DNA of 64,000 bases from Oopsacas minuta. Taxonomy: Eukaryota > Animalia > Porifera. Within the stretch, counting starts at the first letter, position 1. Each line of letters starts with the position of its first letter. The notes under the pieces were generated by a model. That model was not told where the DNA came from. It did no database searches and saw only the letters and a list, made by a program, of their open reading frames with translations. Location of the stretch: assembly GCA_024704765.1 (NCBI GenBank), contig JAKMXF010000321.1, positions 930,001-994,000 of the forward strand, in the 5' to 3' direction. Shown piece by piece: positions 1-64,000 of this stretch. The position numbers and the translations under genes are program-made.

Positions 1-3000
1 TTTATCTTCAGATTTAGTGGAAAGAATTGTATCCAGAGCACTGGTGATATCATGAGTAGCTTTTTCCATAGGAACAATACTTGATCTCTCAAAACTATCA
101 TCAAACTGGGTAGAGTTCATGGTTATAGTCAGCTGGCTGGGATTAGGCTTGACAGAGGGTGTCTGTGCATTTGTTGTTGTTGGTATTTCTTTTATAGAGA
201 ATTTAGGAAACCAACCATATTTATCGTTATAAGAACCGTACAGCCATTTGCTCTGAGTCTTCTCTTTAGTTACAGTTATGATTGCACCTTTCTCAAAGTT
301 AAGCTGCTCTGTAGTGCGTCCTTTATAGTTCACCTTAGCTTCCACCTGATAAGAATCCACTACTTGTTCATCAGGATCCTTCCCTCCAAGCGCAGATCTC
401 GGGAGATACTTCTGTGGCTGTGCGTATATATCCTCAACTGGTTTGCTATTTTGTGTTTCTACCAGCTCTTTGTTGTTATCAGAATAAGGTACTGGGATAG
501 GAGGAGCTGTACGTAAAGGGAGTTTCTGTACATAACTCTCCGGTACGATTCCACACTTCCCGTTAACCTCTGCTCCAACCCAACCATCATCTGGTCCATC
601 ATACTCTGACCTCCAGCTGAGTACATCTCCCTTCTTGAAGCTGAGCACCCCCTCCTCATTAGCCTCGAAGTCATACAGAGCAGAGAGCCTGTGGGAAGAA
701 CTAGGGGCGCTAGCAACAAGAGAGGAGTTCGGTTTAGAAGCAGGGTATTTTGTAGGTTTGGGAGGTTTAGTTATGCTCAAGTCATCAATTCCCACCTGCT
801 GATACAGAATGTTATCTTGTACAGAGGTCAAATCACTTTCACTACTAACAAACATAGAGGCAGGTCTCTGTGTAGCCTTCTCGCTTGCTAGCTGCTTAGC
901 TGATTTAGCATACTCTAATAATGTATTGCTATCTACGTAGGTATCGTATTGAGGTGTAGGATTTGTGTGGATAGGAGGAGAGGTGCTTGGGATTATTTTC
1001 TCATTTGGCGAAACAAATATGTCCTCTTTTTGAATTTGTTGTTGTTGTTTCTTGTTTCTGTGTTTTTGTCTTGGTTTTTGCTTTAGTTGTTCTAGACTCT
1101 TGTGTTGTTGATTAGGTTGTTGTGCGGAATTCATTTTCGTCGGGGTTGTATTGAAAAGGGCATTGCCAGCTGTTTCATACAAAGACTCAATTTTAACCTG
1201 AGGTTTAGCCACAGAAGGCACTTTAATAACTTTATTCTGATCAACAACTGGTTGAGTTGAGGTGAATATATTCATTAGATCTGTACTAGTATCCGTAGCA
1301 TGTTCATCAGCACTAGTGACACCTAAACTGCCGAAAGGATCGAATTTGAAACCAGACTGTGTTTGTACAGGTTTAGCTACAGGGATTTGTATTTGTTTAT
1401 TCTCTATTGACGTAATGCTCTTCTGTCTGTTAGCAAAGAATGAATTTACTTCCAACTGCTTCTTCCTGACACCAGATTCCATGCTCTGCACCTTCTTCTT
1501 AGCATCTTGAGTCTGTTTACGGACGCTAGCTAGATGAGTTTGTACTGAAGCTAAGTTGTCCTTAGCTATCTGCTCGCTAACATCTAGAGATACCTTGTGT
1601 CTACGATTATTCTCAATAGCAGTGTTAAGCTGTGTTACATTCTCACTGAGTGTATCATGATTCTTGAGAGACTCTGATTGAACATTTTCTCTGGACTTGA
1701 GATGTTTCTTAAGCAGCTCCTTACGACTGATAAGAGAAGTTAGTCTATTTGTTTGTGTCTTCAGTTGAGCTTGTAGAGATGTCTTGTCCTGTTGGCTGTT
1801 AGTTTCGGTCTCAGGACTTTGTTCCGATTGCAACTCTCTTTTAAGACTAGTCGTAAACTGCTCTTGATGCCAGAGACGAGACTCTAGGTCCACTTTACGC
1901 ATGTCTAAGTGTTCTTCTTCCGCTTGTAAGGAAGAAGCCTGACTTTTTAGAGAGTCTAACTCTTCATTCAGTCTCTTCCTTTCCTGTTCCAACTGCTCAC
2001 GTCTGATTCTTACACGCTCCCGTTCTTGATCCAACTTTATCTCCTTTATAGAGTTAGTGCGCCTTCTCTCATGCTCAGCTCTCTCTCTGTCTACTCGTAT
2101 CTTCTCCTCTGATTGCCTCTTCTGTAAAATCTCAGAAGCACGTTTGTCTTCTTGCTGGAATAGTTCACTCTTTCGTTTCTGCAGGAACTGCTGACCACGT
2201 AGGAAGTTCTCCCGCTTCATGTCCTCCAGACTGAGCTTCCTGGTCCTTCTGACGGTCTCAGATGAATCATCAGAGAACATCCCTAGTCCAAGCTCGCTCC
2301 ACTGCTTTCCGGTGTCTGTCTGTTTGTACATATCCATAGGAAACACACTAGACATAGACAGAGGCTGCTGTGGGATTGGAGCGGGTTGTAAAGATAGGTT
2401 TGATTGAGAGGGTAGGAATGTGTCAGAGGATAGGAGTAAGCCTCCCTGTGCTTGAGGAGGTGAGGGAGAGTTCTTGAATGACAGAGGTAAAGTGGATGTT
2501 TGAGAGGCAGAAGGTAAGAGGTAGTGAGGCAGCTTGTCAGGGAGTGTCAGCCCTTGTTTAATACAATCGATCAGATGCATTGTGAGTACAAACTCGAAGG
2601 AATTTAATCTCCCATCTTTATCAATATCAGATAACTCCCATATCTTTCCTAATGTTGTGTGAGAGAGAAATGATTTAGACATAGAAGCCTTGACTTGTAC
2701 TCCATTCAGGAAACCACTACGTGCTGTATCTAGAGTGTTGAACTGTTGAATGTACTTACGTCTTATGTTAGTGTCAATAGCAGGTAGATTAGAACTGTCA
2801 GGAGAACTGACACGGTTATAGGAGGGTTGAGAGGTCAGATTCAAGACAGCAAGGGGAGTAGAGGGTGTGCCTAATGGAGCGGGATAAGTAGGTGAGATAG
2901 GCCTTGAGGGGGTGATTAGAACCTCTCGTGGGATGAAGGAGGGTAGAGGATTACCTTTACGTACATTCTTCATTATAGACATTGCTAACTGAAACTGAGT

Positions 3001-3204
3001 GTAGGTAATACTCCCTTTCTTCTCTTGATCTACTAAGCTCCATATTTTCCCTAGCTGTTCGACTGATAGACCGGAAGTGAGAAAGAAGGAGTGAACTTTG
3101 TCTCCAGACAGAGGTTCAAGTGTGTTACCAACAAGCTCAATGTATTTCTGCTGGAATTGAGCTGATTCTTGTGGAGTGATGGAGAAGGCAGAGCTATTCA
3201 TCAT
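1..3204 (-). CDS. ITSN: Intersectin-like endocytic scaffold (EH-EH-coiled coil-low complexity-SH3-SH3...), 3' end outside the window
   Basis: Absent from the ORF track because it has no stop in the window. ATG at 3204 follows an in-frame TAG, and the frame is open at both ends and everywhere I checked (1068 codons). Two EH domains (LSGDKVHSFFLTSGLSVEQLGKIWSLVD; LGKIWELSDIDKDGRLNSFEFVLTMHLI), an E/R/K-rich coiled coil, a DPF motif (KFDPFG, about 1340), and two SH3 domains (ALYDFEANEEGVLSFKKGD...GWVGAEVNGKCGIVPESYV about 530-690; AKVNYKGRTTEQLNFEKGAII...WLYGSYNDKYGWFP about 200-360). Confidence 0.9.
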   Translation of the reverse strand, partial: MMNSSAFSITPQESAQFQQKYIELVGNTLEPLSGDKVHSFFLTSGLSVEQLGKIWSLVDQEKKGSITYTQFQLAMSIMKNVRKGNPLPSFIPREVLITPSRPISPTYPAPLGTPSTPLAVLNLTSQPSYNRVSSPDSSNLPAIDTNIRRKYIQQFNTLDTARSGFLNGVQVKASMSKSFLSHTTLGKIWELSDIDKDGRLNSFEFVLTMHLIDCIKQGLTLPDKLPHYLLPSASQTSTLPLSFKNSPSPPQAQGGLLLSSDTFLPSQSNLSLQPAPIPQQPLSMSSVFPMDMYKQTDTGKQWSELGLGMFSDDSSETVRRTRKLSLEDMKRENFLRGQQFLQKRKSELFQQEDKRASEILQKRQSEEKIRVDRERAEHERRRTNSIKEIKLDQERERVRIRREQLEQERKRLNEELDSLKSQASSLQAEEEHLDMRKVDLESRLWHQEQFTTSLKRELQSEQSPETETNSQQDKTSLQAQLKTQTNRLTSLISRKELLKKHLKSRENVQSESLKNHDTLSENVTQLNTAIENNRRHKVSLDVSEQIAKDNLASVQTHLASVRKQTQDAKKKVQSMESGVRKKQLEVNSFFANRQKSITSIENKQIQIPVAKPVQTQSGFKFDPFGSLGVTSADEHATDTSTDLMNIFTSTQPVVDQNKVIKVPSVAKPQVKIESLYETAGNALFNTTPTKMNSAQQPNQQHKSLEQLKQKPRQKHRNKKQQQQIQKEDIFVSPNEKIIPSTSPPIHTNPTPQYDTYVDSNTLLEYAKSAKQLASEKATQRPASMFVSSESDLTSVQDNILYQQVGIDDLSITKPPKPTKYPASKPNSSLVASAPSSSHRLSALYDFEANEEGVLSFKKGDVLSWRSEYDGPDDGWVGAEVNGKCGIVPESYVQKLPLRTAPPIPVPYSDNNKELVETQNSKPVEDIYAQPQKYLPRSALGGKDPDEQVVDSYQVEAKVNYKGRTTEQLNFEKGAIITVTKEKTQSKWLYGSYNDKYGWFPKFSIKEIPTTTNAQTPSVKPNPSQLTITMNSTQFDDSFERSSIVPMEKATHDITSALDTILSTKSEDK

Positions 3205-5219
3205 TTCAAGAGGCTAGTAATCTGAATAATCCAAAACTAATCAAGGATAATAATGACTACAGTATTCCCTGAATAAGCGTCGAGGTGTTTATTTATTTAG
3301 TGAGCTTATTATCGTTTAACTTTTTTACAATTTCTGAAAATACAAATGATCTTTGGAAACAGATTATCCAAATTTATTGCATTGCCTAACGAGGAGTCAT
3401 TTTATCAAGGAATTATTCTAGAGGGCGGTAATGAAATTGTATACGCTAGTCTTGGTCTTCGAGGCTTTTTCAAGCCCCGGCGCTTATTCAAGGAAATATG
3501 TATTTGTATACGACTTCATTACTTTACGCTGTGTCTGTGATAATATAAACATTCCAAGTTCAGGGGCATGACTTGTCAGACTTTAGACGTACGCTCGGTT
3601 ACTTTAATCATCCCTAAAATGTAGGTATTTCATTCAATCCCCATTCGGAAAGAAGTACAATCAAATAGTACATAACAGTTTATCTTTCCCTAAGGAGTAC
3701 ATCTTATCCAAATTCCACAGTAGATATTTGCAACATCGTTATAGATTCCGAGCGTAATTTTGTAATTTTTGAATAAAAAACGAGGTAAAAAGCACAACTA
3801 CTTAACAATCATCAGCTGGTGAATATCGCTGTATGAAAATTCTTATGATCAACTATAATTGACCATCTTCTCAAAATTGTGTCTCAATGGGAACTAAACA
3901 AAAGGCGCTAATAGAAGCAAAAATAAACGGTGACCCCAGAAGATTTTCGCCAAATTCATGGAAATTTTCATTTACAATGGAACCTCGTTAATACGGACAC
4001 GGCTAATGGATATTAATAACAATAGTTAGCTATAATCAGATCCTTACAATGGTTATCCAATTGGGATTACTCCAGAGAAAGCGAAGAATTTTGGACATTT
4101 GAATTCAAGATGCTCTATTACTCAGATATACATAGCTGACGAGAGAATCTGATGAATTTTGCTTAAACCTACCTGAGTTGTCTTGGGAACCGATTTCAAT
4201 TTCCATTCCCACAAGAGGTCTATGGGAATTCCCATGTTGGAGACCCATAGGTAAAAACGATTCCCATTCTCGTCTGAAAATTTATAGGAAATCCCGTGGA
4301 ATTAAATGGGGGTTGGGAATGGGGATTGAATTTCCACTCCCAGCACATGGTTAGATGGAAAATATACCAAACGATGGAGTTTGGTGAACTTAGATTAAAG
4401 TGTTAGTAGAATTGCAATACTCTTCAAATATTCTTATATTAATATTTTGTAAAACTCAGCTGGTGAATAGTGATATACGTACATGAAAATTTAATGTACG
4501 TTTCTAATTAGGAAGAAGATATGACTTACAAAAGTATACAGAATAGATTGAAAATTCTGCGCACAAGTTATGGCATCCTGATCATTTAAACCTTACAGGC
4601 CATGATTCTTCCACCCCGGACCATTTAAAGCGTTACAGCACCAAAGTCCTAACATTTGTCACTTATTTCGAAGCCGATATGGGGGTACCCCAAAAAATTC
4701 AAATTAATAATTATAATTTGGGTGGCCTTTCCAAATTGAATATACGTTGAATAACTTAAATATTTTGGGGAGTCCCTCATTCGAGAGAACAAATTGAGAT
4801 TAGTTGTTCATTAATATGAAGTAAGTTAAATACACAGGTTATGGGATGGACAAATTTGCGGTGCCTTACGAGTGTTTTACTGTACCGACTATACTACTAT
4901 ATAGCAGTGGTCCTCAATCGGTGTGCCTCAGAACGTTGTTAAGTATGCCACCAACATTACACTGATGTATAACAAAGTTGTTTAATATGATTTCATGTGC
5001 TTAGTTCTAGCCCTCTGTACTTGAAAATGCTAAAAGTCAACAAGAACTAATCCTTAAACACCAATATTTTGAGAATTATAATGAATATGATATCTGCAAG
5101 ATTTATAGTGCGTCATATCTAGTTCATTATATGTAGATTTCTTTAGGCAGAAAATATGAATAGAGAAAAAGAAATTACTATAACAACAATTATACATCAT
5201 TTCATCTATATTTCGAGTA

Positions 5220-5347
5220 CAGTCGAAAGCAGTTTACTTTATTTTCATGCTCAGATTGTAAGAATGTGATATTTCCATGCATCTTCCTTGGGGTTTTCTT
5301 ACTAAATCTTCTGCAAAGAAATAGTAAGCAAAAACCGGTTTCGGCTG
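5220..5347. mobile_element. Tc1/mariner (pogo/Tigger-like) MITE
   Basis: Termini CAGTCGAAAGCAGTTT...AAACCGGTTTCGGCTG, flanked by TA on both sides. A related left end (CAGTCGAAACCGGTTTT) occurs at about 39338. Confidence 0.6.
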
Positions 5348-6527
5348 TATGTCACTGCATTGGGGTACAGTAGGATAATGTCTATTCGGGATAGATCGCT
5401 TTTTATTGGAAACTCTGACAAAATACCTCATTGAGGCCTTTTTGTTTATACTCGGCAGAAATAATCTAATCACATTTTCGCACTATATTTCAATGAATTA
5501 ATTATACTGCGAGATACGCTACGCATCATGAAAAGAATAATTGCTTGTTTAATATACAACGAGTTTGTTATTTTACTTGCATAATACGTTCTATTAGATA
5601 TTTGTATGTTATACAGCAAATTTTACAGAATGACTTAGTGGTATCACGTTACTGTATAGGAATAGTCCTCTGATGTATTCTACAAATTATATGAATGTTA
5701 ATTCATTAATATTTCTTTCTAAAATATTTTAGTCTTGTAAGTTTCACTTTGTGATATTACGGAATAACCAGTCGGATGTATTATTATATTTATGTGAGAA
5801 TTGGCCTGAATACCAAAGTCCCACATGATTGTTGTCAGGGGTTTGGTTTCGAATGTAACAAAGTACTTCAACCAAAACAATTTGATTATAAGCTACTTTG
5901 GAACTCGTATAAGACATACTCCTTAAGGAAACAGAAATTAGTATGCAGCAGGGATGTAAACAACTAAACTGTTAACAGTCAACGGAAAAGTTGTTGCTAA
6001 ATATTATCTATCTATTATATCACCTAAATTTTTAGAGCATTTTGGCTGTAAAGTTGATACAATCCCCATTCGGATAATAGGCAGGTATTATATAAGAACG
6101 CTGCATACGCCTAAGTGATAAGATTTTCAAATGAATTTGAGCTCAGGCGTATAAAAATTTTGGCTCAAATGATTTCGACTTTATAATCTATGAGAATTAC
6201 CCTCAAGGTCTTGAGAATACTGATCTACTACAGTGGATGCCTGTCATGAGAACATAGTCGAGAATTGCATATAATGTTCTTATAACCGACATGTCGCATA
6301 CAATGGATATCGCTCATAGGAACCAGAGTTGTACGCGGGCCGAAATTTGTAACCGCGGTACGCAACTAAATAGTTCAGCCCGCTAGAAACCCGCCTAATA
6401 TTTTGACTCGCTTTGTAAACTACTTACTATAGAAATAATAAGTAAACTAAATTTCTATGAAAAGGAGAGTTATTGATGAGATGAATGGTAGGTTTATTTT
6501 GTATTGATAGAACTAATTAGATTGTAG

Positions 6528-7637
6528 ATGGCAACTTCAGGACCCAGTTCAAACATTGAATTTGAAGATTATTTTGAGATAGAGAAGCCATCTCATTATG
6601 ACATTTCATTACTATTTATCGGAGCAACTGGAGCTGGTAAAAGTACTCTTTGTAACTTTCTTGTAAAAAGCCAATTTTTTGAGGCTAAATCCAGTATGAA
6701 ATCTGTTACCAATATTACGAAAAGCTATTTCTTCGAATTTAATGGAAAGATATTTAAAGTAATTGACTGTCCAGGATTTGTAGACATAGATGAGGAAACA
6801 TCCGAAGTATTGAGTGAGATCTGTAGAGCAGGGATATTAGCTCGTGATGGATTGGATGCAATTGTGTTTGTGATAAACGGAAGTGATAGGTTTTCTGATA
6901 AGAGACACGAACAAGCAATCTACATCCTCAACACTCTTGGAGATACGTTTTGGAAGTATTCATTCATCATCTTCACTCATGAAGCTAAGATGACAGATTC
7001 TCAAAACGAATCCAGTGAGTCTTTTTTGCAATCCTACATTGACAGTCCTGGATGCTCTGATATATTCATGAAAATATTTAATCGAGTAGATAAGCGTTAT
7101 ATGAAAATAGAGTTAATGTCCCCAGAATACTCACAGAGCAATGAGTATTGGGAGAAAAAAGTAATCGAGCTAGTAGATCACATAAGTGTTATTAATTCAA
7201 TGAATAAATCAATCCGTTTTAATTGCGACTTAATGATCAAAGGCAAGGAGCTTTATGTCAATTCCTATAAACTTCTTATGAAGAAAATATCATTGTTGAA
7301 TGAAGTTGAAGTGCTCAAATATCAAATAGAAATGTGTAATCAAGGAACTCAAAAGCTAGATGAAATGCAGACTAGCTTGTCTGGTCAGGAAGGGTTTACT
7401 CAAGAAATGGTCACTTTGCAACAACAGATAAGTGAAAATGAGACCAAGCGTAAAGATACTGAAAAGAGACTGGAGAACGCCCAGCAGGAAATCAAGAATA
7501 CACAAAGTGAGGTGTCTAATAATACCAAGACTTTTATGGAGAAGAACATAAAGAAATTATTAGGTTTTGGTGGTGTAGCTACTGTAGCTACTGTTGTAAC
7601 ACTCTTTGGAATAGGTGCCCTAAAAGTTATGAAATAA
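6528..7637 (+). CDS. GIMAP: GIMAP/AIG1-family GTPase with C-terminal coiled coil and hydrophobic tail
   Basis: Intronless 369 aa ORF. G1 GATGAGKS, G2 SVT, G3 DCPG, conserved box LDAIVFVINGSDRF, IIFTH at the G4 position, then a coiled coil and the hydrophobic end LLGFGGVATVATVVTLFGIGALKVMK. Confidence 0.9.
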   Translation: MATSGPSSNIEFEDYFEIEKPSHYDISLLFIGATGAGKSTLCNFLVKSQFFEAKSSMKSVTNITKSYFFEFNGKIFKVIDCPGFVDIDEETSEVLSEICRAGILARDGLDAIVFVINGSDRFSDKRHEQAIYILNTLGDTFWKYSFIIFTHEAKMTDSQNESSESFLQSYIDSPGCSDIFMKIFNRVDKRYMKIELMSPEYSQSNEYWEKKVIELVDHISVINSMNKSIRFNCDLMIKGKELYVNSYKLLMKKISLLNEVEVLKYQIEMCNQGTQKLDEMQTSLSGQEGFTQEMVTLQQQISENETKRKDTEKRLENAQQEIKNTQSEVSNNTKTFMEKNIKKLLGFGGVATVATVVTLFGIGALKVMK

Positions 7638-7662
7638 TAATAATAATACTAATTTCATCCCA

Positions 7663-8909
7663 ATGAATCTCATTCATATATATTGTATTATATGTTCTGG
7701 TAGTGAGGTCTGTTAACAGCGTTGTGTGTATTCTGGTTAGTTTATGTCACTATTGATTTATTCTAAGGTTGAAACCGATGGAAACGAATATCTATATTCA
7801 TGAATAGCAAACTAACTAAATACTGATATTACTCAGTTTGCCCAACCGAATACCGTACTAATAATCGGTTGGTAACCGAATATTGAACTATTCGCCAAAT
7901 ATTATTCGGTTACAACCTTGGTTTATTCACAACTGTAAAATACAAAAGAGATTAGTAAATAGGATGCAAACAGATAATTCATACGATTGCATGCATCGCC
8001 TCTTCTTGAAAAATGAATCAATCTCAAGGAATGTTATTTTTCTTATTTTTCAGTTTCGAGCTGAGCTATTGCTCAACTATAAACATTTTCGGGTTTTTGA
8101 ATCTCTTTTATAATTCTGATGATATCTTGATCTCAATTGGTTCTAACTGCACATTACAAACGGGGACATTTCTAGGGAATGCATATGACACGAGATTTGG
8201 TATGATTGCTCTTAATGCTCTTTCAATTTTTAGAGAATTTTCGTTTTGCATGATGATTTGGTTTTTCGGTGCATCTCTTCTCCATTTGAGTTTTGCTGCT
8301 AGAAATCAGCTGAAAATGAGAACAGTTCTTCACTTCATCTTGTTAGGAATAGTTATCAATATAGCCTTCACAATAATTAGACTAATTCCATCTACTAGCA
8401 TATTCGGTAAAATAGCTCAAAGCTTGATGGATCAAATCAGTTTGTTTATTGTGCTCTATATCGCTAACAAGAAATTCTTTCCTGTCATGAATAGTCGTGT
8501 CATAGATGCATACCATCTCCATAATCCCAAATTACAGCATCAACAAAAATAATGGCTAAAACAATATAAAGTACTTGTTTTTGTTTTCTTATTTACTTTT
8601 GAATTATATATTCTAAACGGTTTAATCTTTTACAACTTGTTAGTTATTTTTGAATCTATCTGTGTGAATACTTGTTGGTTTCATGTGACTTATCATCTTC
8701 CTATGTTCACAATACCAGAGTCTACATTTTATACTCTTGATATAATCAGCAGTTACTTTGTAAAATTGGTACACATAGCTGACCTGATTATATATCTCAA
8801 TTTTTATCATCGTGGTGATTTTCGTAAAATTCTTAGTAAGTTAAACTACAAAACTAACAAAATCAGATGCAAGTGCGTCCATTGGCCCCTAGTTTGGATA
8901 CCTGGATAG
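7663..8909 (+). pseudogene. Orphan 7TM-family pseudogene
   Basis: Pieces can be joined across lesions: TM1-like LTALCVFWLVYVTIDLF (about 7710-7763), a MITE insertion (7764-7920), KYKR then a frameshift, NVIFLIF then a frameshift to SFELSYC (about 8050), in-frame TAA at 8550-8552, then WLKQYKVLVFVFLFTFELY...ESICVNTCWF in the same frame. Layout and Cys positions echo the intact 7TM genes at 13099 and 47632. The 5' start is uncertain. Confidence 0.7.
7764..7920. mobile_element. MITE family A (8-bp TSD, hAT-like), copy 1
   Basis: Termini (T/C)AAGGTTGAAACC...GGTTACAACCTTG; flanks ATTTATTC / GTTTATTC (7/8). Internal CCGAATA repeats. Homologous to 38883-39027. Confidence 0.75.
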
Positions 8910-9764
8910 TTTGGACCTCCAGGTTTAGAGGCTGTAACCGTATTTAGTGAAAGTAATTTCGTGTGTTACCACGTCCTCCAGCTTCAGCTTTGATTTCGTC
9001 TAGGTAAAATCGGAGCCAATATATGCGTCTATTGAAAGCTGTCTTATCAGAATCCTAAATTGATTCATGAGAATACTCTCTACAAGAGCTAATGTGCCAT
9101 TGAGAGCCATTGCATATTGACTAAAATGTCCAAGATTTTTGGAAATATAACCGTTACTTACGAGATACAACCTGTCAGACAAATTTCCAATAAATTTGTC
9201 TGATTATCTAAAAGTATGTATCCAGGACAAGAAACAGAAAAAGTAGACAACCAACTAGACAATGGACATATAGTGAAACATTTCCAAGCTTCGGCAAAAT
9301 CCTGGACTGTCCAGGACAAAACTATATTTCTGGTCACCTTCGATAACATCTATATCTTGACAAGCAACCAAAAGTAGTCCGGTCGAACCACTTTTGGCGT
9401 GTGAGAAGTCTCAATGCTACTTACGTTACTTTTACCTACTGAGTAGGAGGATATACCCCTGACTGTTTCCAATGCCAAGGGGGTGAGAAGTTTATGACAA
9501 AACTGGGGGCTCAAACCCGCTATGACCTCCTACTTTTGGCGCCTATGTCCCAGCATATCACTCATAAGTTTGATAAACGGTTGTTGCGAAAAGGCCTTAG
9601 GTTCTGCAATCAGAATACCATGAATATTAGAAACACATATATACAATTAATCTGATCAAAAGAATACTAAAGTATGAAAATATACAGATTGTTAAAAAAG
9701 GGAAATTCAAAAATAAAGACAGATACATTATATGCAGATTCAAATACATAAAAGGCGTTAGAGA

Positions 9765-10600
9765 TCAAAATAACTGAATGCATTTCTAATCGGAGTCACA
9801 CAATACTACAACTCTACCCTCATCGCCTACTGTGACTCCAGTAGGATCTTTGGAAACTTGCATCTTATGAATCAATCCGAATCCAGAGTTGAAGATAGCA
9901 ACACAATTAGAATACCAATCTGTAATTAGAATATAGCCAGATTTGTCAACGAATATTGAGAGGGGAGTAACGATTTGATTTCCTAGTCCTCGAGAAATTA
10001 TACTTTTCGCAGGTACGTGATCAGGACGATTGAAGAGATGAACACAAGGATTAGATTCATCCAGAACATAAACATATTTTCGAGAAAGTTTTATATTAAT
10101 AGGCTTATGGAGAATAAAGTTACCAAATTGACATTTGTATTTAAATTCCTTGGTGAGTACCTGAACTCGATGGTTTAAAAAACCACAAATGTAAGTCTCT
10201 TCACTAACGTCATCAAATAGTTAGACCCATGGGTTGGTTGAATTCTAATTCTCCACATCCAAATTTACCAATTAGAGAAACAAACTTGCCACTGAGCTGA
10301 TAATGTAGGATACCATAATTACTATGCGTAATAAGAATTTTGTCTTTACAAATAGCTAAGCATCTAGGGTTATTTATCATTCCTTCGCTAAGTTTCGGAA
10401 ATTTGAATACATACTTTGCGTTACTGTCAAATACTTTGATATAATGATTGTTGTGATCTGTAATATAAATATTCCCAGTTTTTCTGTCAATAGTAATACC
10501 AAAAGGAAAGTCAAGATGTTCATCACCCCATCCTCTCTTAGAAAGGCTCACTAGAGGAAGTTTCTTGCTTTTATAATCAATAGTACTATTCACCTTCTTT
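9765..10600 (-). pseudogene. NHL-repeat beta-propeller (TRIM71/TRIM2-like C-terminal module) pseudogene
   Basis: NHL repeats FPFGITIDRKTGNIYITDHNNHYIKVFD and FNQPMGLTI. A +1 frameshift (extra T at about 10215-10217), then DDVSEETYICGFLNHRVQVL...PLSIFVDKSGYILITDWYSNCVAIF...PTGVTVGDEGRVVV. Premature TAG at 9786-9788, six codons before the TGA at 9765-9767. The 5' part is unresolved. Confidence 0.8.
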
Positions 10601-11956
10601 GGTACAGATATAGATACATACTGTACTTGTTAGATTTTAATATTTATATTGTTAGGTTGCCAAAGAAGTAAACAAAATTATATAATAAATGTATTAATTG
10701 AATGATAGAATAAAATAAATATCTGTTATGAGATTCTATTCACCTCCTTTCAATGCTTTGATTACAGATGAACTGCAGCTAACTATATCTTGGTAGTTTA
10801 GGAAAAAAGCCATAATAGCAGTTTAAACAGTGATTCGTTTATGAGTCTTTTAAAATTTAATAGTGCACTTAAGTTCTGATGAACACAAGCACTCCGTGGT
10901 ACTGCCGGTACACTTATTGAGGACTACTGGTCCAATCTATTTATATAATCTAGCATTTACAGCTTCGGGATGAGGATGAATTTAGATGTATCAATATTCT
11001 GATAATTAGCACTTTCAATTAGCTATATGTTAATGCTTTATAATATTTTGATTCATTAGAAATCATTAACATTAGCAAAGATTCAAATTACTTGTAATTA
11101 ATATAAGGATATGAAGAAATCGATATCGGAAGGACGAATGGATGTACGGACGTCGCATATCGTCCATGCCATTAGGGTATCTCCCTATAGGAGCTGCACT
11201 AAAAACAGTGTTAAAATACCCGATTTCAATTATAATATAAAATCAGGAAGTTTTTATCCTTCCAAGGATCCGCGGCAGTGCGAAATCTAGCAGTCGAATG
11301 AACATGAACTTGGCATACATATACATTTTGGGTGGGAGATTTGCACCTCGGGTATAAATTTTTCTAAAGTGAATATTTCACACATTTTGGTTATTAATCA
11401 TATTTTCACACTTTTCTATGTAAATACAAAAGCAAGCTAGAGATTAGGTTACAACATGTTGTCAGGGATAATTGGGTGCGTAGAATCCGATTTCGAGAAT
11501 TTCAGAGTCTGAAAGTTACAAATTCACAGATTTATCACATAAATAATCATATTTTCACACCTTTTTGCATATTATTCAAAATCATCCTAGAGATTTCGTA
11601 TTAACTGCTAGTAAGGGGGCCATCGAGTTTGTAAATTTGAATGTTGACATTTTTGCTAATTGTAAAGAACAGAATACATAACCCTGAGCTGCACTACCAG
11701 TCTGTCGGCTGGAAATTTTTTTGTCCCATTGGTTTTTTTTCTGTCAAGTCATTATAAAAATTATTTATTCGAAATTCCCATATAAAATAATCGGATTTAT
11801 CTTTTGACTGCGAACTTTTTGTTAGCGAGTTTTTAGGTAAATCGTGTAGGGGCGTTTTCATTTAAAATTGCTTTAGAAAAACATAGCAGAGACTTCGTTT
11901 TCTGGATTTTCTATTAACCAAATACGCTATTTTACAGTAAGAATATAGATATTATT

Positions 11957-12519
11957 CAGGGGCGTAGATCCCGGGGGGGATGGAGGGATATATCCCCCAC
12001 TTATAAGCTTGGGGGATGCTCTATGTAATCATCCCTCCTACATTTTAACTTTTGAGATACGTCTACATTATTTTTGCTCTCAAATCTTTTGAGTTTCAGC
12101 AGATTATCCTCTTGTTATATTCAAATTACACTGTTCTCGAGTATGTTTTCAAAGATATGAATCTGAGATGTCATTCCCTATCTACTCATTGAAATATACG
12201 CTATAATCCGGATAAATGTATACTTGTAAATAATCTCTATCGTGCTCATTAATAATTCTCACTCGTAGAGTCTCTCCGAATAATTTATACTTTAATCTAG
12301 ATATATTAAATCAATAGGTTATTTTCACACTACCAAGTATAAAGTATATTATATATCCTATGATCTATGTTCTTAGCTGTTTGTATTATGTTTATCTATC
12401 TTTTTGGCGAGTTAGGAAGTTTAATGACTACGATTATGGCATATTCATATTTGTCATATGTAGAAAAGTGCTAGTTTTAAATTCTCCATTCCCCCAGAAA
12501 ATTACGGATCTACGCCCTG
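11957..12519. mobile_element. Non-autonomous hAT-like element
   Basis: TIR CAGGGGCGTAGATCC...GGATCTACGCCCTG with G-rich subterminal tracts. No TSD recognisable. Confidence 0.55.
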
Positions 12520-12593
12520 GGGACTGTCGCTATTTAAAAAACCCAACCCGACTCAGCCATGTCATCCAGTCAAACTGAACCGAAAGCGAATGG

Positions 12594-12715
12594 CAAGGCT
12601 CCCAACTCTCACGATTTCGGGCCTATAATTACTGCAGAATCCCTGGTCTTTTAATAAAAATTAATACTAAATTGTACATCCCACAATTTTGAAGGTTTCC
12701 AGGTTGAGAGCCCTG
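12594..12715. mobile_element. MITE family B, copy 1
   Basis: TIR CA(A/G)GGCTC(C/T)CAAC...GTTGAGAGCCCTG. Inverted homologue at 49512-49627. Flanks GAATGG / TAATGG. Confidence 0.7.
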
Positions 12716-13098
12716 TAATGGTCATGTCATATTATAACCCACAATTTTGTTTGCTATAACAGCTTAGCTGTTTCTATCCCTGGTATAGAAGCCAACTTGT
12801 AAGCTGTGAGAGTTGGCATCTCTGCTCTGGTAATGTCGAGTGGTGCTTGCAGGAAATTTTGGTCCCTCTGGAAACTTTGCCCGGGCGACCTAAATTCAAT
12901 GGAATAATACTCCTTAGGACAAAATTTTTGGCCCAATTTTCCAGTGCCAGTTGATTCTCTGAGTCAAACTTACTGTCTAACCGCTCTTGGTCTAGTTCAA
13001 ACCTGATCAACTGTATCATAACCCCATGTAATTCTTTTTTATGGGAAATAATATTATAAAGTTATTATGCATTAAATGTGTAGCAAAAATGGCAAAAG

Positions 13099-14232
13099 CT
13101 ATTTCCTACTACTGTAATTACGAATTATTAAACTTGTATTCAATTCATGTACTTTGATTCTGTAAACAGCATACTTCCTTCTAATTGCTTTGTGAGATAG
13201 TTGGTACAAACTGAATAATGTGGCCAAAAGTATTGGAATCACAATAATGAACATTCCAATAAAGGTAATTATGTTGACTAACGCAAGCGCGTATTTGAGT
13301 ACTGAGTCTAGGAGATGTATTTGTTCTTTTGTCAATGGAGGACTGTACGGCTCTTGCATAATCATGTTCAGTGGGAAAAAACATTTGCCGAAGAAAATGT
13401 AAGATAGGATGATGTCAATAATATTTATTAAACAAACGGAGAAACTAATAAACAGTAATGCTGTATAAACGGTAGTTGAAGTGTATTTGAAGTATCTACA
13501 TTGTTTTAACGCTTCTTTGTTATTTCCGTATTGCGTAAGACATTGTATTGATCTTATATTGAGTGTGACTCTGAATTGTTTCACTGTTTTAACAAAAATA
13601 CCAAAATAGACAGCTGAAGTTAAAATGAATAATATTCTGCCTATATTGAGTAGTGGGTATATACTCGATAGTATAATTATCATGACACATAGTATAACGG
13701 TTGCGAATAAAAACCTTTTATTATTGAAGACTCCATACAGGTATTCTACCTTCTTTATCCTCTTGGTAAGGAAATTCATTAAACAAATTCCCAGAGCAAG
13801 AACAAGTAGAGAGCAACAGTTTGCAAGTGAATCAATAGTATTGAGTAGATCGGTTGAGGATTCAGATATCTCTTCAATATAATGACTGTGTGCATTGCCA
13901 CAATGCTTAACTCTATTGAAAAAATAATGGCGATAATATGAATCAATTCTCCAATAGTGCGCCACCATAAGTTTGATATAATAGAATGTACCAGTGAGGA
14001 ATTCAGCCGTGTTGATTGAGATTAGAAATACAGATTTCCATATTTCAGTCTGATAATGATAGCAAAGCTGCTTGTTAACATATCCAGCATCAGTTTCTGA
14101 TATATTATTCATGGCAATTTTATTGTATTTTATACTATGGCGGATAATTAGTATAAATTTAATCGTCCAATATACACTTAGCAGTAAAGCCATCACAAGA
14201 AGACTACTAGATACAATTATTGTTACTAACAT
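13099..14232 (-). CDS. Orphan seven-transmembrane protein (GPCR-like topology), paralogue 1
   Basis: Intronless. The track starts at a TTG (14268); the first ATG is at 14232. Seven hydrophobic segments, with basic loops after TM1, TM3 and TM5 and a basic C-tail (N-out topology by the positive-inside rule). Paralogous to 47632-48756. No rhodopsin-family motifs (DRY, NPxxY) seen. Confidence 0.85.
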   Translation of the reverse strand: MLVTIIVSSSLLVMALLLSVYWTIKFILIIRHSIKYNKIAMNNISETDAGYVNKQLCYHYQTEIWKSVFLISINTAEFLTGTFYYIKLMVAHYWRIDSYYRHYFFNRVKHCGNAHSHYIEEISESSTDLLNTIDSLANCCSLLVLALGICLMNFLTKRIKKVEYLYGVFNNKRFLFATVILCVMIIILSSIYPLLNIGRILFILTSAVYFGIFVKTVKQFRVTLNIRSIQCLTQYGNNKEALKQCRYFKYTSTTVYTALLFISFSVCLINIIDIILSYIFFGKCFFPLNMIMQEPYSPPLTKEQIHLLDSVLKYALALVNIITFIGMFIIVIPILLATLFSLYQLSHKAIRRKYAVYRIKVHELNTSLIIRNYSSRK

Positions 14233-15753
14233 TGTAAAAATTAATATTTCCACTTTAAGTTTTAACAACTATGTTTATATACTATATATACAATCGAAAA
14301 TACTTTACATATTTACATATAAGATACCTCATAATATGTTAACTAAAATACTGCTTAGTAATCTAATGAGGTATGTGATGTACCCAGAGTTCCAGGAGAA
14401 TTTTTGCAAATTTTATTGCAACTGATTAGAAATGAATAATACATAATATGGTCATATGAATAATTCATATTATTTCCCAATCGAATTCAAACGAAATTAA
14501 GTGATTCCTCTGCAATTCTTTCAAGGGTACTTTATAACATTAGCAAACAGATGATAATTATACTGGTAGAAATCAGGTGACGGAAAATTTAAAATATTAC
14601 ATAATATTATCTATCGTATTTCTTATTCTTCCTCACATTGAACAACACATCTGTATAAAGGCGATGTGAGGTAAATTAGTTGATACATTTCATAATGGAT
14701 ACATGCCATTGAGGGGGGGGCAAATTCTCGGGGCCCTTTAAGAGCTTTAATAGGCCGGTTAACATCTCTATAAGTAGTACACAAACTCTCATGGCCTATG
14801 GTTATAATTTGTTTAAAATTGTGTATCATGACCACACCGAAGTCTACTTTTTGGCCAGGTTTGGTCATGTTTGGTCAAGTTTATCCTAAATGGTTACAGA
14901 AGATTAACTTGGCCAGAAATAAATATAAAATCTCTCTGTGGCCAAATGTGGCTAAGTTCGGTCATAGGACCTCAGGTTGAAAGACCCTGTTATAATATAC
15001 AATATCGAGATGATTTTGACTTGGCGAATCTATACGTATTAATTAACGGTTTCTGCCTAACAAAAAGTGTGAAAAGTTGTCAACTCTCACTGCAAACTCG
15101 TGAGTATGTCAAATTTTCACGGCTGTAAATCTAAATTACACGCTTTTTGGAAGAAATCTTACTCCTTGGTGACATGTTGAGCCGCCAGCATCTATGTGTT
15201 AAACATGAAGTAGAAGTGAAGACAAAATTTTTATAAGGAAATTTTTCTGAAATATGATAAACAAAATTTTGAAAGTTTTGGAAAATTTATGCCTGGTTTA
15301 GGGAACAAGGGGTTTATCCAGGAATTTCTGGGCCGGCACTTTTTGAACATTTACAAGGAAACAAAAGTGGGGATACAATTTGTTTGGATTAAGTTTATTA
15401 ATAAGATAAGAATACCGTATTCAGCATCTTCACATGGGACTGGGCAATATAAACTTGTGCCCGAACAATAGAAGTTGTAATACTAATATACAGTAGCCTA
15501 GCTAGGCCAAGCTCCCTCAGGCCAAGACCGGACAAAATTGTGCTCTATTACTCCGAATTTAGTTAAATCTATTAGATTTCAAGGAGCAAAATGAAATCTC
15601 TATCGCACTCTATATTCGTAGCAACTTTACATGCTCGGGGTTAATTGAAGTATATCCTATCATAAATGTATTCACATCATATCTAATTAGAGAAGAACCT
15701 TAGAATTTGTGAATTAAAATGGAAGGGATTAATTCTTTATTAACCTTCGCTTG

Positions 15754-16054
15754 CAGTGGCGGATCTATGGGGGGTATGGGGGGTATGCATACCCCCCACC
15801 AGCTTTGTTAAATTATGTATTTCGTCTACTCAGTAGAGTGAATAAAATACAAACATCACCATAAAATATTTGTTGATGTTTGGTTAAAACACTACATATT
15901 GAGAAATACTGGCTGTTATAGTATAATTACAATTTGTTAAAATAACGAAATAAACTGATAATGATCAGGTAAAAGAGCAAAATCCAATAATTGAATATTT
16001 TGACGGTTGGGTAGGCGGCATACCCCCAACCAGATTTTTCTAGATCCGTCCCTG
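15754..16054. mobile_element. Non-autonomous hAT-like element
   Basis: TIR CAGTGGCGGATCTA...TAGATCCGTCCCTG; flanks TTCGCTTG / TTCTCTTG (7/8, 8-bp TSD). Confidence 0.75.
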
Positions 16055-16507
16055 TTCTCTTGGTGTATATCTTGTTTCAAGCTATAAATACATTTTGCAA
16101 GGAAATCAAATAGTATCAGGTGAATAATTGTCTAGGATATCCTGATATGCAATGCTTGAGTTTCTATCGTATTTATCAATCTGTAGCTATGTGACTAACA
16201 GAAATATTTATTAGAAACTAAATATAAATTGTTTCTAATTTTATAAAATATAAGAATGTTGCTAATTTAATATGGAAAATAGTTGCTCTAATAGATTAGT
16301 TTGCGAATTAGCATTGGAAATTACTATTTGTTAAATTGTGAAACTCACTGAAACTACTTTTTTTGTTTGGCAATTGGCAAGCAGAATTTCTTCTCTCTTG
16401 CTCATATTCAATTCATCTCGAATGATAAAATAATTCAGTCTATTGTTAATATAATGATATTATCTCTAGCTATCAAAAACTATTAACTTTTCAGTGTGGT
16501 GATAGAA

Positions 16508-19500
16508 ATGGCAAGTAATATTGATCTCCAACCTCTAACATCTGTCACAAGTAGATTAGATACGGAAATACAGAATAACAACAATGATTCATTCAATACT
16601 GGCTCGATGAGTTTATGTGTTTTAATTGAAACAGATCAACAAAACCAATTAGTTATAATAAGTGAATCGTTTGGAACTGCTTCAGCTAAACATCTGACAA
16701 AAGTAAAGACAGTACAGGGAGATGAAATTAAAGAAGTGGAAGAACAACGTGTCAAGGTATAAGAAGTTTACAAGTAGATATACGTACTTAAAACTTTTCG
16801 TAGTAATAAAAGCTCGCTATCGCATTCAAAAGTTTTTCAAATACAATTAAGATATTCGAACATCAAAATAGCATAAGATTCTACTTAAAGGGCGGCACAA
16901 CTGCTGCGACAGGACAACTTTACCGGATCAACGGATCATTATCCAGAATTGAATTACATTTAAAGCTAGAATAAAATCAAATGAATGTGTTTGGTATTTT
17001 AACAATATTGAGGTATAGAAAAATGACTCGAACCTAATTGGCCTAAGCAGGAACAGTTAATAACTTAAAATACTCATGGCATGTTCTCACCGTACCATGA
17101 CTTTTTGAATGAGGTGCAGCCCATTTACTACTGTTTAGTGTGAGAGATTTATATCAGTCTACCTTATAGATACTTCAAGACCTTGATAAAAGTAAGATGG
17201 ATATTGATATGTAAGTTACTTCTTATACTAAGTACTTTCAATAATTTATGTACAAAAGTTATAGATACAATAGCTGCATAGGTGTAGGGAAGGGATCAGG
17301 AGGTGCGATCAGGAGGTGCGAACGTCTCCCTCTAAATCAGCAACTTATATTGTAAGCAGGCATAGGGCACGAGTTTGTTAACCGAAATAAGTGGTGTAGT
17401 TAAAACATTTTCGATAATAGCGGTGAGCCGGTTAACCCCCTGCAATTATTCTTTAATACAATCAATCAAGTTTTGTGACTCAAATTATAATTTCAATAAA
17501 TAGTTATTATATATGCAATAGTAATGTGATTGTACGTATCTTACTAAAGGATTGAAATTTGAAAATACAATGGTACAACTTATAAATGTTTAACTCGCAG
17601 AATTTGTGTAAATATAATTTCGTACCTCTCAAAACCTTAGCAACACTGAATAAATTTTGGTGGAAATTACACTATTCGGTTAACTGGGCATATTTTCTCC
17701 TAGAAGTTAACTCGAGATAGCGACGGTTAACGGGCTAACCGAATCCAGCCCTGGCAGGCAATTCATTACGATTACCTCTGTGTGTATAGTTAAACGTCAT
17801 ATTGTTTTATGGGGGCATAGCGCTACGGACAGGGTCTGGTTAATTGATTAAATAGGTAGGCTAATTCAGATCAATCATTAATATTCAGTTATATGTACCG
17901 TTAGTAGTAGTCCGTTACAAATATAATTCACCAGTCTTGTATTTACAAAAGTCACTAATAAAATTGGTTCGTTTTTAGGTAACAATTTGTTTATCTTAAC
18001 TGAAAGTGATGAAAACCTTAAAGATTGCCAAAATTCAATTCGATTCAATCCAATCGAACAGGTTGTCGTTTGTCGATCGCAAAATTTCTATCGATTGGCT
18101 TGGACTGGTAATCCTCCTCAAAATACATAATTTTAACTATTGAGCTAAATATTACCCATACCGTCATGAGTCAAATATGTATTTGGAATAAAGGAGGGAC
18201 TATCCGTGGCTGCCATATATGGTCCGATGGACCATTATAGCAGCAGACCAAATAGCGTGACAGTGCCCTAGGCTACAGCCTAGTTAGCCTATGCCTTAAT
18301 TTGCAGTATCCACATAACATATTCTTTTCTGGACATGGTTCACCTTTGAATAATAAACTTCTGGAATTATGGAGGGCTAAGCGGTTGATTTAGGCCGATA
18401 GATTGCAATAAAAATATTTGTGAGTTTTTCGCGCTCAAATACATAGATAATAATGAAAGTTTAGATAATTCTGATTTCGGATTCCTATCCTACACAACAG
18501 AAATGTCCAGTGCAGTAATAGCTACCAATCATGTTGATAATTAATCAATCATTAGAACCATGTCCATGTGCCACTGGTTCCATAATGTACAATGGTGGTA
18601 ATCGGGAAAAGTGCTACATAGTGACACATGATGACAATTTTCAAACGAACCAATATTATTAAATCTCAATTATTGTTTGTCTGTTTGTTTGTCACACTTT
18701 TGGATTAATTATATGTAAATTTATTGTTGTTTTATGAATATGAAGTAAACAAATTTCAAAAATGGGGTAGAAACATGCTTACAATGGTTATACCGAGGTA
18801 ATCGAGTATGCTGAGTCCAAATATGATATTGTAAACAACATTTTATGAATATTTGTTACTTTTAGGGACATAAAGTAAGCAGATTTAACAAGTGCGGACA
18901 CGAACTCTTCGCAACCGCGTCGCGCGAGCAAGCGAAGCGAGCTAGTATATATCCAATTGAGTTAAAAGCGTCTTCGATACTTAATGCTGATGCCTAGAAT
19001 ACGATTCTGAAATCAAAATTGCAATATCTCATACAAAATGTAAATACATCACTGCAGTATATTAGATGTATATAATACTATTTTCAATGGAAATTTTTGG
19101 GTGTACGTGTACGTAGACTTTTGTTAGGGCAGGATCAATGGCGTTTTGATAGTATTAGTATAGATGTGTTTATTCTTTCAAAAGGCTAAAAGAATTTCTA
19201 TGTCTCCTTGTAGATTTGAAGTTGTGGATGAAATAGTGAAAATAAATAATCCAGGAGCACTCCGCTTGGCTGTAGCTCAGGATATAGTCAGCACTAACAC
19301 AAGATTTACACAATCTGATGGAAACTCTATAATACACCATACAGCATTAAATGGGACAACTGAGTGCTTACAATATCTCTTAAATGAAGTGTATGAACAA
19401 TTTCCGTTTGATTTGAAGAATGATAAAGGGTTCACCATCCTCCATTGTGCAGTGCAAGGTGGAAATAATGAGAACGTTGGGATGATATTGAACTTCATCA

Positions 19501-22500
19501 AATCCGATGATAAAACTTCTCAATGCAAGGAAAAGATTATAGAGTTTTTACATGCTAAATCAAAATTAGGTAAACCCTTTAATTGTCAACATCATACTTG
19601 CCAACCCTCCCGGATCCTAGGATTTCACACAGATTCTGTAGTTTACACGGCATTCTAATATTAAAATTTTTTAACAAGGGAAAGTCCGTGGTTTATTATC
19701 AAAAGAATTCAAAATGTTTCAGGGCTTCGGTATCGATGTAGGAAGTATTACTCAATAAACATCATCATACATACTTGCCAACCTTCCCAGGATCCAGGCT
19801 ATCTGACTTGATATCCAGGGAAAATATTTGATACGCGCGCTTTACTTGCTCGCGCTGCGCGGCTTGCGAACACTCTATGTTCGCATGGGACTCGGCGCTT
19901 CGTGTCTCGGATTAACCAAAGTATATAAGTAGCAACATATTCACAATACGTTAGTGACAAATTCATATTTGGAATCAGCTTACCCGATTACGCCAGTATG
20001 ACTATTGAAAGCAAGTTTCTTGGATTAATTCGAAAATTGGATTTATACTCACAAATAAGTGAAGAGAATTTGGCATTATTTCTTGGATTCGTTAAGATCG
20101 TGACGTGGCAACTTGAGGATCTGATCTTGGCCTCCTGGATTGTTGGATGGTGTGTTTTGGGTGGCAATTGTCCGAGGATGTGGCTGTTTGATGCCATTAG
20201 CTATAGGAGAAGAGTTACTGTTGAATGAGTGCATTTATACTCACTTTAAGTGAAGAGAATATGTCATTATTTCTTCGATTCGTTATGATCATGACTATTC
20301 ATCCTATGTTTACATATACACACCCCCTTTTGATATCAATAAAACCAAGCAACAATCTTATTGATTTCGGTAAGATATCCTTTCAGCAAAATACCCTTTC
20401 GGCAAGATATCCTTTCGGCAGGATGTCTTCGGCATAATGTCCGTCGGCTAGATGTCTTTCGGAAAGGTGTCCTAGCACCATATTATATACTCAGATCATC
20501 TTCCCCTATCATTATAATACAAAGTTACAAACAAATAAACAAACAAACAAACAGACCCCCACAATACTTGAGTTTGAATAATATAGATTTCGCGTAATTT
20601 TCTGACAAAACAGTGAAAATTTCATATTATTTGCATATAAAATTAGAAATCTAAGGAAATTTTGAAAATCCCGGGATTTCGAGATAAATATCCAGGAAAT
20701 AATTAGAAAGGGTAGGGAATTATGCAATATACTTCTAATTATTAACGGCGAGTACGATTCGCTTCTAAGTTCGCTATAGGTATATAGCTAAGTTGTTTAA
20801 TACGTCTTTTAATGAAGACGTATTATACGTTTAATCTACAATGACGTAACTTCTATTAGGCTGATTTCTGCAATATATATTTTGCATGAAAACAGAAGTT
20901 CTCGAATTGTTAATGAGAATTATCAGCATAGTTAACCAAATTATATAATACTTGATAATCATGTGACTTATACAAGTCTAAAAATCTCATATTTCGAGAT
21001 GAACCTACACGTATAATAAGTCAAGTAGATCACGTATAACGTATTATACGTTTAATACGTATTATCCGTTATACGCATATTATACAACTTAGGTATATAG
21101 TTTATGGGCACTTTTGTGCCATAAATTATGATATACATACAGTATTGTAAAAAATTTTGATGATTTGATCATCCTGGAGGAAATTGTATGCATAAAGTAG
21201 CAAAAGTGGGATATAGAAAGTTAATTTAAATGTAAATAAATATTTGTTTGTATTGTTTTGGTCCAACTGGTACAAATATCACGCACGCAATAGTTAGAAA
21301 CATTAACCAGGCAATTGTCTGACCATTCTTTGTGTCTCCTGACAGGTCAGACCATTTCCAATTGCCTGACTACTTGTAATTTGTTTCCACCGAGCCTGGT
21401 TGTAATTGACAATGTATCGTCTAGGTAACAACGCACTACATCTCTGTGCTGTTTATGACAAGCCAGATCCGATACGTCCCTTGTTAAGAGCTGGCACGAA
21501 GCTGTCGGAAGGAGATTCGAATCGAAACACCCTTATACATCTAGCAGCTGAGAGAAATAGCGTAGAATACTTCAAGAGAATTGCTATGTACCATAATGTA
21601 GATAGAGCAGCAGATAAGGACGAAGCTCTTAGTAAGTTTAATCACTTAGCTCTAGAATCAAATTGTAAACTTCGACAAACCCGGAACCTGCATAAGCCGA
21701 AATAATTCTATAATCCGACTGTGTTTCTGATCTGATATAGCTTACGGGCTATACAAATTCAACTATATAATCCGACAATTTGCTATACCGGCAAATTTTA
21801 ATGTCCCAACGAGTGTCGGTTTATTCAGGTTCCACTGTATTTATATTGTTGTTTCAGCTCAGCCTAATAATCATCTTTCAGTACATGAATTACTGTTACT
21901 GAAGAATCAACCAGCTATCTTCCATTCGAATAATAACGATAATTACATAGTATTGTAAATATGCATTCTTTCTATTAGGGGAATTTAGAGACTGCTTTCA
22001 GCTTCAAAATAAAGAAAGGAAAATCCCAGTGCTCTTGGCAGAAGATAGACCAATCATTGAAGGAATTCTAAAATACTCTGACATAACTGCAGAAGCTGAT
22101 GAAGATATAGGAAGTCTGATTCATGTTACTGCAGTTTATAATAATATAGGATTAGCTCAGGCATTAGTTAAGAGGAATGTAAAATTGGATGTAGTTAACA
22201 AGATTGGAGTCTCGCCGCTAAAATATGCTGCTAAGAGAGGTAGTGGAGGAGTGCTGAGAATTCTACTTGACAACAAAGCTAATCCCAATTACATAGGAGA
22301 AAAAATTCGGGGCTATACTGCATTGAATATAGCAGTTCAATTCGGGCAGTTTGGTTGTGCTAAGATTTTGATGGATTACGGAGCAGATGTATACAACAGA
22401 GACATGACACACTCAGCATTGCATTCAGCTGCAACGGGAGGACATGCTAAAATAGCTAAGTATTTAATTAAAGTAGCAGGAATGAATGTAAACCAGTTTA

Positions 22501-25500
22501 GCAATGGTGAGACGGCTCTCCATCTGTGTATAACCAAAGGTAACAACTCTGTGGCCAGACTGTTAATACTGCACGGAGCTGATGTTAATGTATTAGATTA
22601 TGAGAAAGATACACTGTTACATATAGCAGTGAGGGAAGGGAGGAAGGAGATAGCGGCAATGCTCCTAGAAGCTGGTATTAAGTCAGATGAACAACAAAAA
22701 AACGGCATCACTCCATTAATGCTAGCAGTTGAGGCAGATCGTGCTGACTTTATCCCTCTCATAATCGCTCGTGGATTTACTCTTTCTAAGAAAGATGAAG
22801 ATGGAAACACTGTAATCCATCATATTGCAAAGAATAATTCCTGCTCTTCTGCTAAATATTTTCTCCCTAACATTTCTGGAATGAAACTATCGGATATGGT
22901 TAATGAAATATTCGAGAAAAAGAATGTAGCTGACAAGACTCCGTATGAGATTGCATTGGAGTGTAAACATCAACCAATTCTTAAGATATTCATAAATTAT
23001 GCGGCAAAAGACTACTACAAGAAACGTCCTAAAGAAATTCATTCATATTACGATTTAAAGCTCTTCCAAACATTGAAAGTGGTCATAAACAAATCTATTG
23101 AAGAAGATGAACATCGCGGTAAGCATTAGATAATATTAAGACTGTAAAAATATGATTAATCATAGCATCCTATACACTTAAGCAATACAATTTGATTTCC
23201 AAAGAATATTGGAAGTCGTCAATAATACCATATATGGTCATTTTCAAGATTAAGTCATAATTATCAGAGATATCATATCAAAATGTATATTAGGGTATGG
23301 GAAAGCGGGTATATTCTATATCTGTGTCAGTTGGTTTGGCCGTAACATTGAAGGATGCCAAGTTATGGATGAACATTGGTCCAAATATGCCACCCATGGT
23401 CACCAATATAACTCTCTAACTTTATCATGAGAAATTTTTGATATTTTGTGTTGCAGCATCGTTAGATCCCATGGTATAAATTTGAAACGATAACTTTTAT
23501 TAATTAACTCATTATAGCATTTCTTTGACATAATTGCTAACTAAGCAAGCAGATGACGTAATTCGGCCCAAAAATACTTTGTAGATATAGAATTTGTGTA
23601 TTGTTAAATATCAGTAATACTAATATTCGGGTCAAAATGTGCCATTTTAGTTTATCACGACGAATAGAATTTCCTATGCGAATATTGAGGTTTTCAATCA
23701 ATCCATGATCCAAAATTTTCAGTGACCACCATTGCCTTAGGATATTGACCGCTATGGATTAATTATATGATAAATCATATAGATATAGATTTGAAAATAT
23801 CAAAATTGGGAACGCCATACTCTACTACCCCTAGCTGGCAGTTGAAACGAATTTATAGCATCATTTTGAAATATCGGTAAAAGTTATGAAAATAAAATTA
23901 ATCATATCATATATCATGTAGATATGAATTCGAAAATATTTAAATTTGAATCGTCATACTCGATTACCACTAACTAGCTGTTAAAACAAAATCTTTTCAA
24001 ATAAGGTGTTGTACATATCAGGGTAGTAGGAAGCCATGGATATACCGACTCATGGCCCATAGAACTAACATTATTTCATACAAAAAGTGAGGCGGCCAAA
24101 GCCGCCCCAGCCGCCCCGCTTCCGACGCCCCTACATCTAGTGAATAATTATTTCATAACTCATACGTATAAGCTTGCGCGTGTGCTGATAACATCTATTA
24201 TAACAGTTCTAAAATCATTTTTGGGCTGATTTAAGATTATTATACTCGACGCCATTGTTAGTTGGAAATTTGCATAAGCTCCATCGCCCACATGAATATT
24301 GTCATTTTCGGATTTTCTGTCATTATTTCACCATTTCTCAGTGAAATTCAACTACACAATATATTTACCAACAAACGGGTGAATTATAGCTCCTTTGGCA
24401 CACTCAATCAACATTTTCGAAGTATAGTCACTGAAACTATTCCTTGAATTGGCCACTTTGCACTATCATAACGTCATAAATTAATGAGATAATGATAATG
24501 AGCCGCCCGCCCGCATATCATATCGACATCATGTGGACTGAATCAAGTTTCTCATTAACAGAGGCCCAAAGGATAATTGATTTATGTTATACATTTGAAT
24601 TTATAGGAGAGGTATTAGCTGAAACAATCATTTTCGATTCCAACGAAGATGGGAAATATCCAGATGACTCAGATTTCAAACCTCTAAAACCATCATTTCT
24701 CCACAAGTTACTAGACTGTCCAGACCAAGAACTGAAGTATCACCCAATATTTAATATCATCATAGACAAGAAGCTACGTATATACCGCTGGTGGTATGTA
24801 GTTTCTCTATTATTTTATTCGTTTTTCCTAGCTTGCCTTGGCTATGCTCTAATACAAGCATCTACGCAGTGTGATGCTACTCTCTGGGTGTATGCAAATC
24901 CTGTAGATTGGGTAAGAGCAGTTTGTGAGGTTATTAGTCTGTTTTACCTAGGATTCTTCTTGATGAACGAATTTGTAGAATTCTTCATAGAATGGATTCG
25001 TATATGTGATGAGAGAAAAGACGGAAAAGAAGACACAGGCGTTACTGTAAAATACATTACTGACTCAGCGAGAGGAGATAATACTACTCTTTTAGTTAAA
25101 ATCTTCATTTGCTGGCATAATTTTACAAATTTGTTCCATGTGGTAGACGTAAAATCTAGATTTTTTTTCAGTGCATTTCAAGGCTACTTTGATGGTGTAT
25201 ACAATTTCCTAGATTGGTTTGCAATAATATCATTTGTCATTCTGATAATTCTGAGAGCAATTAGTTCTCACATACAGTGGTCATTTGCTGGATTAACTTT
25301 TATATTCTTCAGTTTATCACTCTTTAAGTATACTCGTATCTCTCCAGAGCTAGGTGCGTATGTCAGCAGTGTCTTCCGTATATTTATACTGGATATTCCT
25401 CGTTTCTTTATCCTCATAGTAATAATTCTGGTAGCATATATAGGTGGTATTCACTTAGCAGCTAGACAACAACCAATATCAGAACAAGATGCTATGATTG

Positions 25501-27187
25501 AGAGTATGGACGGTTCTGAAAGCCTCCCCTATGCCATTTGTAACACTAGCAGGTCAGCTTTCTTCTGGTTTAACTCCGATTTGACTAGTCTGTATGATCT
25601 TAGACGTCCACTACTATCTGGCATAATTCTCCTCCTGGATGGAGGACCTGGAAACTATGAAGACGATATCCTAACGGATAACTTCTTTTTCACTTTAATA
25701 TATTTAGGATTCGCATTCACTATCATTATAGTGATGCTGAATATTTTAATTGCTCAACTCTCTGAAACATATGGAGAAATTATAAAGGAGAGTTCCTTTC
25801 ATTATAAGATTGATCTGGTGGTTACATTAGAGAACAAGTCAAATCTTGCATTTTTGTTCGGAAAACGTTTCAGAAAATACACAGCAATTGAATCCCTCAA
25901 AATATCTCTTCCATACTGGAAACAATTGAAAGATGGTAAGTTCAGGCCCAGGGCCACTTGTTTTAAACGGAATAAATTTTGCTACTGTTAGTACTGTTCC
26001 TACATAAATGAAATTTCAACCGGACCTTTATCGTAGAGCTGCTACGACTTAGCTAGACCACTTTAATATCCGTGCTGTCAGACATGAGTTATTAAAATTT
26101 CGGAAATATTTTAGATATCATTATTACAATAACGCATGTAAAATTATTGCTTTAAATTTACATCATTTATAAAATACATTAACGATTCTGACATATCTGT
26201 CAAATTAAGTTTGACCAACAATTATAGACTTGTATACAAGTGAGTGTATCAGCATTAAATATCCATTACAGATAGGACATTAGTCGATCACCAAATTAAT
26301 GATGACGCTCACGATCAAGATCGTAGATAGTGATCCCAATTCTTTCGCCAAAAAGGATCGAAATCACTTCTACAATCATTTTACGATCACCTTTCTGAAT
26401 TGTATAAACACCTCCTGTAGAGAGAGATGCTCTATTACATGCGTCCGTCCGTCCGTCTACGCGATCATGCGAAATCTAACAGTCCGATTACTATGAAAAT
26501 TATTACGTACATACATTTTGACATAAATATTGGGGTCTAGATTCCAAATATTCCAATTATGTCATCCTAAACGATTGAAATATGATCGAAATTTTTCGGG
26601 AAATATGATCGCAGTCTTCCAATCGATCACTGTTTATAAAATGATCGGTGATCATCCACCGATAATAAAAATAGATCACGATCGTGCGATCATTGAACTT
26701 ATGCACTAATTCCAGATCATAATATTGTATGATAACAAGCTGATCATTCGTGAGAGTAATGTTAAAATAGTATTAAGACTTCTATCCTCAATTGCTTGTA
26801 CAGTCAATCCCAAATTTGATAAATCAAGAATAGATACCATCTTTCCTCAGAGATCTGTGGGATTTTGTTTATAGTTTTTAAACTTGTCCTTATACATATT
26901 TCACATACACCAAGGGGAATTGGTTTGCATAAAGCATTTATTATTTTGGCATTTACTGTATTTACTTAGTAATAAATATATTTGAATTAATTCTCATCTC
27001 AAATATTGTAGAGAGCCCTAATCGGAGTGGAGATCAAGTAATATTGGATACCAACGAGGATTTGAAACGTACTGAAAAGATGATTGAAAAAGAATTCGAG
27101 AAAACAATCACATCCATTGACGACCTTAATAATAAAGTGAATGAGCTCAGATACAGACTGGACGAGTACATTGACTTCGTGATTTAA
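16508..27187 (+). CDS. Ankyrin-rich TRP cation channel (TRPA-like architecture), about 1165 aa, 7 exons
   Basis: Hand-built GT-AG, phase-consistent model: 16508-16756, 17170-17210, 19214-19569, 21425-21631, 21979-23118, 24607-25935, 27012-27187 (3498 nt). About 14 ankyrin repeats (e.g. GFTILHCAVQGG, GYTALNIAVQFG, GETALHLCITKG), pre-S1 ELKYHPIFNIIIDKK, six TM helices, S6 MLNILIAQLSETY, terminal coiled coil ending DEYIDFVI*, AATAAA at about 27302. The first two exons are less certain. Confidence 0.85.
17363..17753. mobile_element. Non-autonomous TIR element in TRP intron 2
   Basis: Termini TAGGGC...GCCCTG, internal GGTTAAC(C) repeats, perfect 7-bp flanking duplication GCAGGCA (17356-17362 and 17754-17760). 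Confidence 0.65.
18650..18945 (+). mobile_element. Non-autonomous Helitron-like element
   Basis: 5' (T/C)C(T/A)ATATTATTAAATCTCAATTATTGT followed by a (GTTT/GTCT)n microsatellite; 3' GC-rich CGCGAGCAAGCGAAGCGAG then CTAG|T. The same 5' end occurs at 29274 (A|TC). Similar 3' ends at 50529 and 56270. Confidence 0.65.
19832..20587 (-). mobile_element. Non-autonomous Helitron-like element, reverse copy
   Basis: Reverse strand reads A|TCTATATTATTCAAACTCAAGTATTGT...(GTTT)n from 20587. The internal GTAATCGGGTAAGCTGATTCCAAATATG matches the 18650 copy, and a degenerate 3' end GCGCGAGCAAGTAAAGCGCG lies at about 19835. Confidence 0.6.
20788..21092. mobile_element. MITE family C (CTAAG termini, 8-bp TSD), copy 1
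   Basis: TIR CTAAGTTGTTTAATACG...ATATTATACAACTTAG; perfect TSD GTATATAG (20780-20787 and 21093-21100). Subterminal CGTATAATA/CGTATTATA arrays. Homologous to 47090-47410. Confidence 0.8.
21678..21837. mobile_element. Tigger-like MITE remnant in TRP intron 4
   Basis: Ends in GTGTCGGTTTATTCAGGTTCCACTG|TA and aligns by eye with 39070-39205. Confidence 0.65.
26280..26700. repeat. GATC/CGATC-rich repeat remnant with a (GTCC)n microsatellite
   Basis: Dense GATCG/CGATC words and GTCCGTCCGTCCGTC at about 26443, inside the last TRP intron. Confidence 0.45.
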
Positions 27188-28167
27188 TATTCTGTACATC
27201 AATATTTGTATCATATCGCGCGTACTTGTAAGATGTTTTTTGTATGTTTGTAAAAAATTTTAGAGGAGGAGTGTTATCTATACATTTGAAATACTATGTA
27301 CAATAAAAATTATTTTCGTTAATAACTACTCGAAATGATTAAGTTTCTTCTATCCGTAAGTACCAGAACAAGGCTTGAGCTGATTATATTCTTTAAGTTT
27401 ATTAATTTTCATGAACAGTTAGCATACAAAATTGAAAGAAAACTTAGGAGGAAAGGTTCCTATTATTTGCGTGCTCCATGCTATCCACCAGAAATCGGGA
27501 CAATTTTGCTTTCGAACAAGTCGGACATTGTGTTTAACAAATGTCCGAATAATGATAATTCCGCCAAAGTTGGGCTATATAGCGGGAAATATTATTCAGT
27601 TAGCTGACAATAACTGCTGTGAAACCAGAGGCGCATTTGCGGGAACCTATTTTTATTTTGCACATGAAATGTCAGATTTTCAAGCCAACTGCCCCAATTT
27701 TTTGGCGCCTGCCCACTCAGCGCCATAGTCTGCTACTGTGCGAAGCGAACCCAGAACTAGGGAAGAATATCTATTCTTATCAAAATAGTTTCAATGAATA
27801 ACATGATATGTCAATGGATCAACAATGGATGATGACCCAAGGTCCACTCCAAAAACATGAATATTCAGTAGCGGCCAGGGCTTGACATAACCATTGTCAA
27901 GTTATTTTGATTCACAACAAAATCAATCAAAAATCAAAATTAATTCATCAGGTCATTCCGAAAATGTATTGCTTTAAAGTGTGATGTATAACGAAACATT
28001 TGATATATGGACAATTAATAATAGAAAATGTATTTATACAATCCAACCTTGTAATATGTTTGTATCTTATAAAGCCCATCGTGTTGTCCCTAAACTACAG
28101 ATAATATACTTTCAAATACATCAATTCATAATAATGATTCTAAGAAGCTAAAGTAACAGATATAACA

Positions 28168-28334
28168 TAGTGAAACCTCTGTTAGTGAATACTTGATCAG
28201 AGAACATGAGTTTACTCTGTTCTTCGCCACAAATTATATCAATCATTTGTTGGAACCTCTAGTTCGTGAACACCTCGATATAGTGAGCAAAAACTTCGGT
28301 CCCGAAGTGTGTTCACTATAGAGGGGTTTGACTG
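28168..28334. mobile_element. Tc1/mariner-like MITE
   Basis: Left TAGTGAAACCTCTGTTAGTGAATAC; right end reverse-complements to CAGTCAAACCCCTCTATAGTGAACAC and is followed by TA. A related left end is at about 28428. Confidence 0.55.
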
Positions 28335-28579
28335 TAGTAAGAATCATGGACATGAAAACTCAGAATAGTTATTTTGAAACACTTAAAAATAGAAGTGAAG
28401 AGACGCAAAACGTGATAGAATTTGGTACAGTCAAACCTCCTTATAGTGAACTCTCTCGATACCGAAACTTTATGGGGGTTTTATATAGCAAAAAACTGTA
28501 GTATATAATAGTTCAGCGCTATATAAGGAATCTCGTGAAAAATTACATGAAAATATCAGAACGAGGGGGGGAGCTGATG

Positions 28580-28720
28580 CAGTAAAATCGTGTTTAAAGA
28601 TTATTTAGAGAGTCGAAATGTACATAACTAGACTCAGCTAGCCTAACGGCGTTGAACAAGAGTCATTAGATGGGTTTGGGACGAAATTTGGAAAGGAAAG
28701 TTGTTACATTCCTGAGACAT
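28580..28720 (+). repeat. Unclassified interspersed repeat D, copy 1 (others at about 30140-30290 and 59765-59910)
   Basis: Three same-strand copies share ATAACTAGACTCAGCTAG(C/T)CTA(A/G)C(G/A)GCGT(T/C)GAACAAG...CACATTCC(T)G. Confidence 0.7.
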
Positions 28721-29273
28721 TCCTGCATTGATCCAACAGTTTGATGTGTCACTTGACTAAATATGGTCAAGTGACATATCAAACTGTTGGAAATTTATGC
28801 TGAGTACGGATCAGGTGGTAAAAAGTCGATTCGATTCGATCGATTTGAAGAGGTTATCGCTTGGGGGATGTATCGGCGAATTAGCTCACAGCCGCTATTA
28901 AAAAAGGCTAGAAGGGATCCAAAATGTATTCGCCGGAAGTGGTTCTTATCAAATATCAGGATCTATGGTCATGGTTAACACATAGAAAAGTTTGCTTCCC
29001 AACAAATTGTTGGAAATTGTTTGCACATGACAAACTCCGAAAATGGGATTTAGTTGTGATTAAATGTTGAATTTAACAAATTATAATATTTATGCTCTCC
29101 AAGGATCAAAAACTTTACTGCAGGCATCTTTGATAGAATCAGGGTAGACCCAGTTAAACGATACTTGCCTTGGCGGGCTTGCAGATTGTCATAATAATTT
29201 TTGATACTTCGCCAATCGCCATAGCATTATAGCTTCCCAGTAGAAATAAGAATATAAATAATTAGATTGTGAA

Positions 29274-29520
29274 TCTATATTATTAAATCTCAATTATTGT
29301 CTGTCTGTCTGTTTGTTTGTTTGTTTGTCCGTTGTCAAGGGAAGGATTTATGGTATGCAATTTGAAATTGGCATAACTATGTATTTATCGTGTTTATCAA
29401 GGAAGTAAATAGAATTCAATGAAACTTCACTAAATATATCGAACATACTGAATCCGATTTTCACACTTTTGGATTAATCATATGTAAATTTATTGTTGTT
29501 TTTATGGATATAAAGTTCTA
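29274..29520 (+). mobile_element. Helitron-like 5' fragment
   Basis: A|TCTATATTATTAAATCTCAATTATTGT(CTGT)n(TTGT)n, sharing CACACTTTTGGATTAAT-ATATGTAAATTTATTGTTG with the 18650 copy. Confidence 0.6.
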
Positions 29521-31184
29521 AGTAGATACTTGCTCTCAACGGCTACAAAGATGGTTGATCTTACAAATAATTCAATAATATATATTGTTCTAAATATATA
29601 TCTCTATTATAGTACTTAAAGGGGCCGTCAATTTGGAGAATAATGGATACCTCGAGGCGCAATGCGACAAGCCAAAGGCTCGTATCTATAATATCATTTT
29701 GCCTCTATACTCCGCAGGCCCTCTACAGGACCAGGGTTGGCTACGCCAATGTCATAGAAGAAGATAATTAATGGGTTGAAAAAAATGGCCGACAAACTGG
29801 TAGTGCAGCTCAGGGTTACGTATTTTTGTTCTTTTCAGTGGGGGCACGCCCCCTGATTCCCCGTGTATATGCTGCTATACACCAGACATCGACTGATTTT
29901 GGGATCCTGGATCTGACTACACATCATGGCGAATTACAGAATATGTCTCTTACGGATGTTGGATTATCAAAATTCCATTCACTGAGATTCTGAGAACTAT
30001 GTGCATTGTGACAGAGGCACACTGGAAACAGTTTGGCATAATGCACGGAGTTCTCAGTGAATAGAAATATGATAATTATTACAGAATTATGTATCTGTAA
30101 GAAATATGTCAATAAATATTAGCCACTAGGGATAATCCTGTAAATCTTGTTTAATTAAAGATAATTGAGAGTGTCGATAAGTGCATAACTAGACTCAGCT
30201 AGTCTAGCGGCGTCGAACAAGGGGTCACTCAATAGAGTTGGGGCAAAATTTGAGAGTGGAAAGTTGACACATTCCTGCGTTCCTAGGGAAAAAATCTTCC
30301 CAAAATATTCATTGGACCACTTAAACGAGGCGAAATCTCTACTGATTAAAAAGATGAACATAAACATTACGTCGATATGAGCATCTAAAGTGTGAAATGT
30401 GGCTCACAAAACAAAACCATCAAGGGTGCCAATCTAGCGCCGGGCTGTTATTTTATGAATCAGAAACTATTAGTGCTCTTAAAAATCAATTACACCAATC
30501 GAATGTTCCAAAACACAACATTGCTGGCTGGGATGACAGGATTTTGGGGAAATGAATTGATATTCTAAATATTTCGAATTCTGTGAAATTACGTCAAAAT
30601 AAATGGCAAACTTGTGTATGTTCTCAATGAAAATAACCGATATTAAAATATCTTGATCAAACGATTACTCAAAATCTAAAGAAAGATTCAAGATCGTTAA
30701 AACGTAAAATACAAACTTACTCTTGTTGAATTAGCATATCCTTGCATTTCGTGATCTCGAGTTTGAGGAACAAGTTAATTTGATACAAAGTTTGATAATT
30801 AAATTTGAAGACGTGTTGTTATCAAGAGATTTTAGATTACGTAGAACGATAATAATACGTATAAAATATCCAATACTATAACATGCTATTGAAAATAATT
30901 AGGTTTAGGGTTAATAAATCAATAAGTCACTATAAATTATTCAATTAACTAATTAATCAATTAAAACCCTAATTGACTTTGCTATAATAGATCGGATTGT
31001 GTGTGCATTAGAATGGCAGATCGATATCAACTTCATTGTTCATGCTGTAAATTCCTAAAGTTCATCTGCAAACAATTCCATTTCATTAAGGAAATGGTAT
31101 AATAGAAATGTATTAATAAATTTTAGATGAATTCCACGGTATTGTAATGTCAGATTCAGAATATAAGTAAAAACCTTCGACTGT

Positions 31185-31263
31185 CTATAGAAATTAACGC
31201 TCCATGAAATTAACGCGAATGCTCCAATTCGCGTTAATTTCATGGAGCGCTAATTTCCTATAG
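31185..31263. repeat. Near-perfect 79-bp inverted repeat (hairpin)
   Basis: Arms CTATAGAAATTAACGCTCCATGAAATTAACGCGAAT and ATTCGCGTTAATTTCATGGAGCGCTAATTTCCTATAG differ by one mismatch and one indel; loop GCTCCA. Confidence 0.9.
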
Positions 31264-32239
31264 TAAGGTGATATGCATAATAAATGTATGTATGGTACTG
31301 TATGTAGCAGATCATAATTATTTTTATGATAGTCATGTAACATGTTTGTCAATAATTTTGTAAGACCATTTCGAATTTCCGGTAAATATATTCAAGCCTA
31401 TGAATTAAATCACTCCCTCATCAGTGCCCTACAGTGTTAATCTGCAAGGCGAAGAATGCTCCAGTAGGAAAGAGTTCCTGACTTCTAGAATTTATCAACC
31501 AGGATTTTGCTGAATAGTCGATTATTTTAGTTGCTCCACAAACAGCTAAGCAGATTTCAGGCGAATCTCATTTCAATACTGTGCACCTGTTACGATAAGA
31601 TATAATTGAGTTAGAACATAGCTCGATTATACAATTCAGTAACAATACTGTACATAACATATCGGTACAGTTCTCTAACATATAAATATGGAAAAGTTAA
31701 GAAAGTTAGATAATGTACTGTAGTGAAATAGTTGGTAGCTAACTTATGGATGAGTCGTATAAATAAATATTTGAATTAAATACTTAATGTTAAAAAAGAA
31801 CATGAAAAATAGAATTAAGTTAAGTGCAGTAGAAGTCAGATAAGATGGAAAACGGATATTAGTACGTACAAACCGATGTACCTCGTATACGAATATTATT
31901 CCTAATAATTTAGTACAATAATAGAAAATTCGTTACGAAGAAAAGTACGTAAGTACGAACTACAGAGTTCTACGTATTTCACTTTGGCCATGAACAGGAA
32001 AATAATAAGCTTTTTCGTTCCTCACATGAAAAATGATCATGAGGTCATTATTTTGCGATTGCATTAAAAAATATTGTGTATGTCCTAAAACGAATAAAAA
32101 ATAATAACCATATTTGTAAACACATCAAAATTGATTGATTGACAAGGCTGTTATTCGGTTAATCGACTTACAAAAGTTGGTATTAGATACAACGGTAGAG
32201 GCAATGAGTAGATAGATAATAAAATAATATGTTCATACT

Positions 32240-34606
32240 ATGTACATGATAGATATGAGGGGGCTAAGAGAAGTACTACTCCTCATCTTGCTGAACATCA
32301 CGTGGCTAACATTAGTCAATGGCGTTTGTCAATCTTCAGAACTTAGAAATGGAAGGAGCCGCTGCATAGTCGAGTGTGGTTGGGGACAAAGAGTGTGCGA
32401 GTGTGCTGTTGGATACGAGGAATGCGAATTTACAATGATTGTACAGGAAATGAAGACATTCACTAGTTATCAAGTGCTTGGAGTAAAACCTGACCAAATC
32501 CTAGGGACGGCAGCAAGCGTATACAATCTGGACAATGTCACAGGAGAAGCCATACCGGTGATACAGAATTCTGTTTGCAGCGATTACACAAATACTACAG
32601 AAGTCTTTTGTTTGGAGCCGAACTGGGTAGATGGCAAGAATTATAAAGTGCTGCCATTATTGAATGGTGTGGTTCCAGGTCCGACCATCATCGTGAATGA
32701 AGGATCTACCGTGATTGCACATATAAATAACCAACTAACAAATGATGCGACAAGTATTCATTGGCATGGACTGCTACAGTTCAATACTCCATTCATGGAT
32801 GGAGTAGGAGAAATCACACAATGTCCAATCGAACCAGCAACAACTTTCACTCACGCGTTTATTACCACAGTGCCAGGATCTTATTGGTACCATTCACATA
32901 CTGGTACTCAGAGGGCAGACGGGATATTCGGGGGTTTAGTCGTGAGAGAGAACGGTGATTCAACAACACAAGCAAGGAATGCTTTTGAAAGCTATGGTAT
33001 AGGAACGTTTCTAGATTATCCAGATAGGCACACAATTGTGGTGAGTGATTGGTTCGAAGGGACCAGCTTAAATGATTTCGTTCAATTTGAAGGTGGTTTA
33101 GGATTTCATCCAAGTATTCCAATACAAGATGTGCCAACGAGAAACGATCCCACATTTGAAGAGACCCAGTACTATGATGGTGGAGGTGGAGCGATAATTC
33201 CATTTTATTCCGCACTAATCAACGGATTAGGAAAGCATGAGTCGGTAGCATATGTAGCAAGCAGGTTATCTGAGTTCAGAGTAGAACAAGGGAATATGTA
33301 TAGATTCAGGCTAGTCGGGGCTCAGTCAGAGATACTACTCAGATTTTCGATAGATGGACATAATCTCACTACCATTGCTACGGATGCATACTTTATAGAA
33401 CCCATCGAGGATGTCAATTACATCATATTGCATTCTGGAGAGAGATACGATTTTCTTTTGAACGCCAATGCAGTCATTGGTAATTACATAATGCGATTAG
33501 AAACTATGGAAGCAGACGCTAATTGTTTTAACGATGCGCCATTTGCCTCTCTCAACCATTACACAGAAGCGATCCTCCATTACGAGACTGCAGAATACGA
33601 TAATGGAATACCATCTACGGCATATCAGGCTATAAGTGAAAGCTCTCCGCAGAGGGATTGTACAGTAGGACCTAGATGTAGAGCAGTGAACTGTCCTTTT
33701 GAGAATTTCCATCCTTCTTACGGAATAGATTGCATAAATGTTGGTAGCTTCCAACTCCTGATAGATACACCACCTAGTGAACTACCTGAAGCATATGCGT
33801 CTGACCCCAGTCAACTCTTCTTCTTGAATTTCAACTTTGAAGGGCCTAGCTTTCAAGCTTCAATCAATGGAAGGAGTTTTGTTCTCCCGCCCTACCCACC
33901 TCAAACTAATGATTTGCTGTTCAATGAATATTCAGACGTTTGTAATAATTTTGCAGATTGTAGCATTCATCCTTCTGACCAGTTTAGTTGCGATTGTACA
34001 CACGTTCTTACTTTCGATTTTAATAAAACAGTTCAGATTGTGGTCAGCGCTGTTGGAGAATTTCTTAGCGCACATCCTCTACACATACATGGGCACACCT
34101 ACCATGTAGTGAAGGTAGGATATCCAACGTATTATGAGAACAACGGATATGCAGCGGTTCCTAACCCAGACATTGATTGTGGACAAGGTCCTCAGCAGAC
34201 GACTCAAGCCAGGAGCTGTGGAGCCTATAACTTTTCATGTACAAATCCTTCTTGGAGCGAACCAAGCCCTATTCTGACCATAAACTCGAAAACGCCTCGC
34301 AAAGATGTCATAATTGTACCGACAGGTGGTTACGTGGTTGTCAACCTAATCTCGGATAATCCAGGTTGGTGGTTTGCACATTGCCATATAGAGCCACATC
34401 AACTTAACGGGATGGCTCTGGTAATTAATGAGGCTCCAGGTTATCAGAATCCAGCACCAGAAGAGTTGGTCAATTGTCAGGATTACATATTCAACTCGGA
34501 GGAATTCTATGAACTAATCGCCTTCAACCCGAATCAAGCTGGAACTATCCAAGTCAGCATAATTTTGCTGCTAATGTCGATGCTAGCCTTATTGATAGTT
34601 TTCTAA
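32240..34606 (+). CDS. Laccase-type three-domain multicopper oxidase, secreted, probably GPI-anchored
   Basis: Intronless 788 aa. Signal peptide, N-terminal Cys-rich segment, and all four Cu motifs: HWHG, WYHSH, HPLHIHGH, HCHIEPHQLNGM (Met at the T1 axial position). Hydrophobic C-terminus with no cytoplasmic tail. Confidence 0.95.
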   Translation: MYMIDMRGLREVLLLILLNITWLTLVNGVCQSSELRNGRSRCIVECGWGQRVCECAVGYEECEFTMIVQEMKTFTSYQVLGVKPDQILGTAASVYNLDNVTGEAIPVIQNSVCSDYTNTTEVFCLEPNWVDGKNYKVLPLLNGVVPGPTIIVNEGSTVIAHINNQLTNDATSIHWHGLLQFNTPFMDGVGEITQCPIEPATTFTHAFITTVPGSYWYHSHTGTQRADGIFGGLVVRENGDSTTQARNAFESYGIGTFLDYPDRHTIVVSDWFEGTSLNDFVQFEGGLGFHPSIPIQDVPTRNDPTFEETQYYDGGGGAIIPFYSALINGLGKHESVAYVASRLSEFRVEQGNMYRFRLVGAQSEILLRFSIDGHNLTTIATDAYFIEPIEDVNYIILHSGERYDFLLNANAVIGNYIMRLETMEADANCFNDAPFASLNHYTEAILHYETAEYDNGIPSTAYQAISESSPQRDCTVGPRCRAVNCPFENFHPSYGIDCINVGSFQLLIDTPPSELPEAYASDPSQLFFLNFNFEGPSFQASINGRSFVLPPYPPQTNDLLFNEYSDVCNNFADCSIHPSDQFSCDCTHVLTFDFNKTVQIVVSAVGEFLSAHPLHIHGHTYHVVKVGYPTYYENNGYAAVPNPDIDCGQGPQQTTQARSCGAYNFSCTNPSWSEPSPILTINSKTPRKDVIIVPTGGYVVVNLISDNPGWWFAHCHIEPHQLNGMALVINEAPGYQNPAPEELVNCQDYIFNSEEFYELIAFNPNQAGTIQVSIILLLMSMLALLIVF

Positions 34607-35778
34607 ACTTTTTTCAACTCTTTAACGGATTGTTACTACCCCCTATATTCAATTGTGTGCTAATTAGATACTTTATCTCATTATGTTAGATAAGAGGTTC
34701 AGGAATGTATTTTCTCAATATATTTATCTTTTCTATATTGAACTACAAGTGTGTGTCATTCACTACCAGACCTATTTGATAACAATAATCTCTTACTACA
34801 GGGGGGGGACTAGGCGCATAAATTCACTATGTGGAATTGTACAAGTTCATTTAACCCTGCTTAACAAAATGAGGCCGGAAAATGTGTGATTTTATGACTT
34901 CAAAAAGGTGCCAAAATCTCATTTTGGTGAGAGAATTTGTTAAAATGAAATGATAAATTTCTGGTTAAGACGAACAGAATTTTCCATAATTTTAGTCCGT
35001 ACAATGGTTATTCAATTGTTTTTACTGCGGTTAATACGTACTCCGGATAAGGAGTACAAATCTCGACGGTCCCTTGGTGCACGTATTAACGAAGTTCTAC
35101 TGTAACTCAAACATTTTCTTGTGACCAACTGATAACTCATTCAATAACTGAGTTGTTGATAATCAACTAATTTTCATTGTGCTGACAATGTTATAAATTT
35201 ATACTTAATCGAATAACCTTTTTGCAACCATTGGCAATATTTTCACAATTTCGTATGCATGGATAAAAGGTTTGCTATGAACTTAGGTTTCAACAATTTG
35301 TGATAGGTTATTGGGTGCGTAGAGGCCGATTCTGATATTTTCATAGCTTGAATTTGACTCACATATCTATAGAATTATATTCCTAATATTATCTTTTTAA
35401 TCAAAGTAACGTGTGTATGTGTGTGTCCTCACATCTCAGAGAAGGGTGAACAGAATTGAAATAAATTTTGTGTGTCATATAAGCATAGTTGTCAAGCTTC
35501 ACGGATTCAAAGTGAGACCCAAGTATTTGAACTCAATCTCATTTTCATTTCCACTTTCTCATTTTAAGTTTTACGTGGGAAATTGAAATGATCAGAGTGA
35601 TTCATAACGAAATGAACAAAATGCGCCATATTGGTGGGTTGATATCCTATTTGCCATCCATTTCATTTCAAAACTAGCTTCAACTGATCTTATAGATATT
35701 TACAAAAGTTGACAACTATGTACAGGTGTTGGACAGACACTTCGAATGAGGAGAATTTAAGAGATAGATTACCAAACA

Positions 35779-35920
35779 AATTATGCCAGAATTATGCCAG
35801 AAAATAACTCAATTTATGCCAGAATTATGCTAGAATTATGCCAGAATTATGCCAGAATTATGCCAGAATTATGCCAGAATTATGCTAGAATTATGTATAA
35901 TTTATGCATGAATTATGCCA
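35779..35920 (+). repeat. 11-bp tandem array (AATTATGCCAG)n
   Basis: About 11 units with CCAG/CTAG variants; degenerate echo at about 36090-36140. Confidence 0.9.
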
Positions 35921-38573
35921 TAAACTAGATTTACGCTAAAGTAAAGTCACACTGGGTACAATTATGAGAGATTTGTTTATTTAGCAATACTGTCAATATG
36001 TGCAAATTGTATATTACCATGTAACAAGCTATACCAGCAGATGTTGATAATAATCATAATATATTATCTAAAACACTATGCAAAATACTAATTATGCTAG
36101 ATATATGCCAGAATATTCATTATGCTATAATTATGCTAGAAAAGCTGTAATGGCAACAATGGGTGGGGAAAGATGATGTCATGCGCACCCCACCCTATAC
36201 TTGTAAATTTTCACTACACAGTGGAAGCCGCTTAATCGAGACAAGTTAGGAGTCAATGTTCCTTCCCAATTAGCTAACATTTGATTCATATGGTATATGT
36301 TATGTCGAATTTGAAGAATCGACATTTAAATATAAATTTTGGAAATTCACCATCTTTAGAGTTCCGAATAATTGGCCCCCGGCTCTCCCCAGATTATTAA
36401 ATTTCAAACATAGACTCGAAATCTTCAATCATCCACATCATTTTACTGGTTGTTTTCATGAACTATCTGGCTTCTATGGAATATCCGTACATCTATTTCA
36501 ATAATGCTTTCGTATGATGTTATAAGATTATGTTATCTACTATCTGATATCAAATCTTAAGAGGATTCTACTACCGTAACATACGTATAACAACTAATGA
36601 ATAATTAACAGTACCACCTCTTAGACAATTTAATTAACGAGTTTCTATATAACCAAAGTTAATATACATTTCAAAGATAAAAGAGCAGGTGGTGTATTGA
36701 TTAAATTATGGCAGATAATGGATAACGCATCATGTCTACATTTGCAAAAAACTACTATTATTTCAAGCCTAAAACAAATGAACTAATAGCAAATAGATAT
36801 ATTTAACATAAGGAATTTATCATTGTTGCAACTGGTGTAAGCCAAATGTGTTTCAAGGAGGGCGTCCCGGGGATTATCATGCCAGGGAGCAAACGCCACT
36901 GGTTTCAGTATTCAATGGGTAATTTGACTGTTAGAGTAATATGTGTTTTTGTGAATCATATTCAGCCTAATTCTGGGGAAAATTTTAAGTTCAGCTTTTG
37001 GCCCGTAAAATTTGAACTTAGTATTGGCTCGTGATAATAATTAGCTCTTCTTTTCTCTGGTTGCCAAATTTCGAATGCTTCTTCACAATGCTCATGATTT
37101 CATTTTTCTGTGTCAAGAGCTTTTTGGTATGTTATATGCTACTCCCAAGATGCGTTATGTAATGTTTGTGTGCAAACTTCTTGAAAATCACCAGGTCGCA
37201 AATGCAACGTTTTTCTCAGTATGTTATGTTTCACAAGTCTGGATTTTCACATTCCACACAACCGTTGTGATAGTGCAAGTATACACCCTGTCTGTAATGG
37301 AAATATACAGAGGTAATGATTTAGAAGGAATGATAAATATTCTGGATAGTGATGAGGATTAGTGATGTTTTCTAGAGGGCAATTATTAACCTCCACACCT
37401 TTTATAACTTCGTTTCAACAATGATAAAAAGGAGATTATTCGCGGAGTGTGGCAGAATCATATCTTCATTCGTTTGGAATCATTATCAAATAACAAAGTA
37501 AGTCAAGTATGCCGTTTCGAATGGCACTGCGCTAATCTGTTCTGATATAGTCTAAAACAGAAAATTCAAAGCAAAAGTCGGCTCGAAATCGGAATCGGAC
37601 TCTACTTACCCAATTACCCCTGACAACCTAATCTCTAAGACGAATTTGAATTTACAAAGAAAGGTGAGAAATCATGATTAATCACCAAAAGGTGTGGATA
37701 ATCACTTTAGAAAAATTCATACCCAAGGAGCATATCTTTGACCCAAAATGTATATGTCCAATTTTAGTGTAAATCTGGGTTTGCATGATCTTTCTTAAGC
37801 CAGGATATTCAAGGGGTTGGAAAATATTTACGTAAACTAAATTCACACAACTCTGGGATCTTAACAGATATATTAGTAGCACAATAATTGCTAATTTAAT
37901 CAGAATATCAGGTAAAACACCCAATGAATTTATTGGCAATATCTTAATCATTACCAGAGGGAAAACACTCGAAGTTATGTATCATGTGACATCTTCTTCA
38001 CCTTCAAGAAAAGCTCTCGGAAATTACAGGAGGCTAGTTGGTCTCTGTAGTAATCTGCTATAGCTTTTTCAAGCTGTTTAGGGTAATTATTACAACAAGC
38101 TCGGTAGTTTTGGCGGTCAATTTCAATCACATATTGTAACCATTTCCATTCATAACGCCGTTTTCTCCGTTAACCATGGTATGTGAGTGCGAAGGGTAAC
38201 CATTCGTACAAATTTTGGTGCATGATTTTCAAGAAGCTCAGATAGAATATTATAATACTGCTCAGTTAGATTATCAAGATCACTTAGAGGATCATCTAAA
38301 ATGGGGACTTTCGAATATCATCCCTGAACAATTCAACTTTATCATTTCGTTATTTCCTGGAGGTATCTAAGACATTTGAAAAGATGGTTTAAATAGTTTT
38401 CTAGATTTTACCTAATTCCCACGAATATCGAGTCAGAGAAAGGATATGTTTTGACAAAACATATGCCATCCATGGTCTGTGTTATAAGTCAGAAACGTGC
38501 GAACTTTGTGATGATAAATTATATATATTTCGTGCAAAAACGACATTAGATCATCTTGTATTTTAATATAATA

Positions 38574-39205
38574 CAGTGGAACCTGCATAAACCAACACAT
38601 GCATAAGCCGAAGACTTCTACAAGAGTTGTCCTAAAATTCTTAACCGATTTGTGATAAAAGGAATACGTATACATTATAAGTAAATTCGAAACCAGTTTT
38701 TCTTTATCGGTATTCAAACAAATGCTATAGTCGCGCTAAATTCAAGGTATAACATTAATACGAAAATAGAATCTCAACATATCAATTGTTACAGAGGCTG
38801 TAATGAATGTCTGTAACAAAATAACTAGGTATTGATTGCAGTCATTTTGTTACGAAACAGTACTATGAAACTAGGTAAATTACAAGGTTGAAACCGATAG
38901 GACCGAATATCAGTATTCATGAATAGTTGCTTTACCGAATACTGATAATATTCGGTTACATCAACCGAATACCGAATTCTGATATTCGCTTGGCAACCAA
39001 ATATTGAACTATTCGGTTGCAACCTTGGTAAATTGATACATCAATTTGGTAAAAACTTTTTTGGACAGCCCTTGTATAATCCGACAGTGTTTCTGTTCCG
39101 AAATAGCATCCGAAAATACAACTTCACCTGTGTAATCCGACAATTTGCTATACCGGCAAAATTTTCATGTCACAACGCAAGTGTCGGTTTATACAGGTTC
39201 CACTG
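38574..39205. mobile_element. Tigger-like non-autonomous element containing a nested MITE
   Basis: TIR CAGTGGAACCTGCATAAACCAACAC versus CAGTGGAACCTGTATAAACCGACAC (23/25), TA on both flanks. Confidence 0.8.
38883..39027. mobile_element. MITE family A, copy 2 (nested)
   Basis: CAAGGTTGAAACC...GGTTGCAACCTTG; flanks GTAAATTA / GTAAATTG (7/8). Confidence 0.8.
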
Positions 39206-41178
39206 TATTAATGATTATACTTGGAGGTATATAGATTGAATATGCTATTCGGCAACCAAAGACAACCACTATAATACGGAAAGGCAATTGTACTGGCTAT
39301 TTCTTCAGGATAAATGATTGTTGAAAGGAGTAAGGTACAGTCGAAACCGGTTTTTCTTACACCAGGGGTTCCTTACTTTATGTTGATGCTGAGATTATAA
39401 AGAATGTTGGATATAGATTCATTTCCCATCGTTTGTTCTTACCTTTAATAAGACGCTGGAATTAGACCAAATGAATATAGGATTTTGACCCAAAATATGT
39501 GAGTAGGAAGTAGAAAAAAATATTAAATCGGAATATATTGACCAAATTCGTGAAGAAGGGATCTTAACTAATACGATCAAAAGTCCTTCCCTTCACAGAA
39601 TATCGCCTCAAATACATCATCCAACAACCAGGGATAGCAGAATGCTGCCTACAAAGTGTAGGTCAAGATAGACACTAATTCGAAGGTATAATTCCCACCC
39701 TCTATTATAATACTGTATTAATATGCCAAATACCACATCAACGCCATATAAATATTAAACTAATTCGATAAAATTCCTTCACCTCACAATATCGCGTGAA
39801 AATTTCACAGCATTAAGCGTTCCTCAAATTCGGTGGGGGCTCTCGCTCCGCGCTCCAGGCCATAAAATGGAGCACGCTCCAGATAAAATGAAGCGCGCTC
39901 CTATTTCCTTTCTAGATCAGGGTAAGAACAAATTTTTAAGTGTAAATGCCAAAAGTAAGATTCTGAGGATCGAATTGTATACTCTACGAGTATAACCTAC
40001 AGAGTATTAAAGGCGGCTGATACGTAGTTGTAGTCAAAATACAATAAGCGGAAACCCAGACAAGTCAATCGTAGATACATGCAAGGATATATAATTATTT
40101 TTACTATAATGCATGCACTCTATGCTATACACCAGTTTGTCGTATTCGATTTGATAGTAACGTGAGTATGGGCTAGGAAGTGAAATGAGAGAAAACAACC
40201 TGACCTAAGAGATAAGTTCAGTTATGACCAGAGCTAGAGGCCAAATACACTAATCAAAAATTCAAAATTGGTCTGTTAACTCATTCTTCAACCGACCCCA
40301 CCTATTCCGGCAGTAGACGGATTTTGCTATTAGACGAATAGTTAATAGGCAGTGGCTGCTATACTTACCAGGGTTGTAGTGGGTAAGGGAATTCCCAAGT
40401 ATTCAGTCTTAGCAAGGCGCATTCTCTTGAGATTCATGAATGAAATCATTTTGCAGGGTTTGCGTCGGAATGGGAATCATTTTCATTCTATGGTAATTCC
40501 TATATGGGAAAACCTAGAATACCCAGTGAAAATTGTGAACAATGCAAACAAGGGATTATCTAGAAGTGCCGGACATCCCTTAGGCACGTTATTTTTGATC
40601 AATTTTATTTAGGAGTGTGAGAATTGAGGATTTTTCCCTAACACTAATTTTCGGATATAGGCGTATGAAATTCGGAAGGAGAACAAGGAGCGTCTTCGGA
40701 AAACCCTGTATAATTATCCCCTTGAATACAACCGATAAGAAAAAAAATTGAAATTAAATATTATATTTTATAAGCAACATTCTGATGCCTAAATGGTAAA
40801 GATTCCTTGAGTCATATTTATTTATTCAATGATAAATTATAAAATGCTATCAAAATTGGACAATTCATGTAATTTCGAGAATGTCAAAGTGATTACTGAT
40901 AATGCACAAATAAATGAGAAATCATCACCTCCCTATTTTGGGAGGACCATAATACTATCCGGAGTTCCGGACAGATTTTCAAAATATAAATATTTTTCGA
41001 AACACATGCACCTGGTTAATAGACTTGAAGTAATCCATGGTTCAGGAAAATATGGCAAGTGGATAGGCTATATTTACGCAAGCTGTGGACTTTTCAAGGA
41101 ATTTTAAGATGATATATATATATATGAAATACTACTAATGACAAAAATATATTGAAAATACTATGACTGGATAAGTCC

Positions 41179-44100
41179 CTACTCAAGTGAAGAAGCGAAT
41201 ATCTGCTTAAGGATATTAGGCACATCTCTAGTGTCCATACATACATACGCTTTCCCAACTGGGAGTCTATTCTTTAATATCATCGCCTGGTCTCCTAATG
41301 ATCCAATGAAAATGACGAATGCATTAACTCTTGGCTCGCTCATGAGAACATCTCCATACTCTCCTGCATTAATACCATATCTAGTGAAGTTAGCATCACT
41401 CAGTACTACTAAGTAATTCTGTTCTCCCTCCTGTCTAGCCAGCTCCCTCACAGCTCTCTGAGTAGCCTCTAAGGTAGTATCTCCACTCCAACAGTACTGG
41501 GAGTGAGCTAGCATCTTCTTCAACACCAATAATCTCTCATTCTCATTCGCAGGAACAGAATTATCAGCAACAAACTCTATTCTTGAGTCATCTCCAGAAT
41601 GTCCAGTTATTTCTAGCCGTACTTTCTCTTCAAACCCTTTGAATGCATCCAAAACCATTAACACTGACTCCATACTTCTCTCCATACGTCCATCAATAGA
41701 GTTAAATCTGTACATACTCCCACTCACATCCACAACAAGTCTCATCCGTCTAGCTTCAGTATCAGGTGTTCCAGCCTCCTTCTCCTCTTCTCCTCTCCTC
41801 ACGAACACGTTCCTCTCTCCGCTGATGCTGTCCACCAGCTTGCTATCATCGAGGTCTCCAGTAGTCTGATGTCGTAACCAACCGCGCTCACTGCCTTTGT
41901 TTTGTAAGGCCGTGAGCGTCTCCCTTAGAGCAGTTATCTGTGGCTGAACCTTGCTGAGATACTGTTGATATAGAGTAGCGTCATGACTGCTCATCTCTAT
42001 CTCTTTCATTCTCTCCTTAAAAGCTTTAAGTCCCATCTCTCTAGCAGCCTGCATAACTTCATCGGGAACATTACTTTTTTCTTCATCTGATAGCTGAAAC
42101 ACGTCGTGTCCTGCATCTAGTCTATATGGGCCTCCCTTACCTCCTAGTCCAGCCGTGTCCCTCCCTCCTGTCCCTCCAGCCCAAGTGTTGCCCCCTACAT
42201 GAGGAGCATTCTTTGGATCTACACGCCCGTGCTTAGGGTACTTAACATCCTCACCACTAAACCTCTCTCTACTCACTCGCACTCTATCTCCTGTTCCTAT
42301 CCCCACCATCTCACGCCAAGCAGCAAGAGAGGCCTCCAGAGACCGGGGGGACAGTTCCAGCTGCAACACGTGGCCTAATCTATCTGTTACTATTACGTCA
42401 TCAGTATACGGAGCAGAAGCTAGCAAATAATCAGTTGTATCTTGCAAGTTTAAGTACTTGATTGCATCAAGTTTAGGTAGAGTGTACTCTGTCAGTGTGA
42501 GGTTATCCAGATCAACAGCTTCTAGTGTAGTTTCGTTAATCCCATTATTAGTGGAAATAAGATTAAGAACTGATTTGCTTTGAGACAGAATAGCAGAAGA
42601 AACTGACTCAATAGCAGGAGATGGTCTGTCATGTGTAGATATCGTGTTTCTATTAGTTTTGCATGTGCTGTAGCCAGCATATATGTTTGAATTTGAGCAG
42701 ATTAACTGAGCTGAGTCAGAAGATTGACTGTTAGTACATTTCACGTTGAAAGCAGAATTAATCAATTGAGTATTCGATGGATCAACTGAGTGTATTTTAT
42801 CAGGGAAATAAGAGTTACTGTCTCTATGCGTACATAGAAATGCATTGTTGTCACTAGTAGCTAGCCATTTCTGCTTCTTAAGTTGAATCATATAGTCAAT
42901 AGGGAAGGGGAATTGTTGTCTATGTACTAGCATTGAATCTAAGTCAAAGCAGTACATAATAGAATCTCCCTTAGTATACGAGTATATTCTATTAGCCTCT
43001 GAGCACTCAGCTATGTTAATTTCCTCCTCACTCAGATTAATTCTAAACCTGTTAGCTAAGGTAGAAACAGCTGTCTTTGTCTTTAACCATCTTCCAGAAT
43101 GATTGATAGGATCTAGCCATAACCATGTTTTGGATTCAGACTCGAATAACACTATCTGACCATTGTAAGGTTCACTCAAGGGACATAATTTGAAGTTAGG
43201 ACTCCATCCCTCTCTCCTCGTAGAAGGGTAGCAGAAGAATAGGTCAGATACTAGTAGAGAATCAGATGATAAATGTGTTTTATTATCTTCTATATTAACA
43301 GGCGATTTGTCTGCTAGCTTCATTGTGTAGAGAGTAATAGGGTTATTAGCTATCAGGTGTAAGTATTGACCAGAATTTCCATCTGTAGATGAAGCAATCT
43401 TAATGTTATTAATAGAATTCCTCTGTTCTATAGGTAGAGACCAGGAAGCTACGATCTCTGTGAATCCCTGCCCTCTGTGATAGCTCCTGGCCAGAGGATT
43501 ATTGGAGACAGGGAGAGTGAAGAGAGAGCTGGTTTTGAGAGGAGAGGGTGAAAAAGCTTGTAGAGATTGTTTCTGTTCAGATATAGACCATGTAGAGAAG
43601 TGTCTAGCTGGAGGAAGAGGCGATTGTTTAGCTAACTTCACGTTGCTAGGAGAAGCACCTAGAGGTATGCCGTGTTTGTGTAGAACCTGCATTAGCAGTT
43701 TCTGAGTATCTCTGTCGAAACTGTCAAAATCAAACACATTCCTTACCGCATTAGCTAAGCCTTCTTGAGGGAAAAGAGCGAGATGCTTAGCAATGGCTAC
43801 AGACTCTCTGGTGGAGTACGGGTACCTCAGCGTTCCCTCGTCTGCCATCGTCCTAAGTTCCTGCATCACAGCCAGCAATCTCTTGATTACTTCATTAGAT
43901 AAAGAGGGAGCGTAACTCTTGATTAGAGACAGCTCTGAATTGAAGTCTGGATTATCTACAGCGTGTGTACTGAAGAGATCGCCCATACTAGCGAAAAAGT
44001 TGTTACCCATAAAAGGAAATCCAGGCCTATTAGCCAGCACTATCATTCTAAAATCTGAATGTACAGGAATTCCGTTAGTATCTGTGTTAACAGAGCTAGA

Positions 44101-46566
44101 AGGTAGAATCCGTCTTCCGTCAGGTAGATTAATACCACGCCCCTCTACAAGTCCTTTCAATACAGATGAGACATGTAGAGGAGCTTTATCTGCTTCATCA
44201 ACCACCAGTGTATAGCCCTTTTTCACAGCTTTGACTAGAGGAGAGTCCAAATACTCCAGCCTCCCTTCTCTCAGGACAGGTTGAGTAGTCAGACATTGTA
44301 CTGTACTATCTCTGTGTAGCTGAATATACTCTCTAGGACGAGACAGCCTCTGTAGTAATGTATCAGCTAGTTTGTTTTTACCCACTCCCTGATTTCCAAT
44401 CAGGAGTAAATGCTCTCCAGACAAATAATCAGCTAGCATAGCACTGAGTACTCTCTCTTGCTGCTTATTCTCATAGAACAGTATATCTGGTACTAGAGCT
44501 AGCTCCTCTGTAGTCAGGTTATGTACAGTTCTTACTCTACTCCAGTCGATAGCAGTGTCTGCTACACTACCAGTTGAATGGAGGTTGTGTCTAATCAGCT
44601 GTTCTTCTAGTGTGTTTCTTGCTAGAGGTGTGAGAAACCGGTAGAGACATGCCTTCTTAACTAATTCCAGGAGAGGAGTGTCCGTGTCAACTAATCGCTT
44701 GGCTAGTCTCAACAACTGTCTTGTAGAAAGAGACTGAGCTAAATATTGAGAAGTAACATCATTCTTATTCTCCCTCAGAGAGCTAATTAATTGAATCAGC
44801 TGAGAGAGACTAGTATTTCCTTTTAATTCAGGATAGAGCGTGTGTATTATGCTGAGCTCTATAGCTGGAGTCAGATCGGGTAGAGATTTGATTCTGAACA
44901 TAGCTAGCGCTTCACTACCTAGCCATTTGTTTGGTGTGACTTGAGTGGGAGCAGGTGGCTCACTAATCCCTATGATGCGGAATTGAGGGTGTACTGGATA
45001 AACTCTCTGTTCAGACAAATCACTCTCTGTCAGCTGATTCTCCTTAATCAGTTTGTTATACTGATCAGCTGGTATCAGTCTCGATCCGTCTGGTAGATAT
45101 ACGAATCTGTGAGTGACTAGACTCTGTAAGGAGGCTAAAGTACTTACATCCAGTCTTTGGAGACCATCCAGCACTGCGATGTTCCCTTTAATAGCTGCTT
45201 CTATCAATGGAGCATTCTTCCAGCCTGTGTTACCAGTACCAATATTTGTAACCCTCTGTTGTAGCAGATCTCTAGCAGTCATGTCTCTGTAGCAGAATAT
45301 CTCAGTAGTATCTCTGTTAACACGACGGGATAGGATGTCAACTAGCAGAGACTTACCACTCCCTCTACTGCCTACTACTGCTATATCTCCCATAGTGCAT
45401 AGCCTCTCTAACTCATGTAAAGCTGTAGCATGATACTGTGTCATTACAATGTTGTGCTGTAAGTAAGGTGAGATTACAGTGTCCAGTTGTGTGGTAGGAG
45501 TAGTACGAAGCTGTAGGTTAAATCTCTTAGATAAGGAGGTTACTACTTCTCTCAGCTTAGAGTCATACTGATGGAGAGGGATCAGATAATCTAATGCGCC
45601 TTTATAGCTCATTTTACCAGATTCTACGTCACGTAGCATAGATACTACCTGATGAAATGGAATGTCAATTTTAAGATTAGCTCCGGCGCTAATATTGCTA
45701 ATATCCATTTTGTGTAGTGTGTAGAGGATGGATAGGAAGTTGTTAACTTGATTAGGAGACAGCTGGGAGAGAGTATTAGTTAAAGAGGTAAGAAGTTCCT
45801 GGAATGGAATCTCTGGAATGAGTCTGGCTTGGAACCTGGATCTGAGAGGAGGATCGAGGGAGTGACCCCTGTAGGGTGGAACGGGCAGACCTAGAGCTAT
45901 AACTCTAAAGTTTTCACTGACTCTCTCAAGTCCCATCTCTTTCAACCTACCAGCAGACAGACTTGCTTGTAGCTTGTCAAACCTGTCAGGTGCCAAGAGG
46001 ATCCTACCATCCTCTAGTCGCATCTCTCTGTTCTCGAGTAGATTGTGTATCAGGGGTAGAACATTCCTCTCCGCTCTTTCTATCCCGTCTAGCACAAGTA
46101 TTCTACCTGCCAGTGCTGCTCTCACGGCTGCCTGATCCACATAAATCCCGCTACCGTCTACTATTTCTCTTCTTTGCTTCAGTTCACTTTCAGTAGCGTC
46201 TCTACTCAAACTCAAGTACTCAACTTCCCTACTTGTCAGTTCACAGTATGCCAACGCAACCTCACGCCTAGCAGGACCCGCTCCTCCCACCAAAAACATG
46301 TCTTGTCCTAAGAGGTCTTTCTGCATACACCATCTCAGGTGCTCGGCTAGACTGCCATTGATGAAGCTAACACCTCCAGGAGGGAGGAAGCCAGAAGGTA
46401 CTAAAGAAGGGTTTTTGGGAGGATGGACAAATTTTGAAATGTTACCAATATGGACAACTTCTTGAGAAAATAAGCGATGTTGCTGTCTGGAGTATTGTGT
46501 ACTCCTGAAGTGGGATAAAGCTGTGTTATGACAAGCTAAAGATTTCAAAAGAAAGGAGTTTGCCAT
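41179..46566 (-). CDS. VWA8: von Willebrand factor A domain-containing protein 8 (AAA+ ATPase modules plus VWA)
   Basis: Intronless 1795 aa. Basic/hydroxylated N-terminus resembling a mitochondrial presequence; AAA modules (LVGGAGPARR..VLDGIE; GSRGSGKS..VLDG; GNQGVGKN..VVDEADKAP); the hallmark HVGGNTWAGGTGGRDTAGLGGKGGPYRLDAGH; VWA with MIDAS DVSGSM. Confidence 0.97.
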   Translation of the reverse strand: MANSFLLKSLACHNTALSHFRSTQYSRQQHRLFSQEVVHIGNISKFVHPPKNPSLVPSGFLPPGGVSFINGSLAEHLRWCMQKDLLGQDMFLVGGAGPARREVALAYCELTSREVEYLSLSRDATESELKQRREIVDGSGIYVDQAAVRAALAGRILVLDGIERAERNVLPLIHNLLENREMRLEDGRILLAPDRFDKLQASLSAGRLKEMGLERVSENFRVIALGLPVPPYRGHSLDPPLRSRFQARLIPEIPFQELLTSLTNTLSQLSPNQVNNFLSILYTLHKMDISNISAGANLKIDIPFHQVVSMLRDVESGKMSYKGALDYLIPLHQYDSKLREVVTSLSKRFNLQLRTTPTTQLDTVISPYLQHNIVMTQYHATALHELERLCTMGDIAVVGSRGSGKSLLVDILSRRVNRDTTEIFCYRDMTARDLLQQRVTNIGTGNTGWKNAPLIEAAIKGNIAVLDGLQRLDVSTLASLQSLVTHRFVYLPDGSRLIPADQYNKLIKENQLTESDLSEQRVYPVHPQFRIIGISEPPAPTQVTPNKWLGSEALAMFRIKSLPDLTPAIELSIIHTLYPELKGNTSLSQLIQLISSLRENKNDVTSQYLAQSLSTRQLLRLAKRLVDTDTPLLELVKKACLYRFLTPLARNTLEEQLIRHNLHSTGSVADTAIDWSRVRTVHNLTTEELALVPDILFYENKQQERVLSAMLADYLSGEHLLLIGNQGVGKNKLADTLLQRLSRPREYIQLHRDSTVQCLTTQPVLREGRLEYLDSPLVKAVKKGYTLVVDEADKAPLHVSSVLKGLVEGRGINLPDGRRILPSSSVNTDTNGIPVHSDFRMIVLANRPGFPFMGNNFFASMGDLFSTHAVDNPDFNSELSLIKSYAPSLSNEVIKRLLAVMQELRTMADEGTLRYPYSTRESVAIAKHLALFPQEGLANAVRNVFDFDSFDRDTQKLLMQVLHKHGIPLGASPSNVKLAKQSPLPPARHFSTWSISEQKQSLQAFSPSPLKTSSLFTLPVSNNPLARSYHRGQGFTEIVASWSLPIEQRNSINNIKIASSTDGNSGQYLHLIANNPITLYTMKLADKSPVNIEDNKTHLSSDSLLVSDLFFCYPSTRREGWSPNFKLCPLSEPYNGQIVLFESESKTWLWLDPINHSGRWLKTKTAVSTLANRFRINLSEEEINIAECSEANRIYSYTKGDSIMYCFDLDSMLVHRQQFPFPIDYMIQLKKQKWLATSDNNAFLCTHRDSNSYFPDKIHSVDPSNTQLINSAFNVKCTNSQSSDSAQLICSNSNIYAGYSTCKTNRNTISTHDRPSPAIESVSSAILSQSKSVLNLISTNNGINETTLEAVDLDNLTLTEYTLPKLDAIKYLNLQDTTDYLLASAPYTDDVIVTDRLGHVLQLELSPRSLEASLAAWREMVGIGTGDRVRVSRERFSGEDVKYPKHGRVDPKNAPHVGGNTWAGGTGGRDTAGLGGKGGPYRLDAGHDVFQLSDEEKSNVPDEVMQAAREMGLKAFKERMKEIEMSSHDATLYQQYLSKVQPQITALRETLTALQNKGSERGWLRHQTTGDLDDSKLVDSISGERNVFVRRGEEEKEAGTPDTEARRMRLVVDVSGSMYRFNSIDGRMERSMESVLMVLDAFKGFEEKVRLEITGHSGDDSRIEFVADNSVPANENERLLVLKKMLAHSQYCWSGDTTLEATQRAVRELARQEGEQNYLVVLSDANFTRYGINAGEYGDVLMSEPRVNAFVIFIGSLGDQAMILKNRLPVGKAYVCMDTRDVPNILKQIFASSLE

Positions 46567-47089
46567 TTATCTTTGATGATATAATATTGTTAAAGAAAAA
46601 TGAGAGATCATTGAATACAGAAATAGTAAAGGGAAATACGGTAATAGTTCAGGTTGAAACCGTTGAACAAAATAACATGAGAGAAACAGAGTGTTCTAAT
46701 ATTCTGAGAGATATTAGGGGTTGTTCAAACGACAGGTAACGCTACTGAAGAAAGGAGTTTGGCGGGCTTCGGGCCTACACTTTAGGGTTCCGAATAAACC
46801 GGCCATTTAATGAAAATAATTTGTTTTTTGACTTATAGTTTAATATTAATCATCATTGAATTTTGTATTCAATACACTTTCTGACTGTGCGAATTTGTTC
46901 ATCAATTTTTCATTCAATTTTAGAAAATATTCTAATATACATTTATTACAAGAATTGATAATCCATTTTGGAGGAAAGGACGTCCTAATACGAACAAAGT
47001 TAATACGAATTTCCGGATAAGGCGAATAAATTTTACCTGTCCGTTGTTCTTATTAACAAGGGTTTTACTGAAAAACACTTTCTATTAAA

Positions 47090-47410
47090 CTAAGTTGTTT
47101 AATACGTTTTTCAATGAAGACGTATTACGTATTACGTATTACGTATAATACGTATAATACGTTCAATCCACAATTTTGGTGCTGTAAATTCTATTAGGGG
47201 CTAATTTCTGCAATCATTATTTTGCATCAAAACAGTAGTTCTCGAATTGTTAATGAGAAATCTCAGCATAGTTAACCAAATTATGTAATACCATATAATT
47301 ATGTGACTTATACAAGTCTAACAATGCCAAAATCTCATATTTCGAGGTCAACCTACACGTATAATACGTATAATACGTATAATACGGTATAGGCGTATTA
47401 TACAGCTTAG
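47090..47410. mobile_element. MITE family C, copy 2
   Basis: CTAAGTTGTTTAATACG...CGTATTATACAGCTTAG; flanks CTATTAAA / ATATTAAA (7/8). Expanded CGTATTA and CGTATAATA arrays. Confidence 0.8.
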
Positions 47411-47631
47411 ATATTAAAATCTATTTAACTAATTAATACTAATTATATTAATAAAGTATTCAAATCTAAGTAGTAAAGAGGTTTCTAGAATTTCGTGTAA
47501 TACTATCAACATTAACAGTTATAATAACTATGCTCGAATAAATAGTAGAGTGGAGTTCGCTTATTAGCAACTCGTACTTTGCACGAATTTTGGTTGCTAA
47601 TATGCGAACTGTATGTAATTTATCATTCTTT

Positions 47632-48756
47632 CTAATGATGAATTATTAAACTTTCATTCAGTTCATGCACTTTTATTCTGTATAAACCTGTCCCTCTAAT
47701 CGCCTTGTAAGCCAGTCTGTACCAACTGTGAAGGGTACACAGTATGAACGGAGAAATCAACATAATTAATCCGAAAACGCCAATAACATTTAATAATATG
47801 TTAAGTGGCTTTAGAATAGATGTTAGTAATGCAATCTGTTTTTCAGTCTTAAGGATCGGATCGTATGCTTCGTATATATCTGAATTGAATGGGAAAAAGC
47901 ATTTACTGAAGAATAGCATACTAATAAATACGTCGATCATATTACCTAGAGCGATGGATAAGATAATAAATAGAAATCCTGTACAAATGGTAGTTGAAGT
48001 GTATTCGAAGTATCTACATTGTTTTAACTCTTCTTTGTTATTTCCGTATTGCGTAAGACATTGTATTGATCTTATATTGAGTGTGACTCTGAATTGTTTC
48101 ACTGTTTTAACAAAAATACCAAAATAGACAGCTGAAGTTAAAATGAATAATATTCTGCCTATATTGAGTAGTGGGTATATACTCGATAGTATAATTATCA
48201 TGACACATAGTATAACGGTTGCGAATAAAAACCTTTTATTGTTGAAGACTCCATACAGGTATTCTACCTTCTTTATCCTCTTGGTAAGGTAATTCATTAA
48301 ACAAATTCCCAGGCAAAATATCAGTATATCTATTGAGTTACCTATGGAATTAATTACATTCATTGTTTCGATGGATGACTGAAATGTTTGTAGGAGAAGT
48401 ATATAAGTATCGTTTACATCTCGACAATTTCCGATTCTGTCAAAATAATAATTTTGATATTCAGAACTTAATGCGAAGTGATCAACAATTAGTTGTTGGA
48501 CAAAGAAACAAACAGCTCTTAATGTCTCAGCACAGTTGATCGAGATAAAGAAAACGTACTTCAAGATTTCAGTTTGATAATGATAGCAATACTGCGCATT
48601 AATGTAACCAGAATTTGTATCCGTTATATTATAAGCTGCCCCTCTCTTGTATATCTTATTCTGATGGATTCTTCGTAGAAATACGATTGTCCAATATAAA
48701 CTCATTGGTAGAAATATGATGATAAAAATAGTAGATAAAATAGTAAAAGTATACAT
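47632..48756 (-). CDS. Orphan seven-transmembrane protein, paralogue 2
   Basis: Intronless 374 aa, seven hydrophobic segments, colinear with 13099-14232 (CYHYQTEI, C-x-FP-x-N and YRIKVHELNxSL shared). Confidence 0.88.
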   Translation of the reverse strand: MYTFTILSTIFIIIFLPMSLYWTIVFLRRIHQNKIYKRGAAYNITDTNSGYINAQYCYHYQTEILKYVFFISINCAETLRAVCFFVQQLIVDHFALSSEYQNYYFDRIGNCRDVNDTYILLLQTFQSSIETMNVINSIGNSIDILIFCLGICLMNYLTKRIKKVEYLYGVFNNKRFLFATVILCVMIIILSSIYPLLNIGRILFILTSAVYFGIFVKTVKQFRVTLNIRSIQCLTQYGNNKEELKQCRYFEYTSTTICTGFLFIILSIALGNMIDVFISMLFFSKCFFPFNSDIYEAYDPILKTEKQIALLTSILKPLNILLNVIGVFGLIMLISPFILCTLHSWYRLAYKAIRGTGLYRIKVHELNESLIIHH

Positions 48757-48803
48757 GTTTGTAAATTATATAATAGAGTATAACATTATATTCTTATATA
48801 AGA

Positions 48804-49717
48804 GTTATATTTGTTAGGTCAACAAAATTGATGAAATGTCTAACAGATTTGCTTCTACAAAATTTACTTAAAAGTCTACCAAAATTAGTGAAAATGTCTT
48901 ACCAATTTAATGAAAAAGTCTAACAAAATTAGTCTAACAAATTTGATATATACGCTAAGTAGCTAAGTATGCTAGTTATTTAATTAAGAGGTAGAATATA
49001 ATCTATCTAATGAAATTATTATGCAGTAGGCAGTCGCAAATTGGGGCACGCCTCTCTGATTGAGTTTTTTCGTAAGAAATCACTCGCAAATCGGGCCTCA
49101 ACTATTTTCCAAGCCGCCCGGTTTGCGAGTATTTACTCTACTGTAGCTCTGTAAGTACTGTTCAGATGGATTATTACAGTAAACTCCAGTTATAACCGAG
49201 TCGGATACTGCAAAGAGACAACGCTTATAATGATTTGGTCCAATGGTCCGTAAATCCTTCCATCTAATTACATTATAAAACTTCGTTTATAACAAAATAG
49301 ATGGATGGATACAACTAAACCTGCTTATAACTAAGCTATTTGTTATCCCCTTTAGGTCAAAATCAATTGCATTTCAGCCTGTTATAACGAAGTCCGCTCA
49401 TCACAACCCAGGCTGAACTAATTCCGCTCAAATTGATATTTTATTACATAAAAATTCGTAATTAACGAACTTGGAATAAAGACATTTCATTAATATTGGT
49501 AGAGGCTATTCCAGGGCTCTCAACCTGGAAAGCTTCGAAATCGTGCAATTTAGTATTAGCTTTATATGAAAAGACCTGGGATTCTGCAGTATTTGTAGAC
49601 CCGAAATCATGAGAGTTGAGAGCCCTGCAATTCTGTTAGATATTTACTTAATTTAGTTAGGCATTTTGTCAATTTTGTTAGACATTTCAAGAACTTTGTT
49701 AACCTAATAATTATAAC
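48804..49717. mobile_element. Composite TIR element with subterminal repeats, directly upstream of 7TM paralogue 2
   Basis: Left GTTATATTTGTTAGGTCAACAAA versus right (reverse complement) GTTATAATTATTAGGTTAACAAA. Degenerate GTCTAACAAAATT arrays at 48820-48950 are mirrored at 49640-49700. Contains MITE B and a Tigger-like remnant (about 49178). No TSD found. Confidence 0.5.
49512..49627. mobile_element. MITE family B, copy 2
   Basis: CAGGGCTCTCAAC...GTTGAGAGCCCTG; flanks CTATTC / CAATTC. Confidence 0.75.
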
Positions 49718-52084
49718 AAAACAAAACTAATTAATTTCAGATAAATATATTCTACATACATGACGTAGTGTAATTGATCTCGCATATTCTAAGTAAGGCA
49801 TATTTACTCACAGATCTTGAGTAAGATATTTTATTAAACCTTAATTAATTAGAACAACGTGATCTAAGTACTGTTTCTACATATTGATGGTATTACGTAC
49901 TGATTACGTTAGAACCTCACTCGGAACCTGGATCGTTTTGCCTCATCTGGATATTATCATAAATAAATGTGTTACGTGCTTCATCATTCGGAGTAAGATA
50001 TCTTATGGGATAAATGTATGTTTGATTTAATCTTAATGAGCTTCACGATTGTTGATTGTTTGTCTATATCCTATCCTTTCAGATTTGCCAAGTTTTCTTT
50101 ACTCTGAATGTCGTATTTTAATAATTGCCCCTTGTATAAACGTATTAATGTTATGTACATGTATAACAAAAGGAAAGTTAGTTAAAATAAAGAATCTCAT
50201 CTTATGCAGGGACGTCGGGAAGTAAAAATTATTGGTGTGGCGAGGTACATTGTATTAGTGCGGCATTCATCACATCTGACCATTAATAATAATAGAAATT
50301 CTGAATTATTGGTGCAAGGAGCGCCGCACCGGTTCCTACGGCCCTGTTATGACACCCATCAGTGGCGTGGTATTAAATATAGACCTGACGTTGCTCATTA
50401 CAAAATTTCCAGCCGACTGACTGGTGGTGCAGCTCAGGGATATTTGTTAGTGTTCTTCCCAGGGGCATGTCCCTGATCCTCTGGAGCACTAAGCTGTCGC
50501 GTAGCGACCTAGCAAGCGAAGCGCGCTAGTTCATGAATAAATCTTTTGAATACATCATGAACAATTCATTTTACAAACTATACTATTAAAACTCAATTCA
50601 TCTGTATGTAATGGGATTAAGCCCTTTCGGACTTGGCCTAGTGTCAGATTGCTAACATGTGAAAGAATACTGGCCGAATATAGAAACATACTTATTTCAG
50701 AGGGTAGGTCACCGACTAGGAGAACGGTGTACCCAGGGTTTCTTCCAGTTTTTATATGTACCGGGCTTAAATGAGTTCTCGATTTGACTTACGGCCTAGA
50801 CTATTTAAATTTCGAAGCATCAAACTTAAATTTTAGCAAACCATACAGCTATCACATAGAATACTGTTAATAGTACATTCCAGAGGTGTCATCAAGAATC
50901 TTTCACTATATAAATACTTTATTGTGCATTAATAATTAACTGTTGACCTAACATTGTATATTTATCTTTATTCATTGTCTCTTAGCAAATTTAAATTTTC
51001 TCCTATGTAGTACCAGTAGTATTAGGACTCGACCTACATATCATTTATCAAGCGTCCTCCCTTTAAGTATAAATGGTTTCCTTTTTGAAATATTCTATAA
51101 TATTAATGAATTCAACTGAATTCTTCTTATAAACTATAATACAATTCAATTGACCTTTATGATTGTTACGTAACCCATTACATTATTCGTCGAAATTAGG
51201 CGTATATAGCGCGCCTAACTCTCAAATTTTCTTGCTCCTAACTATACAAATTGTTTGTAAATACGTGCCTGTATGCGCGCGTAGCGCTCCTGGATGAAAG
51301 CATGGGTGTACCCGTGGCAAAATAGTTGGGGAACGCCGTTCCTTAGCGTTCAATCTGAAAACGTCCCTATCTACGGTTTGTTAAGTAAAGAATTGAGCAA
51401 AAAATTTCCATTGAATATATTCTGTTTGATCATGTAAACTGCAGCTAACAAATTCCACTATAAAGGTCTCCATATACTGCAGAAACGTCTAAAACACTCT
51501 TGAAAATGATTTTCCATTAATTTACAATGACGGAATGAAATACTATATATGGGGACGGATTAATTCTATACATAAATTAGTATGATTATAAACTAACAAG
51601 CAGGGTTGCCAAAGTCTAATCACCGAAAAGCGGGAGCTGAGTGAATTTTGGAGAAAAATAGTTCCAAATAACCAGGCATGTCAACCTCTGGAAACTAAAA
51701 AGTGGGATACCCAAAAACAGGTATATTGATTTTCGACAATGATATGTTAATATAAGTACTTTCTACATACAAGTATCTTTCGAACAGAGTATAATTATGG
51801 AAGCGGCTCTCATTCGATTACAAACAATGCACACAAATCATTGCTATTCTGGATAAATAATATCGTGAGAAAAAGTGGTTATAGGGACATGTTTTTGAGG
51901 TACGAACCTATTTACACTACCGCAGTTCTCCATGACAAAATATTGATAAGAATATTTTATTTATCATTAATAAGTCAAAACAAGAGTAATAAATAAGATA
52001 GAAAGGGGGCTTCGATAAAGCAAAAATGGAAAATAGTTCGTTGATCTAATATTGAATAAATATATTATTTATATTATTGATAAT

Positions 52085-55000
52085 TTATAACTTTGTTAAG
52101 GGGCTATCAATGTCTGTCAGCAGATCATCGATCTGGTCAATCAGGAAGTCTAGACTTTCAGTGGGATCTTCTTGTGGGGGTGGGATATAGTCAACAATTT
52201 CTCTTTTGGGTAGTTGGGTTGTTGAAATTCTTGAATTCATAAAAGAAGATTGAGAGGTTATGTTATCAAAAGCTATATTCCCCTCTTTATCTTGTATAAC
52301 GTTAAATTCGTGTTCTAGAATTGGTGGTGGGACTATAGCCTCCTTTAAGGTTCGTGGATTCTCTATTACCGACTTGAGAGTTGGAAATTCATCTGGTTGA
52401 ATTTCTATTACCTGATTAGGGGCTATTCGAGTTGTTGATGCATTATCAACCTGTGCTATTGTTTTCTGTAATTCAAGAAGGCTAACTTCTATTTCAAGCA
52501 ATTTAGGGATATCATAACCGATATTCTTGTGTTCTGCTTGATATCGTAGGGGACTATCTTCATAGGATATTGTATCAGGGTTAGCTTCTACCCAATTCAC
52601 CTCATCTGTATATTTGACTTTAGGTAACTGAATATTCGCATCACTCTCTGAAATAAATATTGTGTCAGCAAATGGATCGTTTCCTTGATAAATAATATCT
52701 CTAGAGTGAGTATCTTCTGCTTTAATAGCTTCTGGGTCAGTGAAGAAGATTGAAGAGTCCAATGCGCTGAGGTCAGTTATAACTGTATTTTTAGTTCTCT
52801 CTTCCAATGCACTTTCTTCTAGAAATGTCATGAGTTGAGTGATTTCAAAAAGAGGCGAAAGTCCAGGCTTTTCTGATTCCGTTCCCGGTGCCAATTGATT
52901 ACGCAAATATTCCAATCCCACTTCGCCAATAGCTGCTGGATTACCTTGACTCTGCCAAGGCTTTTCTTCCAGGAATACCATCAATTCATCAATTTCTACT
53001 ATAGGTGAGATAAGGCCCTGTTGTTTCGCTAACGCAAGAGTGCTACGCCTAAGCACGTCATCATCCAGTAGCCTAGCCAAAGATGACTGGGTAAAGACAG
53101 GGGGTTGACTCTCAGGACGAAACCGTCTAATTACCCTCCTCAAGAGCTTTGCCATAGATAGATAGATGCCCGAACGGACTAGAATAACAAGTAAGAATAT
53201 TATTCCTTGAGCAGATGCGAATATGGCAAAGAACCAGAATAACACACTCAACTTTATCGCTATGGCTAGAAGGCCAAAAGACCAGCCAATGAAAATCAAA
53301 GGATATAAAATGGAAATGGTAATGAGCATACGAATAATAGCTCTAGTAGATCTCGAAATCTCTGGTTCATCTCTCCTTACACATTTCAGTAAAACACACA
53401 CAACAATCACAATACAGGATATAGACACTGCGATAATAACAGCAGGAATAGCCACGAATAAGGTGGATATGTTAGTAGAAACATCAGTGTGTATCCAACA
53501 CACTCCAGGCATAGGTTCTACAGGTGACGTCACTACAGTTGTATCAAAAGGTGGAGAGATACTGTAGGCATGGAACCAAGTAAGTGTGATTAGAGTGTAA
53601 ATGAGGGGACCGAGCCAAGAGATACAGAAGAACAGAATGTTATACTTAACATTGATTTTGTAGTACGGCCATTTTGTCATCATGAAGATAACAATAGTTC
53701 CCATTAGCATCCATAGGAATGTTACCAAAATTAGATAACTGATGAGATACGAAATAATCTTACACGGAATGAACTGTAGGAAGTTAGCATAGGCTAGCTC
53801 CACACCCAACATGAACACCACATAGCAGAGAAGTAACGATAAAGTTAGATTGAAAAGAATAAAATGATAAATCTTTTTAAGAAGACGATATTCAAAGATA
53901 ACATAAACAATCATACTCAGTACCAAACAGATAATAGCGATAGTTGAGCCAATGTATGTGATGATGGGGAATACTGTAGATGTGGGAGAGATGCTATTGA
54001 TACCAAGAATAGCTGCAAAAGAAGTGAGGTGAGTGACCTCTACCAAGATTGTACTTTCTAAACTGCCAGATACAAGACCTATCCCACCACCTTGCCAGCT
54101 GGGAACTTCTGATTGAGTATCAAGAAAGCCTACAGCTACTTCTACTCGATACACATCCAGGTCAATGCTAGACGTGTCAATAGGGAAATTCAGTGTGGCT
54201 AGTGGATCACCTCCCTTCTCACTGATAACTTGGTTATTGCTGTACAGATGGAGAGAGACAAGAGTAGGCAAGATAATTATCTCTTCAAATACAGAAATGT
54301 TCAATCCTGAACTACCAAACTTCAGAGATGATGTATCCGTCACAATACTGGCTAGATTCTCAATCACGACAAATGACGTACAGCTAACCTCACCGTTAGG
54401 CATAATGGATACTGATGGAGACTGGTTATCCTCTCCAATCATAATGTTACCAGCTGATACACTTGTGCCCAATGCTGTATCCCCAACTGATAGTATATTG
54501 AACCTAACTCTGTCATATTGTATACTGGTAGTTGTACAGTTTTGTGCGGCTAAGTTCTCAACAAACTTATCCGTACTATTCAATAGAGATTCAATTACAG
54601 GTCTCTCATCTTGTAGAGCTTGAAGTAGATTAATATTAGAGTCTGATACGAGATTGCTAATTATTCTAAAAACATTATCCAATTCCATTTGCATTGTATT
54701 CATGTCTAAATTACTGCTTTTTTCCTCCAGTATGTTAAGGGTGATAATTACATCTCCAAACATCATAGGAGGTTTAGCTAGGAGAACATCTAGCAACGTT
54801 TCCAGCTCATCCGTTTTTTCCAAGGTAGCGTAAGCATCAGATACACAAGATGATGTGTCAGGATTGCCCCATGTGCCATCTGTAAAGCATTGTCTGTAAG
54901 CTATATTACCTTCTGTCGGACACAAGACCTCTCTGTTAGCACCACCTGCAGTACAAGGCCATGTTATATTGAATAATGAGTCTGTTTCTAGTATACATAC

Positions 55001-58000
55001 ATCCTCACACTCCTCACTAACCTCGCTAGCTTGAGGTATACATCTTGATTGATTGGGACACATGTCTACACAAAGAGAGTCTCCGCATATGACAAGATTA
55101 TCTGGTAAGCCATCTCCATCAGTATCGAAACTACAATTGCTACCATCTCCATACAGTCCTATGTTACAGGAGCAGGAAGAATCTATAGGAAGAACTAATG
55201 ATTATGTTTCGTGATAAGGAAATGAAATGAAGTACATGATACAAGGCAATTAGGGTACATTGAATTGAAGAATTCTTTTGACAGGTTGCGGAACCCTACG
55301 CTAAATCACATTTGTTATAGACTCCTTTATTATAATCGATAGTACCTCGTCAGTACGAACCAGGTACGGAGCAAAGTGCAAAGGGGCTTAAGCCCATTTT
55401 GTAATAGGGCATAAGTCTGGACTTGGACTTAAGCCTTTATTGATCAGCTTCAAACACTTTCCAAGCCTTTCAATCCTTTAAAAGCAATATATATACTTAT
55501 ATACCTGGTCATAATCAAAGTTCTTAGACTCTCTTGTCTTGTATATATGAATTACAAGTTATACTTCTTACATATAGTATATTCTAATATTGATGGCTTG
55601 CCCATTTCAAATATGGGCTTAAACAGGGTTTGTGTTGAGCTTAATCCTTTTGTACATGGGCTCGGGCTTACCTCCATGACTGACTGGACGGTCCCGCCCG
55701 GTCCGAAATTCGTATTTACAGATGTCATTTGAAAAATAATCTATTGAAGAGCCCCAAAATAGGTCCGTACAAACCAGAAATTCGTATCAATCATGTTCGT
55801 ACTAACGATGTTCTACTTAAATAGTATAACAGTGTGCCCTAGCACAGACACCTATACACGGACGTGACACTCTCACATCACGGTAAAATTCGTATAGGCC
55901 TGATTTGATCCACCATAACTTATGGTTTACTTGGAATTTTCCATGTTTTTTGTGTCTAAAGAAAATCTATTAGTAAATATCATCATGACTGACTCACAAC
56001 TGGCTCAATTTTTCGAGATAACTAACCAAAAGCCACGTAACAGCTCCAGTATTATGACAGAAGGCCATTAAATGGAATTTTGATGGACCATGGATAATAA
56101 AAGAAATAAAATTTCTGCAAAAATTAACCTGCACGTAGTGCGAGTAAATCCCGTCGCGTAGCCCAAAAGCATCGACTAGTGCAACTGTTTCTTACTTATG
56201 CTAAAAGAAGGGACAAAGCGCAAGGATATTTCCTCCCGTCCGCAGCGAACTGGCAAGCGTAGCGCGCTAGTAAGCCGATTAATTCGGAACAGCGTTAATC
56301 AGCCATCACCCATTTAAGATAATCAGTAATACTAAACTAAACTGGCCTTTACAAACAGACATAATAGTGATTTAGTCTTAGTTTCCCAAAGACAACGAGT
56401 CTCGGATTAAAGAGGTCACTGAACCTTCATAATCCGATATTTTTCGCTGTTCCAATGTGTGCCCGATTAGACAGGTAAGTGTAAATATACAGACATGATT
56501 TAGAGCTGTAGTACATGTATAATTAATATATACGACTACTTACTTTTACAATCACAAGCAGGTACTGTACACAAGACAGTATGTTGTAGTTCCTGGATGT
56601 ATCCATCAGGTGAAGTGATACAATCACATACAGTAGATTGAGTTATGAAATGAAGAGAAAAATCTGTAAGGCAAGCAGACAAGTTAGCTGAAAGATCTGG
56701 AGAGGGAAAACTGTTGATTTGATCAAAATTCACATTTGTTGCGTCAAACCAAATACTCAAAATATTAGAGTTTCGTTGCGTATGCAGAATGGGAATTCCT
56801 AATCCAGTTAGTAGACTTCTGGTATGATTAAGACATAGATAAGTATAATCGACAGTAGGATAGTAGAGAAGAGAGAATATCAGCTGAGAAGGAGTAATAA
56901 CTGCAGTGAATGATAGAATCTATATGTGGGAGGATATCAAATATAAGAAAATAGAATAAAGCAAATTATTGATTAAAGACACACCTTTGTTATGCTACCA
57001 AAAAATATACATTCATTGGTAATACCAGACCATTCTAAGTTAGATTCACAAGAGCGTTCCATCAACAACTGGTCAGGATCTTCTACATTCTCTGTAGCAT
57101 TATGCGGTCCAAATAGATCGGAGCAAGGGATAGATATAGTAGACCCATTACTACTCGAGTCCCAATACACACCCATCTCCAGTCTACCCTCACAAGCATT
57201 GTCTGCTGCAGGATAGTCTATACTGAATTCAGTTACTTCTACCAATTCAGTTACATTCACTCTTAACTCATATCTCCCATTCAGCTCACTACTCACATTC
57301 TTCCATTCAATGGAAAACAGATAACTGTTATAACTCATCCAATACTGACTGGGTAGAAAGATACAATCAACTACAATTGATACACCCTCCCAATCACTGA
57401 TATCTACTTCAATTAGTCCCACAGAGAAGAGAGAAACACTCACATTTGGACACACATCAGAACACAGACTAGCTTCTAGAGAACTAACAGCCGCTCCTAT
57501 CAACACTTGACTACTGTTTACAGTAGATGCTCTCACAAGTGATCGGGTATAAAGAGTTGGTAGATTTGAGTTCTGAATTATTACCAGCAGTCTCTCATAC
57601 AATTTTACTTTATCATCCTCTGTGTCTTCTATACTTAACAGCAAGTAGTGTAGGGTAGAATCTCTGTCAGCAGAAGGGAGAGAGAACTCAAGAGAGAAGG
57701 ACTCTAACATAGTGAAATTCATAACTGTATTATAACATTCCTGCCAGTCCACTTCACAACTTAGAACCGTCACCTGACAGTTGACAGATACAGACAGGTT
57801 GAGAGAGATCTGATCATCTACACTAGAGAGTAAGATAGACCTGTTGACTACTTCCTGTAGAGGAGATGCCTGTAGGACAGTAACGCCCATCTCTAGCTCT
57901 ACCGTGTTGGAGAGGTTGAGAGGACACGAGTAGAGAGAGGAAATACAACAAGAAGAGTCAGAGCAGTAGCTGTAGACAGCTGGGCACTGAAATATGTTAG

Positions 58001-59318
58001 AGGTACAACTGAATCCATCTGGTTCTAGATAGAATCCATTATCACAGGAGCAGTTGAATCCAGTAGGAGAGTTAGTGCAGGTGTGTTGACAGGGTTGAGA
58101 TGGAGAATTACAAGTAAAATTATTCGTATTGGGACAAATGTTTGCACTTGGTAGGTTGTGAATATAATTTGTGGTTGGAGCTGTAGTATTCACCAGGAAA
58201 GATTGGCAGATCGCGGTAGTATTTACAAAAGTCTTCAACACAGTTATATTATAACATAAAGATATGTTGCTAACTGGGATAGTATTGTTAATCACAGGAA
58301 CTGATATGTTAGAAGTATTCACTGTAGTATTTAACTTTGTGTTTTGTGGATTGGGTTGAGTTATATTCGTCATAGAGGTATTCGTTCCATTAGAGCAAAC
58401 TAGCACGTTTTGATAGGATTCATTGCTAGCCTGTTGAACTGGAGACAGAGTATTACCACTACAAGGCCACAGTACAGTTAGATTAAAGAAATATTCCGCA
58501 TATTCTAGCCAAAACATATTGCAATCACAAACAATTGGATTTGATTTTAAGCTTAATAGAATTAAATTGGGCATTTGTTGGAAAGATTGTGATGGTAAGC
58601 TACAGAGTACATTTCCTGCTAAATTGATTTGTTCTAAGTTAGAAATTCTCTGAAATAAGTCACAATTAATAGAAGCAATCTTATTATTCTGTAGGTTTAG
58701 ATACTGAAGTGATGTGAGATGAGAGAAAGCTGAAGAAGTGAGCAGAGAAGTGGCAGAGTCAGTCCAATCCAATCTTACCAACTCAGATAAACCAACAAAC
58801 AGATTATCTCCTATTATATCAATGCCCACTCTTTCAACTGTCAGCAGCTGTAATCTTGTTAAAGAAATAAAGCTATCATCTTCAAGATATTGTAGTTGTG
58901 TGTTGCTCAGAATGTACAATGAAATAAGATTAGAAAAGTAAGACAAGAATTCCTTCACTCCATTCGTGAATGGATTTTCACCTGACAATGTTAACGAGCT
59001 AATGTTTGAGTTAGAAGTGCTGGAGATGAGAGTTAAAGATTGAGGTTGGTAGAAATAAATGATAATATTATTCAATGAGAAGTTTCCTGGTGAGTTTATT
59101 GGTAGAGTAGCATATGGATAATTTGTTATAAATATTTTGAGAAATTGTATCCTAGTAGAAGTATCATGACAGGATTCTATCCAATTATCATTTAGCTCTG
59201 GACTATTAGAAGTTATGTAACACTGAGCTGTTGAATCTGTAATGCAATATATAGGACATTGAGAGAAACATAATTCCAGGTGAAATAACAGTATAGCGAT
59301 AGCTAATCCAGCATTCAT
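52085..59318 (-). CDS. Adhesion GPCR, about 1923 aa: signal-LRR-mucin-like stalk-EGF-beta domains-HRM-...-EGF/TSP3-like-HRM-GAIN/GPS-7TM-long tail
   Basis: Joins three track ORFs by GT-AG, phase-consistent splicing: 59318-56985, 56883-56544, 55182-52085 (5772 nt; the first junction has an alternative). LRRs with LRR-CT NPIVCDC, EGF CQHTCTNSPTGFNCSCDNGFYLEPDGFSC, HRM-like W/C motifs (ITWPCT...AYRQCFTDGTWGNPDTSSC), GPS THLTSFAAIL, and a secretin/adhesion-type 7TM (ITYIG, FNLTLSLL, FLWML, SAQGIIF). Confidence 0.9.
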
Positions 59319-60102
59319 CCTCCAGTTGGTTAGCCAGTAGCTATTAAACAAAGATAAATGAGGTTACGTTAAATATTTGGAAATCCATAAAATTCTCTTC
59401 TAAATATGTATTACGTACTTACTAGTTATGAATGTAATTTTCAAACCTTGTAACAATTACTTATATGTTAATTTTACCAAAGATTTTGGCTCAAACTTGA
59501 AAACTATGGCAAATAATCAACTCAGGGATTATTTACGTTCCAAGATCTCCAATTAATAACACATGCAAAAATGTATTCTGGGAATTCCAACTATCACATG
59601 TATCCTTTTGAGGCAATCAACCTCTTCCCACTGAATAGAATATGCAATACTGGAAATGAATCAATTTATAACATGTATAAATAAAGAAAACAGACGATAA
59701 ACCGTATATTCATATTAAATATGTAAGAAATATCAGGAAAATTGAGGGACCGCAGAGGTCGATGTAATAAATCGTGTTAACAGATCATTTAGAGGATTGA
59801 TATGTGTATAACTAGACTCAGCTAGCCTAGCAGCGTTGAACAAGGGGAACTCGATGGGGTTAGGATAAGTTTGAGAATGGAATGTGGTCACATTCTGCGT
59901 TGCTAGGGAAAAAACGATGAGTTCGAATATGGCGATATAAAGTCAGTTAGAGTGGATTTCTAATGTTAGTAGCAGGGGGATTGTTGGCGGTTTACTATGG
60001 ACAGCCGAAATGTAAACCGTTATAGCAGATTTTAGATATGCTACTCTACGAAGGATTGCGCTTCTAATGATAATTTTAACATGATCCTAAAGGCCTTTAC
60101 TG

Positions 60103-60624
60103 CAGAGCTGCAAATGGGTCACTCAACGTGACCCATCCTAAGTCGCAATAAATTTTCTAACAGAATACAGTTAAATAGATGTTCAAAGTTACGTAGCGAC
60201 ACCTAGGGATAGGTCGTGTATTGTGACGTAACAGTCCCATTATTTTTGTAGTGCAAAGTGTGACACAGGGAGGGGGATCAGATTTTCTGGAATTTAGCGT
60301 TACGTAACGTTTGAAGACCCTTCGCTAATATAAATTTGTGTCTCTTCTTCAATCATAACACATATAACTAAGCATAAATTATATTTCCAAATTTAGTATA
60401 GTGGAAGCCGCTTAATCGGGAATCGGTTAATTGAGACTCGCTTTTGTCAACGGAAGTTATCTAATAGTAGAAATTTACATGGTCAAACGGGATGGATGTC
60501 TGGATTATCGGGACAAAACCTTACTCCCGAGCTGTCCCGATTAAGCGGCTTCCACTGTATATGAGTAGAATTATTGATAGGTCATGAGTCATGACCCATA
60601 AAGCCTGACCCATTCGCAGCTCAG
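60103..60624. mobile_element. Non-autonomous hAT element containing a nested MITE
   Basis: TIR CAGAGCTGCAAATGGGTCA versus CTGAGCTGCGAATGGGTCA; perfect 8-bp TSD CTTTACTG (60095-60102 and 60625-60632). Confidence 0.85.
60399..60557. mobile_element. Tigger-like MITE (nested)
   Basis: 23-bp TIR (T/C)AGTGGAAGCCGCTTAATCGGGA (22/23), TA on both flanks. A solo left end is at about 36219. Confidence 0.85.
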
Positions 60625-61056
60625 CTTTACTGTAATATACAACATAGTTCGTATTTACTCAGTGGAACTTACATTTTAACTTGTTTGGGTAGGTAAAAAC
60701 AGTAAAGTCCAAACGACATCGTAGTGCTGCTAGACAGCAGTCCAAAATTATATTCACTTCTATTCGGGGAGTGGGCAGCTGATAAACTCGTGTGTTCTCA
60801 CAGGCTTGATGGCATGGTTCGTAGCCCATGGTTCTCGTGTTTGGATGCACCGCAAGAAATATTCTCATAGCGATCCAGGGTTCCCCCCGTCATGTTCATA
60901 AGGCGTATTATAATCTGATTCAAACCACGTAAGCAAGTTAAAATAGTTTATTACAAGTAAATAGCAAAAAGTAATACACCAGAAAAGTATCTACACAATC
61001 TCAATTTTTCAAACAACAATAAATGCGAAATTCCTATACAAGAGGATATTTCTCCT

Positions 61057-64000
61057 TCACTTGGGATTCAATCCTTTCTTCTTGAGTATTATTTCTCTCT
61101 TCCAGGCCGGCATAATGGCTAGTCTCTCCAGTTCATCTAGTTCAGCTTGTCTCTCAGCTCCAGCAGCAGCTCGTTCCCTCTCCTGCTCTTTAGCTTTCCT
61201 TTCTTTTAGATTCTTCATCCAGACAGGAGTGGAATCAGCTGATGTTGCAGGAGATTCATCTAGAACTTCTGTTGATTTGCTATGAATGGGCTTTTTCTGA
61301 TTACTCACTTGGTTAGTGATTAACCTACCCTGTCTGTTATACTTCCCCTTAGTGGTCTGAACAGTATCCAAGAGATCAGACATACTACCACTACGAGGCT
61401 TGGTTGCAATAAGCGGTGGTATCGAGGTTTTTCGTTCTGGTTCTGTTTCGCCAGACGTGAGTACACGATGGTCTCTAAATGACTTCTGATGAGTCTCTTC
61501 ACCTTTGCGCTGAGGCCCCGGACTGGGTTTCAGTCTAATTCCAGAGGAAATAGCAGCCATTAGGTCGCTCTGAGTATTAGATTTAGGTTTCTTAACTACG
61601 ACTGGAGTTTGTGAGGTTTTGAGTTTTGTATGAGCTGAGAGGAGCTCACTAGTGATACCTCCAGACCTGGGGAGGGAGGGACCAGTCTGATCACATATTA
61701 CAGTTGGTAGATTAGGAGGTGGTGCAGGTATTCTTGAATCTACGAGAGGAGCAGTCTCTGAGACGATAGACGTGTTGGTAGCGTCCATAACTAGCCCGAC
61801 TGGATTAAATGGATGGCCCGGAGGAGGAATGTAACCAACTGAGTCTCTCTTTGCCCGGAACACTCCCGATTGAGCAACAACCTCAGGGAGGTCAGCTGGG
61901 GGACGTGGGATAGTATTGCGTGAGGGAAAAGGGAAAACCATTTTAGGGGAATTGGAGGGTGGAGGAGCAATGGGGTAGGCAGAGGCAGGGGGTGGAGGGG
62001 CTACTATGTTGCTAGAGGGAGGCGGGGCTATTGGTACCATAGAGGAAGGAGGGGGTGGAGTAGGGAAGGAGATGGCTGGAGCAATAGGGAGAGAATCCAG
62101 AGCAGGAGGGAGATGGGAGTTCCTAGAGGGAGGAGGAGGCTGCACGAGCTGATCTGTTGTACTGTTAGGACGGCGTATATTAGATGCAGCCTGTATGTAG
62201 CGAGTGGGGAGAGTGCTGGTCTGAGCCTGCTGTATATATGGCAATGTAATCGAGTCATTATGTGGTAGAGTAGCTGCTCTGTCTGTAAACTCTGTTACTT
62301 TAGACTGCAGTGAGATCTCCTGCTGTTCTAATTTCTCCTGCATAGCTCTCAAGCTAGCTTCTCTCTCTTCTAACTCTAGTCTCTTCCTCTCTTCCTCCTC
62401 TTTCTCTGTCTCTTTTTGTTTCTCAATTTTATCTTCTTCCTGCTGTTTTAACTCCAGCTCCTTCTTCTTAGACTCCTCCTCTATTTTGTGTATCTCTTGT
62501 TCCTTAGCCAATATAGCTTCCTCTCTCTGCTTCACATCCTCTTCTTTCTGTTTGCTTTGCAAATCTCGCTCTATCGCCTCTTCCCTCTTAGTCTTGACAT
62601 CTTCCTCCATAGCAGCTAGCTTACGCTGCATCTCTTCCATCTCTTCTGCTTGTCTCTTCAATGCATCTTGCTGGTTGTGCATGAAGGAGCGCTGGGATTC
62701 TATCTCAGCCTCAATTTCCTTCCTCTTAAGCAACTGTTCATGTTGTTGTAACAACTTCTGCTTTTCTAGCACTCGCTTCGCTTCTTCGTTTTCTCTAGCT
62801 GCCTTATCTTCTAATTGTTTTATCAGATCTTGCTCTTTCTTTTCCAGTAAGATAATCCTTTGTTCAACTGATTTCATTTGTTCTTTCTTTTCTTTTAAGA
62901 CAGAAGGAGCAGTCTCTATCAGGATCTTCTCTTGTTGTTCTAAAGCGAATAACTGCTGTTCTAGATCAGAAGATCCGATATCCTTATTCTCATAGGTAGT
63001 TAGAACTGGTGAAGTAGGAATGTTAATCTCTCTCATTAGTTGTTGTTCTTCCGCTAATCTTACTCTCCTCTCTTCCTCTTCAAGCTCTTTCATATGCTCT
63101 ATCTTCTCCAATAATTTCTCTTCTTGTAATCGCATCAGTTGTTCCTCTCTCATTGCCTCTTCCAGGAGCTCTTTCTCCCCCTTAATACGATTTATTTCCA
63201 TTTGTTCCTGTTGAAAACGTTTCTGCTTGTCTTGTTGTAGCTGGGATAACAGCTGACTGAGAATACCGTCCTTTTGATTTAGAATAGTTACTAAATGTCC
63301 TGTATCTTCTCCAGCCTCCTGCTTCTTGCTAATTTCAAGCCTCTTCTCAATCAACTCTCCCTTCTTCTTCAGGAAGTTTGCTTCTTTAGTCAGATCTACG
63401 TCATTAGCCATTTTACTTCTCTGCTGGAGAATATTCTCATCTTCACTGATACAAATCTGTTGCTCTCTAATCCTTTTATTCCTCATAGCTTGTTCTGCCT
63501 TAACCTCTTGATATTGTTTCTCTAACAGAGATCTCTGTTGTTCATCTCTCACTTCTTTCAGGCCTCGCTTAATCCTAATACTCTTTTGTGTCCGTTTAAT
63601 TCTAACCTGAGTCATGTCCTGATCCATGCTTTGTGTATCTGCCAATAGATCTTGTAAGTCTAACCTCTTTAACTGATCTTCTTTGTCCTGTAGTAGATTT
63701 AGCTTTTGATCCAATGCTTTCAGTCTATTGTCTGCCTTAGCAAAGGATTGAGAGGGAATTTCGAGAGTAGGTGTAGTTCTGACTGGAAGAGGCGGAGGAT
63801 CGAGTAGATAGGAGTCAATACCGTCTGGAAGAGATGTGCCTGTTGCGAGAGCTTCTTGACACTCTAGGTCTCGGAGTTGTTCCGCTAGGGTATTATTCTG
63901 TGAGGAGGGAGGGGGGAGAGATTTAGTGATTGGATCAGATTGAACGGGCTCCTGTGGAAGGGGTAGAATTGGAGTTAGATCGAGTTCCTTAAGTTTCTGT
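61057..64000 (-). CDS. Coiled-coil, proline-rich, WH2-containing actin regulator with an espin-like C-terminus; 5' end outside the window
   Basis: The frame stays open from the TGA at 61057 to the window end (at least 981 codons), beyond the track's TTG at 63714. About 430 aa of E/K/Q coiled coil, multiple PPPP tracts, WH2-like SDLMAAISSGIRLKPSP, C-terminal ELERLAIMPAWKREIILKKKG. Confidence 0.85.
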   Translation of the reverse strand, partial: QKLKELDLTPILPLPQEPVQSDPITKSLPPPSSQNNTLAEQLRDLECQEALATGTSLPDGIDSYLLDPPPLPVRTTPTLEIPSQSFAKADNRLKALDQKLNLLQDKEDQLKRLDLQDLLADTQSMDQDMTQVRIKRTQKSIRIKRGLKEVRDEQQRSLLEKQYQEVKAEQAMRNKRIREQQICISEDENILQQRSKMANDVDLTKEANFLKKKGELIEKRLEISKKQEAGEDTGHLVTILNQKDGILSQLLSQLQQDKQKRFQQEQMEINRIKGEKELLEEAMREEQLMRLQEEKLLEKIEHMKELEEEERRVRLAEEQQLMREINIPTSPVLTTYENKDIGSSDLEQQLFALEQQEKILIETAPSVLKEKKEQMKSVEQRIILLEKKEQDLIKQLEDKAARENEEAKRVLEKQKLLQQHEQLLKRKEIEAEIESQRSFMHNQQDALKRQAEEMEEMQRKLAAMEEDVKTKREEAIERDLQSKQKEEDVKQREEAILAKEQEIHKIEEESKKKELELKQQEEDKIEKQKETEKEEEERKRLELEEREASLRAMQEKLEQQEISLQSKVTEFTDRAATLPHNDSITLPYIQQAQTSTLPTRYIQAASNIRRPNSTTDQLVQPPPPSRNSHLPPALDSLPIAPAISFPTPPPPSSMVPIAPPPSSNIVAPPPPASAYPIAPPPSNSPKMVFPFPSRNTIPRPPADLPEVVAQSGVFRAKRDSVGYIPPPGHPFNPVGLVMDATNTSIVSETAPLVDSRIPAPPPNLPTVICDQTGPSLPRSGGITSELLSAHTKLKTSQTPVVVKKPKSNTQSDLMAAISSGIRLKPSPGPQRKGEETHQKSFRDHRVLTSGETEPERKTSIPPLIATKPRSGSMSDLLDTVQTTKGKYNRQGRLITNQVSNQKKPIHSKSTEVLDESPATSADSTPVWMKNLKERKAKEQERERAAAGAERQAELDELERLAIMPAWKREIILKKKGLNPK

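Follow-up and report, generated by a model that had tools for sequence, protein, structure and literature searches.

Here, we report that two putative receptor genes of the glass sponge Oopsacas minuta, which are old paralogues on one scaffold, share a near-identical stretch of about 324 bp midway through their coding sequences. Judging from the sequences, this stretch was very probably copied from one gene into the other in a single, recent event of interlocus (non-allelic) gene conversion. The genes lie in a contiguous piece of genomic DNA of 64,000 nucleotides, hereafter the window, and positions refer to it unless a scaffold is named. A preliminary description of the window had proposed recent ectopic gene conversion between two diverged genes for seven-transmembrane (7TM) proteins, and had suggested a system that homogenises the signalling side of these receptors while their outer loops diversify. 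The conversion, the 7TM fold and the topology of the tract stood up to analysis, while the homogenising system did not.

Two diverged genes and the tract they share

Gene A (13099-14232, minus strand) is an intronless open reading frame (ORF) that, according to the ORF list and the extracted coding sequence, encodes 377 amino acids from its first ATG; an upstream TTG, chosen as the start by the ORF lister, gives 389 amino acids. Gene B (47632-48756, minus strand) is an intronless ORF of 374 amino acids. The two genes are in direct orientation on a single scaffold (C321) with a separation of 34.5 kb, and between them are four or more unrelated genes, namely ankyrin-repeat, ion-channel and multicopper-oxidase ORFs and an ORF of 1795 amino acids. 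The last of these (41179-46566, minus strand) is uninterrupted, which fits the prevalence of single-exon genes reported for this species, 9872 of 16,340 (PMC10280926; PMC10282587 Table 1). The published assembly of this hexactinellid comprises 61.46 Mb in 365 scaffolds with 36% G+C (PMC10280926; PMC10282587 Table 1), and the assembly searched here holds 61,460,524 bases in 365 contigs.

A dispersed repeat of about 100 nt is present as an inverted pair, with one copy downstream of gene A (12588-12660) and the other upstream of gene B (49561-49633). At least 40 copies, with 79-88% identity, are found on many scaffolds, and the repeat is probably a small non-autonomous element. Being dispersed in this way, the pair beside the two genes was considered unrelated to the conversion and was rejected as a part of it. 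Further dispersed repeats of 127 nt, with 62-89% identity, are located at 20859-20985 and 47199-47325, and at 28585-28711, 30146-30272 and 59769-59895; gene B has one of the copies some 300 nt downstream of it. An intergenic tandem array at 35779-35934 is made of about 14 copies of the 11-nt unit AATTATGCCAG.

The shared tract occupies 13471-13794 in gene A and 47989-48312 in gene B, both on the minus strand and both within the intact ORFs; it was characterised by pairwise alignment, codon tests and a structure model, and corresponds to residues 149-256 of protein B. In a comparison of 13271-13994 with 47789-48512, with the offset fixed at 34518, the tract copies differed at 4 of 324 nt (13488, 13511, 13723 and 13772), which is exactly the number given in the preliminary description and amounts to 98.8% identity (320/324). 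The copies match without a break for at most 211 nt (13512-13722), and they are in frame and in exact register, without indels. The coding sequence on either side is diverged, as had been claimed, with about 58-60% nucleotide identity and with indels; the proteins are 97% identical in the tract, 42% identical outside it and 58% identical overall. The tract edge on the 5' side of the gene (13794/13795) is sharp, with mismatches at all of 13795-13797, and the edge on the 3' side, near 13470, fades over about 25 nt, with mismatches at 13470, 13466, 13460, 13456 and 13453.

There are exactly two copies of the tract DNA in the 61.5-Mb genome, and beyond them the genome search found a single match of 75 nt and 76% identity, in another member of the family. 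A mobile element as the origin of the tract was rejected because of this copy number. An embedded RNA was likewise rejected, as the Rfam search found no family in the tract and its best match (E 0.9) lies outside.

In the codon alignment of A and B, the 108 codons of the tract have a dS of 0.014 and a dN of 0.012, as compared to a dS of 1.42 and a dN of 0.50 in the 5' flank and a dS of 1.78 and a dN of 0.43 in the 3' flank. One of the tract differences is synonymous and three are non-synonymous, the neutral expectation given 253 non-synonymous and 71 synonymous sites. The same codon is used at 102 of the 103 conserved degenerate codons of the tract, as compared to 40.8 expected at saturation (P=6e-40), where the expectation was set from the codon usage of the family, and most segments of the flanks are at this saturated level. 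A GENECONV-like permutation test of run length was performed on 888 ungapped polymorphic sites in the seven full-length family members (21 pairs, 2000 shuffles). A and B share a run of 163 matching polymorphic sites, a length that none of the 2000 shuffles reached, while the remaining 20 of the 21 pairs had no significant run after correction. By these codon and permutation tests, chance is excluded as the source of the identity.

An old duplication and a recent exchange

Separate trees of the flanks and of the tract are incongruent, with A and B split by the former and joined by the latter. In the flank tree (269 columns), A groups with P0008, P0011 and P0014 (support 100/99) and B with P0001-P0004 (support 94/92); forcing an A+B clade on the flanks costs 40.8 log-likelihood units and is rejected (p-AU 0.00015). 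In the tract tree (108 columns, 97% amino acid identity), A and B are sisters with a support of 89/89. The protein AU test on the tract, which has these 108 columns only, did not reject the flank topology, and given the short protein tract it is the DNA data that decide the incongruence. Since the flanks are saturated and separate while the tract copies are sisters, the genes duplicated long ago and exchanged the tract recently. In addition, the flanks of A and B belong with different groups of orthologues, so the duplication precedes the split of O. minuta from the species that carry both types. The claim of a recent ectopic conversion is therefore borne out by the dS contrast, the codon and permutation tests and the incongruent trees.

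Both the N-terminal and the C-terminal flank of A are nearer to the A-type orthologues, and both flanks of B are nearer to the B-type ones. As each gene keeps its own orthology on both sides of the tract, each is a mosaic with two breakpoints. This pattern is the hallmark of gene conversion rather than of a crossover or an error in joining scaffolds. P0001 and P0008 are each located on a 655,076-bp contig, probably the same one, so linkage of the A and B types may extend to that species. In other species, A-type and B-type proteins have 52-62% amino acid identity in the tract region as compared to 27-34% in the flanks; by this comparison, conservation is about twice as high in the tract region as in the flanks even in the absence of conversion. 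A homogenised tract was not found in these A-type/B-type pairs of other species.

For the direction of the exchange, the protein identity of the tract is 72-77% to B-type orthologues and 60-69% to A-type orthologues. Strict diagnostic columns include five that are B-like and two that are A-like, the relaxed diagnostic set includes nine and eight, respectively, and the sole derived state that is polarised by an outgroup is A-type. The two donor placements were not told apart by AU tests. For trees or dN/dS estimates in this family, residues 149-256 of B should be masked, since with the tract left in, A and B would pass for recent duplicates.

An orphan 7TM family and the position of the tract on the protein

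A six-frame search of the genome found 15 family matches, of which about seven are full-length and intact and others are fragments; members are located on scaffolds C321, C88, C336, C348 and C166. Public protein data contain 14 close homologues, all of them ENA predictions, and among 1.84 billion cluster representatives searched with a profile, 158 matched at E<=0.001, nearly all of which are 340-400 amino acids long or fragments. Pfam has no match for A or B, for 19 members (E<=1) or for 10 distant members, and a search of PDB sequences with the family profile returned nothing at E<=10. The class A motifs DRY, CWxP and NPxxY are absent from the family; the end of TM3 reads NYLTKR in place of DRY, and TM7 reads SPFILCT in place of NPxxY. 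Weak ESM Atlas leads pointed to THH1/TOM1/TOM3 or GPR137_N (scores 0.88-0.92), and these identities were rejected with recognition below threshold.

The AlphaFold2 model of B, built from a 19-sequence alignment (pLDDT 81.4, pTM 0.78), contains seven long helices, and ECL1, the first outer loop, adds two short ones. In VIA-align, which is independent of Foldseek, all of the 50 best chains are GPCRs (Z 13.1-15.3), with about 250 residues aligned at an rmsd of about 4.3 A and residues 1-350 spanned; helical bundles often reach a Z of about 13-14, so these matches show resemblance only at the level of the fold. Foldseek matches are weak (best E 0.024), and all of them are GPCRs. The putative inner loops and tail carry 20 lysine and arginine residues as compared to 4 in the outer loops, and an N-x-S/T sequon is found in ECL1 in most members of the family alignment; both features support an N-out/C-in orientation. 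The earlier designation of the proteins as 7TM thus holds at the fold level, with seven helices in the model and GPCRs as the best structural matches. Judged by the predicted structure, this orphan family has a GPCR-like 7TM fold, and it falls outside every known GPCR sequence family; the present case helps to define it through this fold, the lack of a Pfam link and the 158 cluster representatives.

Partial copies of family members were also observed. On C336, an inverted copy of the 5' part of L004 (223837-224898) is located just upstream of it as L010 (222129-222410), with 88% identity over 361 nt. On C88, an 807-nt copy of the 5' part of L003, with 82% identity, lies about 33 kb off (L003 and L009), and stretches with 90-94% identity are present nearby. 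As far as these sequences indicate, the family turns over by local partial duplication.

In the model, the tract includes the cytoplasmic end of TM3, ICL2, TM4, ECL2, TM5, ICL3 and the cytoplasmic half of TM6, and ECL2 contributes about three residues. The preliminary description had it begin at the end of TM3 and finish at the start of TM6, and this agrees with the helices of the model and with the positive-inside rule. In all family pairs, sliding nucleotide identity has two peaks, one covering the end of TM3 and ICL2 and the other ICL3 and the start of TM6, and it is lowest in ECL1, TM4-TM5 and ECL3. Conservation within the family is strongest in two blocks, one at the cytoplasmic end of TM3 (CLMNYLTKRIKK) and one where TM6 begins (YF.YTS), and the tract has one end in each, so local homology explains its position without any need for selection. 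In other words, the tract spans the cytoplasmic loops because nucleotide homology between the copies is highest at its ends.

The conversion may have proceeded from a break in one copy, which would have been repaired from the other copy as template, through synthesis-dependent strand annealing or another pathway of this kind without crossover. Heteroduplex would have formed and been resolved where the copies are most alike, and TM4 and TM5 in between would have been carried along. The four differences in the tract may be later changes or unrepaired patches of heteroduplex. The flank identity of about 58% counts against this reading, as it offers little homology for starting recombination. Initiation might be accounted for if the core was already more similar at that time, possibly as a result of earlier conversions, or if short conserved blocks are enough.

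Other explanations and comparison with known systems

The suggested alternative, that recurrent or selected homogenisation maintains the cytoplasmic, G-protein-facing core as a shared signalling module while ECL1 and ECL3 diversify, appears quite unlikely. The tract does take in ICL2 and ICL3 and leave out ECL1 and ECL3, and a first conversion at about 60% identity is hard to start, which hints at earlier exchanges. However, the tract also takes in TM4 and TM5, which form no coupling surface and show little conservation among family members; non-synonymous and synonymous differences stand at a neutral ratio of 3:1; and the G-protein coupling of the family is itself putative. O. minuta encodes 8 G-alpha subunits (PMC10280926). 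Nor is a receptor-diversification system supported: only one of the 21 pairs has a significant tract, A/B pairs of other species are not homogenised, and no donor cassettes or extra module copies were found in the 61.5-Mb genome. A survey for further tracts in the family by all-against-all blastn, sliding identity, 40-codon same-codon windows and permutation yielded none that survived correction.

Two weak hints of earlier exchange bear on this question. The first, with a weaker signal than that of the tract, is in the cytoplasmic C-tail, where A at 13123-13164 (minus strand; YRIKVHELNTSLII) has 88% nucleotide identity to its counterpart in B at 47641-47682 (minus strand; YRIKVHELNESLII). In the last 30 codons (358-387), A and B use the same codon at 13 of 19 positions (P=0.009), and the motif YRIKVHELN.SLII in the C-tail of A carries residues derived in the B-type lineage. 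The similarity of these segments may reflect an older, short exchange from B to A. The second is in the ICL3 region, which contains the best same-codon window of several distant pairs. For example, L004 and L007, which are on different scaffolds, share 21 of 25 conserved degenerate codons in codons 231-270 of the family alignment, from ICL3 into the beginning of TM6, as compared to 10.7 expected, with P=3e-5 that is uncorrected and becomes borderline after about 2000 overlapping tests. Their nucleotide identity in these codons is 79-87%, as compared to 54% overall. Such a pattern could come from an old conversion or from constraint at the nucleotide level, and the ICL3 signal may also reflect a larger number of conserved residues in this region, which gives the test more power there.

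Both hints are on the cytoplasmic side of the protein. We therefore keep in view, as an improbable but not negligible possibility, that the cytoplasmic core (ICL2-ICL3, and perhaps the C-tail) is in concerted evolution through repeated conversion while the extracellular loops diverge freely. If this were true, the paralogues would share a signalling module and differ in sensing, a sponge parallel to CCR2/CCR5.

An artefact of assembly or polishing, in which mis-resolved repeats, Pilon, or GapFiller with reads from the paralogue made the tract, is very unlikely. The assembly was derived from pooled non-clonal specimens and was built with SPAdes (k up to 99; Illumina and corrected PacBio reads) followed by SSPACE, Pilon and GapFiller, all of which leaves some room for such an error (PMC10280926). 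However, neither de Bruijn nor long-read assembly has a route by which regions of about 60% identity would be made identical, and each of the four junctions between flank and tract requires real k-mers. No indel separates the copies, which keep the reading frame and align in exact register, yet they retain four differences. A mis-join would have swapped flanks or rearranged the intervening 34.5 kb, while flank orthology is intact in both genes, and coverage is 186x (PMC10280926). Purifying selection alone, acting on the protein or on some RNA or DNA element embedded in the tract, is scarcely conceivable and is effectively refuted by the synonymous-site data: although the proteins of the family are most conserved in the tract region, synonymous sites are identical also (dS 0.014 as compared to more than 1.4; 102 of 103 codons the same), so selection at the protein level cannot account for the tract, A-type and B-type orthologues are just 52-62% identical there, and no Rfam family matches it.

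A single recent gene conversion between A and B has close parallels in other animals. Gene conversion is known between the linked GPCR paralogues CCR2/CCR5 and CCR1/CCR3, chiefly over transmembrane regions (PMC2880985). Like these mammalian pairs, A and B are paralogues with a GPCR-type fold and an intronless coding sequence, located tens of kilobases apart on one chromosome; the homogenised tracts are short and lie mainly over transmembrane segments while the rest is diverged, and they were found through incongruence between tract and flanks. In contrast to the CCR pairs, the sponge family is an orphan without a sequence link to class A receptors, and its host is a glass sponge. As compared to CCR2/CCR5, there is one clear tract, and the sponge flanks are far more diverged, with dS saturated.

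In olfactory-receptor clusters and in the L/M opsin genes, non-allelic conversion also yields mosaic 7TM genes within multigene families. Those families form large tandem arrays with frequent events, while O. minuta has about seven intact members on several scaffolds. Templated segmental replacement in a surface-protein gene is performed by the immunoglobulin pseudogene donors of chicken, the trypanosome VSG genes and Neisseria pilin. Unlike such cassette systems, A and B have no donor arrays, the tract has two copies, both partners are intact conserved genes, and the part exchanged is the conserved core instead of the variable exposed part. The present case is therefore outside the programmed kind of cassette conversion.

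With saturated flanks, a tract of 98.8% identity, a duplication dated by orthologues to before a species split and unrelated genes in between, A and B provide a clean, textbook-quality case of interlocus conversion in a non-bilaterian animal. The mechanism is not new; what the case adds to a familiar process is a new example from a sponge and from an orphan family.

Follow-up and report, generated by a model that had tools for sequence, protein, structure and literature searches.

The cytoplasmic tail of a glass sponge adhesion GPCR with the probable architecture LRR-EGF-HRM-GAIN-7TM is probably an intrinsically disordered, multi-motif docking platform. The receptor is encoded by Oopsacas minuta, a glass sponge with a published 61-Mb genome (PMC10280926), and exons of its gene, the last one included, lie in the 64,000-nucleotide stretch of DNA that we analysed, hereafter called the window. 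As judged from motif conservation, the tail seems to be a lineage-specific version of a known type, the disordered adhesion GPCR tail that combines helical docking sites with a PDZ ligand, and one of its helices appears genuinely LD-like. Little is understood of how adhesion GPCR tails connect with the cytoskeleton and with scaffolds, and sponges serve to infer the ancestral animal toolkit for adhesion and signalling.

Three parts of the receptor gene frame the tail:

52085-55063, minus strand: last exon/ORF of the receptor, 992 aa, identical at 992/992 positions to residues 944-1935 of KAI6649455.1
53198-53968, minus strand: 7tm_2 domain, ORF residues 366-622 (Pfam, E = 1.8e-17)
56973-59351, minus strand: upstream exon/ORF of the same gene, with LRR and EGF domains (Pfam domain matches)

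KAI6649455.1 (P0006, A0AAV7JKN4) is a 1935-aa Oopsacas minuta protein annotated as 'G-protein coupled receptor', in which LRR, EGF, HRM, a GAIN-like region and 7tm_2 follow one another ahead of the tail. The window ORF has the secretin-like 7TM domain of an adhesion GPCR (63.9 bits for 7tm_2 against a cut-off of 20.6), and its PDB sequence matches across TM7 are to ADGRE1, ADGRL3 and ADGRD1. The large ectodomain of this class is found as well, with LRR_8 (44.5 bits) and HRM (33.7 bits; ORF residues 22-75) each above the cut-off, and with an EGF-type match to FXa_inhibition at 26.1 bits, below its cut-off of 33.4 bits. The Pfam GPS model had no match on the window ORF at E <= 0.1 and a weak one on a paralogue (19.2 bits; cut-off 22.5), and VTHLTSF, about 20 residues N-terminal to TM1, is a candidate HL|T cleavage motif. 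Taken together, the domain matches support an assignment of the protein to the adhesion-class (B2) GPCRs, most likely with the long tail that an earlier sequence-only reading of this DNA had noticed and put at roughly 350 aa; about 370 aa follow TM7, since the 7tm_2 domain ends at ORF residue 622.

Within the tail, comparison with homologues and AF2 models delimit the following features:

52088-53197, minus strand: cytoplasmic tail, ORF residues 623-992, its conserved part starting at residue 660 (homologue comparison, AF2)
53024-53080, minus strand: conserved island 1, residues 662-680, LARLLDDDVLRRSTLALAK; 66% identity, two short AF2 helices at tail residues 2-8 and 14-22
52952-53017, minus strand: unit A, residues 683-704, GLISPIVEIDELMVFLEEKPWQ, a predicted N-capped amphipathic helix; 81% identity, relaxed LD pattern IDELMVFL, 10.9 bits with the PSSM
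52886-52924, minus strand: conserved island 3, residues 714-726, EVGLEYLRNQLAP, a predicted helix; 68% identity, AF2 helix at tail residues 55-65
52802-52867, minus strand: unit B, residues 733-754, PGLSPLFEITQLMTFLEESALE, a duplicate of unit A; 74% identity, Thr in place of the LD Asp, without LD pattern
52673-52711, minus strand: most conserved island, residues 785-797, THSRDIIYQGNDPF, with a conserved Tyr; 94% identity, DPF in 3/6 sequences only
52445-52510, minus strand: predicted central amphipathic helix, residues ~852-873, IPKLLEIEVSLLELQKTIAQV; pLDDT ~81, the highest of the tail model, 49% identity
52370-52420, minus strand: conserved island 7, residues 882-898, PNQVIEIQPDEFPTLKS; 62% identity
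52106-52174, minus strand: C-terminal acidic helix, residues 964-986, with the overlapping LD-type patterns LDFLIDQI and IDDLLTDI; 62% identity
52088-52099, minus strand: C-terminal L-T-K-L-COOH, a putative class I PDZ-binding motif; an [ST]-[KR]-[IL] end in 7/8 homologous C-termini, TTRI in paralogues

Conservation relative to the window protein is patchy, with about nine short islands (62-94% identity; 49% for the central helix), spacers at 11-27% and the 7TM region at 46%. The stretch GLISPIVEIDELMVFLEE of unit A occupies 52964-53017 and GLSPLFEITQLMTFLEE of unit B 52814-52864, while the protein terminates with SLDFLIDQIDDLLTDIDSPLTKL (52088-52156) in front of a stop codon at 52085-52087. 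The duplication had already been noticed in the sequence-only reading, with limits 2 nt off, and profile-profile comparison of the two units (hhalign) aligned them over 24 columns with a probability of 92.8% and E = 3.9e-7. The duplicated unit of 22-24 aa is real, though short, and is kept in five homologues.

Modelling of the 333-aa conserved tail with AF2 from a 6-sequence alignment gave a mean pLDDT of 47 and a pTM of 0.21, and the isolated helices of this model coincide exactly with the islands. These helices (tail residues 32-40, 80-109 and 308-326) have flanks with pLDDT <50, a value read from a shallow alignment, and are hence predicted as helices in disorder. The model fits a tail that is largely disordered and has short helical elements. 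A quite different arrangement would be that islands 1 and 3 together with units A and B, i.e. the first 100-110 conserved tail residues, form a small helical domain or dock on the receptor core, in which case the units' hydrophobic faces would be structural or autoinhibitory and not partner-binding. The run of island 1, unit A, island 3 and unit B is indeed the most continuous conserved stretch (0.66-0.81), its repeated layout is helix, GL.SP turn, helix, and AF2 reached pLDDT 71-76 at tail residues 11-40; but the repeat covers just the 24 aligned columns, not entire helix-loop-helix halves, and the linkers at tail residues 49-56 and 67-80 stay at pLDDT <50. The N-terminal 112 aa of the conserved tail modelled alone (pLDDT 59) came to a pTM of 0.43, which is <0.5, and Foldseek found no match for this 112-aa model in the PDB at E <= 0.001. 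One homologue, P0009, is moreover without the whole segment from island 1 to unit B but retains the rest of its tail. That AF2 found no domain carries little weight because the tail alignments are shallow (6-8 sequences), and for the same reason island 1 and unit A, at pLDDT 71-76, could still form a small helical domain. We consider the folded arrangement improbable overall, and the largely disordered tail is the reading that we follow below.

A tail-only word search retrieved five homologues with 36-44% identity from four separate ENA assemblies, and both units, the acidic C-terminal helix and the PDZ end are kept in homologues of these four other assemblies. Of 1.84 billion representatives, an exhaustive search with the tail profile returned just 6 proteins, all of the same clade or fragments. 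As this added only four fragments and the protein of the window itself to the word search, the tail appears to be clade-restricted, that is, lineage-specific and without relatives outside this clade. Pfam had no match at E <= 10 on the window tail and two homologous tails, the PDB sequence profile search with the tail matched TM7 only, and the ESM Atlas search with the tail gave no usable match. In the sponge's own 61.46-Mb assembly the whole-tail search found the gene itself and no tail paralogue, and a profile of the 22-aa unit found the two units only, besides a chance match at E = 0.15. This match falls in an unrelated protein of 402 aa, which on visual inspection looks WHIM/DDT-like. In other assemblies, short-tailed paralogues follow the receptor gene, each with a single unit and a TRI end.

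The sequence-only reading had interpreted the helices of the tail as a built-in scaffold of paxillin LD motifs. The canonical LD core, L0-D-x-L-L-x-x-L, forms a short helix within a disordered region, and degenerate versions of the pattern yield many false positives, one published pattern matching >6000 human sequences (PMC7703752); Asp+1 is the residue that defines the register on FAT (PMC5818605). The strict form, LDxLLxxL, has 0 matches in the window protein and all homologues. With the relaxed pattern [LIVM][DE]x[LIVM][LIVM]xx[LIVM], the tail has 3 matches compared with 0.275 expected from shuffles (P = 0.0016), one of them in unit A, two in the C-terminal helix and none in unit B. For scoring, an LD PSSM was derived from the five human paxillin LD peptides (LD1-5) printed in PMC2572193, two of which, LD1 and LD4, agree with the strings given in the sequence-only reading, and was applied in an ungapped scan; a short LD HMM (hmmsearch) ranked matches poorly, and the ungapped PSSM was used instead. 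Among 115,376 six-frame positions the C-terminal helix took rank 8 (12.3 bits), unit A rank 16 (10.9 bits) and LDFLIDQI rank 35, while the best-scoring position of all, plainly a false positive, fell in the ectodomain of the receptor itself. Unit B is absent from the top 40 of these positions. The LD motifs of the sponge's own paxillin, taken as a positive control, scored 18.8, 18.1, 12.2, 11.5, 9.4 and 8.8 bits, and the receptor scores are lower than the two strongest of these.

The C-terminal helix is the element closest to a paxillin motif. Its pattern, [IL]-D-D-[LMV]-L-[TS]-[DS]-[IF], is found in 8/8 sequences, all with Asp+1, and IDDLLTDI of the receptor strongly resembles the LD1-like VDDLLQDL of sponge paxillin. 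Unit A also has Asp at +1 in 6/6 orthologues, and its IDELMVFL shares D+1, E+2, L+3, M+4 and L+7 with human LD4, LDELMASL (PMC2572193). Unit B, by contrast, has an invariant Thr at +1 in 6/6 orthologues, and the single unit of the paralogue has D or K at this position and, in one copy, K at +4. An alignment of 12 units including those of the paralogue has only P5, E8, L12 and L16 invariant. The conservation in orthologues that had been named as a check is seen for the islands (62-94% identical); the Asp position of the duplicated unit reads D, T or K across the 12 units. The Thr of unit B and the D or K of the paralogue unit therefore suggest that the duplicated unit is not under LD constraint; it seems to be constrained as PIxEΦxxLxx[FY]L, a family-specific N-capped amphipathic helix and not a canonical LD motif.

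From this comparison of motifs, the proposed LD scaffold appears partly supported for the C-terminal helix, weakly so for unit A, and contradicted for unit B. In its full form, units A and B and the C-terminal helices would all be working LD motifs, and through them the receptor would be linked without an intermediary to FAK/PYK2 FAT, vinculin, parvin or talin. Such a reading draws on the enrichment of the relaxed pattern, on the likeness of unit A to LD4 and of the C-terminal helix to sponge paxillin, on the embedding of the predicted helices in disorder, as in true LD motifs (AF2; PMC7703752), and on the LD-binding domains encoded in the genome. We nevertheless hold it to be quite unlikely, given the invariant Thr of unit B, the variable +1 and +4 positions of the paralogue unit, the role of Asp+1 in setting the FAT register, the absence of the strict consensus, and PSSM scores under those of the two strongest sponge paxillin motifs. 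What we retain is a multi-motif tail in which the C-terminal helix may dock in LD fashion and the duplicated unit probably serves otherwise.

The end of the tail was also proposed earlier to be a class I PDZ ligand, and here the comparison agrees. L-T-K-L of the window protein has the class I form x-[S/T]-x-Φ-COOH, and where this protein has TKL as its last three residues, the five homologues have SRI, TRI, TKI, TRI and SRI and the fragment P0007 has TRI. The sole exception is the shortened variant P0009, with a P-K-I end that is not a class I ligand. Because [ST]-[KR]-[IL]-COOH is kept in 7/8 C-termini, conservation gives good support to a putative class I PDZ ligand. Tails of adhesion GPCRs commonly bear such ligands (e.g. 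PMC9539791), and the sponge's own genome contains at least 63 PDZ matches.

Short signals of other kinds can be read in the same islands, which would then serve mainly in trafficking or modification, as acidic dileucine-type or DPF/NPF endocytic signals, a Tyr phosphosite or PxIxIT-like calcineurin docking sites. Both units contain [DE]xxxL[LIM], fitted by EIDEL[ML] and EITQLM in most orthologues, and their PxIxIT-like sites PIVEID and PLFEIT (PI[VI]EID and P[IL]FEIT across sequences) fit the loose pattern; these sites lie within predicted helices, however, whereas an extended form is the one in which ligands of the dileucine and PxIxIT kinds bind. NPF adjoins the C-terminus in 5/8 sequences but is lacking in the window protein, DPF occurs in just 3/6, and IIYQG is nearly invariant. 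The patterns being short and degenerate, we find it very improbable that signals of this sort are the main role of the islands, and return to the docking platform. The GIV GBA motif is VTLQQFLEE, of which only the LxxFLEE part resembles the tail. A GBA reading was rejected, as the published consensus [LIMV]-[TS]-[LIMV]-x-[DEQ]-F-[LIMV] (PMC4760084) matches 0/8 tails.

Several known receptors and adaptors offer partial parallels to this platform. The likeness to ADGRA-type receptors (GPR124/GPR125) is by layout, since the sponge receptor shares with them an N-terminal LRR, HRM, a putative GAIN-like region, the class B2 7TM domain and a long tail with a class I PDZ motif at its end, through which GPR124/GPR125 bind Dlg1 (PMC9539791). 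It differs from them in having no detected Ig domain and in the insertion of EGF and further modules, and its tail cannot be aligned to any described receptor, the ADGRA type included. The tails of latrophilin, BAI and ADGRV1 (PMC12236479, PMC13729602) resemble the sponge tail in being long and disordered, with a PDZ ligand and extra effector-binding segments; there is, however, no sequence similarity past TM7, and the sponge helical units are confined to their clade. Like the LD motifs of the paxillin family (PMC7703752, PMC2572193), the C-terminal helix and unit A are predicted short acidic amphipathic helices in disorder, with the relaxed consensus and scores within the sponge paxillin LD range of 8.8-18.8 bits. 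Unlike those motifs, they sit on a receptor tail instead of a LIM adaptor and are without the strict consensus, and unit B lacks Asp+1.

The arrangement had been thought undescribed for adhesion GPCRs, and our literature search found no paper joining 'LD motif' with 'adhesion GPCR'; yet DCC (P3) and CD4 are known examples of receptors with a tail helix that docks on FAK FAT (PMC5818605, PMC7703752). The DCC/neogenin P3 and CD4 endocytosis motifs are similar to the sponge case in that a helical motif near the receptor C-terminus could dock on the four-helix-bundle FAT, but they belong to another receptor class without sequence relationship, and P3 is without the LD Asp that the sponge C-terminal helix has.

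On the docking-platform reading, a PDZ scaffold would tether the receptor through [ST]-[KR]-[IL]-COOH, and the helices would fold upon binding to cytoplasmic adaptors. The acidic C-terminal helix, [IL]DD[LMV]L[TS][DS][IF], would be the one element likely to dock LD-style on a helical-bundle domain, with FAK FAT, GIT FAH, talin, parvin and vinculin as candidates, while the duplicated unit, PIxEΦxxLxx[FY]L[EQN]E, may act as a receptor-family-specific amphipathic helix for some putative partner. The C-terminal helix is only 4-6 residues from the PDZ ligand, and hence the two partners may compete. A bolder and, in our view, unlikely extension is that this paxillin-LD1-like helix lets the receptor dispense with paxillin in recruiting FAK, GIT or some other LD-binding protein, PDZ and LD-domain binding being mutually exclusive at the last 30 residues; if true, it would be a direct, lineage-specific link from an adhesion GPCR to the adhesome. 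A PDZ ligand combined with an LD-type helix would provide a simple, testable wiring of a class B2 GPCR to the integrin/FAK adhesome in a syncytial animal, and should the helices have other partners, the conserved units would still represent an undescribed, clade-restricted docking motif. At present it is a well-conserved motif architecture, the function of which we infer.

Candidate partners are present in the genome. An exon for helices 3-4 of FAK FAT was found, which introns separate from the rest, and a GIT orthologue has ANK, SHD and GIT1_C in one ORF; vinculin-family loci number three. Complex prediction with the GIT FAH domain (L004:1450-1839) and the last 45 receptor residues gave ipSAE values of 0.12 and 0.17, compared with a mark of 0.34, and is no evidence either way. 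Searches of the genome with Pfam Paxillin (PF03535) and with a 14-position LD profile had no match, and both blanks are uninformative. The sponge paxillin gene (G000:C266, minus strand) was located via LIM matches and PSSM scanning, and has several LD motifs in succession upstream of the exons for its LIM domains, in three exon pieces.

The LD scoring matrix, derived from the human paxillin LD1-5 peptides and run ungapped over a six-frame background, had the O. minuta paxillin gene as its positive control.

Paxillin gene: L016 (G000:C266:56000-65999), about 603-3638, minus strand; LD-type motifs and LIM-domain exons
Matrix match TDELETLLDVLLAK, receptor ectodomain: window 54773-54814, minus strand; residues 84-97 of the last-exon ORF

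In this paxillin gene, exons bearing the LD-type motifs VDDLLQDLQN, PLDILEQQMAALE, LLQLDKLLESLNEF, LQGLNDLMASLEDI and LGELDNIVGTLQ lie upstream of the LIM-domain exons (in all, three exon pieces were observed). The top score in the whole background, 16.5 bits, belonged to TDELETLLDVLLAK in the ectodomain of the adhesion GPCR KAI6649455.1, and hence the LD pattern arises easily without any cytoplasmic context.

In the other assemblies, a short-tailed paralogue stands in tandem after the long-tailed receptor, while other genes occupy the matching downstream position in O. minuta.

Short-tailed paralogues: L009:15968-18379; L010:9472-11859; also downstream genes in L002 and L008

The paralogue consists of an LRR ORF and a 7tm_2 ORF of roughly 800 aa; its tail holds only one unit, KPIQELDDLKRYLEERPFD or QPIQELKDLVAYLNERPFD, and ends in TTRI. 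A shortened relative of 280 aa was also found in ENA (P0009). It lacks islands 1 and 3 and units A and B. The THSR-type island and the central helix remain, as does an LDDLLTSF that is near-canonical, and the C-terminus reads PKI in place of a class I PDZ ligand.

Candidate LD-partner genes and a further LIM ORF were located in the O. minuta genome.

GIT-type ORF, 549 aa, uninterrupted: L004:193-1842 (G000:C335), plus strand; GTG start as listed
FAK FAT-domain exon: L003:1501-1668 (G000:C66:1290332-1290499), plus strand
LIM ORF, 323 aa: L014 (G000:C22:242518-243225), minus strand; four LIM matches, Met start

Besides the paxillin-binding domain GIT1_C, the GIT-type frame encodes GIT-type ANK repeats and a pair of SHD repeats; its N-terminus is probably incomplete, because the ArfGAP domain gave no match within this frame. 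The FAT exon spans helices 3-4 (Pfam positions 69-124), and the TAG immediately 5' of it suggests a splice acceptor; no exon for helices 1-2 was found within 1.5 kb. The LIM ORF is not paxillin and, by size and shape, looks like PINCH.

Elsewhere in the window, a 374-aa ORF (47632-48756, minus strand) gave no Pfam match, and a midasin-like ORF contains the dynein-related AAA_5 domain in three copies (E 4.3e-76).

Midasin-like ORF, 1795 aa: window 41179-46566, minus strand
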